Source of the DNA: Centroscyllium fabricii
Taxonomy: Eukaryota
Assembly (NCBI GenBank): GCA_051313645.2
Contig: JBNRSN020000002.1
Coordinates: forward strand, 552,544,001 to 552,608,000
Length of the DNA stretch: 64,000 bases
Direction: 5' to 3'
In this document: one piece after another, positions 1 to 64,000 of the stretch
How positions within the stretch are numbered: the first letter of the stretch is position 1
Layout: the number at the start of each line of letters is the position of its first letter
Program-made: the position numbers and the translations under genes
The notes under the pieces: model-generated
Seen by the model: the letters and a program-made list of their open reading frames with translations, nothing else
What the model was told of the DNA's origin: nothing
Database searches by the model: none

Positions 1-71
1 AGGCCGGATTTGAACCCGGACCCCTGGCGCTGTGAGGCAACAGTGCTAACCACTATGCCACCGTGCCGCCC
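1..71 (-). mobile_element. HE1-like SINE, tRNA-derived head (cut by window edge)
   Basis: Reverse complement of GGGCGGCACGGTGGCATAGTGGTTAGCAC...GGTTCAAATCC (A and B boxes); same as other copies in the window. Confidence 0.85.
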
Positions 72-274
72 CATGAAGCAGAACTTTACCCCAAATAATT
101 GGCTCCATTAGTGCTTTCAGTTACCCCACTGTACTTTGGAATTTGTGAAGTAACATTAATATGACCCAAAGTAACTTTGACAAAAAGGCTTGCATTTATA
201 TAGCGCCTTTCACGACCTTTGGCCATCCCAAAGCAGTTTACAGCCAATGATGTTCTTTTGAAGTGCGGTCAGTA

Positions 275-755
275 GGTCCATTCCTGAGATGAGGGGGTTG
301 TTTTGTGACGAAAGGTTGAGCAGGTTGGGCCTGTACTCATTGATAGGTTTAGAAGAATGAGAGGGGATCTTATTGAAACATCTAAGATTCTGAGGGGGCT
401 TGACAGGGCAGATGCAGAGAGGATGTCTCCCCTCGTGGGGGCATCTAGAACTAGGGGGCATAGTTTCAGGACAAGGGGTCGCCCATTTAAGACGGAGATG
501 AGGAGGAATTTCTTCTCTCAGAGGGTCGTGAATCTTTGGAATTCTTTACCCCAGAGAGCTGTGGAGGCGGAGTCATTGAGTGTATTCAAGACAGAGATAG
601 ACAGATATTTGAGCTGCCGGGGAGTCAAGGGTTATGGGGAGCGGGCGGGAAAGTGGAGTTGAGGCCAAGGTCAGATCAGCCACGATCTTACTGAATGGCG
701 GAGCGGGCTCGAGGGGCCGATTGGCCTACTCCTGCTCCTATTTCTTATGTTCTTA
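275..755 (+). mobile_element. CR1 LINE 3' fragment
   Basis: RMRGDLIET...RTRGH...FFSQRVVNLWNSLP ORF2 end, 3' hairpin and (TTCTTATG)n tail. Confidence 0.9.
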
Positions 756-1039
756 CTGTTGTAATGTAGGAAACGCGGCAGCCAATATTCACACAGTCCC
801 ACAAACAGCAATGAGATGATAGCCAGATCATCTGCTTTTTACTGATGTTGGTTGAGGGATATATATTGGCCAAGACACCGGGGAGAACTCCCCATCTCTT
901 CTTTGAATAGTGTCATGGGTACTTCTATATCCACCTGAGGGGGCAGTCCTGGCCTCGGTTTAACGTCTCATCCAAAAGATGGCACCTTCGACAGTGCAGC
1001 ACTCCCTCAGCACTGCACTGGAGTGTCAGCCTAGCTTTA

Positions 1040-1452
1040 GGGCTGCACGGTGGCATAGTGGTTAGCACTGTTGCCTCACAGCGCCAGGGGTCCGGGTTCA
1101 AATCCGGCCTCGGGTGACTATCTGTGTGGAGTTTGCACATTCTCCCCGTGTCTGCGTGGGTTTCCTCCGGGTGCTCCGGTTTCCTCCCACAGTCCAAAGA
1201 TGTGCGGGTTAGGTTGATTGGCCGGGATAAATTGACCGTTAGGGTGATTGAATATGTGGGGTTACGGGGATAGGGTGTGATATGTGTCGGTGCAGGCTCG
1301 AGAGGGATCGAGGGGATATGGGGAGAAGGCAGAGATAGGGTGCTGGGTTTGGATGATCACCCATGATCTCAGTGAATGGCGGAGCAGGCTCGAAGGGCCG
1401 AATGGCCGACTCCTGCTCCTATCTTCTACGTTTCTATGTTTCTATGTTTCTA
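1040..1452 (+). mobile_element. HE1-like V-SINE
   Basis: tRNA head, V-domain GTGTGGAGTTTGCACATTCTCCCCGTG, CR1-derived tail (TTTCTATG)n. Confidence 0.9.
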
Positions 1453-2583
1453 AATACTCAAGTCTCCGGTGCGGGGCTTGAACCCACAATCGTCTGACTC
1501 AGAGGCGAGAGTGCTGCCCACTGAGCCACAGCTGACAACTTGCTTTTTCCCACGTGCAGAAATATTTGACAGTCTGAATTTCTACCTTAAAATAACTGCA
1601 AACAGGTTGGTATAAACCTGCGAACTTCAACATTAGTTAAGTGATCATTAACATTCAGTGACAAGCCTTGCAAATCACTGCCAGCCTGAAGTGCTGGTAC
1701 TCTGCAGTAGAAAGGGTTTATCCACTTCATATCATGTTTGGGAATGCAGGCTCTGTGCGAGACCCAGCGGTGCAATACACATAGATTAAAGAGCAATAAC
1801 ACATACAATGATTTTATTAGGGACGCATCAACTTGTATTAAACTGAAACTCCTGCTTTGCTTCCCCAGGATAGTACTTCAAACTGGTGGCCTGAGTTTCA
1901 CATTGGAAACCTGATATACTGCCAGCTGAATATCTCGAAAGCTGCATTAAAAAAAAATGCCCCCAGCAGCAGACTGCTGTTTGTTAGAGACTGCGTACAA
2001 AAGAACCATCCTCGACTGCTTATAAACACAGCAGAGTATCACATGAATCAGAGGTGTACAAGAGTCATTATAAAAGCATCATGGTCTAGTTAAGTAACAT
2101 ATGTGTAGCTTAGCTTTTTAACATCACTGCTTATTTATTTATTTTAAACATGGAATACACTTTCTGTCAAGGCTACAACGGCAGTTTGATAAATGTAGAA
2201 TCCTTCAACTGAACCTGCACCAACATCTACTATGTTCTTCCAACAGTTCACAACTTAGTGATATTCCAGCAACATCCGTCCAAATACATATATTTTTGGG
2301 GGCTGCGGATTATTTTGGGCAGGGATCTGTCAGAGCTTTGAAAGTGTCCTTGTGGTGGGATATTTGGTCCTCAGTGTTATTTTACTGGTGTGGTGACATT
2401 ACTGCCCCATTCAGATCTTTAAAGAGTTACACAGAATGTACCACACAGAAACAGGCCATTCAGCCCAACTAGCCTGTGCTGGTGTTTATGCTCCACACGA
2501 GCCTCCTCCCATTCGACTTCATCTCACCCCAACAGCACAACCGCCACAACCTCCATCCCTCTTCCTGGCAATTGTCTGAGGTT

Positions 2584-2973
2584 GAAACATAGAAGATAGG
2601 AGCAGGAGTAGGCCATTCGGCCCTTCGAGCCTGCTCCGCCATTCAGTGAGATCATGGCTGATCATCCAAACCCAGTACCCTGTCCCTGCCTTGTCCCCAT
2701 ATCCCTCTCGAGCCTGCACCGACACATATCCCACCCTATCCCTGTAACCCCACATATTCAATCCCCCTAACACAAAGGGTCAATTTATCATGGCTAATCA
2801 ACCTAACCCGCACATCTTTGGACTGTGGGAGGAAACCGGAGCACCCGGAGGAAACCCACGCAGACACGGGGAGAATGTGCAAACTCCACACAGATAGTAC
2901 CCGAGGCTGGATTTGAACCCGGGTCTCCAGTGCTGTGAGACAACAGTGCTAACCACTATGTCACCGTGCCGCC
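2584..2973 (-). mobile_element. HE1-like V-SINE
   Basis: Full-length reverse copy of the same family. Confidence 0.9.
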
Positions 2974-2974
2974 G

Positions 2975-3240
2975 TGAACCAGACTGTTCAAATCTTGGTG
3001 TCATGCTTGACCCCGAGGTGAACTTCCAACTACATATCTGTGCCATCGCTAAGACCGCCTCCGGAACATCGCCCGACTCCGCCCCTGCCTCAGCTCATCC
3101 GCTGCTGAAACCCTCATCCGTGCCTTTGTGTCCTCTGGACTTGACTATTCCAACGCTCCTCTGGCCGGCCACTCACGTTCTACCCGACATAAACTTGAGG
3201 TCATCCAAAACTCTAGCCGCCCCGTGTCCTAACGCGCGCC
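2975..3240 (+). mobile_element. L2-like LINE fragment
   Basis: Degenerate NLGVMLD and LDYSN motifs typical of the L2 ORF2 C-terminus. Confidence 0.6.
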
Positions 3241-3458
3241 AGGGTTGCTCATCCTCGGCACTAAGAAGGTTTGCACAGCAGCAGATGCAACCTGCCACCT
3301 TGCATCTTCGGCAAAAGTGGATGCAACACTGCCTCTTCAGTCACCTGCAAAGCTACACTCGCACCCCGCCAGTTTCTACCTGTGCGGGTAAATCACTGCG
3401 ATGGTCGTGTTGCAGATCTGCAGGAAAAGAAACGCAGCAAACAGTCCCTTCTGGGTGC

Positions 3459-3654
3459 TGACATGAATCAACTGAGTGGCCTGCGGGTGGCACTGTCCAG
3501 GGAGAGTATAAGTACTCGGGCACAGGCCCAGCTTGCGCAGGACATTCTTTAACAGGAACTAGTGAAGGACACAACTAGACCTCCATGTTGTAAAACAGTT
3601 GATTAAAGCTTTGTTTAACGCTCAGACCAAGTGCCTAGTAGTTTTCTTACGTCA
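3459..3654 (+). mobile_element. Solo LTR, 196 bp
   Basis: TGAC...GTCA termini, perfect 5-bp GGTGC target duplication, internal TATAAG and ATTAAA. Confidence 0.75.
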
Positions 3655-4099
3655 GGTGCCAAGCAAATCGATGGGCAGCATGGAGGGACCAATCGCAGAT
3701 GTGTACAGGCTCTCCTGATGGCTTGGCTCTTGCTTATGTGCAGCTTGTGATCTACAAAGACCTCTGGGTTTCACCCCATAACTGTTTATTATTCCATACA
3801 CAGAACAGCAACCTTCTTCTCAAAAAAAAAAATGCACCAAATATCTAAGTTGTGGACAGTTGGTCTTAACTAAATTAAAACCGAAGAAAAGAGCACCAGA
3901 TTCACACTCCATTTGGATTAGTACAGCACTGGCACGCAGTAAGAATGGCTGTATGTGCGAGGCACCTGCTGTTAGACAAAAAAGAAACCACGGTAACATC
4001 TTCCATCTTTTGTTTTTTCCTTCGAGATATATTCTTTATTCAAAAGGATGACAAGTTGGATGAATGTTTCGTCAGGCTTAATGTGAAGAGACAGTACTA

Positions 4100-4297
<198 letters not shown>

Positions 4298-5366
4298 TTA
4301 CAAATTCAATTCCCCTCATTCTGCTCCCGATATTTAAAAACATCTTGGAAAAATGCAGAGCGCGTCAGGAGATGCTACAAACTGGCTCCTTTATTATTTT
4401 CTCCACGAATCCCGCACAGTAAAGAGGCGCGAGAGCGGCCTGCAACAAAGCTCGCTGCACTTCAATCTGTATTCACATCTGTTGCCCATTCAGAGCGAGC
4501 TCCCCATGGCCTTTCATACCTTTCCAATATCGCTGGTTAAACATTTCGTTTCATTTTTATATTGTTCGTACGAGGGTGCCAGTGTAGCGTTTCTGTTCTG
4601 CAATGAACGCCAAAACTACAAGCAGCTGCAGCCTGTCCACGGCAGGCGCAGAAGGAACGCTGGATATAACGCAGCCTCGCTTGCTCCCTTACTCACCCTG
4701 GGCCTGGGCTGTCAGTGCTGCATTTCGCTGCCTGACGTTTTACAGGTGTGCGCACCCTGGATTTGAAGAGATGTACTTTACAGTCATTTAAAATATATAA
4801 CAACACACACACTCACAAATAAATTAAGGCAATGTACAAATACAAAGAACAGGCCCGAGCCGCTGAAAACAAATTTCGGTTCAAATCAAATCCATTGATT
4901 AATTTGAGAGTTTATGATGCAGGAGGGTCAGTGTGTTCATTTTTTTTAATCAATCCCTGATTTCTGAACAACATCCTTCCCTGTTTTTCTGGGGGCGGAG
5001 AAGGGTCCTTGTGTGGAGCAAATTCTGAATGCATTTATAAAGAACAGGTTTACATTCTCATTATTGAGTGCCCCCCTGGAGACCACTAGAGTGGAATACC
5101 TCACCGAATTGGCTGTCCTTCATGTGTGAGCTCAGAGAGCAAAATTTCTTCAACCATGCTGTGTTTACCGGCCAAACTAAATTAATTCCTCACCGACACG
5201 TCCACACAAACACTTTCCATTGGGGCCGGGGGGGTGGGGGGTGGTGAGAAGGGGTCATTGGATAGTCATAATCTTAGGGTTACTGAGGCCAATTGCAATT
5301 CCCCGACTGTTGCTTCAGCTGAGTTCAAGTAACTCAGCGCAAATGAGGAAACAAATCGGGGACCAC

Positions 5367-6257
5367 GGGCAGGATTTCCATTGGGACATGAGGCGGGTTT
5401 TTGGGCGGGACTGCAATGAAAATAGCAAAAATGGGGGTCTGCGCCCCCTCCCGCCGCCTTCCCGCCTGCTTGTCAATTTCAGCCGGTGGGTCCGACTGGC
5501 CCACCTCAGATCCGCCCGGCATCGGCGGGGATGCTTGTTAGGCTCATTAGGGGCTCTTAATTGGCATTGGTAATGCCATTTTAAGGGCCCCTTGCTACTT
5601 TGACCCTCTTCCCACCCAGAACCTGCCTGGTGAGAACACCGCTGTTGAAAGCTGGCCGGCACCCAATCGGCTGAGTGACTGCCACCTTCAAGGCATGGAA
5701 ACAACAGCCGCACGGCGGCTTGCTAGCCTCCAACATGCGGTGTAACTGGCACCCAAGGGTGCCAAAATTCAGTGGCCAAAGACCTTAAAATCATTTGCCT
5801 GCCAACTGCGTCCCACTGGCTGACAGACATCACGCAGCGAGCTGTGTCTGTGAAGCAAAGCAGCTCCACTGTCAATCACCAGTGGATCAGTTTCTGTTTA
5901 CATTCCACTGAAACCACAAACAAACAGAGGCAGCCTAGTTAAAGCTGTCACTCTTAGATTTGTAGTTTCATCTGTTGACAGAGCATTATGACATCATAAT
6001 GCCCTGAAACCACAGAAAGAGAAACACCAAGCCTATCAGTACAGCTGTCAATCATCGGCTCTGCTGCAGACACAGGTCAAAGCCCGCCCAGTTTATAGAC
6101 AAAATCCCTCAATTGCCAGGATCTTCCCACACTCAGGGACATAATTGGCCAATTAAGCCAAAATTGCGTGGGGATTCCACACCCTTCAGAAAGTGGGAAG
6201 ATAGAGTGATCAGTGGGGATCCCACCCATTTCCCACACCTTCAGGAAAATCTTGCCC
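5367..6257 (+). mobile_element. About 890-bp non-autonomous TIR element (MITE family A, PIF/Harbinger-like)
   Basis: TIR GGGCAGGATTT/AAATCTTGCCC; close copies at 27165-28049 (inverted) and 38558-39446; superfamily tentative because target duplications are imperfect. Confidence 0.8.
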
Positions 6258-7114
6258 CTCCTGTCTCATTACCACGTCAGACTGCGCCACTAGCCACAAA
6301 GCTAGTCGGGCAGCTCCACGACCCCTTTTTAAGCAGGAGGGCGGGATAATGTGGTCCAGAGAGCAGTTTGGAATTCTTCTCAATGCCGATCTGTGGTCCA
6401 CCAACACAGGATTTAAGAAGTTAGGAGCAAGCCCCTCCAACCCATCGCAGGTTGAGATAGCCTTTTCCCTAGACTGTCACTGATCTCATCTCCTCTGGAG
6501 ATCTTCACCCCACGGTCTTCAACCTCATAGTCTCCCAACCTAGCACAGCCTTCAACCTCATAGTCTCCCAACCTAGCACAACCCTTCCCAAGGTCCACAG
6601 GTAGACCCATCGTTTCAGCCTGTTCTTGCACCACTGAACTTGCTGCTTCCTTCCAACTGACGACCCTTGTTGGTCGACGGATAGTGAGAGAAAATTAAAG
6701 GCAGCAATACCCAGACCATCAAGACCTCATCACTGGAATGAGGGGAAACCAGGAGAGCGGGAAAAGCGTTGGTGAATTTCTGTTTAAAGGAAACTATTTT
6801 GAGTAAGTTAAGTGGAGATGAGAAGAAAAATAAAAACAGAAAAAGCACCAACAGTAAAGTGACGTTAAAGGAGCAGGACAGATCGCTATCAGTTATAGGA
6901 ATGGTATCACACTGGTCAAATGTTAATGACTTTCTCACGGGTGACAAAGCAATTGTAATCGATTACCACCCAATGCGATAATCAGTGAATCTACGGCTAT
7001 TGGCAGAAGTGCCAGAAATAATTCTGAAAGACAGTGGGTTGTGCAAACCATTAGGTGTGAAATATCATCTCTGGGTATTGTGATAATAACAGCACTCACA
7101 GGGTACATTTAAAG

Positions 7115-10100
7115 AAAGAAGCAAAAGGAATTAGCTGCACAAATAGAGGCAAACAAATATGACATGATTGGGATTACGGAAACATGGCTCCAGGGTGACC
7201 AAGACTGGGAACTCAACATCCAGGGGTGCGCAATATTCAGGAAAGATAGGCAAAAAGGAAAAGGAGGTGAGGTAGCATTGCTGGTTAAAGAGGGGATTAA
7301 CACAATTGTAAGGAAGTATATAAGCTCTGAGGATGTGGAATTTGTATGGGTGGAACTGAGAAATACCAAGGGGCAGAAAACGTCAGTGAGAGTGGTATTT
7401 TTTTTAATTCATTGATTGGATGTGGGCGTCGCTGGCTGGCTAGGCCTGCATTTAGTGCCCATCCCTAATTGCCCTTGAGAAGATGGTGGTGAGCCGCCTT
7501 CTTGAACCGCTGCAGTCCATATGGTGTAGGTACACCCACAATGTTGTTAGGAAGGGAGTTCCAGGATTTTGGCCCAGCGACAGTGAAGGAGCGGCGATAC
7601 AGGTCCATGTCAGGATGGTGTGTGGCTTGGAGGGGAACTTGTAGGTGGTGCTGTTCCCATGCATCTGCTGCCCTTGTCCTTCTAAGTGGTAGAGGTCGCA
7701 GGTTTGGAAGGTGCTGTTGAAGGAGCTTTGGCGAGTTGCTGCAGTGCATCTTGTAGATGGTACACACTGCAGCCACAGTGCACCGGTGGTGGAGGGAGTG
7801 AATGTTGAAGGTGGTGGATGGAGTGCCAATTAAGCGGCCTGCTTTATCCTGAATGGTGTCGAGCTTCTTGAGTGTTGTTGGAGCTGCACTCATCCGGGCA
7901 AGTGGAGATTATTCCATCACACTCCTGACTTGTGCCTTGTAGATGGTGGAAAGGCTTTGGGGAGTCAGGAGGTGAGACACTCGCCGCAGAATTCCCAGCC
8001 TCTGGCCTGCTCTTGTAGCCACAGTATTTATATGGCTGGTCCAGTTCAGTTTTCGATCAATGGTAACCCCAGGATGTTGATAGTGGGGGATTCAGCGATG
8101 ATAATGCCATTGAATGTCAAGGGGAGATGGTTAGAGTCTCGCTTGTTGGAGATGGTCATTGCCTGGCACCTAGGTGGTGCGAATGTTACTTGCCACTTGT
8201 CAGCCCAAGTCTGAATGTTGTCCAGGTCTTGCTGCATATGGACACAGACTGCGTCAGGATCTGACGAGTCTCGAATGGTGCTGAATGGTATATAGACCCC
8301 CAAACAGTAATACGGATGTTGGGGATGGCATTAAAAGGGATATTAGAGAAGTGTGCAATAAGGGCACAGCAGTTATCATGGGTGACTTCAATCTACATAT
8401 AGATTGGGCTAACCAAATTAGTAACAATATTGTGGAAGAGGAATTCCTGGAGTGTATACAGGATGGTTTCCTGGACGAATATGTCGAGGAACCAACTAGA
8501 GATCAGGCCATCTTAGACTGGGTATTAAGTAATGAGAAAGGATTAATTAGCAATCTTGTTGTGAGAGGACCCTTGGGTCAGAGCGATCATAATATGATCG
8601 AATTCTTCATTAAGCTGGAGAGTGAAGTAGTTGACTCAGAGACTAGGGTCCTGAATTTAAATAAAGGAAACTATGATGGTTTGAGGCGTGAGTTGGATAG
8701 GATTGATTGGTGAATGTCACTTGTCAGAAAAAGCAGTAAATCTGAGGATTGGGAACAGTTTAGGATTCAGCAAAGGAGGTCAAAGGGATTAATTAAGAGG
8801 GGGAAAATAGAGTATGACAGTAAGCTTGTAGGGAACATAAAAACTGACTGTAAAAGCTTTTATAGATATGTGAAGAGAAAAGGATTGGTGAAGTCAAGCG
8901 TAGGTCCCTTGCAGACAGAATCAGGGGAATCTATAATGGGGAACAAAGAACTGGCACACCAATTAAATACATACTTTGTTTCTGTCTTCACAAAGGAGGA
9001 TACATATAACCTCCCAGGGATGTCGGGGAACATAGGGTCTAATGAGAGGGAGGAACTGAAAGAAATCAGTTTTTGTAAGGAAATGGAGTTTGGGAAATTG
9101 ACGGGATTGAAGGCCGATAAATCCCCAGGGCCTGATAATTTACATCCAAGGGTACTTAAGGAAGTGGCTTTAAGTAGTAGACGCATTGCTGGTCATCATC
9201 CAAAATTCGATAGACTCTGAACAGTACCCCTGGATTGGAGGGTAGCTAATGTTACCCCACTATTCAAAAGAGGTGGTAGAGAGAAAACGGTAAGCCTGAC
9301 ATCCGTAGTGGGGAAAATGCTAGAGTCCATTATAAAAGATGTAATAGCAGAGCACTTGGAAAACAGTGACAGGATCAGACAAACTCAACATGGATTTACA
9401 AAAGGTAAATCGTGCTTGACTAATCTACTGGAATTTTTTGAGGATGTAACTGGTAAAATAGATAAGGGAGAACCAGTGGATGTGGCATATTTGGATTTTC
9501 AGAAGGCTTTCGATAAGGTCCCCCATAAGAGATTAGCGTGTAAAGTTGAGGCACATGGGATTTGGGGGCAAGGTATTGACTTGGATAGAGAACTGGTTGG
9601 CAGACAGAAAGCAAAGAGTTGGAAGAAATGGGTCTTTTTCCGAGTGGCAGGCAGTGACTAGTGGGGTACTGCAGGGATCGGTCCTAGGACCCCAGCTATT
9701 CAAAACATATCAATGATCTAGATTAGGGAACTAGATGTAATATATCCAAGTTTGCTGATGACACAAAGCTGGGTGGGCGTGTGTGCTGTGAGGAGGCTGC
9801 CGAGAAACTTCAGTATGATTTGGACAGGTTGGGTGATTGGGCAGATGCAGTATAATGTGGATAAATGGGATGTTATCCACTTTGGTGTCAAAAACAGAAA
9901 GGCAGATTATTATCTGAATGGCAATAGATTGGGAGAAGGGGAAGTGCAACGAGACCTGGGTGTCCTTGTGCACCAGTCGCTCAAGGTAAGCATGCAATTG
10001 CAGCAGGCGGTTAAGAAGGCAAATGGTATGTTGGCCTTCGTAGCGAGAGACCACATCTTGAGTATTGTGTGCAGTTTTGGTCGTCTTACCTAAGGACGGA

Positions 10101-10613
10101 TGTTCTTGCCATGGAGTGAGTGCAGCGAAGATTCACCAGGCTGATACCTGGGATGGCAGGAATGACGTATGAGGAGAGATTAGGTCGATTGCACTTATAC
10201 TTGCTGGAGTTCAGAAGAATGAGAGGGGATCTCATTGAAACTTATAAAATTCTAACAGGACTAGACAGACTAGATGCAGGATGTTCCCGATGGCTGGGGA
10301 GTCCAGAACCAGGGGTCACAGTCTAAGGATAAGGGGTAAGCCATTTAGGACTGAGATGATGAGGAATTTCTTCACCCAGAGAGTGGTGAACCTGTGGAAT
10401 TCTCTACCACAGAAGGCAGTAGAGGCCAATTCATTAAATATATTCAAGAAGGAGTTAGATATATTTCTTAAGGCTAAAGGGATCAAGGGATATGGGGAGA
10501 AGGCAGGGACAGGGTACTGAATTTTGATGGTCAGCCATGATCTCTTTGAATGGCGGAGCAGGCTCGAGGGGCCGAATGGCCTACTCCTGCTCCTGTCTTC
10601 CATGTTTCTATGT
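7115..10613 (+). mobile_element. Decayed long CR1 LINE (AP endonuclease plus RT) with internal deletions and one nested LINE
   Basis: IGITETWL, GDFN and SDH endonuclease motifs; QHGF, YLDFQKAFDKVPH and FADD RT motifs; frameshifts; CR1 3' tail. Confidence 0.93.
7400..8286 (-). mobile_element. Second CR1-clade LINE 3' fragment nested in the CR1 endonuclease region
   Basis: QQDLDNIQTWADKWQVTFAP..., EYSPLAW-like, KSWNSLP; TGGTAT at both junctions; other copies at about 44310-44832 and 54850-55240. Confidence 0.85.
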
Positions 10614-10993
10614 TAATCCACTTCCAGTTGGATTGAAAAGTTGGATTCTGAAAAAGAACCTCCACTGACCAAGAATGGTTTATCCCGATGAGGAAAGGCG
10701 TTCCTCGACACCAGTGGTAGATGAGGGCTTACAGCAGGAGCGGGAGATGGTGCAGCACATTCAAGCTGCATTGAACTGTGAAACAGAAAGGGGACGTAGG
10801 GTGTGTGACCATTATCCTGACATGGCGAGTTACCAATTCCAGTCACGTTATGATGGGCTGATGTGAGCAGAGCACCGCCTCTTAGTAACATATGAACTCA
10901 CCTTGACTATCTCTTAATGTCTCTTCCTTCAACCCCGCCCCCACTTCCCAGCCCCCCAAACTGCCTTTTGTTTCATTTCCTGTCTTTTTCCTC

Positions 10994-11029
10994 AGTTCTG
11001 AAGAAGGGTTTCGACCTGAAACGTTGACT
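10994..11029 (+). ncRNA. Minimal type-I hammerhead ribozyme motif in Penelope pseudo-LTR (family 2)
   Basis: AGTT-CTGAAGA-A-GGGT(ttcg)ACCT-GAA-ACGT-T-GACT: core CUGANGA/GAAA, stems I and II, palindromic stem III. Confidence 0.65.
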
Positions 11030-11201
11030 CTATTTCTCTCTTCACGGATGTTGCCTGGCCTGCTGAGTTTTTCCAGCGTTTTCTGTTGTTATTTAGCATC
11101 TTAACTCCATTTAGACACATTGGTTCTTGTAACCCCTTAATACCCTTGCCGAATAAAAACCTATCAATCTCAATTTTGAAATTTTCAACTGAGCCCCAGC
11201 C

Positions 11202-11352
11202 AATGTTCCTGCTCATTTCTTTTTCGGGTGCACGACCCCTTTAACGGGCTGCGCCATTCAGGTTTCCGCGCCTGCGGGGTTTTTCCATTTAAATTCCACC
11301 GAGCGCCCTGCACAGGACCTCCAGACTGCCGCGCAGCTGAACAGAAACATTG
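11202..11352. mobile_element. Tiny TIR element (hAT-like); relatives at about 14310-14484 and 18829-18967
   Basis: CA(A/G)TGTTCC...(G/A)ACATTG termini shared by three 140-180 bp copies. Confidence 0.55.
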
Positions 11353-11734
11353 CCCCCCCCCAGCCTCAGCAGCTTTTCGAGGGGGGGGGAGAGTTCCAGA
11401 TTCCCACGACCCCGTGTGTGCAGAACTGCTTCGTGACATTGCCCCTGAAGGGCCTGGCTCCAACTTTAAGGTTATGACCCCTTGTGCTGGGCCCCCTCTT
11501 CCTCACACGGTGTGCCCCCGAAATCCCAGTCAAGCTGTGAGTTGGCGATGTGAGTCACGCTCAGTCTCTTCCTCACAAAGGAGGGCAGGAAATCATCTGG
11601 GTTACTCAGACTAAACATCCGAGCAAATTGGCTCAAGAGAACACTGACGGGGCACGAGACCCTCTCACAGTGGGTTTGTGGAAGGGAAGCTGAAAAGAGG
11701 GAAAACAATTTATTTTTAAAAAAATGGAGCTCAA

Positions 11735-12045
11735 AACATAGAAATATAGAAGATTGGAGCAGGAGTAGGCCATTCGGCCCCTCGAGCCTGCTCCGCCATT
11801 TAATGAGATCATGGCTGATCATCAAAACTCAGTACCCTGTCCCTGCCTTCTCCCCATATCCCTTGATCCCTTTAGCCTTAAGAAATATATCTAACTCCTT
11901 CTTGAATATATTTAATGAATTGGCCTCTACTGCCTTCTGTGGTAGAGAATTCCACAGGTTCACCACTCTCTGGGTGAAGAAATTGCTCCTCATCTCTGTC
12001 CTAAATGGCTTACCCCTTATCCTTAGACTGTGACCCCTGGTTCTG
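11735..12045 (-). mobile_element. CR1 3' fragment
   Basis: Near-identical inverted copy of about 10305-10613. Confidence 0.9.
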
Positions 12046-12063
12046 AAAGTAAGTAAAAATAAT

Positions 12064-12831
12064 GGCCCTGAAATTCGGGTCCCAACGTGTGAGTACGCGC
12101 TGGGTACTCATGCATAGGCCCATCCGAAGTGCCGGTTTCCTGCATGCACAGCGCATGCGCGCAAAACTGGCACTTCCGATCCCCTGATAGAAGGGGTCAG
12201 GGGTCGGAACACGTGCGCGGGCGCGGCAGCGCGTGCGCACTGCACTTCCGATTTTTTTTTACAGGTTCTGTGTCCGGGTAAGTATGAAAAAGTTACGGCT
12301 GATATTTTCATGTGCAAAGACTGATTTTAAGTAAGTAAGAGGTGAATTAGTTCAAATTAAAACATTTTTTCCACAAGTTTTTTATTTTTAAATACAGTAC
12401 TTTAAAGAAAGGTAAGTTTATTTTTAGCCCCGTTCAAAACTGTAATTAATTTTTCCAAAAATGTAAATTATTGTTTAAAACAGTTACTTCATGTAATTGA
12501 TAGTTATTTAAAACATTTTAATTTAAAAAAATGTATTTGAAGATTTAGTGATGTTTTGGGGCTTGTAGTTTTCATACTTTTGACAGCTCTTCCTCTCAAA
12601 CTTATGAATGGAGCATTCTGTGCTCCGATTGGCTCTCCGTGGTCCACGTGATCCCGCGCGATCCCTCGCACTAACTGCGCCGCTCGGATACGTGAGCACG
12701 GCATGCCGGCAGTTGAGGAAGGCCCCGCATCGGAATTTCACGCGTGCCCACAGCTCGACGGCCGGCGCGCTAGGTAAGTGCGGGTTGGAGGTTTGCACCC
12801 GCGGGAAGCCTCCGACCCGAATTTCTGGGCC
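12064..12831. mobile_element. MITE family B (GC-rich arms, AT-rich core)
   Basis: TIR GGCCC(T/A)GAAATTCGGG; homolog at 54028-54772, more distant relative at 31855-32616. Confidence 0.75.
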
Positions 12832-13494
12832 ATTGATTTTTCTTTCAGCACTAGTTGATAAAAGCGCTTTTAAGTATAAAGTGTTGAGCACATTGCAAAA
12901 CGCTAAGATTTGCCATCTCTATGACACAGAATGATTGCTGTAATATGTACGCTTTCTTTAAAAGCAGCAAGTTGCCTGGAGAGTGAGCAAGCTACAGTTC
13001 CAATAGTGACCACAGAGGGGAGCAACGCCTACCGATGAACGTGCAGTGAGATTCACACACAGGACGGTGGAAAGGATGAGTTCAATATGCTTCTTGAAAA
13101 TAACCTGAACATCTAACTCTCCTTAAATTCCATCGCGCCTCATGCGTCTTCTGGTCACACTCTAGGTACTCTGCGAAAATATTTTGTTCAAATGTAATTT
13201 TTCTCCATCAAGATGAGGGGACTCCGGTGCCAGTGAGAGAGGGAAAGAACAGAGAACAAAACATCTGCTGACAGTCTGCAGCTTGGCCCCAAGTCAGGAC
13301 GTGGTCAGGAAGCTACATTTTGTTGGCACCGACATATCCTATCAAATACCTCCCTGTCTCAATGCCACACGCCATGCTGTCAGTCGAGAGGAGGTAAATG
13401 ATACAGAGCATACAAAGAGCAAGTCACAGAAACATAGTAACATAGGAGCAGGAGTAGGCCATTTGGCCCCTCGAGCCCGCTCCGCCATTATATA

Positions 13495-14008
13495 GAAACA
13501 TAGGAGTAGGCCAATCGGCCCCTCGAGCCTGCTCCACCATTTAACAAGATCATGGCTGATCTGATCTTAACCTCAATTTTATTTTTACTCTCCATCCCGC
13601 CCAAACCCATGTGATAACCCGGGAGAGGCGAAAAACCAGATTAAAAACCCAGTGGCCAATTTGGGAGAAAAAATCTGGGAAATTCCTCACCGACCCATCT
13701 AGGCGATCGAAAACTGGTCCAGGAGATCACACGGCCGATCTGAAACTAGCCTCACGTCCACTTACCTGCCCGCTCACCATAACCCATAATTACCTTTACT
13801 TCCAGGAAACTGTCTATCTCTGTTTTAAATGTATTCAATGAATTGGCCTCCACTGCCTTCTGTGGTAGAGAATTCCACAGGTTCATCACTCTCTGGGTGA
13901 AGAAATTCCTCCTCATCTCTGTCCTAAATGGCTTGCCCCTTATCCTTAGACTGTGACCCCTGGTTCTGGACTCGCCGGCCATCGGGAACATCCTGCCTGT
14001 ATCTAGTT
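13495..14008 (-). mobile_element. CR1 3' fragment with extended structured 3' UTR
   Basis: ORF2 end GYGERAGKWT*; extra 3' UTR module shared with the copy at 40155-40860. Confidence 0.85.
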
Positions 14009-15409
14009 CAATATGATCATGGCTGATCCTCTATTTCAATACCATGTTCCTGCTCTCTCCTCATACCCCTTGATGCCTTTTGTGTCTAGTCATTTTTCAT
14101 CAGAAACATTACACCTCTTGCATCCATTTCGCTCCCGATTCTCCCTGGGGTCCAGCACCCCAAGCGACAGGCGTCCTCCAGTACGTCTCTCCCGTGCCCG
14201 AGGTTGTAATGCTCGCACGCCTCTCTACCGTGGAGAGTATCACAGCCGAGCCCTATTCTGACCCACAGCCCCTCCGCCCTCGTTCTCCAGCGTATGACGC
14301 AGTTGCGCACAGTGTTCCCGCTAATTTCTTTTTTTTGGATGCGGAGCTCCTTTAAGGGGCTGTGCGGGGCCCACTCGAATTTCAGCCCGCGCGCGGGTTT
14401 TCCACTGTGAAGCCACTGCGCATCCTGCACGGGGAACCTCCAGAGGGCGCTGTGCAGCCGCCCTGCAGATTAATGGGGACATTGGTTGTACAAGGTCTGA
14501 TCTACGGCATCTAAGAATAGAATTTTAACCCCTTTTATCCAGTTTTGGGGCCGCTCGGATCTCAAACCCGAACCCAACCTGCCTCGAACCCGTCCACTTC
14601 CAGGTTTTAATGGAGGCGGGATGGGGAGCAGGCAGCCAACCCGCTCCCAGGAGGCGGGTTGGCCATCTAAATATTTCATCTGTCTTCCAGGTTTAACTCT
14701 GGCCAGCCGTGTTTCCCAGGACTCGGGAAACCCGGCAGCTGAAGGGAGGCGAGGACTGCAGCGTGGAAGAGGTCCGTGCCTTTCCAGCACTGCTTGTGGG
14801 CCAGGAGGAGCAGGAGCGCTTTACCCGCACCCCCAGCAAACCTGCGTTTCCCCGCCAAGATCACCCCCCCTTCACAGGGCCACTGACACCCCCTCAAGGA
14901 TCAGACCCTCCCCCCAAGAATTAGCCCCCGCCCCGCTACCTCTACCACTGTCGTCGGCTCTCTATCTGCCCCTGGCCTGCATCTCCTCCGGAGCGTTCCC
15001 TGCCTGACCGGGAGTCAAGCCCATCAAGCTTCCGGGCGGGAAACCTGTCGGGATAAAAGAAGCCGCATACTGCCAGTGGGGACCGTAACTCCTCCCTCCG
15101 CTCGGAAAACCCACTCCATCTGAGACCGGGGCCTAACTCTTTGCCCCGCTTAGCGATCGAGGGAGTTTGCTTGAACCCTTTTTCAGGCGGCCATGTGTCC
15201 ACACAAACATGTGACCACTGTACGGTTTCCTTTCAAAGACTGATCAATACGACAGCATCCTGAATTACAGAGTAGAGGTGGGAGGAGGGAGTGGCGAGTA
15301 CCTGGAATCTGCACAAACCCCGACCAGTCAAAAACAGGAAGTAATCATATGGCAGCAGAGGGCAGATTTTCTGAGTTTGCGCTGACCACAATTCGGATAT
15401 AAACAGCAA

Positions 15410-15812
15410 TTGGGCGGGGCTTCCTGGCAATGGCGAGCCTTTCCCACTGATGGGCGGGGCTTCCTGGCAATGGCGAGCCTTCCCACTGATGGGCGGGGCT
15501 TGCTGGCAATGGCGAGCCTTCCCACTGATGGGCGGGGCTTCCCACAGATGGGCGGGGCTTCCTGACGATGTGCGAAGCTAACCGCCAGTGGGTGGAGTTT
15601 ACAGTTCACGGGCGGGGCTTCCCACTGATGGGCGGGGCTTTCTGACAATGGGCAAAGCTAACTGCCAGTGGGTGGAGCTTATAGTTCATGGGCGGAGCTT
15701 CCCACTGATGGGCGGGGCTTCCCACTGATGGGCGGGGCTTTCTGATGATGGGCGAAGCTCACCGCCAGTGGGTGGGCTTACAGTTCATGGGTGGAGCTTG
15801 CCACTGATGGCG
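15410..15812. repeat. Degenerate tandem repeat rich in GGGCGGGGCTT
   Basis: Recurrent units GGGCGGGGCTTCCCACTGAT and GGCAATGGCGAGCCTT. Confidence 0.85.
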
Positions 15813-16697
15813 GGGGAGGGGGGTATACAACCAATGGGATGGGCGCTGTACCAGGCACATCCAACTCAAAAAATGAATCACCCCTCTGCCCCATACTCTC
15901 GACCCTACCACAATTCTGTACATTTTTATGTCCACGGACGTTCTACAATAGCACCGCCACAAAAATGTCTTTTGCAATGGTGGACGGGGAGGGCAGCTAC
16001 GGCAATTCTTTTCCACTTTCACCCACTTGCTCCCCAATGGGAGGGGACCTTCACTTCGATCGCTGCCCTCTCTGCAGGGAAGCAACTGTCTGTCCTCTTG
16101 CCCCGCACTCCACACAATGACAGAACTGAGGTCAGGAACTCGGTATGGGGCTGGGCTCAGGGTCACCTGTGTCCATACACCCTGCGCTACAGCTAAAGCA
16201 CAACGCCACTCATACACAGCCTACTCCTGAGAAATCAAAGTGGGCTTATTGGGCTAAAATAAGTCAATTATCCAATAATTTGAATTAAGCAATGTAAATA
16301 ACATAGCAAAGGGTGAACATAATGCTGAAAAGTTAAGAGTGTAGATTATTAACACTCCATGGGCTCCCCTGTTGAACGCTGTTGTTGAAATCACACATTT
16401 TTCCAGATTTCAGCTTTTCGGATCGACCATGAGATGTTTCCTAGGTTGGCATCTCGTCAGCATGTTACTTCTCTTACTGAATACGACCGTGAGGACTGCT
16501 TGCTTTTGTATAGGTCACATTGTCCTTTGCAAATTCAGACACAGGTTTAACAGAAGTCTGTCGATATGATCGAAGAGTTCCCAGGAGCCTGGCAATATTT
16601 ACAGCCCTCTCCCCAACAGTGAGGTTTGAAAACCGTTAGTCTGATTGGGAGAGTAACAGAAGCATCATTCAGAATCAATAAGAAAATGTATTCTGAC

Positions 16698-16767
16698 CTT
16701 GTTATGATACTGTAACATCTGTGTTATAATTCTTATCTTTGGATTGTAATTTTTGATGGATATCACC
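16698..16767 (-). CDS. KCNMA1: Slo1/BK exon (equivalent to exon 13)
   Basis: polypyrimidine tract, cag|G...AAG|gtcaga, 70 nt; [23 protein letters not shown]. Confidence 0.95.
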
Positions 16768-16914
16768 CTGAAACAAAAAAGGAAAATGTACTTTTAGTTG
16801 CATTAATAGGCCAAAGCCTTGAGTAATAACCATGTCATAAACAAACAGGACACAATCTCCGAAACAGCAGTTGCAGGAAACCTACAAAGCCATGACGTAG
16901 TGTCCGTGACATTA

Positions 16915-17218
16915 CAGGCTGAGCGGCAGTAATCCGGCACCTGATGGTCCGGCACCTTCAGTGGTCCGGCACGAATCGAAACCGGCGGTCTTCAGTTTGC
17001 GGAGCAGCCGCTCGGCAGCGCCACCGTTTCCCCCAAAGGGTGGGCGAGCGCCGAAGGCGTCAGGCGTTTGGGTTTCTGCTTGTAAGTGTTCTATCCCCGG
17101 GCTCCCTCCCGGGGAGTGTTCTACTGCGCGCTCCCCCCGAACCTTCAGTGGTTCAGAATTTTCAATGGTCCGGCACAGGCCTGGTCCCGAGGGTGCCGGA
17201 TTACTGGCGCTCACCCTG
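16915..17218 (+). mobile_element. Tc1/mariner-type MITE
   Basis: TA|CAGGCTGAGC...TAATCCGGCACC TIRs; same family as 48727-50308. Confidence 0.8.
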
Positions 17219-17315
17219 CATTACTCAAGATGTGGAGGTGCCGGTGTTGGACTGGGGTGGACAAATGCAAGAAGTCACACAACACCAGGTTATAGTCCAA
17301 CAGTTTTATTTGAAA

Positions 17316-17352
17316 TCACAAGCTTTCGGAGCGCTGCTCCTTCCTCAGGTGA
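17316..17352 (-). ncRNA. Minimal hammerhead ribozyme motif, sense to host pre-mRNA
   Basis: TCAC-CTGAGGA-A-GGAG(cagcg)CTCC-GAA-AGCT-T-GTGA. Confidence 0.65.
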
Positions 17353-17480
17353 AAGAGAAGTTCATTTAAAGACAGCACATATACAAGGGAGAGAGCAATC
17401 TAATCTCGCGCTGTGTGATGTTGGAGAGATTAGACTGCTCACTCCCTTGTATATGTGCTGTCTTTAAATGAACTTCTCTT

Positions 17481-17517
17481 TCACCTGAGGAAGGAGCAGC
17501 GCTCCGAAAGCTTGTGA
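17481..17517 (+). ncRNA. Minimal hammerhead ribozyme motif
   Basis: Identical motif on the plus strand. Confidence 0.65.
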
Positions 17518-17785
17518 TTTCAAATAAAACTGTTGGACTATAACCTGGTGTTGTGTGACTTCTTGCATTTGTATTACTCAAGGCTGTGTTTCTACAATTG
17601 GGTTTGAGTAAAACAGAAAACAAATGACTGTCTCCATATTTGTTCCTTCAGCAGCTATGTTGTTATCTATTAATAAGAACATAAGAAATAGGAGCAGGAG
17701 TAGGCCATACAGCCCCTCGAGTCTGCTCCGCCATTCAGTAAGATCATGGCCGACTCATCCTCCGCACCTCAATGGGAACTTACGA

Positions 17786-18597
17786 CAGGTTGAGCACCGT
17801 TAATCCGGCACGGGCGGGACCAGGCCCGTGCCGGGAAAGTGAAAATCCCGAACGATTGAAGCTTCGGCGAGCGCATGCGCAGACCATTCAAAATGGCTGC
17901 CACGAAAGGCTGGCGGTCATTTTGAGTGGTCGGCGCATGCGCTTATCATTCGGGGAGTCCCGGCCCGCAATCGGGGAGTCCCGACCCAGCCTGCTATCGG
18001 CTTGGGGCGGCACGGTGGCATAGTGATTAGCACTGTTGCCTCACAATGCCAGGGGCCCGGGTTCAAATCCAGCCTCGAGGTACTATCTGTGTGGAGTTTG
18101 CACATTCTCCCCCGTGTCTGCGTGGGTTTCCTCCGGGTGCTCCGGTTTCCTCCCACAGTCCAAAGATGTGCGGGTTAGGTTGATTGGCCAGGATAAATTG
18201 ACCCTTAGTATTCGGGGGATTGAATATGTGGGGTTACGGGGATAGGGTGGGATATTTATCGGTGCAGGCTCGATAGGGATCGAGCGATATGGGGAGAAGG
18301 CAGGGATGGGGTACTGGGTTTGGATGATCAGCCATGATCTCATTGAATGGCGGAGCAGGCTCGACAGGGCCGAATGGCCTACTCCTGCTCCTATCTTCTA
18401 TGTTTCTATGTCTGTATGTTAGACCATTGTGAATGATCAGCGCATGCGCTCGCCGTTCGGCGGCGCATGCGCAGATCATTCGCCGAAGCATTAATTACGG
18501 CGGCCATTTTGCGCATGCGCGGGGCAGTCGGGGAAATTATTGCCGGATGTTCGAAGTTGCCGGATTTTCGGGTAACGGATTAACGCTGCTCTACCTG
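17786..18597. mobile_element. Tc1/mariner-type MITE with nested HE1 SINE (about 18004-18420, +)
   Basis: TIR CAGGTTGAGCACCGTTAATCCG/CGGATTAACGCTGCTCTACCTG. Confidence 0.7.
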
Positions 18598-19291
18598 GAT
18601 TAACTTCGAGACTATATGCCCCTGCTGGTTGTATACAGGATTACACATCATAGCCCAAAACACACGAACCAACTGAGCAAATCTGTGCACGATGAGAATG
18701 GGGTGAATTTCCTTGGGTCTTCGCCCGCTGTGCTGCTGTGACTTTGGCGTAAACCCCATTTACACACTTCCACCAAAGTTATAGCGGGGGTGGGGGGTGG
18801 GGGAGGGAGATCCAAGGTTCACCCGGAACACTGTTCCCTGTAATAATTTGGGGGGGGCGCGGCCAAATCAAAAGTCCGCGGATACGCGTTTTTTTTCCCC
18901 AATGTGAAAACTAGCTCACTGGCTGGGCGGGACCCCTGGAGCGCCGTGCAGCTTAAAGGGAATGTTGACAAGGAGTTGCATTTCTTTTCTCCTGTTTTAT
19001 TCATGCTCGGACCATTACCGCAGTGCTACAGACTATTCCTCGACTGACAAGGCTAGTTACCTGCCCCCCGCCCCCACCCCAGCAGTCTGATAATGCTACC
19101 CTGCAACCATTCGCGACTGGGTACACGAGGACATCCAGGATTAACTGGGCCCCTGATATTCCCCAGCCCGCGTCTCTGTACCAATGGGTATTCCATGAAG
19201 GATTAATACATGCTGCAGACACCACATCATGCTAACTGTCACTACACGCTTTTCACTAGGGTGCCTGAGATGATAGTTATTTTCCGAAGTT

Positions 19292-19562
19292 ATAAACCAT
19301 TTAGGACAGAGATGAGGAGGAATTTCTTCACCCAGAGAGTGGTGAACCTGTGGAATTCTCTATCACAGAAGGCAGTAGAGGCCAATTCATTAAATCTATT
19401 CAAGAAGGAGTTAGATATATTTCTTAAGGCTAAAGGGATCAAGGGATATGGGGAGAAAGCAGGGACAGGGTACTGGGTTTGGATGATCAGCCATGATCTC
19501 ATTGAATGGCGGAGCAGGCTCGAGGGGCCAAATGGCCTACTCCTGCTCCTATCATCTATGTG
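19292..19562 (+). mobile_element. CR1 3' fragment
   Basis: FFTQRVVNLWNSL...GYGEKAG plus 3' tail. Confidence 0.9.
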
Positions 19563-19930
19563 TCCCTCTGTTACACCTGACTGGACTGGAGCTTACTGAC
19601 GTATCGTCAATAAGACTAAAAGACGAAGAGTTACCTTAACTAAAGGCTTTTATTTACTAAAGAATGGAGCGTGGCTTGGCTGAGCTCAGGGCTGTACTGA
19701 CCGGGGGATGGTAAGCAGCCACCTATATACCTGGACCCAGAGGAGGAGTCAGAGGCGGGGTCAGCTGGGGCAAGCACCTGCAGTCAGGTATTTACAGGTA
19801 TGTACAGAGTTAATAGCCAGGTATTTACAGGTACATTATGGTATCATGACAGTGGTATAACCCAGGTTTACCACATTCACCCCTTCTGTAGAATGAGTCT
19901 GGCGGGGTGAAAGCTTGTCCTTGTCCGCCG

Positions 19931-22900
19931 TCAACATTTCGTGATCAGTCTCTCCGGTGGTTTCGCCTGTCGGAGGGACCGACGGGGTGCCGGTTTCAGT
20001 GGTTCCGGCAGCGGGGTCGGGGGCGTGTTGTCAGCCACGGGTGCTGGCGGCGTGGTGTTAGTCCCCCAGTCGTCGGCTGACGATGTCGAGGGCCCCGGTG
20101 TGTGTCGTGTGTGTATAGGCCAGTGGTCGATGAGTGGTGGCTGGCAGAGCCGGGGCTCGGCCGGGGGTTCGGTGTCCGTGATCCCAGCGGGCACCAGCTC
20201 CCTTATAGAGACCGTGTCCTCACGCCCATCCGGGTATGCCACGTATGCGTACTGCGGGTTGGCATGGAGCAGCTGCACCCGTTCCACCAGGGGGTACGAC
20301 TTGTGGCCGTGGACGTGTTTCCTAAGTAAAACTGGCCCCGGGGTGGTCAGCCACGGCGGGAGCACTGTCCCCGAAGTCGATCTCCTGGGGAACGAAAACA
20401 ATTGTTCATGAGGTGTGGCGTTAGTTGTGGTGCACAGGAGAGAACGAATGGAGTGTAGCACTGTGGGGAGGACCTCTTGCCAACGGGAGACTGGAAGGCC
20501 TCTGGATTTAAGGGCCAGGGTGATCGCCTTCCAGATCGTCCCATTCTCTCTCTCTACCTGGCCGTTCCCCCGGGGGTTGTAACTGGCCGTTCTGCTCGAG
20601 GCAATCCCCCGCTGGAGCAGAAACTGACGCAGTTCGTCGCTCATGAACGACAACCCCCGGTCGCTGGGGAGGCCGAAGATCGCGAAGAGCATGATGAAGT
20701 GTTTGATCACCATCGTGCTCGTCATGTCTGGGCAGGGGAAGGCAAAGGGGAAGCGGGAGAACTCGTCAATGACCGTGAGGAAGTATGAGTTGCGGTCAGT
20801 GGAAGGGAGGGGACCTTTGAAGTCCACACTCAGGCGCTCGAAGGGGCGGGTGGCCTTGATGAGGTGCGCCCTGTCTGGCCTGTAAAATTGGGGTTTGCAC
20901 TCAGCACAGACAGGGCATTCTTTGGTCATGGCCTTGATCTCCGTAATGGAGTAGGGGAGGTTGCGGGACTTGACAAAGTGTGCGAGTCTGGTGACTCCCG
21001 GGTGGCAGAGGCTATCGTGGAGGGCCTGCAGCCTGTTGAGCTGGGCACTGGCGCATGTTCCCCTGGACAGGGCGTCCGGGGGCTCGTTGAGCTTACCGGG
21101 CCGGTAAAGAATGTCGTACTCTTAAGTCAAGAGCTCGATCCGCCACCGGAGGATCTTGTCATTCTTGATTTTACCCCGTTGTTTGTTGTTGAACATGAAC
21201 GCCACCGACCACTGGTCAGTGAGCAGGGTAAATTTCTTAGCGGCCAGGTAGTGGCGCCAGTAGCGCACTGTCTCCACGATAGCTTGGGCCTCCTTCTCCA
21301 CTGAGGAGTGGCGAATTTCCGGCCCCTGTAAGGTTTGGGAAAAGAAAGCGACGGGCCTGCCCGCCTGGTTGAGGGTGGCGGCCAGGGCAAAGTCCGATGC
21401 GTCGCTCTCGACCTGAAAGGGAATGGACTCATCAACGGCATGCATGGTAGCCTTGATGATATCTTCCTTAATCCAGGCGAAGGCCGCTTGGGCTTCTACT
21501 GGGAGTGGGAAGACAGCAGCCTTGAGAAGAGGCCGGGCCTTATCCGCGTACTGGGGCACCCATTGAGCATAATAGGAGAAAAACCCCAGGCATCTTTTCA
21601 AGGCCTTGAGATTGTGGGGTAGGGGCAGCTCCTGCAGGGGGCGCATACATTGGGGATCGGGGCCGAGGACCCCGTTTTCCACCACGTAGCCGAGGATGGT
21701 GAGACGATTAGTACTAAAGGTACATTTGTCCTCATTGTACGTGAGGTTCAGACGCCGGGCCGTGCGGAGGAATTTGGCAAGGTTGGCATCATGGTCCTGC
21801 TGGTCATGGCCGCAGATGGTGACATTGTCTAAATAGGGGAAGGTGGCCTGCAACTTATTCTGGTCAACCATTCAGTCCATCTCCCGCTTGAAGACCGACA
21901 CTCCATTGGTAACACCGAAGGGGACCCGGAGGAAGTGGTAGAGTCGCCCGTTTGCCTCGATGGCGGTGTACCGGCGATCCGCAGCCCGAATGGGGAGCTG
22001 GTGGTATGCCGACTTAAGGTCAATGGTGGAGAAGACCTTGTACTGGGCGATCTGATTGACCATGTCCGTGATGCGGGGAAGGGGGTACGCGTCGAGCCCA
22101 GTGTAGCGGTTAATGCTCTGGCTATAGTCTATGACCATGCGCAGTTTTTCACCCGTCTTAACCACCATGACTTGGGCCCTCCAAGGGCTGGTACTGGCCT
22201 CGCTGATCCCCTCCTGTAACAGGCGCTCGACCTCCGTCCTGATAAATGCCCGGACCCCGCACTGTATCGGCGACTCTTGGTCGCAATGGGTTTGCAGTTG
22301 GGGTCGAGGTTGGCGAACAGTGAGGGGGGGTTGACCTTCAGCTTGGACAGGCTGCAGGTTGAGCACTGTGGTAGGTTGGGGTCGGCCCGGCTACTGACCG
22401 TGACGGGGGACAAGGGCCCACCGTACGCCATCGTCACGCTCTGCAGGCGGCACTGGAAATCCAGTCCCAGTAACACCGGGGCGCAGAGCTGCAGGAGGAC
22501 GTACAATTTTAAATTACGATACGTTGAACCCCTGATGGTGAGCGTGGCAGTACAGTAGCCAGTGATGTCCGCCGTGTGGGACTTGGAGGCCAGGGAGATT
22601 TGGTAGTGCGTGGGCATGACCCTCAGTGCGTAGCACCGCACCATGTCGGGGTGTACGAAACTCTCTGTACTCCCGGTATCAAACAGGCAGTTTGTGGCAT
22701 GCCCCTCCACCTTGATCTCCATCATGGAGCTAGTCAAGGGGTGTGGCCTAGACTGGTCGACAGTGGCTGAGGCCAGTATTGTGGGTGTGCAGGGGCCCTC
22801 CGATAGCTAGGGCCCTCTCCGGGGTGAGTGGCAAGATGGCCGCGCTGGAGATGGCGGCGCCCACGGTTCGCACGTGGCTGGCCATTGTCATGGCAAAGAT

Positions 22901-23970
22901 GGCGGCGCCCGTGGTTCGCACGCGGCTGGCCACAACTGTATGAAAGATGGCAGCGCCTGTGGTTCGCACGCAGCTGGCCATGATTGTACCAAAGATGTCG
23001 GCGCTGGTGATTCGCACGTGGCCAGCCGCGCCTGTACCAAAGATGGCGGCGCTGGTGATTCGCACGCAGCCGGCCGCCGCCGTGACTTTACTAAAGATGG
23101 TGGTGCACGTGGTTCGCACGCGGCTGTACGCTGCTAGGCCGCGCTACAGCACCGTACCTGTGGCCACGGAGTGGCATCGTTCGCTTCGCAGGCCGCGCTG
23201 TTGAGTCTGAAGGCCGGGCCGGATCTTCAGACTTTGGCGAAGTGGCCCTCCTTCCCGCACTTCGCACAGATCACGCTCCTCGCGGGGCACAGTTGTCGCT
23301 GGTGTTTCGCCTGACCGCAGAAGTAGCAACTGGGGCCTGCTGGCGTCTTCACAGCTGCTGCTGCCGTCGTTGGGGCCTGCACGGGCCGCGTTTGCAACAC
23401 CCAGGGATTAGATGGGCCCGCGTGGGGGTTATCCGGCGCGTATGAGTCCAAGCTCTAGAGAGCCCCGTCGACCACGTTAGATAGCGAGATGGCGGACTCG
23501 AGGGATAGTTTGTCCTGCTCCAGCAGCCGCTGGCGGGCCTGGCTGGACTTGAGCCCCGCTATGTACGCATCGCAGACCAGGTGATTCGCGTACTCCTCTG
23601 CCGTCACTGCCTGGCAGTCGCAGGCCCGTACGAGGGCCTGGAGCGCCTGGAGGAAATCCTCATTGGACTCACCCGGCTGTTGTCTTCTGGCAGACAGTAG
23701 GTGCCTGGCGTAGACCGAGTTGACCGGGCGCAAATAGTGGCCCTTCAGCTTCCCGACAGTATCTTTGTATGTTTTGGTGCCTCTGATGAGCGAGTACACC
23801 CGGCCGCTGACCCTGGAGATCAGTACTTGCAGTTTGTCTTCCTCGCTGGTTGCTTTCACAGCCTTCATGTAGGCCTCGAAACAGCTGAACCAGTGTTCGA
23901 AGTCGTTCGCAGCATTCGGTGCCTGGGGGTTGAAATCTAGGCGATCCGGTCTCACTGCGCTGCTCTCCAT
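19931..23970 (-). pseudogene. Gypsy gag-pol with stops and frameshifts
   Basis: Gag with CCHC knuckles (CYFCGQAKHQRQLC), protease LFDTGS, RT (IDLKSAYHQ, PFG, YLDN), RNase H (SDASD), integrase (CPVC, VDFKG, DRG, VERENG) in PR-RT-RH-IN order. Confidence 0.93.
22832..23126. repeat. 48-bp tandem repeat (about 6 units) inside Gypsy gag-pro linker
   Basis: Unit AGATGGCGGCGCCCGTGGTTCGCACGCGGCTGGCC plus a variable tail; one unit is 54 bp. Confidence 0.85.
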
Positions 23971-24498
23971 TGTTGAAAAGTTTAGTAAATAAAATTGACG
24001 TATTGTCAATAAGACTAAAAGACAAAGAGTTACCTTAACTAAAGGCTTTTATTTACTAAAGAATGGAGCATGTCTCAGCTGAGCTCCGGGCTGTACTGAC
24101 CGGGGGATGGTAAGCAGCCACCTATATACCTGGACCCAGAGGAGGGGTCAGAGGCGGGGTCAGCCAGGGCAGGCTCCTGCAGTCAGGTATTTACAGGTGT
24201 GTACAGAGTTAATAGCCAGGTATTTACAGGTACATTATGGTATCATGACAGCGGTATAACACAGGTTTGCCACACTTACCAAACTCAAATGGCTTGAACT
24301 CTAACTCGGCCTCATAAATTAGCTGAACTGTTTCAAATAGCTGGTGATCCTGCAGCAAAATAATTACTTTTCCAATCCCCCAGGTGAAAAATATCCTGCA
24401 AAAGCCTTTTGTTAACTCGTAAAAAATGAACAAATCAATCAAATCAAGCTTTTCCACACTGCTTCCTCATTGGCAACAGTTGCACACGACCGATCCCT

Positions 24499-24790
24499 AC
24501 TGTCTGCTGGTGTCACATGGCCGTGACTGCTGTCTGCTGGTGTCACATGGCTGAGACTGCTGTCTGATGGTGTCACACGGCCGATCACTTCTGTCTGCTG
24601 GTGTCACATGGCCGTGACTGCTGTCTGCTGGTGTCACACGGCCGTGACTGCTGTCTGCTGGTATCACATGGCTGAGACTGCTGTCTGCTGGTGTCACACG
24701 GCCGAGACTGCTGTCTGCTGGTGTCACACGGCCGAGACTGCTGTCTGCTGGTGTCACACGGCCGATCACTGCTGTCTGCTGGTGTCACAC
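24499..24790. repeat. 30-bp minisatellite, about 10 units
   Basis: CTGTCTGCTGGTGTCACA(C/T)GGCCG(A/T)GACTG repeated. Confidence 0.92.
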
Positions 24791-25384
24791 AGGTGAGACC
24801 TCTTAATGATGTCACCATTGTGAATACTCACCAAACTCCATGAAATCGCTCCTCCATCACTATTGAATGTAGCCCAAAGTGTACAACAAATATCCAGAGT
24901 CTGTTCAGGTTAGAAACATGAATCCTCTCTCGGAGGATTCATTAGTGATGATGTGTACCCGAGGACAGTTTGCCATTACACTCCTCAGTCACAACCACAA
25001 AAACAAATGACATTTTAAAACAACCCATGCGAAAGTAATTATAAAAATATTTCAGCAAACTAATCCCTCCTTAGGGGACCTTTGTTGGTAAAAATAATAG
25101 GCTTTAACTGAATGTAAAATAATGTGTCATTCAGTTGAAATAAAACACAATGGGGGCAATTTTAACTTTAGTCATTAGTGTACTACGGGCGATATCGAAT
25201 CAGCCGCCCTTTAAGAGCATAAGAAATAGGAGCTGGAGTCGGCCATTCGGCCCCTCGAGCCTGCTCCGCTGTTCAATAATATCATGGCTGATCCTCTATC
25301 TCATCTCCACTTTCCTGCACCATCCCCATATCCCTTGATTCCCTTAATATCCAAAAATCTATCGATCTCTGTCTTGAATATACT

Positions 25385-26310
25385 TGAAGTCGCACAACAC
25401 CAGGTTATAGTCCAACAGTTTTATTTGAAATCACAAGCTTTCGGAGCGCTGCTCCTTCCTCAGGCGAAAGAGAAGTTCATCTAAGACAGCGCATATACAA
25501 GGGAGAGAGCAATTTAATTGCTCCAACATCACACTTCAGCTGAGAGACATACAGAGCAGACAAAGGTGTTTTAACATATTTTAACATATTAATCAATCAC
25601 CAGTCTGAGATTAATGAGGTACATAGAAACATAGAAGATAGGAGCAGGAGTAGGCCATTCGGCCCTTCGAGCCTGCTCCGCCATTCAATGAGATCATCGC
25701 GGATCATCCAAACCCAGTACCCTGTCCCTGCCTTGTCCCCATATCCCTCGATCCTTATCGAGCCTGCACCGACACATATCCCACCCTATCCCCGTAACCC
25801 CACATATTCAATCCCCCTAACACTAAGTGTCAATTTATCATGGCCAATCAACCTAACCCGCACATCTTTGGACTGTGGGAGGAAACCGTAGCACCCGGAG
25901 GAAACCCACACAGACACGGGGAGAATGTGCAAACTCCACACAGATAGTACCCGAGGCTGGATTTGAACCTGGGTCTCCAGTGCTGAGAGACAACAGTGCT
26001 AACCACAATGCCACCGTACAGTCACAAAGGGTCAAATGTTACAGTCTTGTGTCTGTGAAAACACACAGAATGATTTTTTTTTTTAAGGATTTTCTTTACT
26101 GGAAATCGCCGCAGCGGACAAGACAAAGACGAATCGAGTCTGGATGACTCTACGTCAGGCGGGGTCACATGTAGCGCGACATGAAGTTCCATGAGGAAGG
26201 AGCAGCGCTCCGAAAGCTTATGATTTCAAATAAAACTGTTGGACTATAACCTGGTGTCGTGTGACTTCTTGCATTAGTCCACCCCAGTCCAACACCGGCA
26301 CCTCCACATC
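25385..26310. mobile_element. Inverted Penelope-like insertion (family 1) in a CR1 fragment, with nested HE1 SINE (about 25621-26016, -)
   Basis: Target duplication TCTTGAATATACT; long arm is the reverse complement of about 53498-53948; hammerhead motif at 25431-25467 (-). Confidence 0.8.
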
Positions 26311-27059
26311 TTGAATATACTCAACGACTGAGCCTCCACAGCCCTCTGGGGTAAAGAATTCCAAAGATTCACAATCCTCTGTGTGAAGAGACTTCTCCTC
26401 ATCTCAGTCCTAAATGGCCGACCCCTTATTCTGAGACTGTGACCCCTGGTTCCAGACTCCCCAGCCAGGGGAAACTTCCTCCCTGCATCTACCCTGTCAA
26501 GCCCTTGAAGGATTTTAATATGTTTCAATGAGATCAACTTTCATTCTTCTAAACTCTAGGGAATATAGGCGTAGTCTACTCAATCTCTCCTCATAGGACA
26601 ATCCCCCCATCTCAGGAATCAGTTTAGTGAACCTTCAGTGCACTCCCTCGATGGCAAGTATATCCTTCCTTAGGGAAGGAGACCAAAACTGTACACAGTA
26701 CTCCTCTCTCAATTTTCTTTTAAGTCTTTCTGCCCATGGAGTGAAATTATCCTCAATTGTAAGCACCATCTTGGATGCAGCTTTGGGGGAACAGCACGAA
26801 TGCAATGTGCCTTTGTCTCCCCCCTCCTCCCTGAGATCTGATGATCTACCTCCTCTCCCAGCCAACTCTCATAACGTCACCTGTCTCGTCCTGTTTGTTG
26901 AGTTACCAACGGCCTGCCTGCCTCTTGGCAGCTGCCTCATGAGCCCAGTCCACTCAGCTTTACACAGAATTACATCGGGCGTACAGCACAGGAACAGGCC
27001 ATTCGGCCCAACTGGTCTGTGCCAGTGTTTCTGCTCCACGCGAGCCTCCGCTCACCCTA

Positions 27060-28241
27060 ATACAATAGCAAAATACTGCGGATGCTGGAAATCTGAAACA
27101 ACAGAAAATGCTGGAAATACTCAGCAGGCCAGGCAGCATCCATGAAGAGAGAAACAGAGTTAACGGGCAGGATTTTCCTGAAGGTGTGGGAAATGGGTGG
27201 GATCCTCACTGATCACTCTATCTTCCCGCTTTCTGAAGGGTGTGGAATCCCCACGCAATTTTGGCTTAATTGGCCAATTAAGTCCCCGAGTGTGGGAAGA
27301 TCCTGGAAATTGAGGGATTTTGCCTAGAAACTAGGCGGGCTTTGACCTGTGTCAGCAGCAGAGCCGATGATTGGCAGCTGTACCGATAGGCTTGGTGTTT
27401 CTCGTTCTGTGCTTTCAGGGCATTATGATGTCATAATGCTATGTCAACAGATGAAACCACAAATCTAAGAGTGACAGCTTTACGTAGGCTGGCTGTGTTT
27501 GTTTGTGGTTTCAGTGGAATGTAAACAGAAACTGATCCACTGGTGACTGACAGCTGAGCTGCTTTGCTTCACAGACACAGCTCGCAGCGCATTCTCTCAG
27601 AGTCACTGGCAGGTAAGTGGTTTCAATGTTTTTGGCCACTGAAGTTTGGCACCATTGGGTACCAGTTACACCTCCAGCATGTTGGAGGCTAGCAAGCTGC
27701 TGTGCGGCTGCTGTTTCCCAGGCCTTGAAGGTGGCAGTCACCCAGCCGATTGGGTGCCCGCCAGCTTTCAACGGCGGTGTTCCCACCAGGCGGGTTCTGG
27801 GTGGGAAGAGGGTCAAAGTAACAAGGGGTCCTTAAAATGGCATTACCGATGCCAATTAAGGGCCCCTAATGAGCCTAATGAGTCTCACCGCCGATGCCGG
27901 GCGGGACTGAAGCGGGCCGATCGGACCCGCCGGGTGAAATTGACAAGCGGGCGGGAAGGTGGCGGGAGGAGTCGCGGACCCCCGTTTCTGCTATTTTCGT
28001 TGCAGTCCCGCCCAAATACCCGCCTCACGACCCGAGGAAAATCCTGCCCAGCGTTTCAGGTCTGGGACCCTTCATTCAAAACCTCCCCTCCTCTCAGCTG
28101 TCTCTGCATCTGCTTAATGTCTGTTACATATCCAGCTTTTTCCAGTTCTGGTGAAGGGTCCCAGACCTGAAACGTTAACTCTGTTTCTCTCTCCATGGAT
28201 GCTGCCTGGCCTGCTGAGTATTTCCAGCATTTTCTGGTATT
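27060..28241. mobile_element. Inverted Penelope-like insertion (family 2) containing MITE A copy 27165-28049
   Basis: 15-bp target duplication CCTCCGCTCACCCTA; hammerhead-like motif at 28144-28180 with mutated core CTGGTGA. Confidence 0.8.
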
Positions 28242-28963
28242 CCTCCGCTCACCCTACTTTGTGTAACCCCCATCAGCATATCCTTCTATTCCTTTCTCCC
28301 TCGTGTGCTTATCCAGCTTCCCCTTGAAGGCATCCACGCTTTTGGACTCAACTACTCCTCGCCATAGCGAGTTCCACATTCTAACCACCCCCCGGAAAAA
28401 TAAGTTTCTCCTGAATTCCCTACTGGATCTACTGCAGTTGGAGTGGACTCGCTGGTGGAATTTCCTGCTTGTTCTGTGCAGTCAGTTGAATCAGTTGATT
28501 CCAGTCTCTAGCGTTCCGGTGCCCACTGCGACCAAGGCTCGGGGCTTGTGCCAGCTGACTTATTGACCGCAAAGAAAAAGCAGGATCGCTGTCTGGCAAG
28601 TTTCAGCAACAATGGGCCCTGAGCAAGGCAAAGGCAATCATCTCGGATTGTGGGGAGGCCACTGCAACCCCAGTATTACCAGTGGGTATGCAGAGGCCCC
28701 AGTCTCAGATTGGGGGGAATGTTGCATTTCCCCCTCTCCCCCCAGTGTTACTACAGCAGCTCCTTTGCTCCCCAGATTGGTGCAGATGACCTTATTAGGA
28801 TGACTAACAGATATCACTGCCCTTCAAACGGTACAGAGGCAGATAATGAAATTGATTCTTGGATTTAGGAACTTAAGTTATGAGGAAAGGTTTGGGAATT
28901 TGGGATGAAGAAGACTTTGACCTAACTGAAACTTCCAAGACAATAAAGGGAATTAGAGTCTTA

Positions 28964-29720
28964 GGGGTAAATTTCCTCTCAGGTGTGGGGAATGGTCAGG
29001 TTTCCGGCGGGTCAGGTTTCCCCCATGAATGCTAAAGGGCCTGGGACCCCCACGCAATTTTGGCTCAATCGGCCAATTAATTCCCCGCGTGTGGGAACCT
29101 TTGCCAAGTGACTATTTTCAGTCTGAAAGTCGGCGGGGTGCCGGCTGCTTAAAGACCAGAGCCCCGTTACAAAGCAAAGTAAACCGCAGCCCTTTGACTG
29201 ACAGCTCTTGGTCAGTTACAATGGGAAGAGCAGCACAGCCCTTTGACTGACAGCTCCTGCAGAGCTATCTGTCAAACATGAGAAACAGCTGCAAGGTGAG
29301 TTTATTAGAAGCTATAATCTCACTGATATTGTACACCCTGGGGATACAGTTAGCCCTCCTGCAGGCTGCTCCCCAGGGACGACTTCTGGTACAGCTGATC
29401 ACATGTCATCCTTTGACTTGCAGCTGATACTCAGCAAGCCGATTGTGTCCCCGCCAGGTTTCACCGGCGGGGTTTCAAGCTGACGGGTTATGGGTGGGGA
29501 ACACCAGAAAATAGCAAGGGCCCCTTAAAATGGCATACATGCCAATTAAGGGTTCTTAAGGAGCCTAACGACCATTCCCGCCGGTTGCGGGCAGGAAAGA
29601 TTCGGGGCGGGCAGATACGGCGGCGGGAAATCATAAAGCAGCGGGGATCCAGTGAGGGGGGGGGGGGGGTCGGGACCCCCCAATTTTGCTATTTTGTACC
29701 CCGCCCCGCCGGAAAACCCG
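28964..29720. mobile_element. MITE related to family A
   Basis: GGGGTAAATTTCC start, GGCCAATTAA and AAGGGCCCCTTAAAATGGCA motifs. Confidence 0.65.
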
Positions 29721-29786
29721 ATAGAGTTACATAACACAGAAAGAGGCCCTTCGGCTCATCGTGTCCGCGCTGGCTATCAAGCCCTA

Positions 29787-30188
29787 CATAGAAACATAGA
29801 AACATAGAAGATAGGAGCAGGAGTAGGCCATTTGGCCCTTCGAGCCTGCTCCGCCATTCAATGAGATCATGGCTGATCATCCAAACACAGCACCCTGTCC
29901 CTGCCTTCTCCCCATATCCCTCAATCTCTATCGAGCCTGCACCGACACATTTCTCACCCTATCGCTGTAACCCCACATATTCAATCGCCCTAACACTAAG
30001 GGTCAATTTATCCTGGCCAATCAACCTAACCCACACATCTTTGGACTGTAGGAGGAAACCGGAGCACCCGGAGGAAACCCACGCAGACACGGGGAGAATG
30101 TGCAAACTCCACACAGATAGTCACCCGAGGCCGGATTTGAACCCGGGTCTCCAGTGCTGTGAGGCAACAGTGCTAACCACTATGCCAC
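29787..30188 (-). mobile_element. HE1-like V-SINE inserted in a CR1 tail
   Basis: Family consensus. Confidence 0.9.
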
Positions 30189-30189
30189 T

Positions 30190-31730
30190 CTGTCTATTCT
30201 AAACTCATTTTCCAGCACTTGGTCCATAGCCTTGTATGCTATGGTGTTTCAAGTGGTCATCTAAATGCCTCTTGAATGTTGTGAGGGTTCCTGCCTCTAC
30301 CACCCTTTCAGGCAGTGAGTTCCAGACTCCAACCATCCTCTGGGTGAAAAGGTTCTTCCTCAAATCCCCTCTAAACCTCCCGCCCCTTACCATGAATCTA
30401 TGCCCCCTAGTTATTGACCCCTCTACCAAGGGAAAAAGTTCCTTTCTATCTATCCTATCTATGCCCCTCATATTTTTGTACACCTCAATCAGGTCCCCCC
30501 TCAGTCTTCTCTGCTCTAAGGAAAACAACCCCAGCCTGTCCAGCCTTTCTTCATAGCTGAAGCGCTCCAGCCCAGGTAACAGCCTGGTGAATCTCCTCTG
30601 CACCCTCTCCAAAGCAATCACATCCTTCCTATAGTGTGGCGACCAGAACTGCACACAATGGGGGGAATTTTCATGTCTCCGTGAGGCAGGGTTTTCGGCG
30701 GCCGGGCCGGCAAAGTAGCGGATCGGGCAGGCTCCGCCACTCCCCGCCGGATCCCCGCCGCTTTCTCATTTTCCCGCCCCCAGATTCCCCGCCCCGAAAC
30801 CTTCCCACCGCCAACCGGTGGAGATGGGTTGTCACCTCATTAAGGGCCCTTAATTGGCATTTTTAATGCCATTTTAAGGGCCCTCAGCCATTTTGCGCTG
30901 TTTGCCGCCCTAACCCCGCCACCTTAAACCCCGCTGGGTGAAACCCAGCGGAAGCACAGCGCTGCTTATAACTTTTGCACTATAACCTGGTGTTGTGTGA
31001 GTTCTTGAATTTATTACTTTCTCTTTTAATGTCTGAAGGACTTGAAGGTCAAATGCTTGGCATGCCTCCAGCACCTTACAGGAGTAAGTAACTCTGTTCT
31101 GCCTTCAGTATCAGCTGAGACAGGAAACTGAGCAATCTCAGTTCTCACATAATGGCCTCTCAGCTTCTGCGAGCTGTGAGCGATTCGGAGCCCGCCCGCC
31201 CACCTGTCAATCACCAGGACCTGGCCTTTCCCATTGGCTCCACTCCACTGTGATGTCACAGTGGAGTGTTGCCATGGGAACTGATAACAACCAGTGCTGG
31301 AACTGTCAATCTAAGTGCTCGCAGCTCCGCTGCAGCCCGACCCGATTCACCTAATTACCTGCCGCTGCCGCCGACGGGGATTTAACAACCTCATTAACCT
31401 AAAATTGCGTGGCCTTCCCAGCTGGTTGGGTGGGCGGGACCGGAAACCACCCCGACCAATCCCCGCCAGGTTCCCGCCCTTCCGGAAAAATTCCCCCAAT
31501 ATTCCAGCTGTGGCTTTACCAGCGTTTTGTACAGCTCAGTCATAACCTCCCTGCTCTTATATTCTATGCCTTGGCTAATGAAGGCAGGTATCCCATATGC
31601 CTTTTTAACCACCTTATCCACCTGTCCTGCTGCCTTCAGTTCCTTTCTATCTACCCTATCTATGCCCCTCATAATTTTGTAAACCTCAATCAGGTCCCCT
31701 CTCAGCCTTCTCTGCTCTAAGGAAAACAAA
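30190..31730 (-). mobile_element. CR1 fragment interrupted by a family A-related MITE (about 30660-31497)
   Basis: QFWSPHYRKDVIALERVQRRFT...; MITE TIR GGGGGAATTTT/AAAATTCCCCC. Confidence 0.8.
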
Positions 31731-31854
31731 CTGGCCAAGTTGATCCAGGCAAATTGTCTCTGTGAAGGATTCAAATACCAAGGACACATGTTAAACATTG
31801 GGAAGTTCGGAGGGAGGAGGAAAGTCAGATATAATTTTTCGCTCAAAGAATAAT

Positions 31855-32616
31855 GGCCCAGAAATTGCAGTGGAGCCTTCGTGCGGGTGCAGAACCTGCT
31901 TAACGCACTTTAATTGCCCATATTCAGTTTTGCTTTTTTGCACTGAGAAATTCCCATTAGCCCAGCCTGTCAGAGCTCCGTGCGAGTTTCATGGGCATCT
32001 GAAGGGCGTAATTAGTGCGAGGTGGCTTTTGAGACAACGCGATTGGCACGGAGCCAATCAGTGGAAGCAATCCTCCGTTCAAAACTTCCACAGAGAAATC
32101 TGTGCGAGTTTTCAAAAGAGAGATTCTCAAAAGACATCTAAACACAAAATCAAAATTTTACAAACACCACATTTTTTAAACATTACCCCAACTAACACAA
32201 ATAACCTATTTTAAAGAAAAAATAAAAATTTGCAGACATTTTTTTTCACTTCCAACAGGTCTAAAAAAATACTTACCTGTCTTTAAAGTTATCAACAATT
32301 AAAAACCTGAAAAAACAACAATTAAAATCAATAAAATACACACTTACCAGATGAAAACGGGTGTTAACGACTCCTATTTTCCAGCGTTGAATTTTCTTCT
32401 CTTGGTCCGTAGAAAAAGTTAAAAAAAACATCGGGAAGTCTGGGCGCTTCCGTAGTTCGCTGCTTCCTGCGCTGGACCTCGCAGGAAGCAGCGACCCCGC
32501 CGCTGGGCGGCACAGGAAGTCCCGAAGCATGCGCTCCGGTTGCTTCCTGCGGGTTTAAGCTCTGGTGCGCTCGCAGAGCTTAAACCCGATATGCGCTGAC
32601 TGGAATTTCTGGGCCA
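31855..32616. mobile_element. MITE related to family B
   Basis: TIR GGCCCAGAAATT/AATTTCTGGGCC. Confidence 0.7.
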
Positions 32617-32940
32617 TATGATTTGTGGAATAAGTTTCCGGAGAAAAGCACTGATGTGGAATTATGGGTTCCAGTTCGTTGCAAGATTGAGGGTTATAGT
32701 ATGAATGTAAACAGAGGCTGTTTAGATATCAACAAGGGACTGGGCTTGGTGAGCTGAATGCCATTTTGCTGTTCCTAAAACATCTTGCATTTTTGTGCAT
32801 GAACCAGTTACTCACTACTGCTGGCACAGCACACACAATGGGACAACCTGCTCAGCATCTTCTCAACACACTCTTGGACCTTAGCCCTTTGTAGGATATG
32901 AGGCCTCCCTCAGTCACAATGTTCCATCCTCCACTCTTAC

Positions 32941-33023
32941 CTCATGATATTGGAGGCATCTTCAGCATCGGGATCAGGGCAGTACTTGTTAGCCAGAATT
33001 AGACATGCATCTGATGACTCTAT
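32941..33023 (-). CDS. KCNMA1: Slo1/BK exon (equivalent to exon 12)
   Basis: cag|ATA...ATGAG|gtaaga, 83 nt; [27 protein letters not shown](R). Confidence 0.95.
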
Positions 33024-34776
33024 CTGAGGCGCGGGAAAACATGAAAAGCCAATGAAAGGCGTGGATCAGATGCAAAACACAACATCAAATTCAAACACAA
33101 TTTAATAAACTGAAGTTCAAAAGATCTAGCTTCACTGGATTTTAAACTTCAGAGTAAACATTAACCCAAGTCCTATGGTTAGTCACAATCCCTCCTGTAT
33201 TTGTAAAGTTTTGCGTCGGAAGGCTGTATGAAAACAAAATAACATTATCCCGATCAAATCGCTTTTATGAAATATTAAAATGGAGAAAAGGTTTCGCAAG
33301 TGACACATCTCCGGTTCTTCCCAGAGCAATCCATCTGCTGCCCCCGCCCCCGCTCATTTTAGGACAAGTCACATGCAGCAAGGTCATGCTGCCTAAGCTC
33401 AACCTAAGAACTTCAACACTGACTAGGAAACCAAATATCGGCCTCTGCTAATCTTTGCTGATATCTTGGCCAATTGGAGGCCAGGAGCTGGTCAGCCCTA
33501 AGGGGAGATTGAAAGCTGGGGGGCACTTTGGAGAGGAATGTCTCTGATGCTGCATGTAGAGGCGGCCATTACTGACCCACCCTGGAGGCAGGCCTATCTC
33601 TGCTGGGTTGGATGGTTGTAAAAACGAGTTGACGTCTGGAGACATCCTCTTCAGCATATTATTTAAACGTAACTATGGAAGACGGGAGGAATTTTTGTGG
33701 GTAAAACAGTTGCTCCCTCGGCGGAGTTTGGCCCAATCGAACATTAAACTGTCAACGTAAAGCTCAGCAGAGGAATTAACAGGTCAGAGATGCTGGTTAG
33801 GAACTATTTTTCTCCAGTTTCAGTCAGTGTCGGCATCAAGGATTCCCGGGGCAGGCGAAGTGCAGCTCAATACAGAGCACGCTTCTTTTACTCTGGTAGC
33901 TTAAGAACCACCGCGGAAAAGCATCCTCGACTGCACCCCCGTAACAGGGTCCCTCTTCCCACACCAGCCACCCATATGGCAGCTCTGAATGAGACTTTCG
34001 GTTTCGTGCTAATTTCTCCCACGCTCTCGGCAGTTTCTTACTGTGGATCCATTCCCAATCAGCAGTTGGACTCGAGGCGACCTGATCTCAAGATCCTTAC
34101 ACTTGTCAGAGAGGGAAGGCTTCAATTTCACGAGCTTAGACTGAATTCCAACTTAACTCCCAGCCAAGGCCGGCCTTAGGCCAATTGAACCTATTTGACC
34201 CAATCCCACAGGGGGCCCCGCACCCATTACTTGAAAGTCCAGACTCAAAGCCCTAACACCTTCAAACCAAACCTGTGTCTTATTCTTTTGAGCTGCAAAA
34301 AGGCACCAATCAATAATTAGTCTAGGGCTAGAAATGCAGGCATGGAGCAGTCATGCACAACATGACTAATTATAGCAACCTTGAAGGAGATCTGGATCAC
34401 TTTACTTTCACATTGATGCTAAGGTATCAGACTGGGCGCTGACTTGAGTTTAGCCAGCCCTGAGTGATGTGTGATATCATATTGCTTAGGTTCCACCCTG
34501 GTCCAAATTGGGCCCCGCAATTGCTAAGGCCGGCCCTGCTCCCAGACCATAGATTACAGGGTACATAACAATCAGTGAAACAAAACCCAGTATCGCTGCC
34601 GCTGAAATCAAGTGGAACATCGGCTCGGTCGCCGTCATTTTGCCGTTGAAACTGACGGCAACTTCAGGATTTAGCGCATGTGCAGCCTAACGTGGCAATC
34701 CTGAATTTGTGGTCTGTCATTCACTGCTCTGACACTGGCTGCGCTGTGTGTCCCCCACCCCCCAACCTCTCGGTGG

Positions 34777-35181
34777 TTGGCACGGTGGCATAGTGGTTAG
34801 CACTGTTGCCTCACAGCTCTGGAGACCCGGGTTCAAATCCAGCCTCGGGTGACGATCTGTGTGGAGTTTGCACATTCTCCCCGTGTCTGCGTGGGTTTCC
34901 TCCGGGTGCTCCGGTTTCCTCCCACAGTCCAAAGATGTGCGGGGTTAGGTTGATTGGCCAGGATAAATTGACCCTTAGTGTTAGGGGGATTGAATATGTG
35001 GGGTTACGGGGATAGGGTGGGATATGTGTTGATGCAGGCTCGATAGGGATCGAGGGATATGGGGAGGGGGCAGTGGCGGGGTACTGGGTTTGGATGATCA
35101 GCCATGATCTCATTGAATGGCGGAGCAGGCTCGAAGGGCCGAATGGCCTCCTCCTGCTCCTATCTTCTATGTCTATGTCTA
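34777..35181 (+). mobile_element. HE1-like V-SINE
   Basis: Family consensus. Confidence 0.9.
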
Positions 35182-36488
35182 TCAAAACCGGCAATCAGTG
35201 AAATCACCGATCTGAACAAAATTTCACTTTTTACTGACAACTATCGGTGTCCGAAACCCCATAAAAAGTTCGACCCATTTAAATGAGGTGTAACTGGGTT
35301 TTTAACGGCGATCTGAGTCATGACTACTGATAAAAAACCGCTCTGGCCCTGAAAAACTAATTTTATATTGGTGGGACGTCAAATTTCTCCATAACGTAAA
35401 CAATTATTAGATTTTAAAATTAATGATTTTTTTTCAAAAGTTTGTTCATGATATTTCCGCTTCTACCTTAACCCAATGTGTGGATCCCAATCTTTATTGC
35501 GCTCTCTGTAAAAAAAAAAAAAATTTTTAAGTGATTAATTAATAGTGCTTTCTATTTCCTGGTTTCATGGCTGTGAGAATCCGGCATTGTGATTGACTGC
35601 CTGTTGACATCACAGCAGCTCGCACGATGGGATTCCCACTGTACTGCTGTACGTTGATTTCAACCGCACATCGGAAAAGCCAAACTTCTCGCCACCGAGA
35701 GCTTTGTGAGAAGCTTACTTCGGGGACCAGCGGCGAACGGCTTTGCTTTGTCACGGACCGCAAATTACAGGCTAATATTATCATTGTCAGTTGATGTCTG
35801 CCATAACATCCAACTTCCTGGAGATTTTTTTTTACTGGCCCAGAATTTGCTGGGAAATGAATGCTGAGTTAAACGTGCGCGCTGCTATTAGTGCGTAAAT
35901 AACCCAGCAATTTGTGGTGAGGAAGAGATACCGCGTGAGTTGCAAATCGCCACAAATTGCTAGGACGATTTGCACCGTTCAGCCGTCAGCCTCGCCCTCA
36001 ACCCTCACCCCGTGAGTTTGAAGAAATTGCAAATACTAATTAAACTCGCCGCAGAAAGTTAGGGCTGGTATTTAAGGACGTAAGGACTCTTTTAAGGACG
36101 AGATTTATGTTCCTGCAATGGCACTCAACCGCTCCAGTTCAGAAAGGCAGCAATTGAAACTGTGGTGTCTCATTCCTGCAGGTAGTAAATTGTTGTTAGA
36201 GGTTTTTAAAATGTAAACTTTACATTTTTTTTCTTACTTTCCCTGTCTCTTTTTTCCTCTCACTCTTAATTCAATCTTTCTTTGTGTCCTTTTATTTCTC
36301 TTTCCATACCTAATTTTGAGCTGAAGGGTGAGGGAAGTAAAGATGCCCCACTCCAGAAAGATCTGGGCCCCTGTCTGTCATTATGGCCACAACACTTTCC
36401 TGTGGGGCTCCAGATTCTCCACAGAACCTGGAGGGTTGAGATATGTGCCTGAAACTCGAGGCAGCCATTGTCTAACTCTTTATAATTA

Positions 36489-36574
36489 CAGTCAAACCTG
36501 TACAGAAAGGCCACTGAAGGAAAATGCAAAAAGTGGCCTTTATGGACTGGTGGCCTTTCTATACAGGTTGACTG
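36489..36574. mobile_element. 86-bp hairpin MITE (pogo/Tigger-like ends)
   Basis: TA|CAGTCAAACCTGTACAGAAAGGCCAC...GTGGCCTTTCTATACAGGTTGACTG. Confidence 0.65.
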
Positions 36575-37345
36575 CGGCCATTTTCTGGTGGGCGGGAAGG
36601 ATTTGGGCCGGCTAGATCCGCCGGCCGAAAACTGCAAAGCGGCAGGGATCCGGCGGGAGGGGTCATGACCACCCCCCCCCCCCGGTTTCGCAATTTTAAG
36701 CCCCGCCCCGCCGGAAACACGCCCTCACAGCCCTTCGAATTTTTTAATATTTTTTATGTTGATTGACACTGACCGCTGTGTGCGGTCGGAAACTGATTGA
36801 GAGATACAAACCGGGTGGCCGCCGGTCGCGTTGAACAGGCGGTCGTTGTGTACAGGGCTTACAGTACAGTATTTCTCTGCGGGGGAAACCGATGTGGCCG
36901 CTATGAGCAGGTAGCCGTTCTGTAGAGGTGGCCGCTAACCCAGGCTTGACTGTACACCCAGATACGGCGGGCGCAGGTGGCTACAGTCGGCGTCATGGCT
37001 TTCCACTCCAGGTGGCCGCTGGGTGTCAAGTAGACATCAATGGGCAGCGGCTGCGCTATTGATCCTGGTATTTGCAGCTGCATGCAGGCCTGGGTTCTGT
37101 CCCACTGCACCTTACACACTTGGCTAGATTTTCTTACACCAAATGAGACGCAGCTTTCTAAACAAACCGAGAAGAAACTAGAGCACATCCACCCGCAGTG
37201 ACTTTGAAAAGGAGCAGCCGATAAATCAGAAACCGGGGGGAACAGTTCCGAGCTAATGCAAACCTACTGCCCTGGCTGAGATACAAAAATACATCATACC
37301 CTAGCCCACAGGGCAGTAGAGTCAGAAAAAGGATACAGTCGTTAC

Positions 37346-37451
37346 CTTGACTCTGGCTAGATCGTGAGGGTTGAGGACAGAACCTTGGAAAAATTCCACC
37401 TGAGTGAAATGTCTTTTAAAAAGGGCTTCCAGCTCAAGGTTAGGGGAAACA
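37346..37451 (-). CDS. KCNMA1: Slo1/BK exon (equivalent to exon 11)
   Basis: cag|T...AAG|gtaacg, 106 nt; [35 protein letters not shown]; phase matches both neighbours. Confidence 0.95.
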
Positions 37452-37592
37452 CTGGGGAGAAAAAAAACCAATACGAGACAGTTAGTGGACAGCAATTCTT
37501 CATTTTTAACAAAAAAAAACATGCAAAGGTTTAGACAAGAGAAAAACAAGCAGTGACAACGGAGCCTGTGTTGCTGCAATAATGTTTGAATG

Positions 37593-38217
37593 TGATGCGC
37601 TATCCAATAACTCCAAAAGACTATGATGTGAAGGTGCCGGTGTTGGACTGGGGTGGACAAATGCAAGAAGTCACACCACACCAGGTTATAGTCCAACAGT
37701 TTTATTTGAAATCACAAGCTTTCGGAGCGCAGCTCCGAAAGCTTGTGATTTCAAATAAAACTGTTGGACTATAACCTGGTGTGGTGTGACTTCTTGCATT
37801 TGTCCAAAAGACTAGAAGTTATACAAGTAACAAATAGGCTTTTATTCACTAAAGAATGAGAGAATAAAAGGAACCCCGGGGAGGGGCGGTTGGCTGAAGA
37901 TTGTCGGAATGATGGAAAGATGGAATGGCGGCGCGCACAGACGCAGCGGCTTTGCTGGACTCTTGGGCGCTTGCAAGATCACATTTCGTTGTTCATGTAC
38001 TTGTGCACTGTATAATGACAATAAAGTTTAATTATTATTATTATTATTATGCCTTCGCTGATCAACTGATCCCAGACTGAAGGGGGGCTGGGAGACAGTC
38101 ACCTTTATACCTGGGCCTGAGGGAGGAGCCACAGGCGGAGTCAGCAGGGGCATGCCCAGGCAGGTTACATACAGCAGGCAAGAGTGAACTATAATAAAAC
38201 AACAGTGGTTTACCACA
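37593..38217 (-). mobile_element. Solo LTR related to the Gypsy LTR, carrying two nested insertions
   Basis: Collinear matches GGCTTTTATT(C)ACTAAAGAATG, CACCT(T)TATACCTGG, GGCGGAGTCAGC and GGTTTACCACA; no clean target duplication. Confidence 0.7.
37624..37802. mobile_element. Inverted Penelope-like insertion (family 1), near-perfect palindrome
   Basis: 12-bp target duplication TCCAAAAGACTA; arms meet inside hammerhead stem II. Confidence 0.8.
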
Positions 38218-38557
38218 TTTATGCAAAGTGGCTTTGGATGAATGCTAAGACAAAAATGGTTATGTGGCTCAGGGATCACCTCAGCACACTGAAGACGAGA
38301 GGTGAAACTCTCGCCCGACTTCCAGCAGCTCAGCTCATGCTTTGAAGACGCTCCATACAAGCTACCTCTTTGACCAAGGTGTTGGGTCTCCTGTCCTAAT
38401 ATCTCCTTACGTGGCTCGGTGCCAAAGTTCCTCGGGACGTTTTACTACGTTAAAGGCGCTAGATGAATGCAAGTTGTTGTTGTGGCTTGGACCCAGTGCA
38501 AAGTAACATTTCTAAAGTTGCTCGATGGTGCAGTGGAAGGTCTGGGAACTGAAATAT

Positions 38558-39446
38558 GGGGCAGGATTTTCCTCGGGCCGTGAGGCGGGTTTCTGGGCGG
38601 GACTGCAACGAAAATAGCGGAAATGGGGGTCCGCGATTCCTCCCGCCACCTTCCCGCCCGCTTGTCAATTTCACCCAGCGGGTCCGGTCGGCCCGTCTCA
38701 GTCCCAACTGTCATCGGCGGGGATGCTCATTAGGGGCCCTTAATTGACATCGGTAATGCTATTTTAAGGGCCCCTTGCTACTTTGACCCTCTCCCCACCC
38801 AGAACCCGCCTGGTGGGAACACCGCCGTTGAAAGCTGGCGGGCACCCAATCAACTGGGGGACTGCCACCTTCAAGGCATGGGAACCGGCAGCCACACAAC
38901 GGCTTGGTAGCCTCCAACTTGCTGGAGGTGTAGCTGGCACCCAAGGGTACCAAACCTCAGTGCCCAAAGACCTTAAAATCACTTACCTGCCAGCTACGTC
39001 CCACTCACTCACAGACATCGTGCTGCGAGCTGTGTTTGTGAAGCAAAGCAGCTGCGCTGTCAATCACCCAGTGGATCAGTTTCTATTTACATTCCACTGA
39101 AACCACAAACAAACAGAGACAGCCTACTTAAAGCTGTCACTCTTAGATTTGTGGCTTCATCTGTTGGCGTAGCATTATGACATCATAATGCCCTGAAACC
39201 ACAGAAAGAGAAACACCAAGCCTATTGGTACAGCTGCCAATCATTGCTCTGCTGCTGACACAGGTCAAAGCCCGCCCAGTTTCTTGGCAAAATCCCTCAA
39301 TTGCCAGGATCTTCCCACACTCGGGGAATTAATTGGCCAATTAAGCCAAAGTTTTGTGGGGATTCCCCACCCTTCAGAAGAGTGGGAAGATAGACTGATC
39401 TGTGAGGATCCCACCCATTTCCCACACCTTCAGGAAAATCCTGCCC
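38558..39446 (+). mobile_element. MITE family A
   Basis: TIR GGGCAGGATTTTCCT/GGAAAATCCTGCCC; collinear with 5367-6257. Confidence 0.85.
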
Positions 39447-39694
39447 ATAATGTTGGATATTTTTAGCGTTGGGGGGAGAAGCCAGACGTCCGCCTGCATT
39501 GAAACATTAAACCTGATCTGGCTGAAGAGCCGAATGGTTTTGCCACTGGGCAATGTGCCACTCGCAGCTAGCAGTATAACTCAGGTCTGCCAGCGCCACT
39601 CTGCACGCCACAGGTAGTGGTGCAATGAACATTTAATGTAAGCCTTGCAACTGGAGACCTTATAGAACGTATCTGAATGTGATCAGACAGGATC

Positions 39695-41466
39695 GTACAG
39701 CACAGAAGGAGGCCATTCAGCCCATCATGCTTGCGTCAGCTCTCTGAAAGAGCAACCAATTAGTCCCACTCCCCTGCTCCTTCCCCATAACCCTGTAATT
39801 TTTTACGTATTTATTCAAGTTCCTTTTGAAAGTTACTATTGAATCTGCTTCCATTACCCTCTCAGGCAGTGCATTCCAGATCACAATAACTCGCTGAGTA
39901 AAATAAATTCTCATCTCCCCTGGCTATATTTTGCCAATTATCTTAAATCTGTGTCCTCTGGTTACCGATCCCCTTTCCACTGGAAACAGTCTCTCCCTAT
40001 CTACTCAATCAAAACTCCTCATATTCATGTCTGAATAAGAATGTAAGAAATGTGAGCAGGGGTAGGCCATTCGGCCCCTCTAGCCTGCTCCGCCATTCAA
40101 TAAGATCATGGCTGATCTTCAACTTCATCTCCACTTTCCTGCACTATCCCCATATAAGAACATAAGAACATAAGAAATAGGAGCAGGAGTAGGCCAATCG
40201 GCCCTTCGAGCCTGCTCCGCCATTCAACAAGATCATGGCTGATCTGATCCTAACCTCAAATTTATTTCTACTCTCCACCCCGCCCAGACCCATGTGATCA
40301 CCTGGGAGAGGCGAAAAACCAGATTAAAAAAACCAGTAGCCAATTTGGGAGAAAAAAATCAGGAAAATTCCTCTCCGACCCATCTAGGCGATCGAAAACT
40401 GGTCCAGGAGATCACATGGCCGATCTGAACCTAGCCTCATGTCCACTTACCTGCCCGCTCACCATAACCCCTAATTCCCTTTACTTCCAGGAAACTGTCT
40501 ATCTCAGTTTTAAATTTATTCAATGTAGTAGCTTCTACAGCTCTCTGGGGCAGCAAATTCCACAGCCCCACCACCCTCTGAGTAAAGAAGTTCCCCCTCA
40601 TCTCAGTTTTGAAATGGCAGCCCCTTATTTTAAGATTATGCCCCCTAGTCCTAGTCTCACCCACCATTGGGAACATCCTCACCGCATCCACCTGATCAAG
40701 CCCTCTCACAATCTTATATGTTTCAATAAGATCGCCTCTCATTCTTCTGAACTTCAATGAGTAGAGGCCCAATCTACTCAGCCTCTCGTCATATGTTAGC
40801 CCCCTCATCCCCGGAATTAACCTAGTGAACCTTCTCTGCACTGCCTCGAGAGCAAGTATGTCCCCCGATTCCCTTAATATCCAAAAATCCATCGCTCACT
40901 GCCTTGAATATACTCAACGACTGAGCCTCCACAGCCCTCTGGGGTGGAGAATTCCAAAGATTTACCGCCCTCAGTGAAGAAATTTCTCCTCATCTCATTA
41001 CATAAATTTAAAACAGAAATAGGCAGCTTCCTGGAAGTAAAAGGGATTAAGGGTTACGGGGAGCGGGCAGGAATTTGGACATGAGTCTAGGTTCAGATCG
41101 GTCATGGCCCTGTGGGTAGTGGAGCGGGCCCAAGGACCGTGTAGCCTGATCCTGCTCCTATTTCGTGTGTCTAATTCTGTTAGATTCAGGAGATGCTTCT
41201 GTGATGGTAGATTGGTGGTTAGGAACAGATCAGCTATGATCTCGTTGAATGGCGGAGCAGGCTCGAGGGGCCGATTGGCCTACTCCTGCTCCTATTTCTT
41301 ATGTTCTGATGTTCTTATGTTCTCAGTCCTAAATGGCCGACCCCTTATCCTGAGACTGTGACCCCTGAGTCTAGACTCCCCAGCCAGGGGAAACATCCTC
41401 GTCGTATCTACCCTGTCAAGCCCTGTAAGGATTTTGTATGTTTCAATGAGATCACCTCTCATTCTT
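39695..41466. mobile_element. Cluster of nested CR1 3' fragments in both orientations
   Basis: Several CR1 ORF2 ends and (CATAAGAA)n tails. Confidence 0.85.
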
Positions 41467-41525
41467 GTAGGATAGGATCTGACGGCCCCTGCCAGCCCTC
41501 TAGAATACCTTAAGTATTATTCCTA

Positions 41526-42250
41526 AATTCAATTCAATTCAAGTTTTATTGTCATTGCAGAGTACTAGTACAATACAACGAGACGAAGACTCGACTCTCC
41601 CGAGAGTAGTGCAAATAAAATAAATAAATTACATGCAAAATGCATACAGTAAAGTACATTATCAGGCGTACAGGTACCGGAGTTTCTTTTTAGAGTTCAG
41701 GAGGCTGACAGCCCTGGGGAAGAAGCTGTTCTGAAATCTAGTTGTGCGGGTGCAAATTGCTCTGTAGCGTCTCCCGGAGGGCAGGGGGGCGAACAGACTG
41801 TGGCTGGGGTGTGTGGAGTCTTTAATAATGTTCATAGACCTCCGTAAGCAGCGTTTGAGGTAGATGCTTTCCATTGACGGTAGCTGTGTACCGGTAATTC
41901 GTTGGGCAGTTTTGACTACCCGCTGCAGGGTTTTCCGGTCCGAGATAGTGCAATTACCATACCAGACAGTGATGCAGCTTGTCAGTATGCTTTCTATTGT
42001 GCAGCGGTAGAAGTTGGAGAGGATGCCGGATGACAGCCTGGCTTTCTTCAGCTTCCTTAGGAAGTACAGGCGCTGTTGGGCCTTCTTAACCAGAGAGGAG
42101 GTGTTTAGTGACCAGGAGAGATCTTCCGAGATGTGGACCCCGAGGAACTTGAAGCTGGACACCCTTTCCACCTCAGCCCCTTGGATGAAGATGGGGGTGT
42201 GTCTTCTGCTTCCAGTCCTCCGGAAGTCCACTATGATTTTAATGCTTTCC
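41526..42250 (-). mobile_element. Rex1/Babar-clade LINE 3' fragment
   Basis: Open ORF IIVDFRR...FKFLGVHISEDLSW...KKAQQRLYFLRKL...LPSGRRYR...SFFP; tail AATGACAATAAA(TTGAA)n. Confidence 0.85.
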
Positions 42251-42534
42251 TGTGGGGAGTGATTCAGCGCTCCCAATGGGGAAACCGTGACCGCATGGAG
42301 CCGAGGTTGGAGAACGGGCTACAGCATTCCAGCCCCAATCCTCCGACCCGCCATCCCGGGGGAACATGTCTCCCTATAGATCCTGATGTGATTTTACAGA
42401 GTAAAAAAAAAAAGGTTTCTAGAACCTGTTCGTTTGAAATGGATCGATTTTAATTTTCCGTCCTTCAGGTGTTTTGGTCTGTACATATTGCACTCAACAG
42501 TTATTAAAAGTAACATCTCGCACAATCCACTTGC

Positions 42535-43915
42535 ACAGAAACATAGAAGATAGGACAGGAGTAGGCCATTCAGCCCCTCGAGCCCGTTCCGCCATTCAAT
42601 GAGATCATGGCTGATCATCCAAATTCAGTACCCTGTCCCTGCTTTCTCCCCATAGCCCTTGATCCCTTTAGCCTTAAGAAATATATCTAACTCCTTCTTG
42701 AACATATTTAATGAATTGGCCTCAACTGCCATCTGTGGTAGAGAATTCCACAGGTTCACCACTCTCTGGGTGAAGAAATTCCTCCTCAACTCTGTCCTAA
42801 ATGGCTTACCCCTTATCCTTAGACGGTGACCCCTGGTTCTGGACTCCCCCGCCGTCGGGGAACATCCTTCCTGCATCTAGTCTGTCTAGTCCTGTTAGAA
42901 TTTTATAAGTTTCAATGAGATCCCCTCTCATTCTTCTAAACGCCAGTGAGTGTAAGCCCAATCGACACAAGGGCGGCACGGTGGCATAGTGGTTAGCACT
43001 GTTGCCTTACAGCACTAGAGACCCGGTTCAAATCCAGCCTCGGGTACAATCTGTGTGGAGTTTGCACATTCTCCCCGTGTCTGCATGGGTTTCCTCCGGG
43101 TGCTCTGGTTTCCTCCCACAGTCCAAAGATGTGCGGGTTAGGTTGATTGGCCATGATAAATTGACCCTTAGTGTTAGGGGGATTGAATATGTGGGGTTAC
43201 GGGGATAGGGTGGGATATGTGTCGGTGCAGGCTCGATGGGGATCGAGGGATATGGGGACAAGGCATGGACAGGGTGCTGGGTTTGGATGATCAGCCATGA
43301 TCTCATTGAATGGCGGAGCAGGCTCGAAGGGCCGAATGGCCTACTCCTGCTCCTATCTTCTATGTTTCTATGTTAATCGCTCCTCATACGTCATTCCTGC
43401 CATCCCAGGTATCAGCCTGGTGAATCTTCGCTGCACTCCTTCCATAGCAAGGACATCCTTCCTCAGATAAAGCGACCAAAACTGCCCACAATACTTGAGA
43501 TGTGGTCTCATCAAGGCCCTGTACAACTGCAGCAAGACATCCTTGTTCCTGTACTCAAACCCTCTCGCTACGAAGGTCAACATACCATTTGCCTTCTTAA
43601 CCGCCTGCTACACCTGCATGCTTACCTTCAGCGACTGGTGCACAAGGACACCCAGGTCTCGTTACACTTCCCCTTCTCCCAATCTATTGCCATTCAGATA
43701 ATAATCTGCCTTCCTGTTTTTGACACCAAAGTAGATAACCTCACATTTATCCACATTATATTGCATCTGCCATACTTCTGCCCAATCACCCAACCTGTCC
43801 AAATCACCCTGGAGTTTCTCAGCATCCTCCTCACAGCACACACGCCCACCCAGCTTTGTGTCATCTGCAAACTTGGGAGATATTACATCTAGTTCCCTAG
43901 TCCAGATCATTAATA
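42535..43915 (-). mobile_element. CR1 fragment with nested HE1 SINE (about 42971-43374, +)
   Basis: KFADDTKLGG...RMRGDLIET; closely similar to the 3' part of 7115-10613. Confidence 0.9.
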
Positions 43916-44309
43916 TATATTGTTATATATTAATTATACTTGACACATTTCCTCAGCTCCTTCTAGCTCTCATGGGGGATTCTGCTTGCCAACAGAGACC
44001 AATTGCTTGAGAGATTACACACCCAGAGTCTCGGGAGATGGCAGGCAGTCTCTTTCTAAAGTCTGCGGTTTAATTCAGCAGCCGGGCAGACGTGTTCGGG
44101 ACGATCGAGGGAGGTGCCGCCAAGATGCAGGGCAAAGGTTTGCGTGTCAGCGTTCCCTTGTTGCCTGCTCCTGATCTCAGGCTGGCCTCCTGGTGCCATT
44201 GTGAGCTGGGGGTTAGTCCCCATCTCCACGGCCCCTAAGGGAAACAGGCAGGTGAGTCACCCAGGGCTGCTTCCCCTCACATCCTGACACTTAAAAAAAA
44301 AACCTTTAA

Positions 44310-44832
44310 TCCATTGATGGGATGTAGACGTCGCTGGCTGGCTAGGCCTGCATTTAGTGCCCATCCCTAATCGCCCTTGAGAAGATGGTGGTGAGCTGCC
44401 TTCTTGAACCGCTGCAGTCCATATGGTGTAGGTACACCCACAATGTTGTTAGGAAGGGAGTTCCAGGATTTTGGCCCAGCGACAGTGAAGGAGCAGCGAT
44501 ACAGGTCCAAGTCACGATGGTGTGTGGCTTGGAGGGGCACTTGTAGGTGGTGATGTTCCCATGCATCTGCTGCCCTTGTCCTTCTAAGTGGTAGAGGTCG
44601 CGGGTTTGGAAGGTGCTGTTGAAGGAGCTTTGGCGAGTTGCTGCAGTGCATCTTGTAGATGGTACACACTGCAGCCACAGTGCACCGGTGGTGGAGGGAG
44701 TGAATGTTGAAGGTGGTGTACAGGGTGCCAATCAAGTGGCCTGCTTTGTCCTGAATGGTGTCGAGCTTCTTGAGTGTTGTTGGAGCTGCACTCAACCAGG
44801 CAAGTGGAGAGTATTCCATCACACTCCTGACT
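44310..44832 (-). mobile_element. CR1-clade LINE 3' fragment
   Basis: Copy of about 7410-7930. Confidence 0.85.
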
Positions 44833-46079
44833 TATACAGCAGCCCTGGCTCAGGGAGCCAAGGAGATGATTCTCTGGCCCACTTCAGCTGGGGAAATAGC
44901 ACAAATCACTAAAGAGAAGGAAACTGGGGGAAAAAATGTAGAAGGAATATTTAAAAAAATGAGTGGTTCAAATTCAGGTCTGAAGGGCAGCTAACTGACA
45001 GCGCCATCTAGTGGTTCCACGACAAAATGCAGAGAAATACAAATTAATTCAGTACCATTGAAAACAGAACTGTAATGAATCCTCAATTAGGCTCCGAAAG
45101 ATTTACTGAATAGACAGGTCCTTTCTATAAAAAGATTTTAAAAAATATTTTCTCTCTTTTTGATGGGCCTGTAGCGAATTGGGCTTGTATTGTGCCAGAA
45201 GCTGACACAATCTGCGAGAGTTTAGTATGATTCAACATCACCCTCCCGCGGGAAATTGGAATAAGCAGATTTATTCACGGAATTGCTATTCCGCCCCCCG
45301 CCCCACCCCCACTTTCCTCTCCTCGCAGGAAGGCACTGACCTCTGGCTGATGTATGGCTCCAGATTGGTGCCAGGCGCCCAGAGCTATGGCAGATCCAAA
45401 TGGCCGTTATTAATGTGCGAGGCTCGGCCGGCGAGTGGGCTCTGTGGGTTATTCCGCCTTTAGGTGCATCGCAGGCCGAGTCAGACCCAGTCCCCTGCTC
45501 AATGTTCACAGGTGCAAACTTTCCGACTGCGCTCACTGCGCTAGTTAGCTGCCTGGGCTGAGTTGCTGCCCTTGGTAACCCAAGTCGGGATCGAAGCCAG
45601 CTGCAGGGGTCCTTGAGCACTGGCACAAGCTGAGGTCAGCTCATTCAGCACGGCGCAAGGCACTGCCCCCCCCCCCCCACAACCCCACAGCCTGGCACTT
45701 TTGTGTGTTTTAGCTACTCACTGCATAATCTCGCGAAGCCTTTGAGTGGGCCCCCCCGGGGGGTCATTTCACATAATTGCGATCCACAGCCACGGTTTAA
45801 GAAAATCAGCAGCTACAGATGCTGCTGGGACGAAGTGAGTGAATCGCTCGGCTCCCCTGCTGATGTGTTAATCCAGAGAACAGAAGACTGGAACCACAGG
45901 CAATGAATCAAATCATCACTGCCATCAATAATGGAGCTCACAGTGGCCCAGCCAAAGCTACAGTCGTGCTAATCTATGTAGCATCATTTCAAAAACGAGA
46001 TGAAGCAGGGGAAGTTGTTTAAAAAGATGTTTTATTCCACTGCACGCACATTGCTTCAATAGTCCCCCCTGTGTCCTCT

Positions 46080-46430
46080 TCAACAACAACTTGCATTTAT
46101 ATAGCGCCTTTAATGTAGTAAAACGCCACCCCCTAAGGCATTTCACGGGAGTGATTATCAAACAGAATTTCACACCAAGGCACATAATGGGATATTAGAA
46201 CAGGTGGCCAAAAGCTTGGTCAAAGAGGTAGGTTTTGAGGTGCATCTTAAAGGTGGAGAGAGAGAGATGGAGCGGTTCAGGGAGGGAATTAGCGAGCTTA
46301 GGGCCCAGGCAGCTGAAGGCACGGACATCAATGGTGGAGCGATTAAAATCAGGGACGCGCAAGAGGTCAGAATTGGAGAAGCGCAGAGACCCCAAAGGAT
46401 TGTAGGGCCAGAGGAGGTTACAGAGGTCGG
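46080..46430 (-). mobile_element. L2-like LINE 3' end
   Basis: RAFSCLGPKL.NSLP...FKMHLKTYLFDQAF; tail GGCGCTATATAAATGCAAGTTGTTG. Confidence 0.7.
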
Positions 46431-47344
46431 GAACACACCTGCTGGGAGATTTTGTACTTATGGTGTCACATTTACGGTCACACTTACAGAAGCCCCTTTA
46501 CTTCAGTGTCTGGAAGGGCATCATATTCACAATGGTTCCGGGGTGAAGTCCCAGTGTCTGGCCCATGCAGACCATTAAGGTCTCCAGTCTGATCGCGAGC
46601 GAGACAACATACAGATGACCACATGGCCCCTGGTCTAGGCGGGGAATTTTAGCCTGATCGCTGCCCAGTGTTCTGGTGCAAGTTCTTGACCTTTTCTCAT
46701 TCTGGGTGGTGCGGGTTGCTAGCATTTTACATCGGATTTCCAGGTTTTCGGTCCCTAGTTATGTTCCACGGCTTGTGCTGAGGACACTAATCTGGGAAAC
46801 TGATGAATGGAATCTCAGTGGTTGGCAAGCTCTTGAAATCTTAAAGGTATTTAACAATAGGACAAGATCTTTACATCCAAATGGAACAGTGCTGGAAAAT
46901 CAGAGCAACTCAATATATTTTCTTTGCTTTGCTGATTTCCTCCTCTGCGGAAGGCTAACACTCGGCGGGGGCTGGGGCTGGAGGGAGGGGGAAGGGTGGA
47001 CGAAGTATGGCTCCATGGGTATTGGTTGCCCTCCAGTACCTTGCCCAAGAGTGAGCCGGGACGGTAAGTACGGGCAGACCACGGGGGTGTCTTCAAGCCC
47101 GTTCCCTGTTCGCACGCAATCACACTTTCCAGGTGGGGGTCACGGGGTGATAATCAAGACAGACTACGGTTGATTTTTCTCTTCCCCAGCCCAGGGACAG
47201 CGCTGAGCGACCACTACCACAGCCAGGGTCATCTGCTGAAGCTAGGGCCTTCCTTGGGCTAATTGCTCAGTTACGGCACTGTCTGACTGAACTACCAGTC
47301 CAGTTTCCAATTGGCCTTCCAGTAATTGTGAAAACGGGACACTC

Positions 47345-47997
47345 TGGGGAGGGCTGCTAATGGGGCGCAAAGCACTTAGTGCCTGGGCTGGCACCTCCCG
47401 TGATATTCAGTGGGGCGCTGGCGGGGGCGGTAACCGGTAGCACTGCCGGTGATGACATCATTGCCGTGCACAGCGCCCCGGCCGCGAACCTCAGTCGCGC
47501 CCGCTGCCGTACCGCTGGACATTGTCACCAACAGGGTCAGGGGGGCCTACTTGCAGCAGGGCGGCCATTTTTCTTGCTGGCCAACTGCCAGCACCTGCCC
47601 CCTCTGCCGACCCGGCCGTCCCCGATGGCCCCCCACCGCCCGCCCACGGAGCGCTGGCTGTGCTCCGTCAGCCCAGTACTTCCCTCGTGTGCCGGGCTCC
47701 TTTGGCGGCATTGCGATCCCCGGCGTCCAATGGGGTTCCAGCCCGAGCCGCGCTAGGCCACTCCTCTTTAATCAGGGGAGGAAGGCCTGCAGTACCGCGG
47801 CGCGGCGCTCTGCAGAGCGTGGCGCAGCGACCCACAGTGCCTGAAATTGAGTGGTAGCCCCTGAAGAATGAGGTCGGGCACCTGCAGTAACGCCTTACCT
47901 CCTACTTGGGGCGCTAAAACCCAATTTCAGGAGGAGCGGCACGAACTTTTTCTAGGCGCTAAAAGTAGCGCACCGTCAAGGTACCGAATCTTTCCCC
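47345..47997. mobile_element. GC-rich MITE family C, inverted relative to 55963-56696
   Basis: Collinear reverse-complement similarity. Confidence 0.7.
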
Positions 47998-48290
47998 CAA
48001 AACGTTCCATTTTCCAAAACATGGGCTTTTTTTTTAATAAAGGGCCCAAGCATGCGTGAACATGGAATAAGACCACATTCCACACTTGTGTATTTGTGGG
48101 CAGGCTGCATCCTTCCCTCTCCCCGAATTTCACACACGTCTAAGCAAAGAGGCTCACATATATGTACAGTACAAGATTAAAAAAAAGAAAATCTGGCTTT
48201 GGACTGGGCAATGTCAATGTGCTACCATGGAATATTTCAGTCAATCACTGCATCTCTGCACATTACGTTGTAAATAAAAGTTGTTACTTA

Positions 48291-48461
<171 letters not shown>

Positions 48462-48726
48462 CTACTTCAATACAGTCTTACTGTTTCAGCAACTAGATTA
48501 GAGGACAAAATGGTGGTGTTGTGACGGGAGATGTTGGGTTTGTTTGTGAAGAGACAGGGGAGTCTTGGCCTTTTAGAATCCTGTGTCCATCATACAGAAG
48601 GAGGTGAATGCAAATTCATCCCATGATTCAAATCCCAACGAGATTTCGAAACGGGCCTGAAAGGGCCCCTCACCCTACCTGATGTGCACCCGTGGTGTTT
48701 ACTCTTGATCAAACCTATATGGGGTA

Positions 48727-50308
48727 CAGGTTGAGCACCGGTAACCCGGCACCTTCGGGACCAGGCCGGTGCCGGACCACTGAAAATTCCGAATCACTGA
48801 AGGTTCAGGGAGAGCGCGCAGTAGAACATTCCCCGGGGCCCGGAGCGCGCGGGTAGAACACTCCCCGGGAGGGAGGCCGGCGATTGAACACTCCCCGGGG
48901 CCCGGAGCGCGCGGGTAGAACACTCACCGGGGCCCGGAGCGCGCGGGTAGAACACTCCCTGGGGCCCGGAGTGCGTGGGTAGAACACTCCCCGGGAGGGA
49001 GCCCGGGGATAGAACACTCCCCGGGGCCCGGAGCGTGCGGGTAGAACACTCCCCGGGGCCGGGAGCGCGCGGGTAGAACACTCACCGGGGCCCGGAGCGC
49101 GCTGGAAGCACACTCCCCGGGGCCCGGAGCGCGCGGGTAGAACACTCCCCGAGGCCCGGAGTGTGCGGTAGAACACTCCCCGGGGCCCGGAGCGCGCGGT
49201 AAAACAACCCCCGGGGCCCGGAGCACGTGGTAGAACACTCACCGGGAGGGAGCCCAGGGATAGAAACCTCCCCGGGGCCCGGAGTGCGCGGGTAGAACCC
49301 TCCCCGGGGCCCGGAGCGCGCGGGTAGAACACACCCCAGGGCCCAGAGCGCGTGGGTCAAACCCTCCCCGGGGCCCGGAGCGCGCGGGTAGAACACTCAC
49401 CGGGGCCCAGAGTGCACGGGTAGAACACTCCCCGGGGCCTGGAGCGCACGGGTAGAACCCTCCCCGGGACCCGGAGCGCGCGGGTAGAACACTCACCGGG
49501 GCCCGGAGCGCGCTGGAAGAACACTCCCCGGGGCCCGGAGCGCGCGGGTAGAACACTCCCCGAGGCCCGGAGTGCGCGGTAGAACACTCCCCGGGGCCCG
49601 GAGCGCGCGGTAAAACAACCCCCGGGGCCCGGAGCACGCGGTAGAACACTCACCGGGAGGGAGCCCAGGGATAGAAACCTCCCCGGGGCCCGGAGCGCAC
49701 GGGTAGAACACTCACCGGGGCCCAGAGTGCACAGGTAGAACACTCCCCGGGGCCCGGAGCGCATGGGTAGAACCCTCCCCGGGGCCCAGAGCGCGCGGGT
49801 AGAACACACCCCAGGGCCCAGAGCGCATGGGTCAAACCCTCCCCGGGGCCCGGAGCACGCGGGTAGAACACTCACCGGGGCCCAGAGTGCACGGGTAGAA
49901 CCCTCCCCGGGACCCGGAGCGCGCGGGTAGAACACACCCCAGGGCCCAGAGCGCGTGAGTCAAACCCTCCCCGGGGCCCGGAGCGCACGGGTAGAACACT
50001 CACCGGGGCCCGGAGCGCGCAGGTAGAACACTCCCCGGGGTCCGGAGCACGTGGGTCGAACCCTCCCCGGGGCCCGGAGCGCTCAGGTAGAACACTCCCC
50101 GGGAGGGAGCCCGGGGATAGAACACGTACAGAATGTAAAAAAAACAGAAACCCAAACGCCCGACACCTTTGGCGCTCGCTCACCCTTCGCAGGAAACGGT
50201 GGCGCCACTGAGTGGCTGCTCCACAAACTGAAGACCGCCGGTTTCGATTCGTGCCGAACCACTGAAGGTGCCGGACCATCGGGTGCCGGATTACCGGGGC
50301 TCAACCTG
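48727..50308 (-). mobile_element. Tc1/mariner-type MITE expanded by an internal minisatellite
   Basis: TA|CAGGTTGAGC...GCTCAACCTG|TA; arms homologous to 16915-17218. Confidence 0.88.
48820..50125. repeat. About 32-bp GC/CpG-rich minisatellite (about 40 units) with a 411-bp higher-order duplication
   Basis: GGGTAGAACACTCCCCGGGGCCCGGAGCGCGC; variant GCTGGAAG recurs at 49101 and 49512. Confidence 0.95.
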
Positions 50309-51394
50309 TATTGGGCAAGAGATCTAACCAAGCTTCTGCTCCCAATCTGGAGCGCTGGCAATTCTGAGATTGGCAAAAAGCAATGCTGGGAAACCCTGGT
50401 CCGCTCCCACGCACTGACTTCAAAAACAAAAGCCTTTCCTCTGCCACTTTCCATGAAGATTGGCTACTCCTGGTGTGACCATGACTCGAAGTTTCAACCC
50501 CACATGAAAGCTCGGCAAGTTTAGACAATCTGAAACATTTTACTTTAAAACACCAACTGACGTTTCGATCAGCGAACCAGGAAGAGGGCATAACAGGAAG
50601 AATAAGAACATAAGAAATAGGAGCAGGAGTCGGCCATTCGGCCCCTCGAGCCTGCTCCGCCATTCAATAAGATCACGGCTGATCTACCTCATCTCCACTT
50701 TCCTGCACTATCCCCACATCTCTTGAACCCCTTAATACCAAAAATCTATCGCTCACTGCCTTGAATATACTCAACGACTGAGCCTCCACAGCCCTCTGGG
50801 GTAGAGAATTCCAAAGATTCACCGCCCTCTGAGTGAAGAAATTTAGCGAATATTTTAAAAGTTTTAAAATGTTAGCGCCTGGTTGTAATGAATTTCTCCC
50901 CCTTGGTTTTGCCTTGTACCAAGTATAGGCCTGAACGTTCTCAAACCCCTGATGAATTTATACCTTCTTTTTTCTTCACTGCTGCCTTATAGAATCACAT
51001 TGGAAATGATGAGAACGATATTTGAAATCTGATAAGAATGCAATATGTGCATCTGTGAATACCACAGCAATCAGATTAAACTGGTTTTTGTGTTTTATCG
51101 TTTGCCTGTAGTGCAAGGTTTTCTATCTGTGTCGAGACTGATGAGAGGAAATCAATTGTCAAGTTTGATAAAAGTCTAACAGAACATTGCAGAGTTATTG
51201 AGGTGACACGTTAAGAGTTAGTGTCAGACAGGCAGAGGTACAGATGGATGTGAGGCAGTTTGACAGTTCCCGGCACACACAATTTCAAAAGAGAGTTGAG
51301 AAAGTGACTTATCCAGAGAGTCGTGCTGCATCAGGGCTGGTAACCATTTAATTCAACAGACTGAGAGAACTAAAATCAGGTCTGGTAATCCCCC

Positions 51395-52652
51395 AAATGA
51401 CATGTTGGCTTTTATTGCAAGGGAGTTGGCATAAGGAAGTCTTGCTACAATTGCACAGGGCCTTGGTGAGACCACACCTGGAGCACTGTGCACAGTTTTG
51501 GTCTCCTTATCTAAAGAAGGATATATTTGCCTTAGAGGTGGTGCAACATAGGCTCACTAGATTGATTACTGGGATTAGAGGGCTGTCCTATGATGAGAGA
51601 TTGTGTAGAATGGGCCTATACTCTCTGGAGTTTAGAAGAATGAATTGAAACATATAAGATTCTGAGGGGGATTGACACGGTACATAAGAACATAAACAGT
51701 AGGAGCAGGAGAAGGCCATACGGCCCCTCGGGCCTGCTCCGCCATTTAATAGGATCATGGCTGATCCGAACTTAGACTCACGTCCACTTTCCTGCCCGTT
51801 CCCCGTAACCCCTTATTCCCTTATCAGCTAGGAAGCTGTCTATCTCCGTTTTAAATTTACTTAATGTCCCAGCTTCCACAGCTCACTGAGGCAGCAAATT
51901 CCACAGACTCGCCACCCTCTGAGTGAAGAAGTTCCTCCTCATCTCAGTTTTGAAAGGGCAGCCCCTTATTCTCAGATTATGCCCCCTAGTTCTAGTCTCA
52001 CCCATCAGTGGAAACATCCTCACCGCATCCATCCGATCAAGCCCCCTCACAATCTTATATGTTTCGATAAGATCACCTCTCACTCTTCTGAACTCCAATG
52101 AGTAGAGGCCCAACCTACTCAACCTTTCCTCATAAGTCAATCCCCTCATCTCTGGAATCAACCGAGTGAATCTTCTCTGAACTGCCTCGAGAGCAAGTAT
52201 ATCCTTTCTCAAATATGGAAACCAAAACTGTACGCAGTATTCCAGTTGTGGCCTCACCAGTACCCTGTATAACTGCAGCAAGACTTCCCTGCTTTTATAC
52301 TCCACCCCCTTGCAATAAAAGCCATGATTCTATTGGCCTTCCTGATCACCTGCTGTACCTGCATACTTGTAGATGCTGAGAGGTTGTTTCCCCTGACTGG
52401 AGTGTCTAGAACTAGGGGGCATAGTCTCAGGATAAGGGGTCAGCCATTTAAGACTGAGATGAGGAGACATTTATTCACTCAGAGGGCTGTGAATCTTTGA
52501 AAATCTCTACCCCAGAGGGCTGTGAATGCTGAGTCTTTGAGTCTATTAAAGGCTGAGGTCGATAGATTTTTGGAGTCTAGGGGAATCAAGGGATATGGAG
52601 ATCGGGCGGGAAAGTGGAGTTGAGGTTGAAGATCAGCCATAATCTTATGTTC
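51395..52652. mobile_element. CR1 fragment (+) split by a nested CR1 fragment (about 51683-52368, -)
   Basis: Host ORF resumes after the insertion; nested ORF LVRPQLEYCVQFW. Confidence 0.85.
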
Positions 52653-53497
52653 TAATATACCTAACACACCAACCAAATTTCACAAACCCCACACCAACCC
52701 AATAAACCCCTTCACAAAGCAGTTGCTGCTCTTCAAATTCTCACAGTTAGATGAGATACTGGAGGGCTGACGGTGTCAGTGGGACTGCCTTTCAGCAGCG
52801 GAAGAGAACAAAATTGGGGTCAAATAAAATACTTGATTTATTGTTGGATAGAAAAATTGTGAAGCGTGGATAACGCGCAGTGAATATAAAAGCTGGGTAA
52901 CTGCTGTAAATGATAAGTAGTCGAAGAGATACACTAACAGCACGCAGTCATCGGGGAATTCTCATTCCACTGTGCGCATATAAATCCCAAGGGAGGTCAT
53001 TGCTTTCTCTCGTGGGCTGCATAATGTAATTCGACATACTAAAATATTACTAATAGACCAGGCGAAATGTGGCAAAACCAATGGTGGCAGCATGACTGCA
53101 GTGATCACCACTGGTCACTCTGCTGCCCTTCGGGAGGGGGGCACTTCAAACAGTATTAGAACATAAGACGGAGGAGCAGAAGGAGGTCATTCGGCCCCTC
53201 GAGCCTGCTCCGCCATTCAATATGATCATGGCTGATCTGATCTTGGCTTTACCTCCACTTCCCTGCCTGCTCCCCATAACCCTCGACTCTAGCCACGAAA
53301 TTCTCCTGGGATGCAATTGACTCCAACAACTGTCTGAGAAAATATGGAAAGCGACTGGGTGGTGTTTTTTCAGATGGCCAATGTATCACTGAATCTGTTG
53401 TTATTTGTAGAGGTGTGGCTGGGTGGGGGGTGCTGCGTTGTCCTGGGTTTTAGCCAAATTCCGCACCCATGAGGATGGCCTCAACCGTGATATTGGC

Positions 53498-53948
53498 TTC
53501 ACGTCGCGCTACATGTGACCCCGCCTGACGTAGAGTCATCCAGACTCGAGTCGTCTTTGTCCTTTTTGGTTCTGGCGATTTCCAGTAAGGAAAATCCTTT
53601 TTTTTAAAAATCATTCTGTGTGTTTTCACACAGACACAAGACTGCAACATTTGATCCTTTGTGACTATACCTCATTGATCTCAGACTGGTGCCTGATTAA
53701 TATGTTAAAATATGTTAAAACGCCTTTGTCTGCTCTGTATGTCTCTCTGCTGAAGTGTGATGTTGGAGAGATTAGATTTCTCTCTCCCTTGTATATGTGC
53801 TATCTTTAAATGAACTTCTCTTTCACCTGACGAAGGGGCAGAAGCTCCGAAAGCTTGTGATTTCAAATAAAACTGTTGGACTATAACCTGGTGTTGTGTG
53901 ACTTCTTGCATTTGTCCACCCCAGTCCAACACCGGCACCTCCACATCA
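53498..53948 (+). mobile_element. Penelope-like pseudo-LTR (family 1), longest single arm; hammerhead motif at 53823-53860
   Basis: TCAC-CTGACGA-A-GGGGC(agaa)GCTCC-GAA-AGCT-T-GTGA followed by AATAAA and the family 3' end CCTCCACATCA. Confidence 0.75.
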
Positions 53949-54027
53949 TGGGTTTTACTTGGTCCAGGTGGTGTCACTGAAGGCACTGATGACTCCAGGG
54001 ACGGTGAGGCCTCAGCTCCCTGATATA

Positions 54028-54772
54028 GGGCCCAGAAAGTCGGGTCCCAACGCGTGAGTACGCTCTGGGTTCTCACACGTAGGCCCAACGAAAGTGCCGG
54101 TTTCGTGCCGGCACTGCGCATGCGCGGGAAACCGGAACTTCAGTTCCCCTGAGAGGAGGGATTCAGAGGTGGAACGCGTGCGCGGTAGGGGCAGTGCGTG
54201 CGCATCGAACCTACGTTTTTTTCCCAGGTTTTTCCGGGAGGGTAAGTCTCCAGGAGTTACACATGTAAAAAGCAGTCGTAAGGCCTGCTTCTAACAAGGT
54301 AAGTGGTGAATTAATTCAAATTAAAACTTTTTTCCACAGGTTTATTATTTTTAAATACTTTAAAGAAAGGTAAGTTTATTTTTAGCCCCGTTAGAAAATG
54401 TAATTAATTTTTTCAAAAATTTAAGTTTTTGTTTAAAATAGTTATTTCATGTCATTTATAGTTATTTTAAAAATGTGATTTAAAAAAAAATTATTTGAAG
54501 TTTTAGGGATGTTTTGGGCCTTATAGTATTTATAGTTTTGACAGCTCTTCCTGTCTATTTTAAGAATGGGCAATTCTCTGCTATCATTGGCTCTCCATGA
54601 CCCATGTGATCCATGGGGACGCTTCGAACTAACTGCGCCCCTGGGATACGCAAGCACCGCGCGCCGGCAGTTGGAAGCGGCCCAGGATCGCAATCCCCGT
54701 GGGCCCACAGCTCAACGGCCGACGCGCAAGGTAAGTGCAGATTGGAGGCTTGCACCCGCGGGAAGCCTCCGA
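54028..54772. mobile_element. MITE family B
   Basis: Collinear with 12064-12831. Confidence 0.75.
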
Positions 54773-55517
54773 GGTTGTGAAAGGCGCTATAAAAATGCAA
54801 GTCTTTCTTTCTTATGCTGTTTGTTCGAATAAACTTAGATTTGGCTTTTAGTGCTAAGGCCAGCATTTATTGCCCATCCCTAGTTGCCCTTGAGAAGGTG
54901 GTGGTGAGGAGCTGCCTTCTTGCAGTCCGTGTGGTGAAGGTACTCCCACAGTGCTGTTAGGGAGGGAGTTCTGGGATTTTGTTTCAGCGACGATGAAGGA
55001 TCGGCGATATACTTCTAAGTCAAGATGGTGTGTGACTTGGATGGGAACTTGGAGGTGATGGTGTTCCCATGCGCCCGCTGCCCTTGTCCTCCTAGGTGGA
55101 AGAGGTCGTGGGTTTGGGAGGTGCTGCCGAAGAAGCCTTGGCGAGTTGCTGCAGTGCATCTTGTAGATGGTACACACTGCAGCCACGGTACGCCGGTGGT
55201 GGAGGGAGTGAATGTTTAAGGTGGTAGATGGGGTGCCAATCAATGCAGATGTTGACAAGGAAGCTGGTATGTGGAGTAATCGTCTCTCACGTAAGAAAGT
55301 GGCCATCCCTTGAAGCTCTTTGTTCTTTCTAAAGCACTAGTTAAATCCTCCAGTGAAGCACAGATGTTCCTACCAGACTGCTCTTGGCGAGTTTGCAGAA
55401 CATTACGTGATTAGGATCACATGGGAGCATTTGAGGGTTCTAAGTTCCAATTTAAAATAACATTCTTAGTTTGAATGCAAAGTGGAAAGGACAAAGTGAA
55501 GAGATGCAGATGTACTT

Positions 55518-55832
55518 CATAGAATCATAGAATCCCTACAGTGCAGATAGAGGCCATTTCGGCCCATCGAGCCTGCACCGACACATATCCCACCCTACCC
55601 CCGTAACCCCACATATTCAATCCCCCTAACACTAAGGGTCAATTTATCATGGCCAATCAACCTAACCCGCACATCTTTGGACTGTGGGAGGAAACCGGAG
55701 CACCCGGAGGAAACCCACGCAGACATGGGGAGAATGTGCAAACTCCACACAGATAGTACCCGAGGCTGGATTTGAATCCGGGCTCCCAGCGCTGTGAGGC
55801 AACAGTGCTAACCACTCTGCCACCGTGCCGCC
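55518..55832 (-). mobile_element. HE1-like V-SINE with alternative short tail
   Basis: Same head and V-domain; tail ends in (ATTCTATG)n rather than the long CR1-type tail. Confidence 0.85.
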
Positions 55833-55962
55833 CTTGGAGGAGGTAAAACAAAGAATTGAAACAAAAGAGATCATTTCTCCAGAGAGTCTTTTGTAATTAT
55901 ATAAAAAGAGGTGTGTGTGTGAGTGTGTATATAATCCATCTATTTGTGTGTATATATGTCTA

Positions 55963-56696
55963 TGGGGGGAAAATTGGGTTGCGCCCCGTTTGGGGCGTTA
56001 ACCTCAGAAATTAGCGCCCCGAAAAAGTTTGTGCCGTTGCACCTAAAATTGGATTTTAGCGCCCCAAGTAGGAGGTGGGGGGCTACTGCAGGCGCACCAC
56101 CTCGTTCCTTGAGCGCAGCAGCTGAAGTTTGGGCCACGGTGTGTCGCTGCACCACGCTCTGCAGCACGCCACGCTGCAGGCCTCCCTCCCCTTCTTAAAG
56201 GGGAGTGGCCTAGCGCGGCGCGGGGCCCCCCTGGACCGCCGGGGATCGAAGTGCCGGCAAAGGAGCCTGGCACTCGAGGGAAGTGCCGCGCTCACGGAGC
56301 ACAGCCTGCACTCGGGGGGCATCGGGGAAGGCCGGGGATGGCAGAGGGGGCAGGTGCTGGCAGGCGGCCAGCAAGAAAAATGGCCGCCCGGCACCCCCCC
56401 CCCCCCCACACTTTAAATAGCGCTGGCCCGGGTGCAACTGCGTCCCCCTGACCCTGTCAGAGACAGCGTCCAGCGCAACGTCAGGGGGCGTGTGAAGTTT
56501 GAGGCCGGGACATGAGCGAGGCGCTGCGCACGGCGATGACATCATCACCGGCGGCGCAGCGCCACGGGCCGCTGCCGCCACCGCCAGCACCCCACTGAAT
56601 ATAATGGGAGGCGCCAGCCCAGGCGCTAGGTGCCTTGCGCCCCATTAGCAGCCCTCTAGGGCGCTAACGGCTGGCACAAGCAACCCAATTTTCCCC
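55963..56696. mobile_element. MITE family C
   Basis: TIR GGGGAAAATTGGGTTGC/GCAACCCAATTTTCCCC. Confidence 0.8.
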
Positions 56697-57763
56697 ACTA
56701 TGTGTTTAGTTTGTCCTGTTTATATTACAGAGCTACTTCAGGTAGGAGGTAATCTATAATAGACTTGTCTGTGGTAACCGGCCCATTTGCATTGTACGGC
56801 AGGTTCCACAGCACAGGCAGCAAAAGACAAACTGCTGTGGTTTGCTTGTCCACATTTGTTTGCAGATTGCAACTCACAACTTGCCTTTCCCACTTTTATT
56901 TTCGTGTAAAGTCCCAAAACCTGGAAGCCACATCCCCGGCCTGTTGCAGCCGGAATACTGGTGGCCAACAGAGCAGCAGCTGTTTCCCCTTCTACTCTGG
57001 TACCGCAGCATCTGAAGGTGCGGGGACCCATCACGCCTTGAAGTGGCTTCTAGCCTCCCACAGAGGCAGCCGCGTCGACCGCTTTACCTCACGGTAACGG
57101 CAGCCCCGGAGCACTTTTAATGAGACGATCTGCCCGAATGGTGTTTTACCAACACTGTGGAGTGGAGGAGAGGCTGGTAGTGTTTTGATTCTGTGCCTTA
57201 ATTATTTTAGTTTCAACTGTGAGCGTTGCTCCGACCTCTGGGTGCCGGTTGGGAGAGGTTACTGGGCCTGGTTGGAGGAGGACGCTGATCTAACATAAGA
57301 AGACACGTTAACTGATTTAGATTGCTTCACAGGTTATGCCAGTATAATAGATGTTACATCTTCCTCAGGGTTGGGTGGAGTAACTCAGATGGTATCGACG
57401 ACACTCACTGCTTAAATAAAACTATTTAAAGTAACAGCTCAGTTGGTGAAGGCAATGCCATCTGGACCAGAAGGTCCCAAGTTAAATGCCACACCGTGCT
57501 GAGTTAGTTATTCTCAGCAGAACAACAGCAAGGGACAGAAAAATGGCTAAAAATAGAGGGACATTAAACATTGCAATCTCTTTAAAAGTAAAACAGCTGC
57601 AAATATTTCCTTTTATTTTCACCAAGGTTGCAGTAGCGGTAATGTAATTGGTCTCAAGGACCCTGGGTTGGGAAGGTGAAAATCAGCCTTGGATCATGCT
57701 CTTGATGGCGATCCAGTGACCACTACTGGAACACGTACGCGTCCGGGCATTGGGCGGAGACAA

Positions 57764-58549
57764 GGGGGGTAAATTTTCCTGGAGCCGACAGACGGCTTTT
57801 TCGGCGGCCGGGGAGGTAAAATCACAGAAACTGGGGGTCGCGACCCCTCCCGCCGGTTTCCTGGCAGCTGGTCAGTTTCAGCCCGGCGGGTCCGATTGAC
57901 CCGCCCGCCACCGGCGGGGATGGTCGTTAGGCTCATTAGGGACCCTTAATTGGCGTGTATAATGCCATTTTAAGGGCCCCTTGCAATTTTCAGCCTTTTC
58001 CCACGCAAAACCCACCAGCTGGAACAATAGTGACTTCCTGAGTATCATTCAAGCAGCTGCAGCAGAAGCCTCCCAGGGCTCCAGCCTGCATCATGACTAA
58101 CTGTCTCCCCAGGGCACACAAGATCAGTGGGAGAAAAGCTGTCAGAAACTCACCTTGTCGCTGCATTGACAGATAGCACCTAAGTTCTCAATGAAATGTC
58201 TCTGCTGGAGCAGGCAGCCAGTGAAACTGACAGTAGCTGTCACTCAATCTCTGTGGTTTAGAGTATCCATTGTGATGTCATCCACCTCTTTGATAATCCA
58301 GTGAAACAGACAGCAGTTGTCACTCAATCTCTGTGGTTTAGTAGGCTACGGCTCTGCTGCTGAAACAGCCGAAACCTGCCTGCTTCCTGTCTGCAATCAG
58401 TCCTGAGGCAAGAGCTTCCCACACACGGGGATTTAATTGGCCAATTAAGCCAAAATTGCGTGGGGCTCGCACACCCTTCAGAAAGCGGGAAGAAAACGTG
58501 ATCAGCGGAGAACCCACCAATTCCCCACACCTTGAGGAAAATTGACCCC
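57764..58549. mobile_element. MITE related to family A
   Basis: GGGGTAAATTTTCCT/AGGAAAATTGACCCC; TTAATTGGCCAATTAA motif. Confidence 0.75.
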
Positions 58550-59238
58550 AAGGTCTGTCTTGGCAGTGATATCCCACCCCACCACATCAAATCGACTGCT
58601 GGCACTCACTACATGGAGAATGGTCACTTGACCGTCAACAGTCAACACCCTCAGAGAAATTGGTGAAAATAATTTTTTGAACTGCTTTAAAGAGATTCTG
58701 ATGTTTACAGTCCATCTATTTTTTGGCCAATTTTCAGTTCTCACCTCCTGACAATGTTAACAACTTGCTGAGATATAGTTAGACTGGCATCATGTCCTGA
58801 GATATAGTTAGACTGGCATCATGTCCTGTGCTACCTTACATAAATAGACATTGCTCAGAATCAACCTCAGCAAGTGTCGGCAGAATATTTTTCCAAGGGG
58901 ACATCACAGCTGAACTTGATCCTGTTCTTATGCAACATCCACAAGGCACATTTCTATCAGGGAACCTTTGGTAGCAAGCAGAAGCTGAAATTCTTCTCTC
59001 TAACGGAGGCCACTTGTAGCATTCGGACCACCTGAGATCAGCTAACTTAGCGAAAATCATAGAATCATAGAATAGAACAGCACAGAAGGAGGCCATTCAG
59101 CCCACTGAATCTGCGCCAGCTCCTTCAAAGGGCAATCCTGCTAGTCCCACACCCCCGCTCTTTCCCCATATCCCGGCAATTTTTTCTCCTTCAAATATTT
59201 ACCCAATTTCCTTTTGAAGGCTGCCACTGAATCTGTTT

Positions 59239-59639
59239 CATAGAAACATAGAAGATAGGAGCAGGAGTAGGCCATTCGGCCCTTCGAGCCTGCTCCGCCA
59301 TTCAATGAGATCATGGCTGATCATCCAAACTCAGCACCCTGTCCCTGCCTTGTCCCCATATCCCTCGATCCCTCGAGCCTGCACTGACACATATCCCACC
59401 CTATCCCCGTAACCCCACATATTCAATCCCCCTAACACTAAGGGTCAATTTATCCTGGCCAATCAACCTAACCCGCACATCTTTGGACTGTGGGAGGAAA
59501 CCGGAGCACCCGGAGGAAACCCACGCAGACACGGGGAGAATGTGCAAACTCCACACAGATAGTCACCCGAGGCTGGATTTGAACCCGGGTCTCTAGTGCT
59601 GTGAGGCAACAGTGCTAACCACTATGCTACCGTGCCGCC
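59239..59639 (-). mobile_element. HE1-like V-SINE
   Basis: Family consensus. Confidence 0.9.
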
Positions 59640-59711
59640 ATCCCTTTCCACCAATAGGAGCAGGATTAGGCCAATTGGCCCTTCGAGCCTGCTCCACCAT
59701 TCAATAGTGCG

Positions 59712-59920
59712 ATAGCAAAATATTGCAGATGCTGGAAATCTGAAATAACAGCAGAAAATGCTGGAAAAACTCAGCAGTTCAGGCAACATCTGTGAAGAGA
59801 GAAACAAGAGTCAACGTTTCGGGTCGGGTCCCTTTATCGAGCATCTCGAAACGTTGACTCTACATTTCTCTCTTCACGGATGTTGCCTGAACTGCTGAGT
59901 TTTTCCAGCATTTTCTGTTG
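59712..59920. mobile_element. Inverted Penelope-like pseudo-LTR pair (family 2)
   Basis: CAGAAAATGCTGGAAAAACTCAGCAG...GAGTCAACGTTTCG and its reverse complement. Confidence 0.7.
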
Positions 59921-62900
59921 TTAGTCCACCAGGCAGTGCATTCCAAATCCCAACCACTCGCTGCGTAAATTTTTTTTTCCTCCTGTCACCTTTGGTTCTT
60001 TTGCCAAACACCTTGAACCTGGGCCCTCTGGTTATCGACCCTTCAGCCTTTGGAAACAGTTTCTCTTTATTTACTCTGTACAAACCTTTCATGATTTTAA
60101 ACACCTCCATCAAATCTCCTCTTAGGCGTCTCTGCTCTCAGGAGAACAACCCCAGCTTCTCCAGTCTAACCACGTAACTGTAAACCCCCATCCCTGAAAC
60201 CGTTCCAGTAAACCTCTTCTGTACCCTCTCCGAAACCGTCACGTCCTTCCCAAAATGTGGTGGCCAGGATTGGACACCATACTCCAGCTGGGGCCGAACT
60301 GGTGTTTTACTGAGGAAACGCTCTGAGATCAAATAAAAATGTTGGAATAACTAGTATCGAATTTAAGCTGCTGAGCTAACAAATTTGCATTCACAAATAT
60401 GTGGACACAGAATTCCAATCATATCCCAGAAGGAACAGAATGCAATGACCAGGAGTGAGTTTAAAATATACGAGGTTTGGACAACAGCACAGACATTGCT
60501 GGGAGGAGGAAGGGAGGAGGCACTTCTCGGCGCTTGCAGTGGGCGCGCCGGAGCGGTGTGGTGTGTGGACGCTGGCTGGGACACGGAACGGGTGTTGGCC
60601 GGTTCTGCGGATGGCTCGTGTGGACTTTGGGAGTGTGGAGCAGGAAGCGGTTCGCTTTATTTGAAACGGGCTCTGCAGTCGGAACTGGCGGCTGACTTCA
60701 GCGGTGACATCATCGTGTTCACGACTGACGGGCGAATGAGCTGCAATTGGTTGGAAAACATTGAACTTTGAGAGCAGGAGAAGCCGGAGTGGTGCGAGAA
60801 CGGGACCTATGATGATGGCGCCGGTGAGGTGGCTGCCATCTTACGGGTTTCGAGCGTGCCGGGCAGCTTAGTGTTCTTTGTTGCGCGGTGCGTTTGGCTC
60901 GTAAAGAAACCATTTCACTGTCTAGATTGCACCCGTTGTACTTTAGTACATGTGGCAAATAAAATTTGAATTTTGAATTTTGAATTTCTAATCCAACAAA
61001 AAAAGGAAGTGGCCATTAAAGCTGAATATTTGCGTCAAGGCCCGGGAATGAGATTTTAAGGGTGGTGTAAATTAATTCTGGAGGAGCGGGATTGCTACAC
61101 AAGCAGTCAATTAAATTTCAAGCGAAACATTTCATCCTTTTATTAATTAAAATCTCTGGGGCTTTAAAACAGCAGTAATTAGATAGGCATGGAACCCAAT
61201 AACTTAAAAAAAATAATTAAACAGAACATTAAGTTGTGTGAATCTGTGTAACTTCGATTAGAAGATGAAAGCACATCTGAAGTAATCTGGTCATTAGATG
61301 AGTTCGCAGTAGAGGTAACTGATAATTAGGAAAATATTCAACATAAGTCACCTCCATCGTTAAGAGTGTAAAACTATAATCTTACAAAAAATAATCTATA
61401 ATCAGATGGAAACATCTTTTAGAGAAACAACAGTAACCATTTCCTCAAACATTTGTTCCTGTTGGGTGTCTAGTTTAAAAATCTGAGCAGAAACATTTGG
61501 GTTTTCAAGCTTTATGCTCCTGTATATATCTCGTCCCCTGGTAAAGAAAAGGCTCAAGTGATAAGTACAATACAATGAGTAATACAGTGAAGGCCGGTTG
61601 GCACTTTTGTAATACATTTTTTCATCATTTTGATTTCTTTTGCTCCCCAAGGTGCTGAACATCACTCCCCAGAACCGCTAAGAACCTTGGCCCAGGTTGC
61701 TGGAGTACCAGGTAGGAGCTAAGTGAGAGGAACGCAGCTGTGAAAGATCCATTATTGTCCAGTCTGCATCTCTCTCCTCCCTCTCTTCAAAGCCTGGCTG
61801 AAACTGGGAGCTTGTCACATGGGGAATCTCGTGTCTGGCCATTCAGTGGCCAATCATGCTGGTACGCCAATCTGGTGTACTGTCATGCCATGCAGAACCT
61901 CCAATTCTCAAAAGTTTCTATAATTGCTGTAGAGCCCCAGTGAATCGGGAGAGAATCAATTTGAAATACCAATACAGACCAGATAGGCTGGCTAGAAAAG
62001 ATCAATTCTGATTGTTTCATTTTGAGATTTGTTTCGGAGGTTCGCTGCCTTCCAGAAGCTGAATGGAAGAAAGGCCAGTCGTTCTGGGAACCTGCAGTCG
62101 CCTGTAGGAACTGGTTCCTCGAGGGAGAGGTTGAAAGCTGCTGGCTATATCACAGAGTTGCCACCAACTGCCCTACCCATGAACTCCAGGGTCCCAATGG
62201 TTTGGGAAGTTCTACAGAGGCGTTGGTTCACACAGGCCTAGAAGACAGGCAGAGATTTGTGGATAAATGGAGACTTCGGCCAGTGAGCCTCTTCTGCATC
62301 ACCAAGGATTTTGACATATACCCACCACCAGATAGCAGACACCTGATACATACTCACAAATAGCCTGGCAGGATTCAGAGATATACCCACCACCAGACAG
62401 CAGACATTTGATGCATATTCACAAATAGCCTGGCAAGATTGAGAAACAGAAGTGGACTGCCAGAGTTCAGCACACACCCTTAAATTGTTTGGCATTGATT
62501 GCGAAAGCACATCCAACACAAGATTTCGACACACAAAATGCATTGCTCCAAAGAGTTTGGGAGTGATTCGGATTACTATCTGCGACAAGACTGACGGGGA
62601 TCAGGCCTCTCTCCTTCCCTTCCCTTTCCCCAGACAGCCAGTGTCTCAGATACAAATCCACCAGAGGGGAACCAGACCCTCAGTCATGAAAATCCACGAC
62701 TGAAATTCAAAATAAAGCAGAAGAAGTATCCTTACCTTATCGTGATGGAGAAGAGCATTCGGTATAAAACTGACTGCCAGAGGTGAACAATTATCTCAAA
62801 TGTGTAACATTCTACCTGCCCTCCGCCCCGCCCCCCCCACCATCGCTCTCTTTCTTAAAGAACAGCACCATTTCAGTCTTAATTTTTCGTATTGCCAATT

Positions 62901-63394
62901 TGGAAAAGCTCAGGTTCTGCACTTATTCTAGAGCACAACAAAATTAATTTAAAATGTGCAGAACTGAAACGCCCCAAAATAATTGCTGGAAAAAAGGAGC
63001 AATCTATTCTATTCTGCTAAAAACAAAGATTGACTGAATTCTGCTTCAGGATCTTTTTGACGGGAATTTTATGATGTTTGAAATTAGAAGCCTTATTTAC
63101 ATCTGAAGTCTCGGTGCTCAATAACATATTGTGTGCAGGTGGTTAACACCAGCCGCTTGCGATTACGGTGCGACTCCTTTTACAATGTGAGATGCTAAGC
63201 CTACTTAAGTGCACAGCGATTTTTATTCCCTCCCAGTGAGGCTGCTGCAGGATTTCCTCACTCTGCATTACTGGGGACAGGGGGTTCCGCTCCCTTGGCA
63301 TCACTAAGACGTGCCGCCCTGTTCCCTTGATAATGCCAACTCGCAGGGAGCTCAGCTGGTCGTTGCATGTTGCTGCCGCTCCTGTTTTCTGACA

Positions 63395-63631
63395 TGATGT
63401 GGAGGTGCCGGTGTTGGACTGGGGTGGACAAATGCAAGGAGTCACACAACACCAGGTTATAGTCCCAACAGTTTTATTTTAAATCACAAGCTTTCGGAGC
63501 GTCTGCCCCCCTTTGAGACAGGTGAAAGAGAAGCTTCTCTTTCACCTGACGAAGGGGCAGACGCTCCGAAAGCTTGTGATTTAAAATAAAACTGTTGGAC
63601 TATAACCTGGTGTTGTGTGACTTCTTGCATT
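63395..63631. mobile_element. Inverted Penelope-like insertion (family 1); hammerhead motif at 63542-63579 (+)
   Basis: 12-bp target duplication TGTTTTCTGACA; inverted arms; the minus-strand core is disrupted. Confidence 0.8.
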
Positions 63632-63744
63632 TGTTTTCTGACAAGCTGTGTGGTGTCTTAAATCCTGCACCGGTCATCACACTGCAACAGCACATCACTC
63701 AGGAAATCTAAGTTGACAACAAGCTCCACTGATAGTAAACTTCT

Positions 63745-64000
63745 TAAGAACATAAGAAATAGGAGCAGGAGTCGGCCATTCGGCCCCTCGAGCCTGCTCC
63801 ACCATTCAATAAGATCATGGCTGATCTTCTACCTTTCTCCACTTTCCTGCACCATCCCCATATCCCTTGATTCCCTTAATATTCAAAAACCTATCGATCT
63901 CTGTCTTGAATATACTCAACAACTGAGCCTCCACAGCCCTCTGCAGTAGAGAATTACAAAGATTCACTACCCTCGGAGTGAAGAAATTTCTCCTCATCTC
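63745..64000 (-). mobile_element. CR1 3' fragment (runs off window)
   Basis: MRRNFFTPRVVNLCNSL... plus tail. Confidence 0.9.

What the first reader, a model, noticed from the sequence alone, without database searches (positions are those of the whole stretch)
23981..24060. Gypsy element lacks a tRNA primer site; its PBS position is complementary to the LTR poly(A) signal
Seen: after the 5' LTR the element reads A-TTTTATTTACTAAA, with no TGG of a tRNA PBS. This is a perfect 14-nt complement of TTTAGTAAATAAAA inside the LTR (24047-24060; also in the 3' LTR), which contains AATAAA. A small TTGAC/GTCAA hairpin spans the LTR end, and the gag ATG follows within about 25 nt. Known: Tf1/sushi elements self-prime using the transcript 5' end, and self-priming Gypsy groups have been noted in repeat libraries. 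Here the partner lies about 65 nt downstream of the TATA-like TATATA, so probably not at the cap. Inference: one helix may both supply a self-primer and hide the 5'-LTR poly(A) signal while leaving the 3' one exposed.
Basis: partly seen in the sequence, partly recalled or inferred. Interest (0 to 1): 0.7.

Follow-up and report, generated by a model that had tools for sequence, protein, structure and literature searches.

The report
Retrotransposon primed by its own leader
A very abundant jumping gene has no tRNA landing site; that spot pairs instead with the poly(A)-signal stretch of the element's own terminal repeat, and failed copies left in the genome indicate that it likely starts copying itself from a roughly 52-base piece cut from the front of its own RNA.

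Summary
Confirmed and extended. A decayed Gypsy element (minus strand, 24274-19597) has, one base after its 5' LTR, 14 bases that exactly complement the AATAAA-bearing LTR stretch 24060-24047. This is a clade trait. About 175,000 such junctions lie in this genome. In 98 sampled ones, positions 6-13 pair in 89-96 each, with all four pair types at one position, and pairing stops after 13-14. Twelve more sequence types in metagenome contigs keep it. A TATA box and initiator put the predicted RNA start about 52 nt upstream of the partner's 3' end. New evidence: 756 aberrant copies continue the complement past the primer site. Of 90 examined, 13 stop exactly at the initiator A, and 47 run through U3, 12 of them as palindromic insertions with target duplications. 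Best reading: self-priming by a capped, about 52-nt leader fragment whose last 13 bases anneal, unlike Tf1's cap-terminal 11-mer. The hexamer looks functional and is predicted to be hidden only at the 5' end. No RNA data; the cutting enzyme is unknown.

The parts
23996..24274 (-). 5' LTR, 279 nt, TG...CA
   Evidence: the same ends with target duplications in L233, L240
24275..24279 (-). Target-site duplication GTAAG, 5' side
24122..24128 (-). TATA box
   Evidence: TATA 79-86 nt upstream of the partner's 3' end in 83 of 98 junctions
24095..24099 (-). Initiator-like TCAGT; predicted RNA start at A 24097 (24097-24101 for this subfamily)
   Evidence: 31 nt after TATA; initiator consensus at 51-53 nt from the partner's end 85 times in 98 junctions; 13 of 90 overrun copies of related subfamilies stop at this A; one own-subfamily copy stops at 55
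24047..24097 (-). Inferred primer RNA: capped leader of 51 nt here (51-54 in relatives)
   Evidence: inference
24047..24060 (-). LTR segment complementary to the primer-binding site
24048..24053 (-). Poly(A) hexamer AATAAA inside the paired segment
   Evidence: second hexamer letter A or T in 98 of 98, first letter A in 97 of 98; L424 ends in 17 A 16 nt after the hexamer
24032..24046 (-). Hairpin GCCTT/AAGGT directly 3' of the inferred cut; roughly the stretch of R left for the first strand transfer
   Evidence: stem of 4 bp or more in 44% of 98 against 10% of shuffles; [GA]CC follows the paired AAA in most metagenome relatives
23995..24009 (-). Hairpin TTGAC/GTCAA over the LTR end
   Evidence: TTGAC/GTCAA 64, TTGAT/ATCAA 12, TTGAT/GTCAA 10 of 98; the TCAA part was fixed by the search pattern; not general in metagenome relatives (by eye)
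23981..23994 (-). Primer-binding site, one base after the LTR
19931..23970 (-). gag-PR-RT-RNase H-integrase, broken in this copy by stops and a frameshift; RT motif reads YLDN; no chromodomain found
19876..19887 (-). Polypurine tract
   Evidence: like tracts in L121, L125, L127, L138
19597..19875 (-). 3' LTR, with the same segment but no partner downstream
19592..19596 (-). Target-site duplication GTAAG, 3' side

Best explanation
The primer-binding site pairs with the poly(A)-signal stretch of the element's own LTR, and the element likely primes reverse transcription without tRNA, using a capped leader of about 52 nt that would be cut off right after the AAAA and stay annealed by its last 13 bases. 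Shown in the DNA: the 13-bp complement in fixed register, its covariation, a TATA/initiator pair about 52 nt upstream, and aberrant insertions in which the sequence after the LTR continues as the antisense of that leader. Inferred steps: (1) transcription starts at the initiator A; (2) the helix forms as the primer site is transcribed, flanked by small hairpins; (3) a cut after AAAA gives the 3'-OH, by the element's RNase H if it works as in Tf1 (no evidence here on the enzyme); (4) minus-strand DNA copies U5 and the remaining 15-18 nt of R and jumps to the 3' end; (5) plus-strand DNA copies back into the primer, normally keeping 13-14 nt, so the primer site is rewritten from the LTR each cycle; (6) overruns give the fossils: stops along the leader, a hard stop at the cap, or fold-back through U3 and insertion as a palindrome. 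The same helix is predicted to hide the 5' poly(A) hexamer and leave the 3' one open; whether that is needed is open.
For: Pairing at positions 6-13 in 89-96 of 98 junctions, against 29-52 expected at the variable positions 6, 8, 9 and 12; chance level from 15 on. On a U3 tree of 176 copies the primer site followed an LTR change to or from G at position 8 in 9.2 of 10 independent pairs (median p 0.004), against 1.3 of 10 at position 15. Paired double changes at positions 8 and 9 (20 and 16) are as frequent as single changes at gag third codon positions (median 16), as expected if one mutation is copied to the other side. 28 of 39 metagenome loci with a gag start pair at 12 or more of 13, in 12 sequence types; LTR ends were confirmed by 3' LTRs for two of these families. 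Initiator consensus at 51-53 nt and none at 16 nt or closer. 756 overrun junctions, control 0. 13 of 90 end exactly at the initiator A, against at most 3 at any other position before U3; they join 6 different acceptor sequences at 5 sites. In the 8 joined to one gag site, the last base is the leader's T and not the acceptor's C. 12 of 90 are palindromes with intact target duplication. One element end carries 17 A 16 nt after the hexamer. Predicted hexamer accessibility is lower with the primer site in 90 of 98 (means 0.11 and 0.58).
Against: No RNA evidence of any kind: start, cut and poly(A) site are read from DNA. Among 6 overrun copies of the window's own subfamily none ends exactly at 51 (ends 41, 45, 55 and three into U3). 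8 of the 13 exact stops use one gag site with 7 nt of microhomology, and may not all be independent events. A 13-nt plus-strand end re-annealing to a second, uncut RNA would also stop at the cap, so the fossils fix the RNA start better than the primer's length. Nothing found explains why normal copying keeps only 13-14 nt. The test of whether the primer site follows U3 more than the adjacent gag was weak (28 against 33 and 20 against 22 changes). A search for LTR remnants starting at the predicted cut gave no clear peak (GCCT kept in 5 of 53). Several metagenome families have non-canonical hexamers (GTTAAA, TTTAAA, TGTAAA, ATCAAA), and I saw no consistent TATA spacing there.
Confidence: 0.68

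Rival explanations
1. Self-priming with a short primer: the primer is only the 13-14 paired bases, made either from a second, downstream start site (Tf1-like, cap-terminal) or by a second cut at the helix edge. The longer fossils come from the plus-strand end re-annealing to other RNA or DNA copies.
For: Sharp 13-14 nt edge of pairing; a conserved G at position 10 and A at 11; Tf1 precedent of an 11-nt cap-terminal primer (PMC7175516, passage); start-site choice is reported to regulate a retrotransposon (PMC5341516, start of abstract only).
Against: No initiator consensus at 16 nt or closer in 98 junctions, and a conserved TATA/initiator pair upstream; position 13 is T in most copies; overruns pass position 14 and end at many points along the leader; helices reach 15-17 bp in several metagenome families.
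Confidence: 0.14
2. The primer comes in trans or from the 3' end: short transcripts polyadenylated early in the 5' LTR and trimmed back to the duplex, or the 3' LTR copy of the segment on a full-length RNA.
For: The primer end sits on a hexamer that looks functional. 8 of 90 overruns run through U3 into the complement of the purine tract. Some copied leaders differ from the adjacent LTR at several letters (L441). Early-terminated leaders would also stop at the cap.
Against: The 5' copy lies only 32-72 nt from the primer site and is predicted to pair first. A 3'-end primer gives no reason to stop at the initiator. The purine-tract class is explained equally by a strand jump after the leader is copied.
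Confidence: 0.12
3. The helix serves only to hide the 5' poly(A) signal or to fold the leader, and priming uses a tRNA fragment or another host RNA.
For: Predicted occlusion; my tRNA comparison covered only Lys and Cys genes.
Against: The site starts one base after the LTR end in every family examined; 56 different 13-mers in 176 copies; 756 junctions continue as antisense of the element's own leader from exactly this point.
Confidence: 0.04

Closest known systems
Tf1/Tf2 of Schizosaccharomyces pombe and the Tf1/sushi group (incl. Tcn1) of chromoviral Ty3/Gypsy elements
   Same: Primer site complementary to the element's own LTR, no tRNA; a cut in the RNA must make the 3' end (PMC7175516 passage; PMC6317226 passages). 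[quoted passage not shown]
   Different: [quoted passage not shown] Here the paired 13 bases end about 52 nt after the predicted start and carry the poly(A) hexamer. No chromodomain in this copy or 6 full-length relatives; only weak similarity to Ty3 RT (E 2e-15); RT motif mostly YxDN (90 of 120 homologues).
Plant TAR (Houba, Osr-1) Copia lineage, self-priming predicted
   Same: Predicted from a complement of 10 nt or more between the LTR and the site after it (PMC6317226 passages).
   Different: Copia superfamily, plants; primer ends are not mapped in the passages I saw.
Cigr-1 clade of Ty3/Gypsy (Ciona, molluscs)
   Same: A possible name for this clade: an unchecked earlier AI note (e1-9160346) files YLDN elements of this genome there; PMC6238403 lists the clade in molluscs (passages and supplement rows).
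   Different: No reference sequence was available, so membership is untested; that paper's main text does not mention primer sites (0 hits for PBS or primer).
Conserved Hairpin Site of fungal GalEa Copia elements
   Same: tRNA site replaced by a conserved self-complementary feature (PMC5445492 passages).
   Different: That feature pairs within the internal region, and the authors found no complement in the LTR's U5 region; here the partner is in the LTR.
HIV-1 poly(A) hairpin (recalled, no call)
   Same: RNA pairing that hides AAUAAA in the 5' repeat.
   Different: That hairpin is local to R, present at both ends and separate from a tRNA primer site; here the hiding strand is the primer site itself and exists only at the 5' end.

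Membership tests
Ty3/Gypsy LTR retrotransposon | LTRs TG...CA with target duplication and purine tract | tested here: met
Ty3/Gypsy LTR retrotransposon | Domain order PR-RT-RNase H-integrase | tested here: met
Tf1/sushi self-priming group | Primer site complementary to own LTR, not to a tRNA 3' end | tested here: met
   no TGG; tRNA comparison partial
Tf1/sushi self-priming group | Primer is the first 11 or so bases of the transcript | tested here: not met
   By DNA inference only: initiator at 51-53 nt, none at 16 nt or closer; overrun copies stop there. No RNA mapping.
Tf1/sushi self-priming group | Chromodomain on the integrase | tested here: not met
   No Pfam chromodomain in the window's integrase frame or 6 full-length homologues
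Tf1/sushi self-priming group | RT-RNase H tree groups with Tf1/sushi | not tested
   No Tf1 or sushi reference protein was in hand; Ty3 RT matches only at 60 bits
Tf1/sushi self-priming group | RNase H domain cuts the RNA duplex to free the primer | not testable with these tools
   biochemical
tRNA-primed Gypsy (e.g. Saci2/lennie, CsRn1, Mag) | Primer site complementary to a tRNA 3' end (TGG start) | tested here: not met
   Starts TTT in all families; lennie uses tRNA-Leu (PMC4558846 passages)
Half-tRNA priming | Primer site complementary to an internal tRNA stretch | tested here: inconclusive
   Longest match 4-6 nt, but only Lys(TTT) and Cys(GCA) genes were retrieved; site diversity argues against it
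Cigr-1 clade | RT/RNase H tree groups with Cigr-1 | not tested

The most novel reading that the evidence does not exclude
A widespread animal Gypsy clade makes a tRNA-like primer from its own RNA: a capped, folded leader of about 52 nt, cut at the end of its poly(A) signal and annealed by 13 bases. One helix is then primer, template for the primer site and a switch that silences only the 5' poly(A) signal, and the genome keeps hundreds of failed products that map the primer's two ends.
Probability: 0.45. Interest if true: 0.85.

Novelty: new variant of a known kind. Interest (0 to 1): 0.7.

Why it matters
Self-primed reverse transcription is shown for Tf1 and assumed for its kin, where the primer is the very front of the RNA. 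An internal primer end that coincides with the poly(A) signal would be a second design in a separate lineage. That lineage is large: about 175,000 junctions in this genome, with homologues named from rays, sharks, a crab, a sea anemone, Seison and Trichinella. It offers one structural answer to how an LTR uses its poly(A) signal at one end only. An element that needs no host tRNA would also be out of reach of silencing aimed at tRNA sites (inference). The fossil-overrun approach maps start sites and primers from genome sequence alone and can be applied to any abundant LTR family.

Tried and rejected
RNA evidence: no RNA holder listed; the two runs laid were contigs that cover the flanks like DNA and show no starts or ends. 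Viral contigs: no relative. Rfam: no match in 23800-24400. A start site at the AGT 11 nt from the primer end (Tf1 length): considered after and lowered, because positions 12-13 also covary and no initiator consensus lies there. A splice acceptor at TTTAG: rejected, since letters that would be intronic pair and covary. A cap-templated extra C after the stop: rejected, the C belongs to the acceptor in L344, L357 and L369. Search for LTR remnants starting at the cut: GCCT kept in 5 of 53 and xCCT in 12 of 53, no clear peak. Poly(A) fossils: 1 clear case; the looser search gave 11 matches at 9 places, of which only L424 was read in context. U3 tree against gag tree for the primer site: direction as predicted but weak. 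Independent-pairs tests at position 6 and for A at position 8 had too few pairs, and part of that output was cut. Saci2/lennie as the clade: rejected, tRNA-primed. Literature: ten searches found no description of this arrangement. The primary Tf1 papers and the Saci paper were not held, Repbase is not searchable here, and one PDF and one slide supplement of PMC6238403 could not be read.

Full report
1. The observation. The window holds a decayed LTR element on the minus strand: 5' LTR 24274-23996, 3' LTR 19875-19597 (279 nt, 16 mismatches), duplication GTAAG on both sides, a purine tract before the 3' LTR, and gag-protease-RT-RNase H-integrase in Gypsy order, broken by stops and a frameshift. 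One base after the terminal CA lie 14 bases that exactly complement 24060-24047, which carries AATAAA. No shuffle of 3000 gave more than 9. The genome is 7.2 Gb; the nearest named homologues are from rays and sharks, so a cartilaginous fish is my inference.

2. It is a clade trait. Three further families found in G000 with ray, shark and unnamed gag queries show the same pairing with other letters (22 of 30 loci pair at 12 or more of 13 in the most distant one). A pattern that fixes only the first five pairs matches 175,395 times in G000, control 43. I examined 98 of the first 100 listed. Positions 6-13, counted from the LTR segment's 3' end, pair in 96, 95, 89, 96, 91, 95, 94 and 95 of 98; position 14 in 33 (24 expected, 36 at most in shuffles); positions 15-23 at or near chance. 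Position 8 shows all four pair types. Of 43 metagenome loci, 39 had a gag start, and 28 of these pair at 12 or more of 13, in 12 sequence types, always CA, one base, TTT, with loops of 32-72 nt. Of the 11 misses, 4 lack the region, 1 was missed because of a change in the TTT, and 6 pair at 7-11. Third-party LTR ends were confirmed by 3' LTRs and duplications for the L121 and L127 families.

3. Independent changes. On a tree from U3 alone (176 distinct copies with enough flank, out of 184 junctions), changes to or from G at position 8 were followed by the primer site in 9.2 of 10 independent pairs (median p 0.004); at position 15 in 1.3 of 10. Among paired rows, positions 8 and 9 changed 20 and 16 times; gag third codon positions changed a median of 16 times on the same tree. 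Double changes as common as single neutral ones suggest that one side is copied from the other. Recombination between subfamilies can inflate these counts, and the direct test (does the primer site follow U3 rather than the adjacent gag) was weak.

4. Where the RNA starts. TATA lies 79-86 nt upstream of the segment's 3' end in 83 of 98 junctions. An initiator consensus follows at 51-53 nt (85 hits), with none at 16 nt or closer. That distance is constant while the loop varies mostly between 48 and 62 nt. In the window the initiator A is 24097, 51 nt from the end. I saw no such consistent promoter in the metagenome families (by eye).

5. Fossils of failed copying. If plus-strand DNA copies back into a primer made of the leader, some insertions should read LTR, A, then the antisense of the leader beyond 13 nt. 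A pattern for this matches 756 times, control 0. I read 90 of the first 100 listed. 13 end exactly at the initiator A; L346 does so with one mismatch and then resumes the normal leader and gag. Five end 1-6 nt past it. 21 end earlier (L346 is counted among them by the script), at most 3 per position; 3 could not be placed; 48 run on into U3 (47 by the script plus L351). The 13 join 6 acceptor sequences at 5 sites. Eight use one gag site with 7 nt of microhomology, but they carry the leader's last T where the acceptor has C, so the break is at the initiator base. Two have 2 nt of overlap, one has 1 nt, one has 6 nt and is ambiguous, and one acceptor was not found. These copies have different flanks and come from at least three LTR subfamilies, though descent from fewer events is not excluded. 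Of the U3 class, 12 are palindromic mini-elements with intact 5-bp duplications and 8 continue into the complement of the purine tract. Fold-back of DNA explains the palindromes but gives no reason to stop at the initiator; an RNA end does. Against over-reading: a 13-nt end re-annealing to a second RNA would also stop at the cap, and in the window's own subfamily 0 of 6 overruns ended exactly at 51 (41, 45, 55 and three into U3).

6. The poly(A) signal. In the 98 junctions the first hexamer letter is A in 97 and the second is A or T in 98, giving AATAAA or ATTAAA, while the next base upstream is free; pairing alone would not demand this. In the L121 and L127 families the paired hexamer is the only poly(A)-like hexamer in the LTR. 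L424 is an element 3' end that stops in 17 A, 16 nt after the hexamer (one case). Folding predicts the hexamer closed in the 5' leader (unpaired 0-0.12) and open at the 3' end (0.79-0.97) in this copy, and less accessible with the primer site in 90 of 98. Whether hiding is needed is open: signals this close to the cap are often used poorly anyway (recalled), and several metagenome families have variant hexamers.

7. Mechanism. Most likely the capped leader pairs with the primer site, is cut after AAAA at the junction with a small hairpin, and primes minus-strand DNA. About 15-18 nt of R remain for the first jump, similar to the short R of some retroviruses (recalled). Plus-strand DNA copies into the primer and normally keeps 13-14 nt. 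The helix, its register, the promoter elements and the overrun products are shown; the start, the cut, the enzyme and the occlusion are inferred. I put self-priming in some form at about 0.9 and this form at 0.68.

8. Comparison. It works like Tf1 (PMC7175516, passage: first 11 bases, RNase H cut between 11 and 12) but fails two of that group's features as tested here: a cap-terminal primer (by DNA inference) and a chromodomain. Self-priming is also predicted for plant Tcn1 and TAR lineages (PMC6317226, passages). The clade may be Cigr-1; that label comes from an unchecked AI note and I could not test it. Ten paper searches found no description of this arrangement. I recall Repbase entries that call some animal Gypsy families self-priming and could not check them, so the complement itself may have been noted before. 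Papers seen as passages: PMC3601003, PMC6317226, PMC5445492, PMC2836005, PMC7175516, PMC2864245, PMC4558846, PMC6934838, PMC10886601; passages plus section 6: PMC12471100; passages plus a supplement search: PMC6238403; start of abstract only: PMC5341516. Earlier AI notes report the same complement in other genomes; they are not independent support, and one of them suggested looking for dead-end products.

9. Verdict. A real feature and a new variant of self-priming. Interest 0.7.

Noticed in passing
window 21818-21829 (minus strand, RT frame 21122-21871): The RT motif reads YLDN instead of YxDD; 90 of 120 homologues have N, 22 have D, 8 were not parsed.
   Followed up: partly
L345, L348, L349, L354, L362, L363, L375, L395, L401, L412, L418, L421, L422: Palindromic mini-elements of about 500 bp (LTR, one A, inverted U3-R) with 5-bp target duplications; they would be taken for small DNA transposons or fold-back elements.
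   Followed up: partly
G000, whole genome: At least 175,395 5' LTR-primer-site junctions of this one group, about one per 41 kb of a 7.2-Gb genome.
   Followed up: no
window 22849-23132 (minus strand, between gag and protease): Five to six degenerate 48-nt tandem units inside the coding region.
   Followed up: no
L183 and L191, upstream of gag; also L109, L120, L178: The end of another family's LTR is joined into this group's LTR; in L183 and L191 at the same place inside the paired segment.
   Followed up: no
L424:1240-1540: Element 3' end (purine tract, U3, R) ending in 17 A and followed by unrelated repeat-like sequence: a retrocopied or captured mRNA end.
   Followed up: partly
window 24497-24789, 48822-50224, 15413-15795: Minisatellite arrays with periods of about 30, 32 and 20 nt; the rest of the window is dense with dispersed repeats that look like CR1 LINE ends (label recalled).
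   Followed up: no
protein hits P0043, P0074: Homologues of this animal retrotransposon are filed under bacterial metagenome-assembled genomes, likely host contamination.
   Followed up: no
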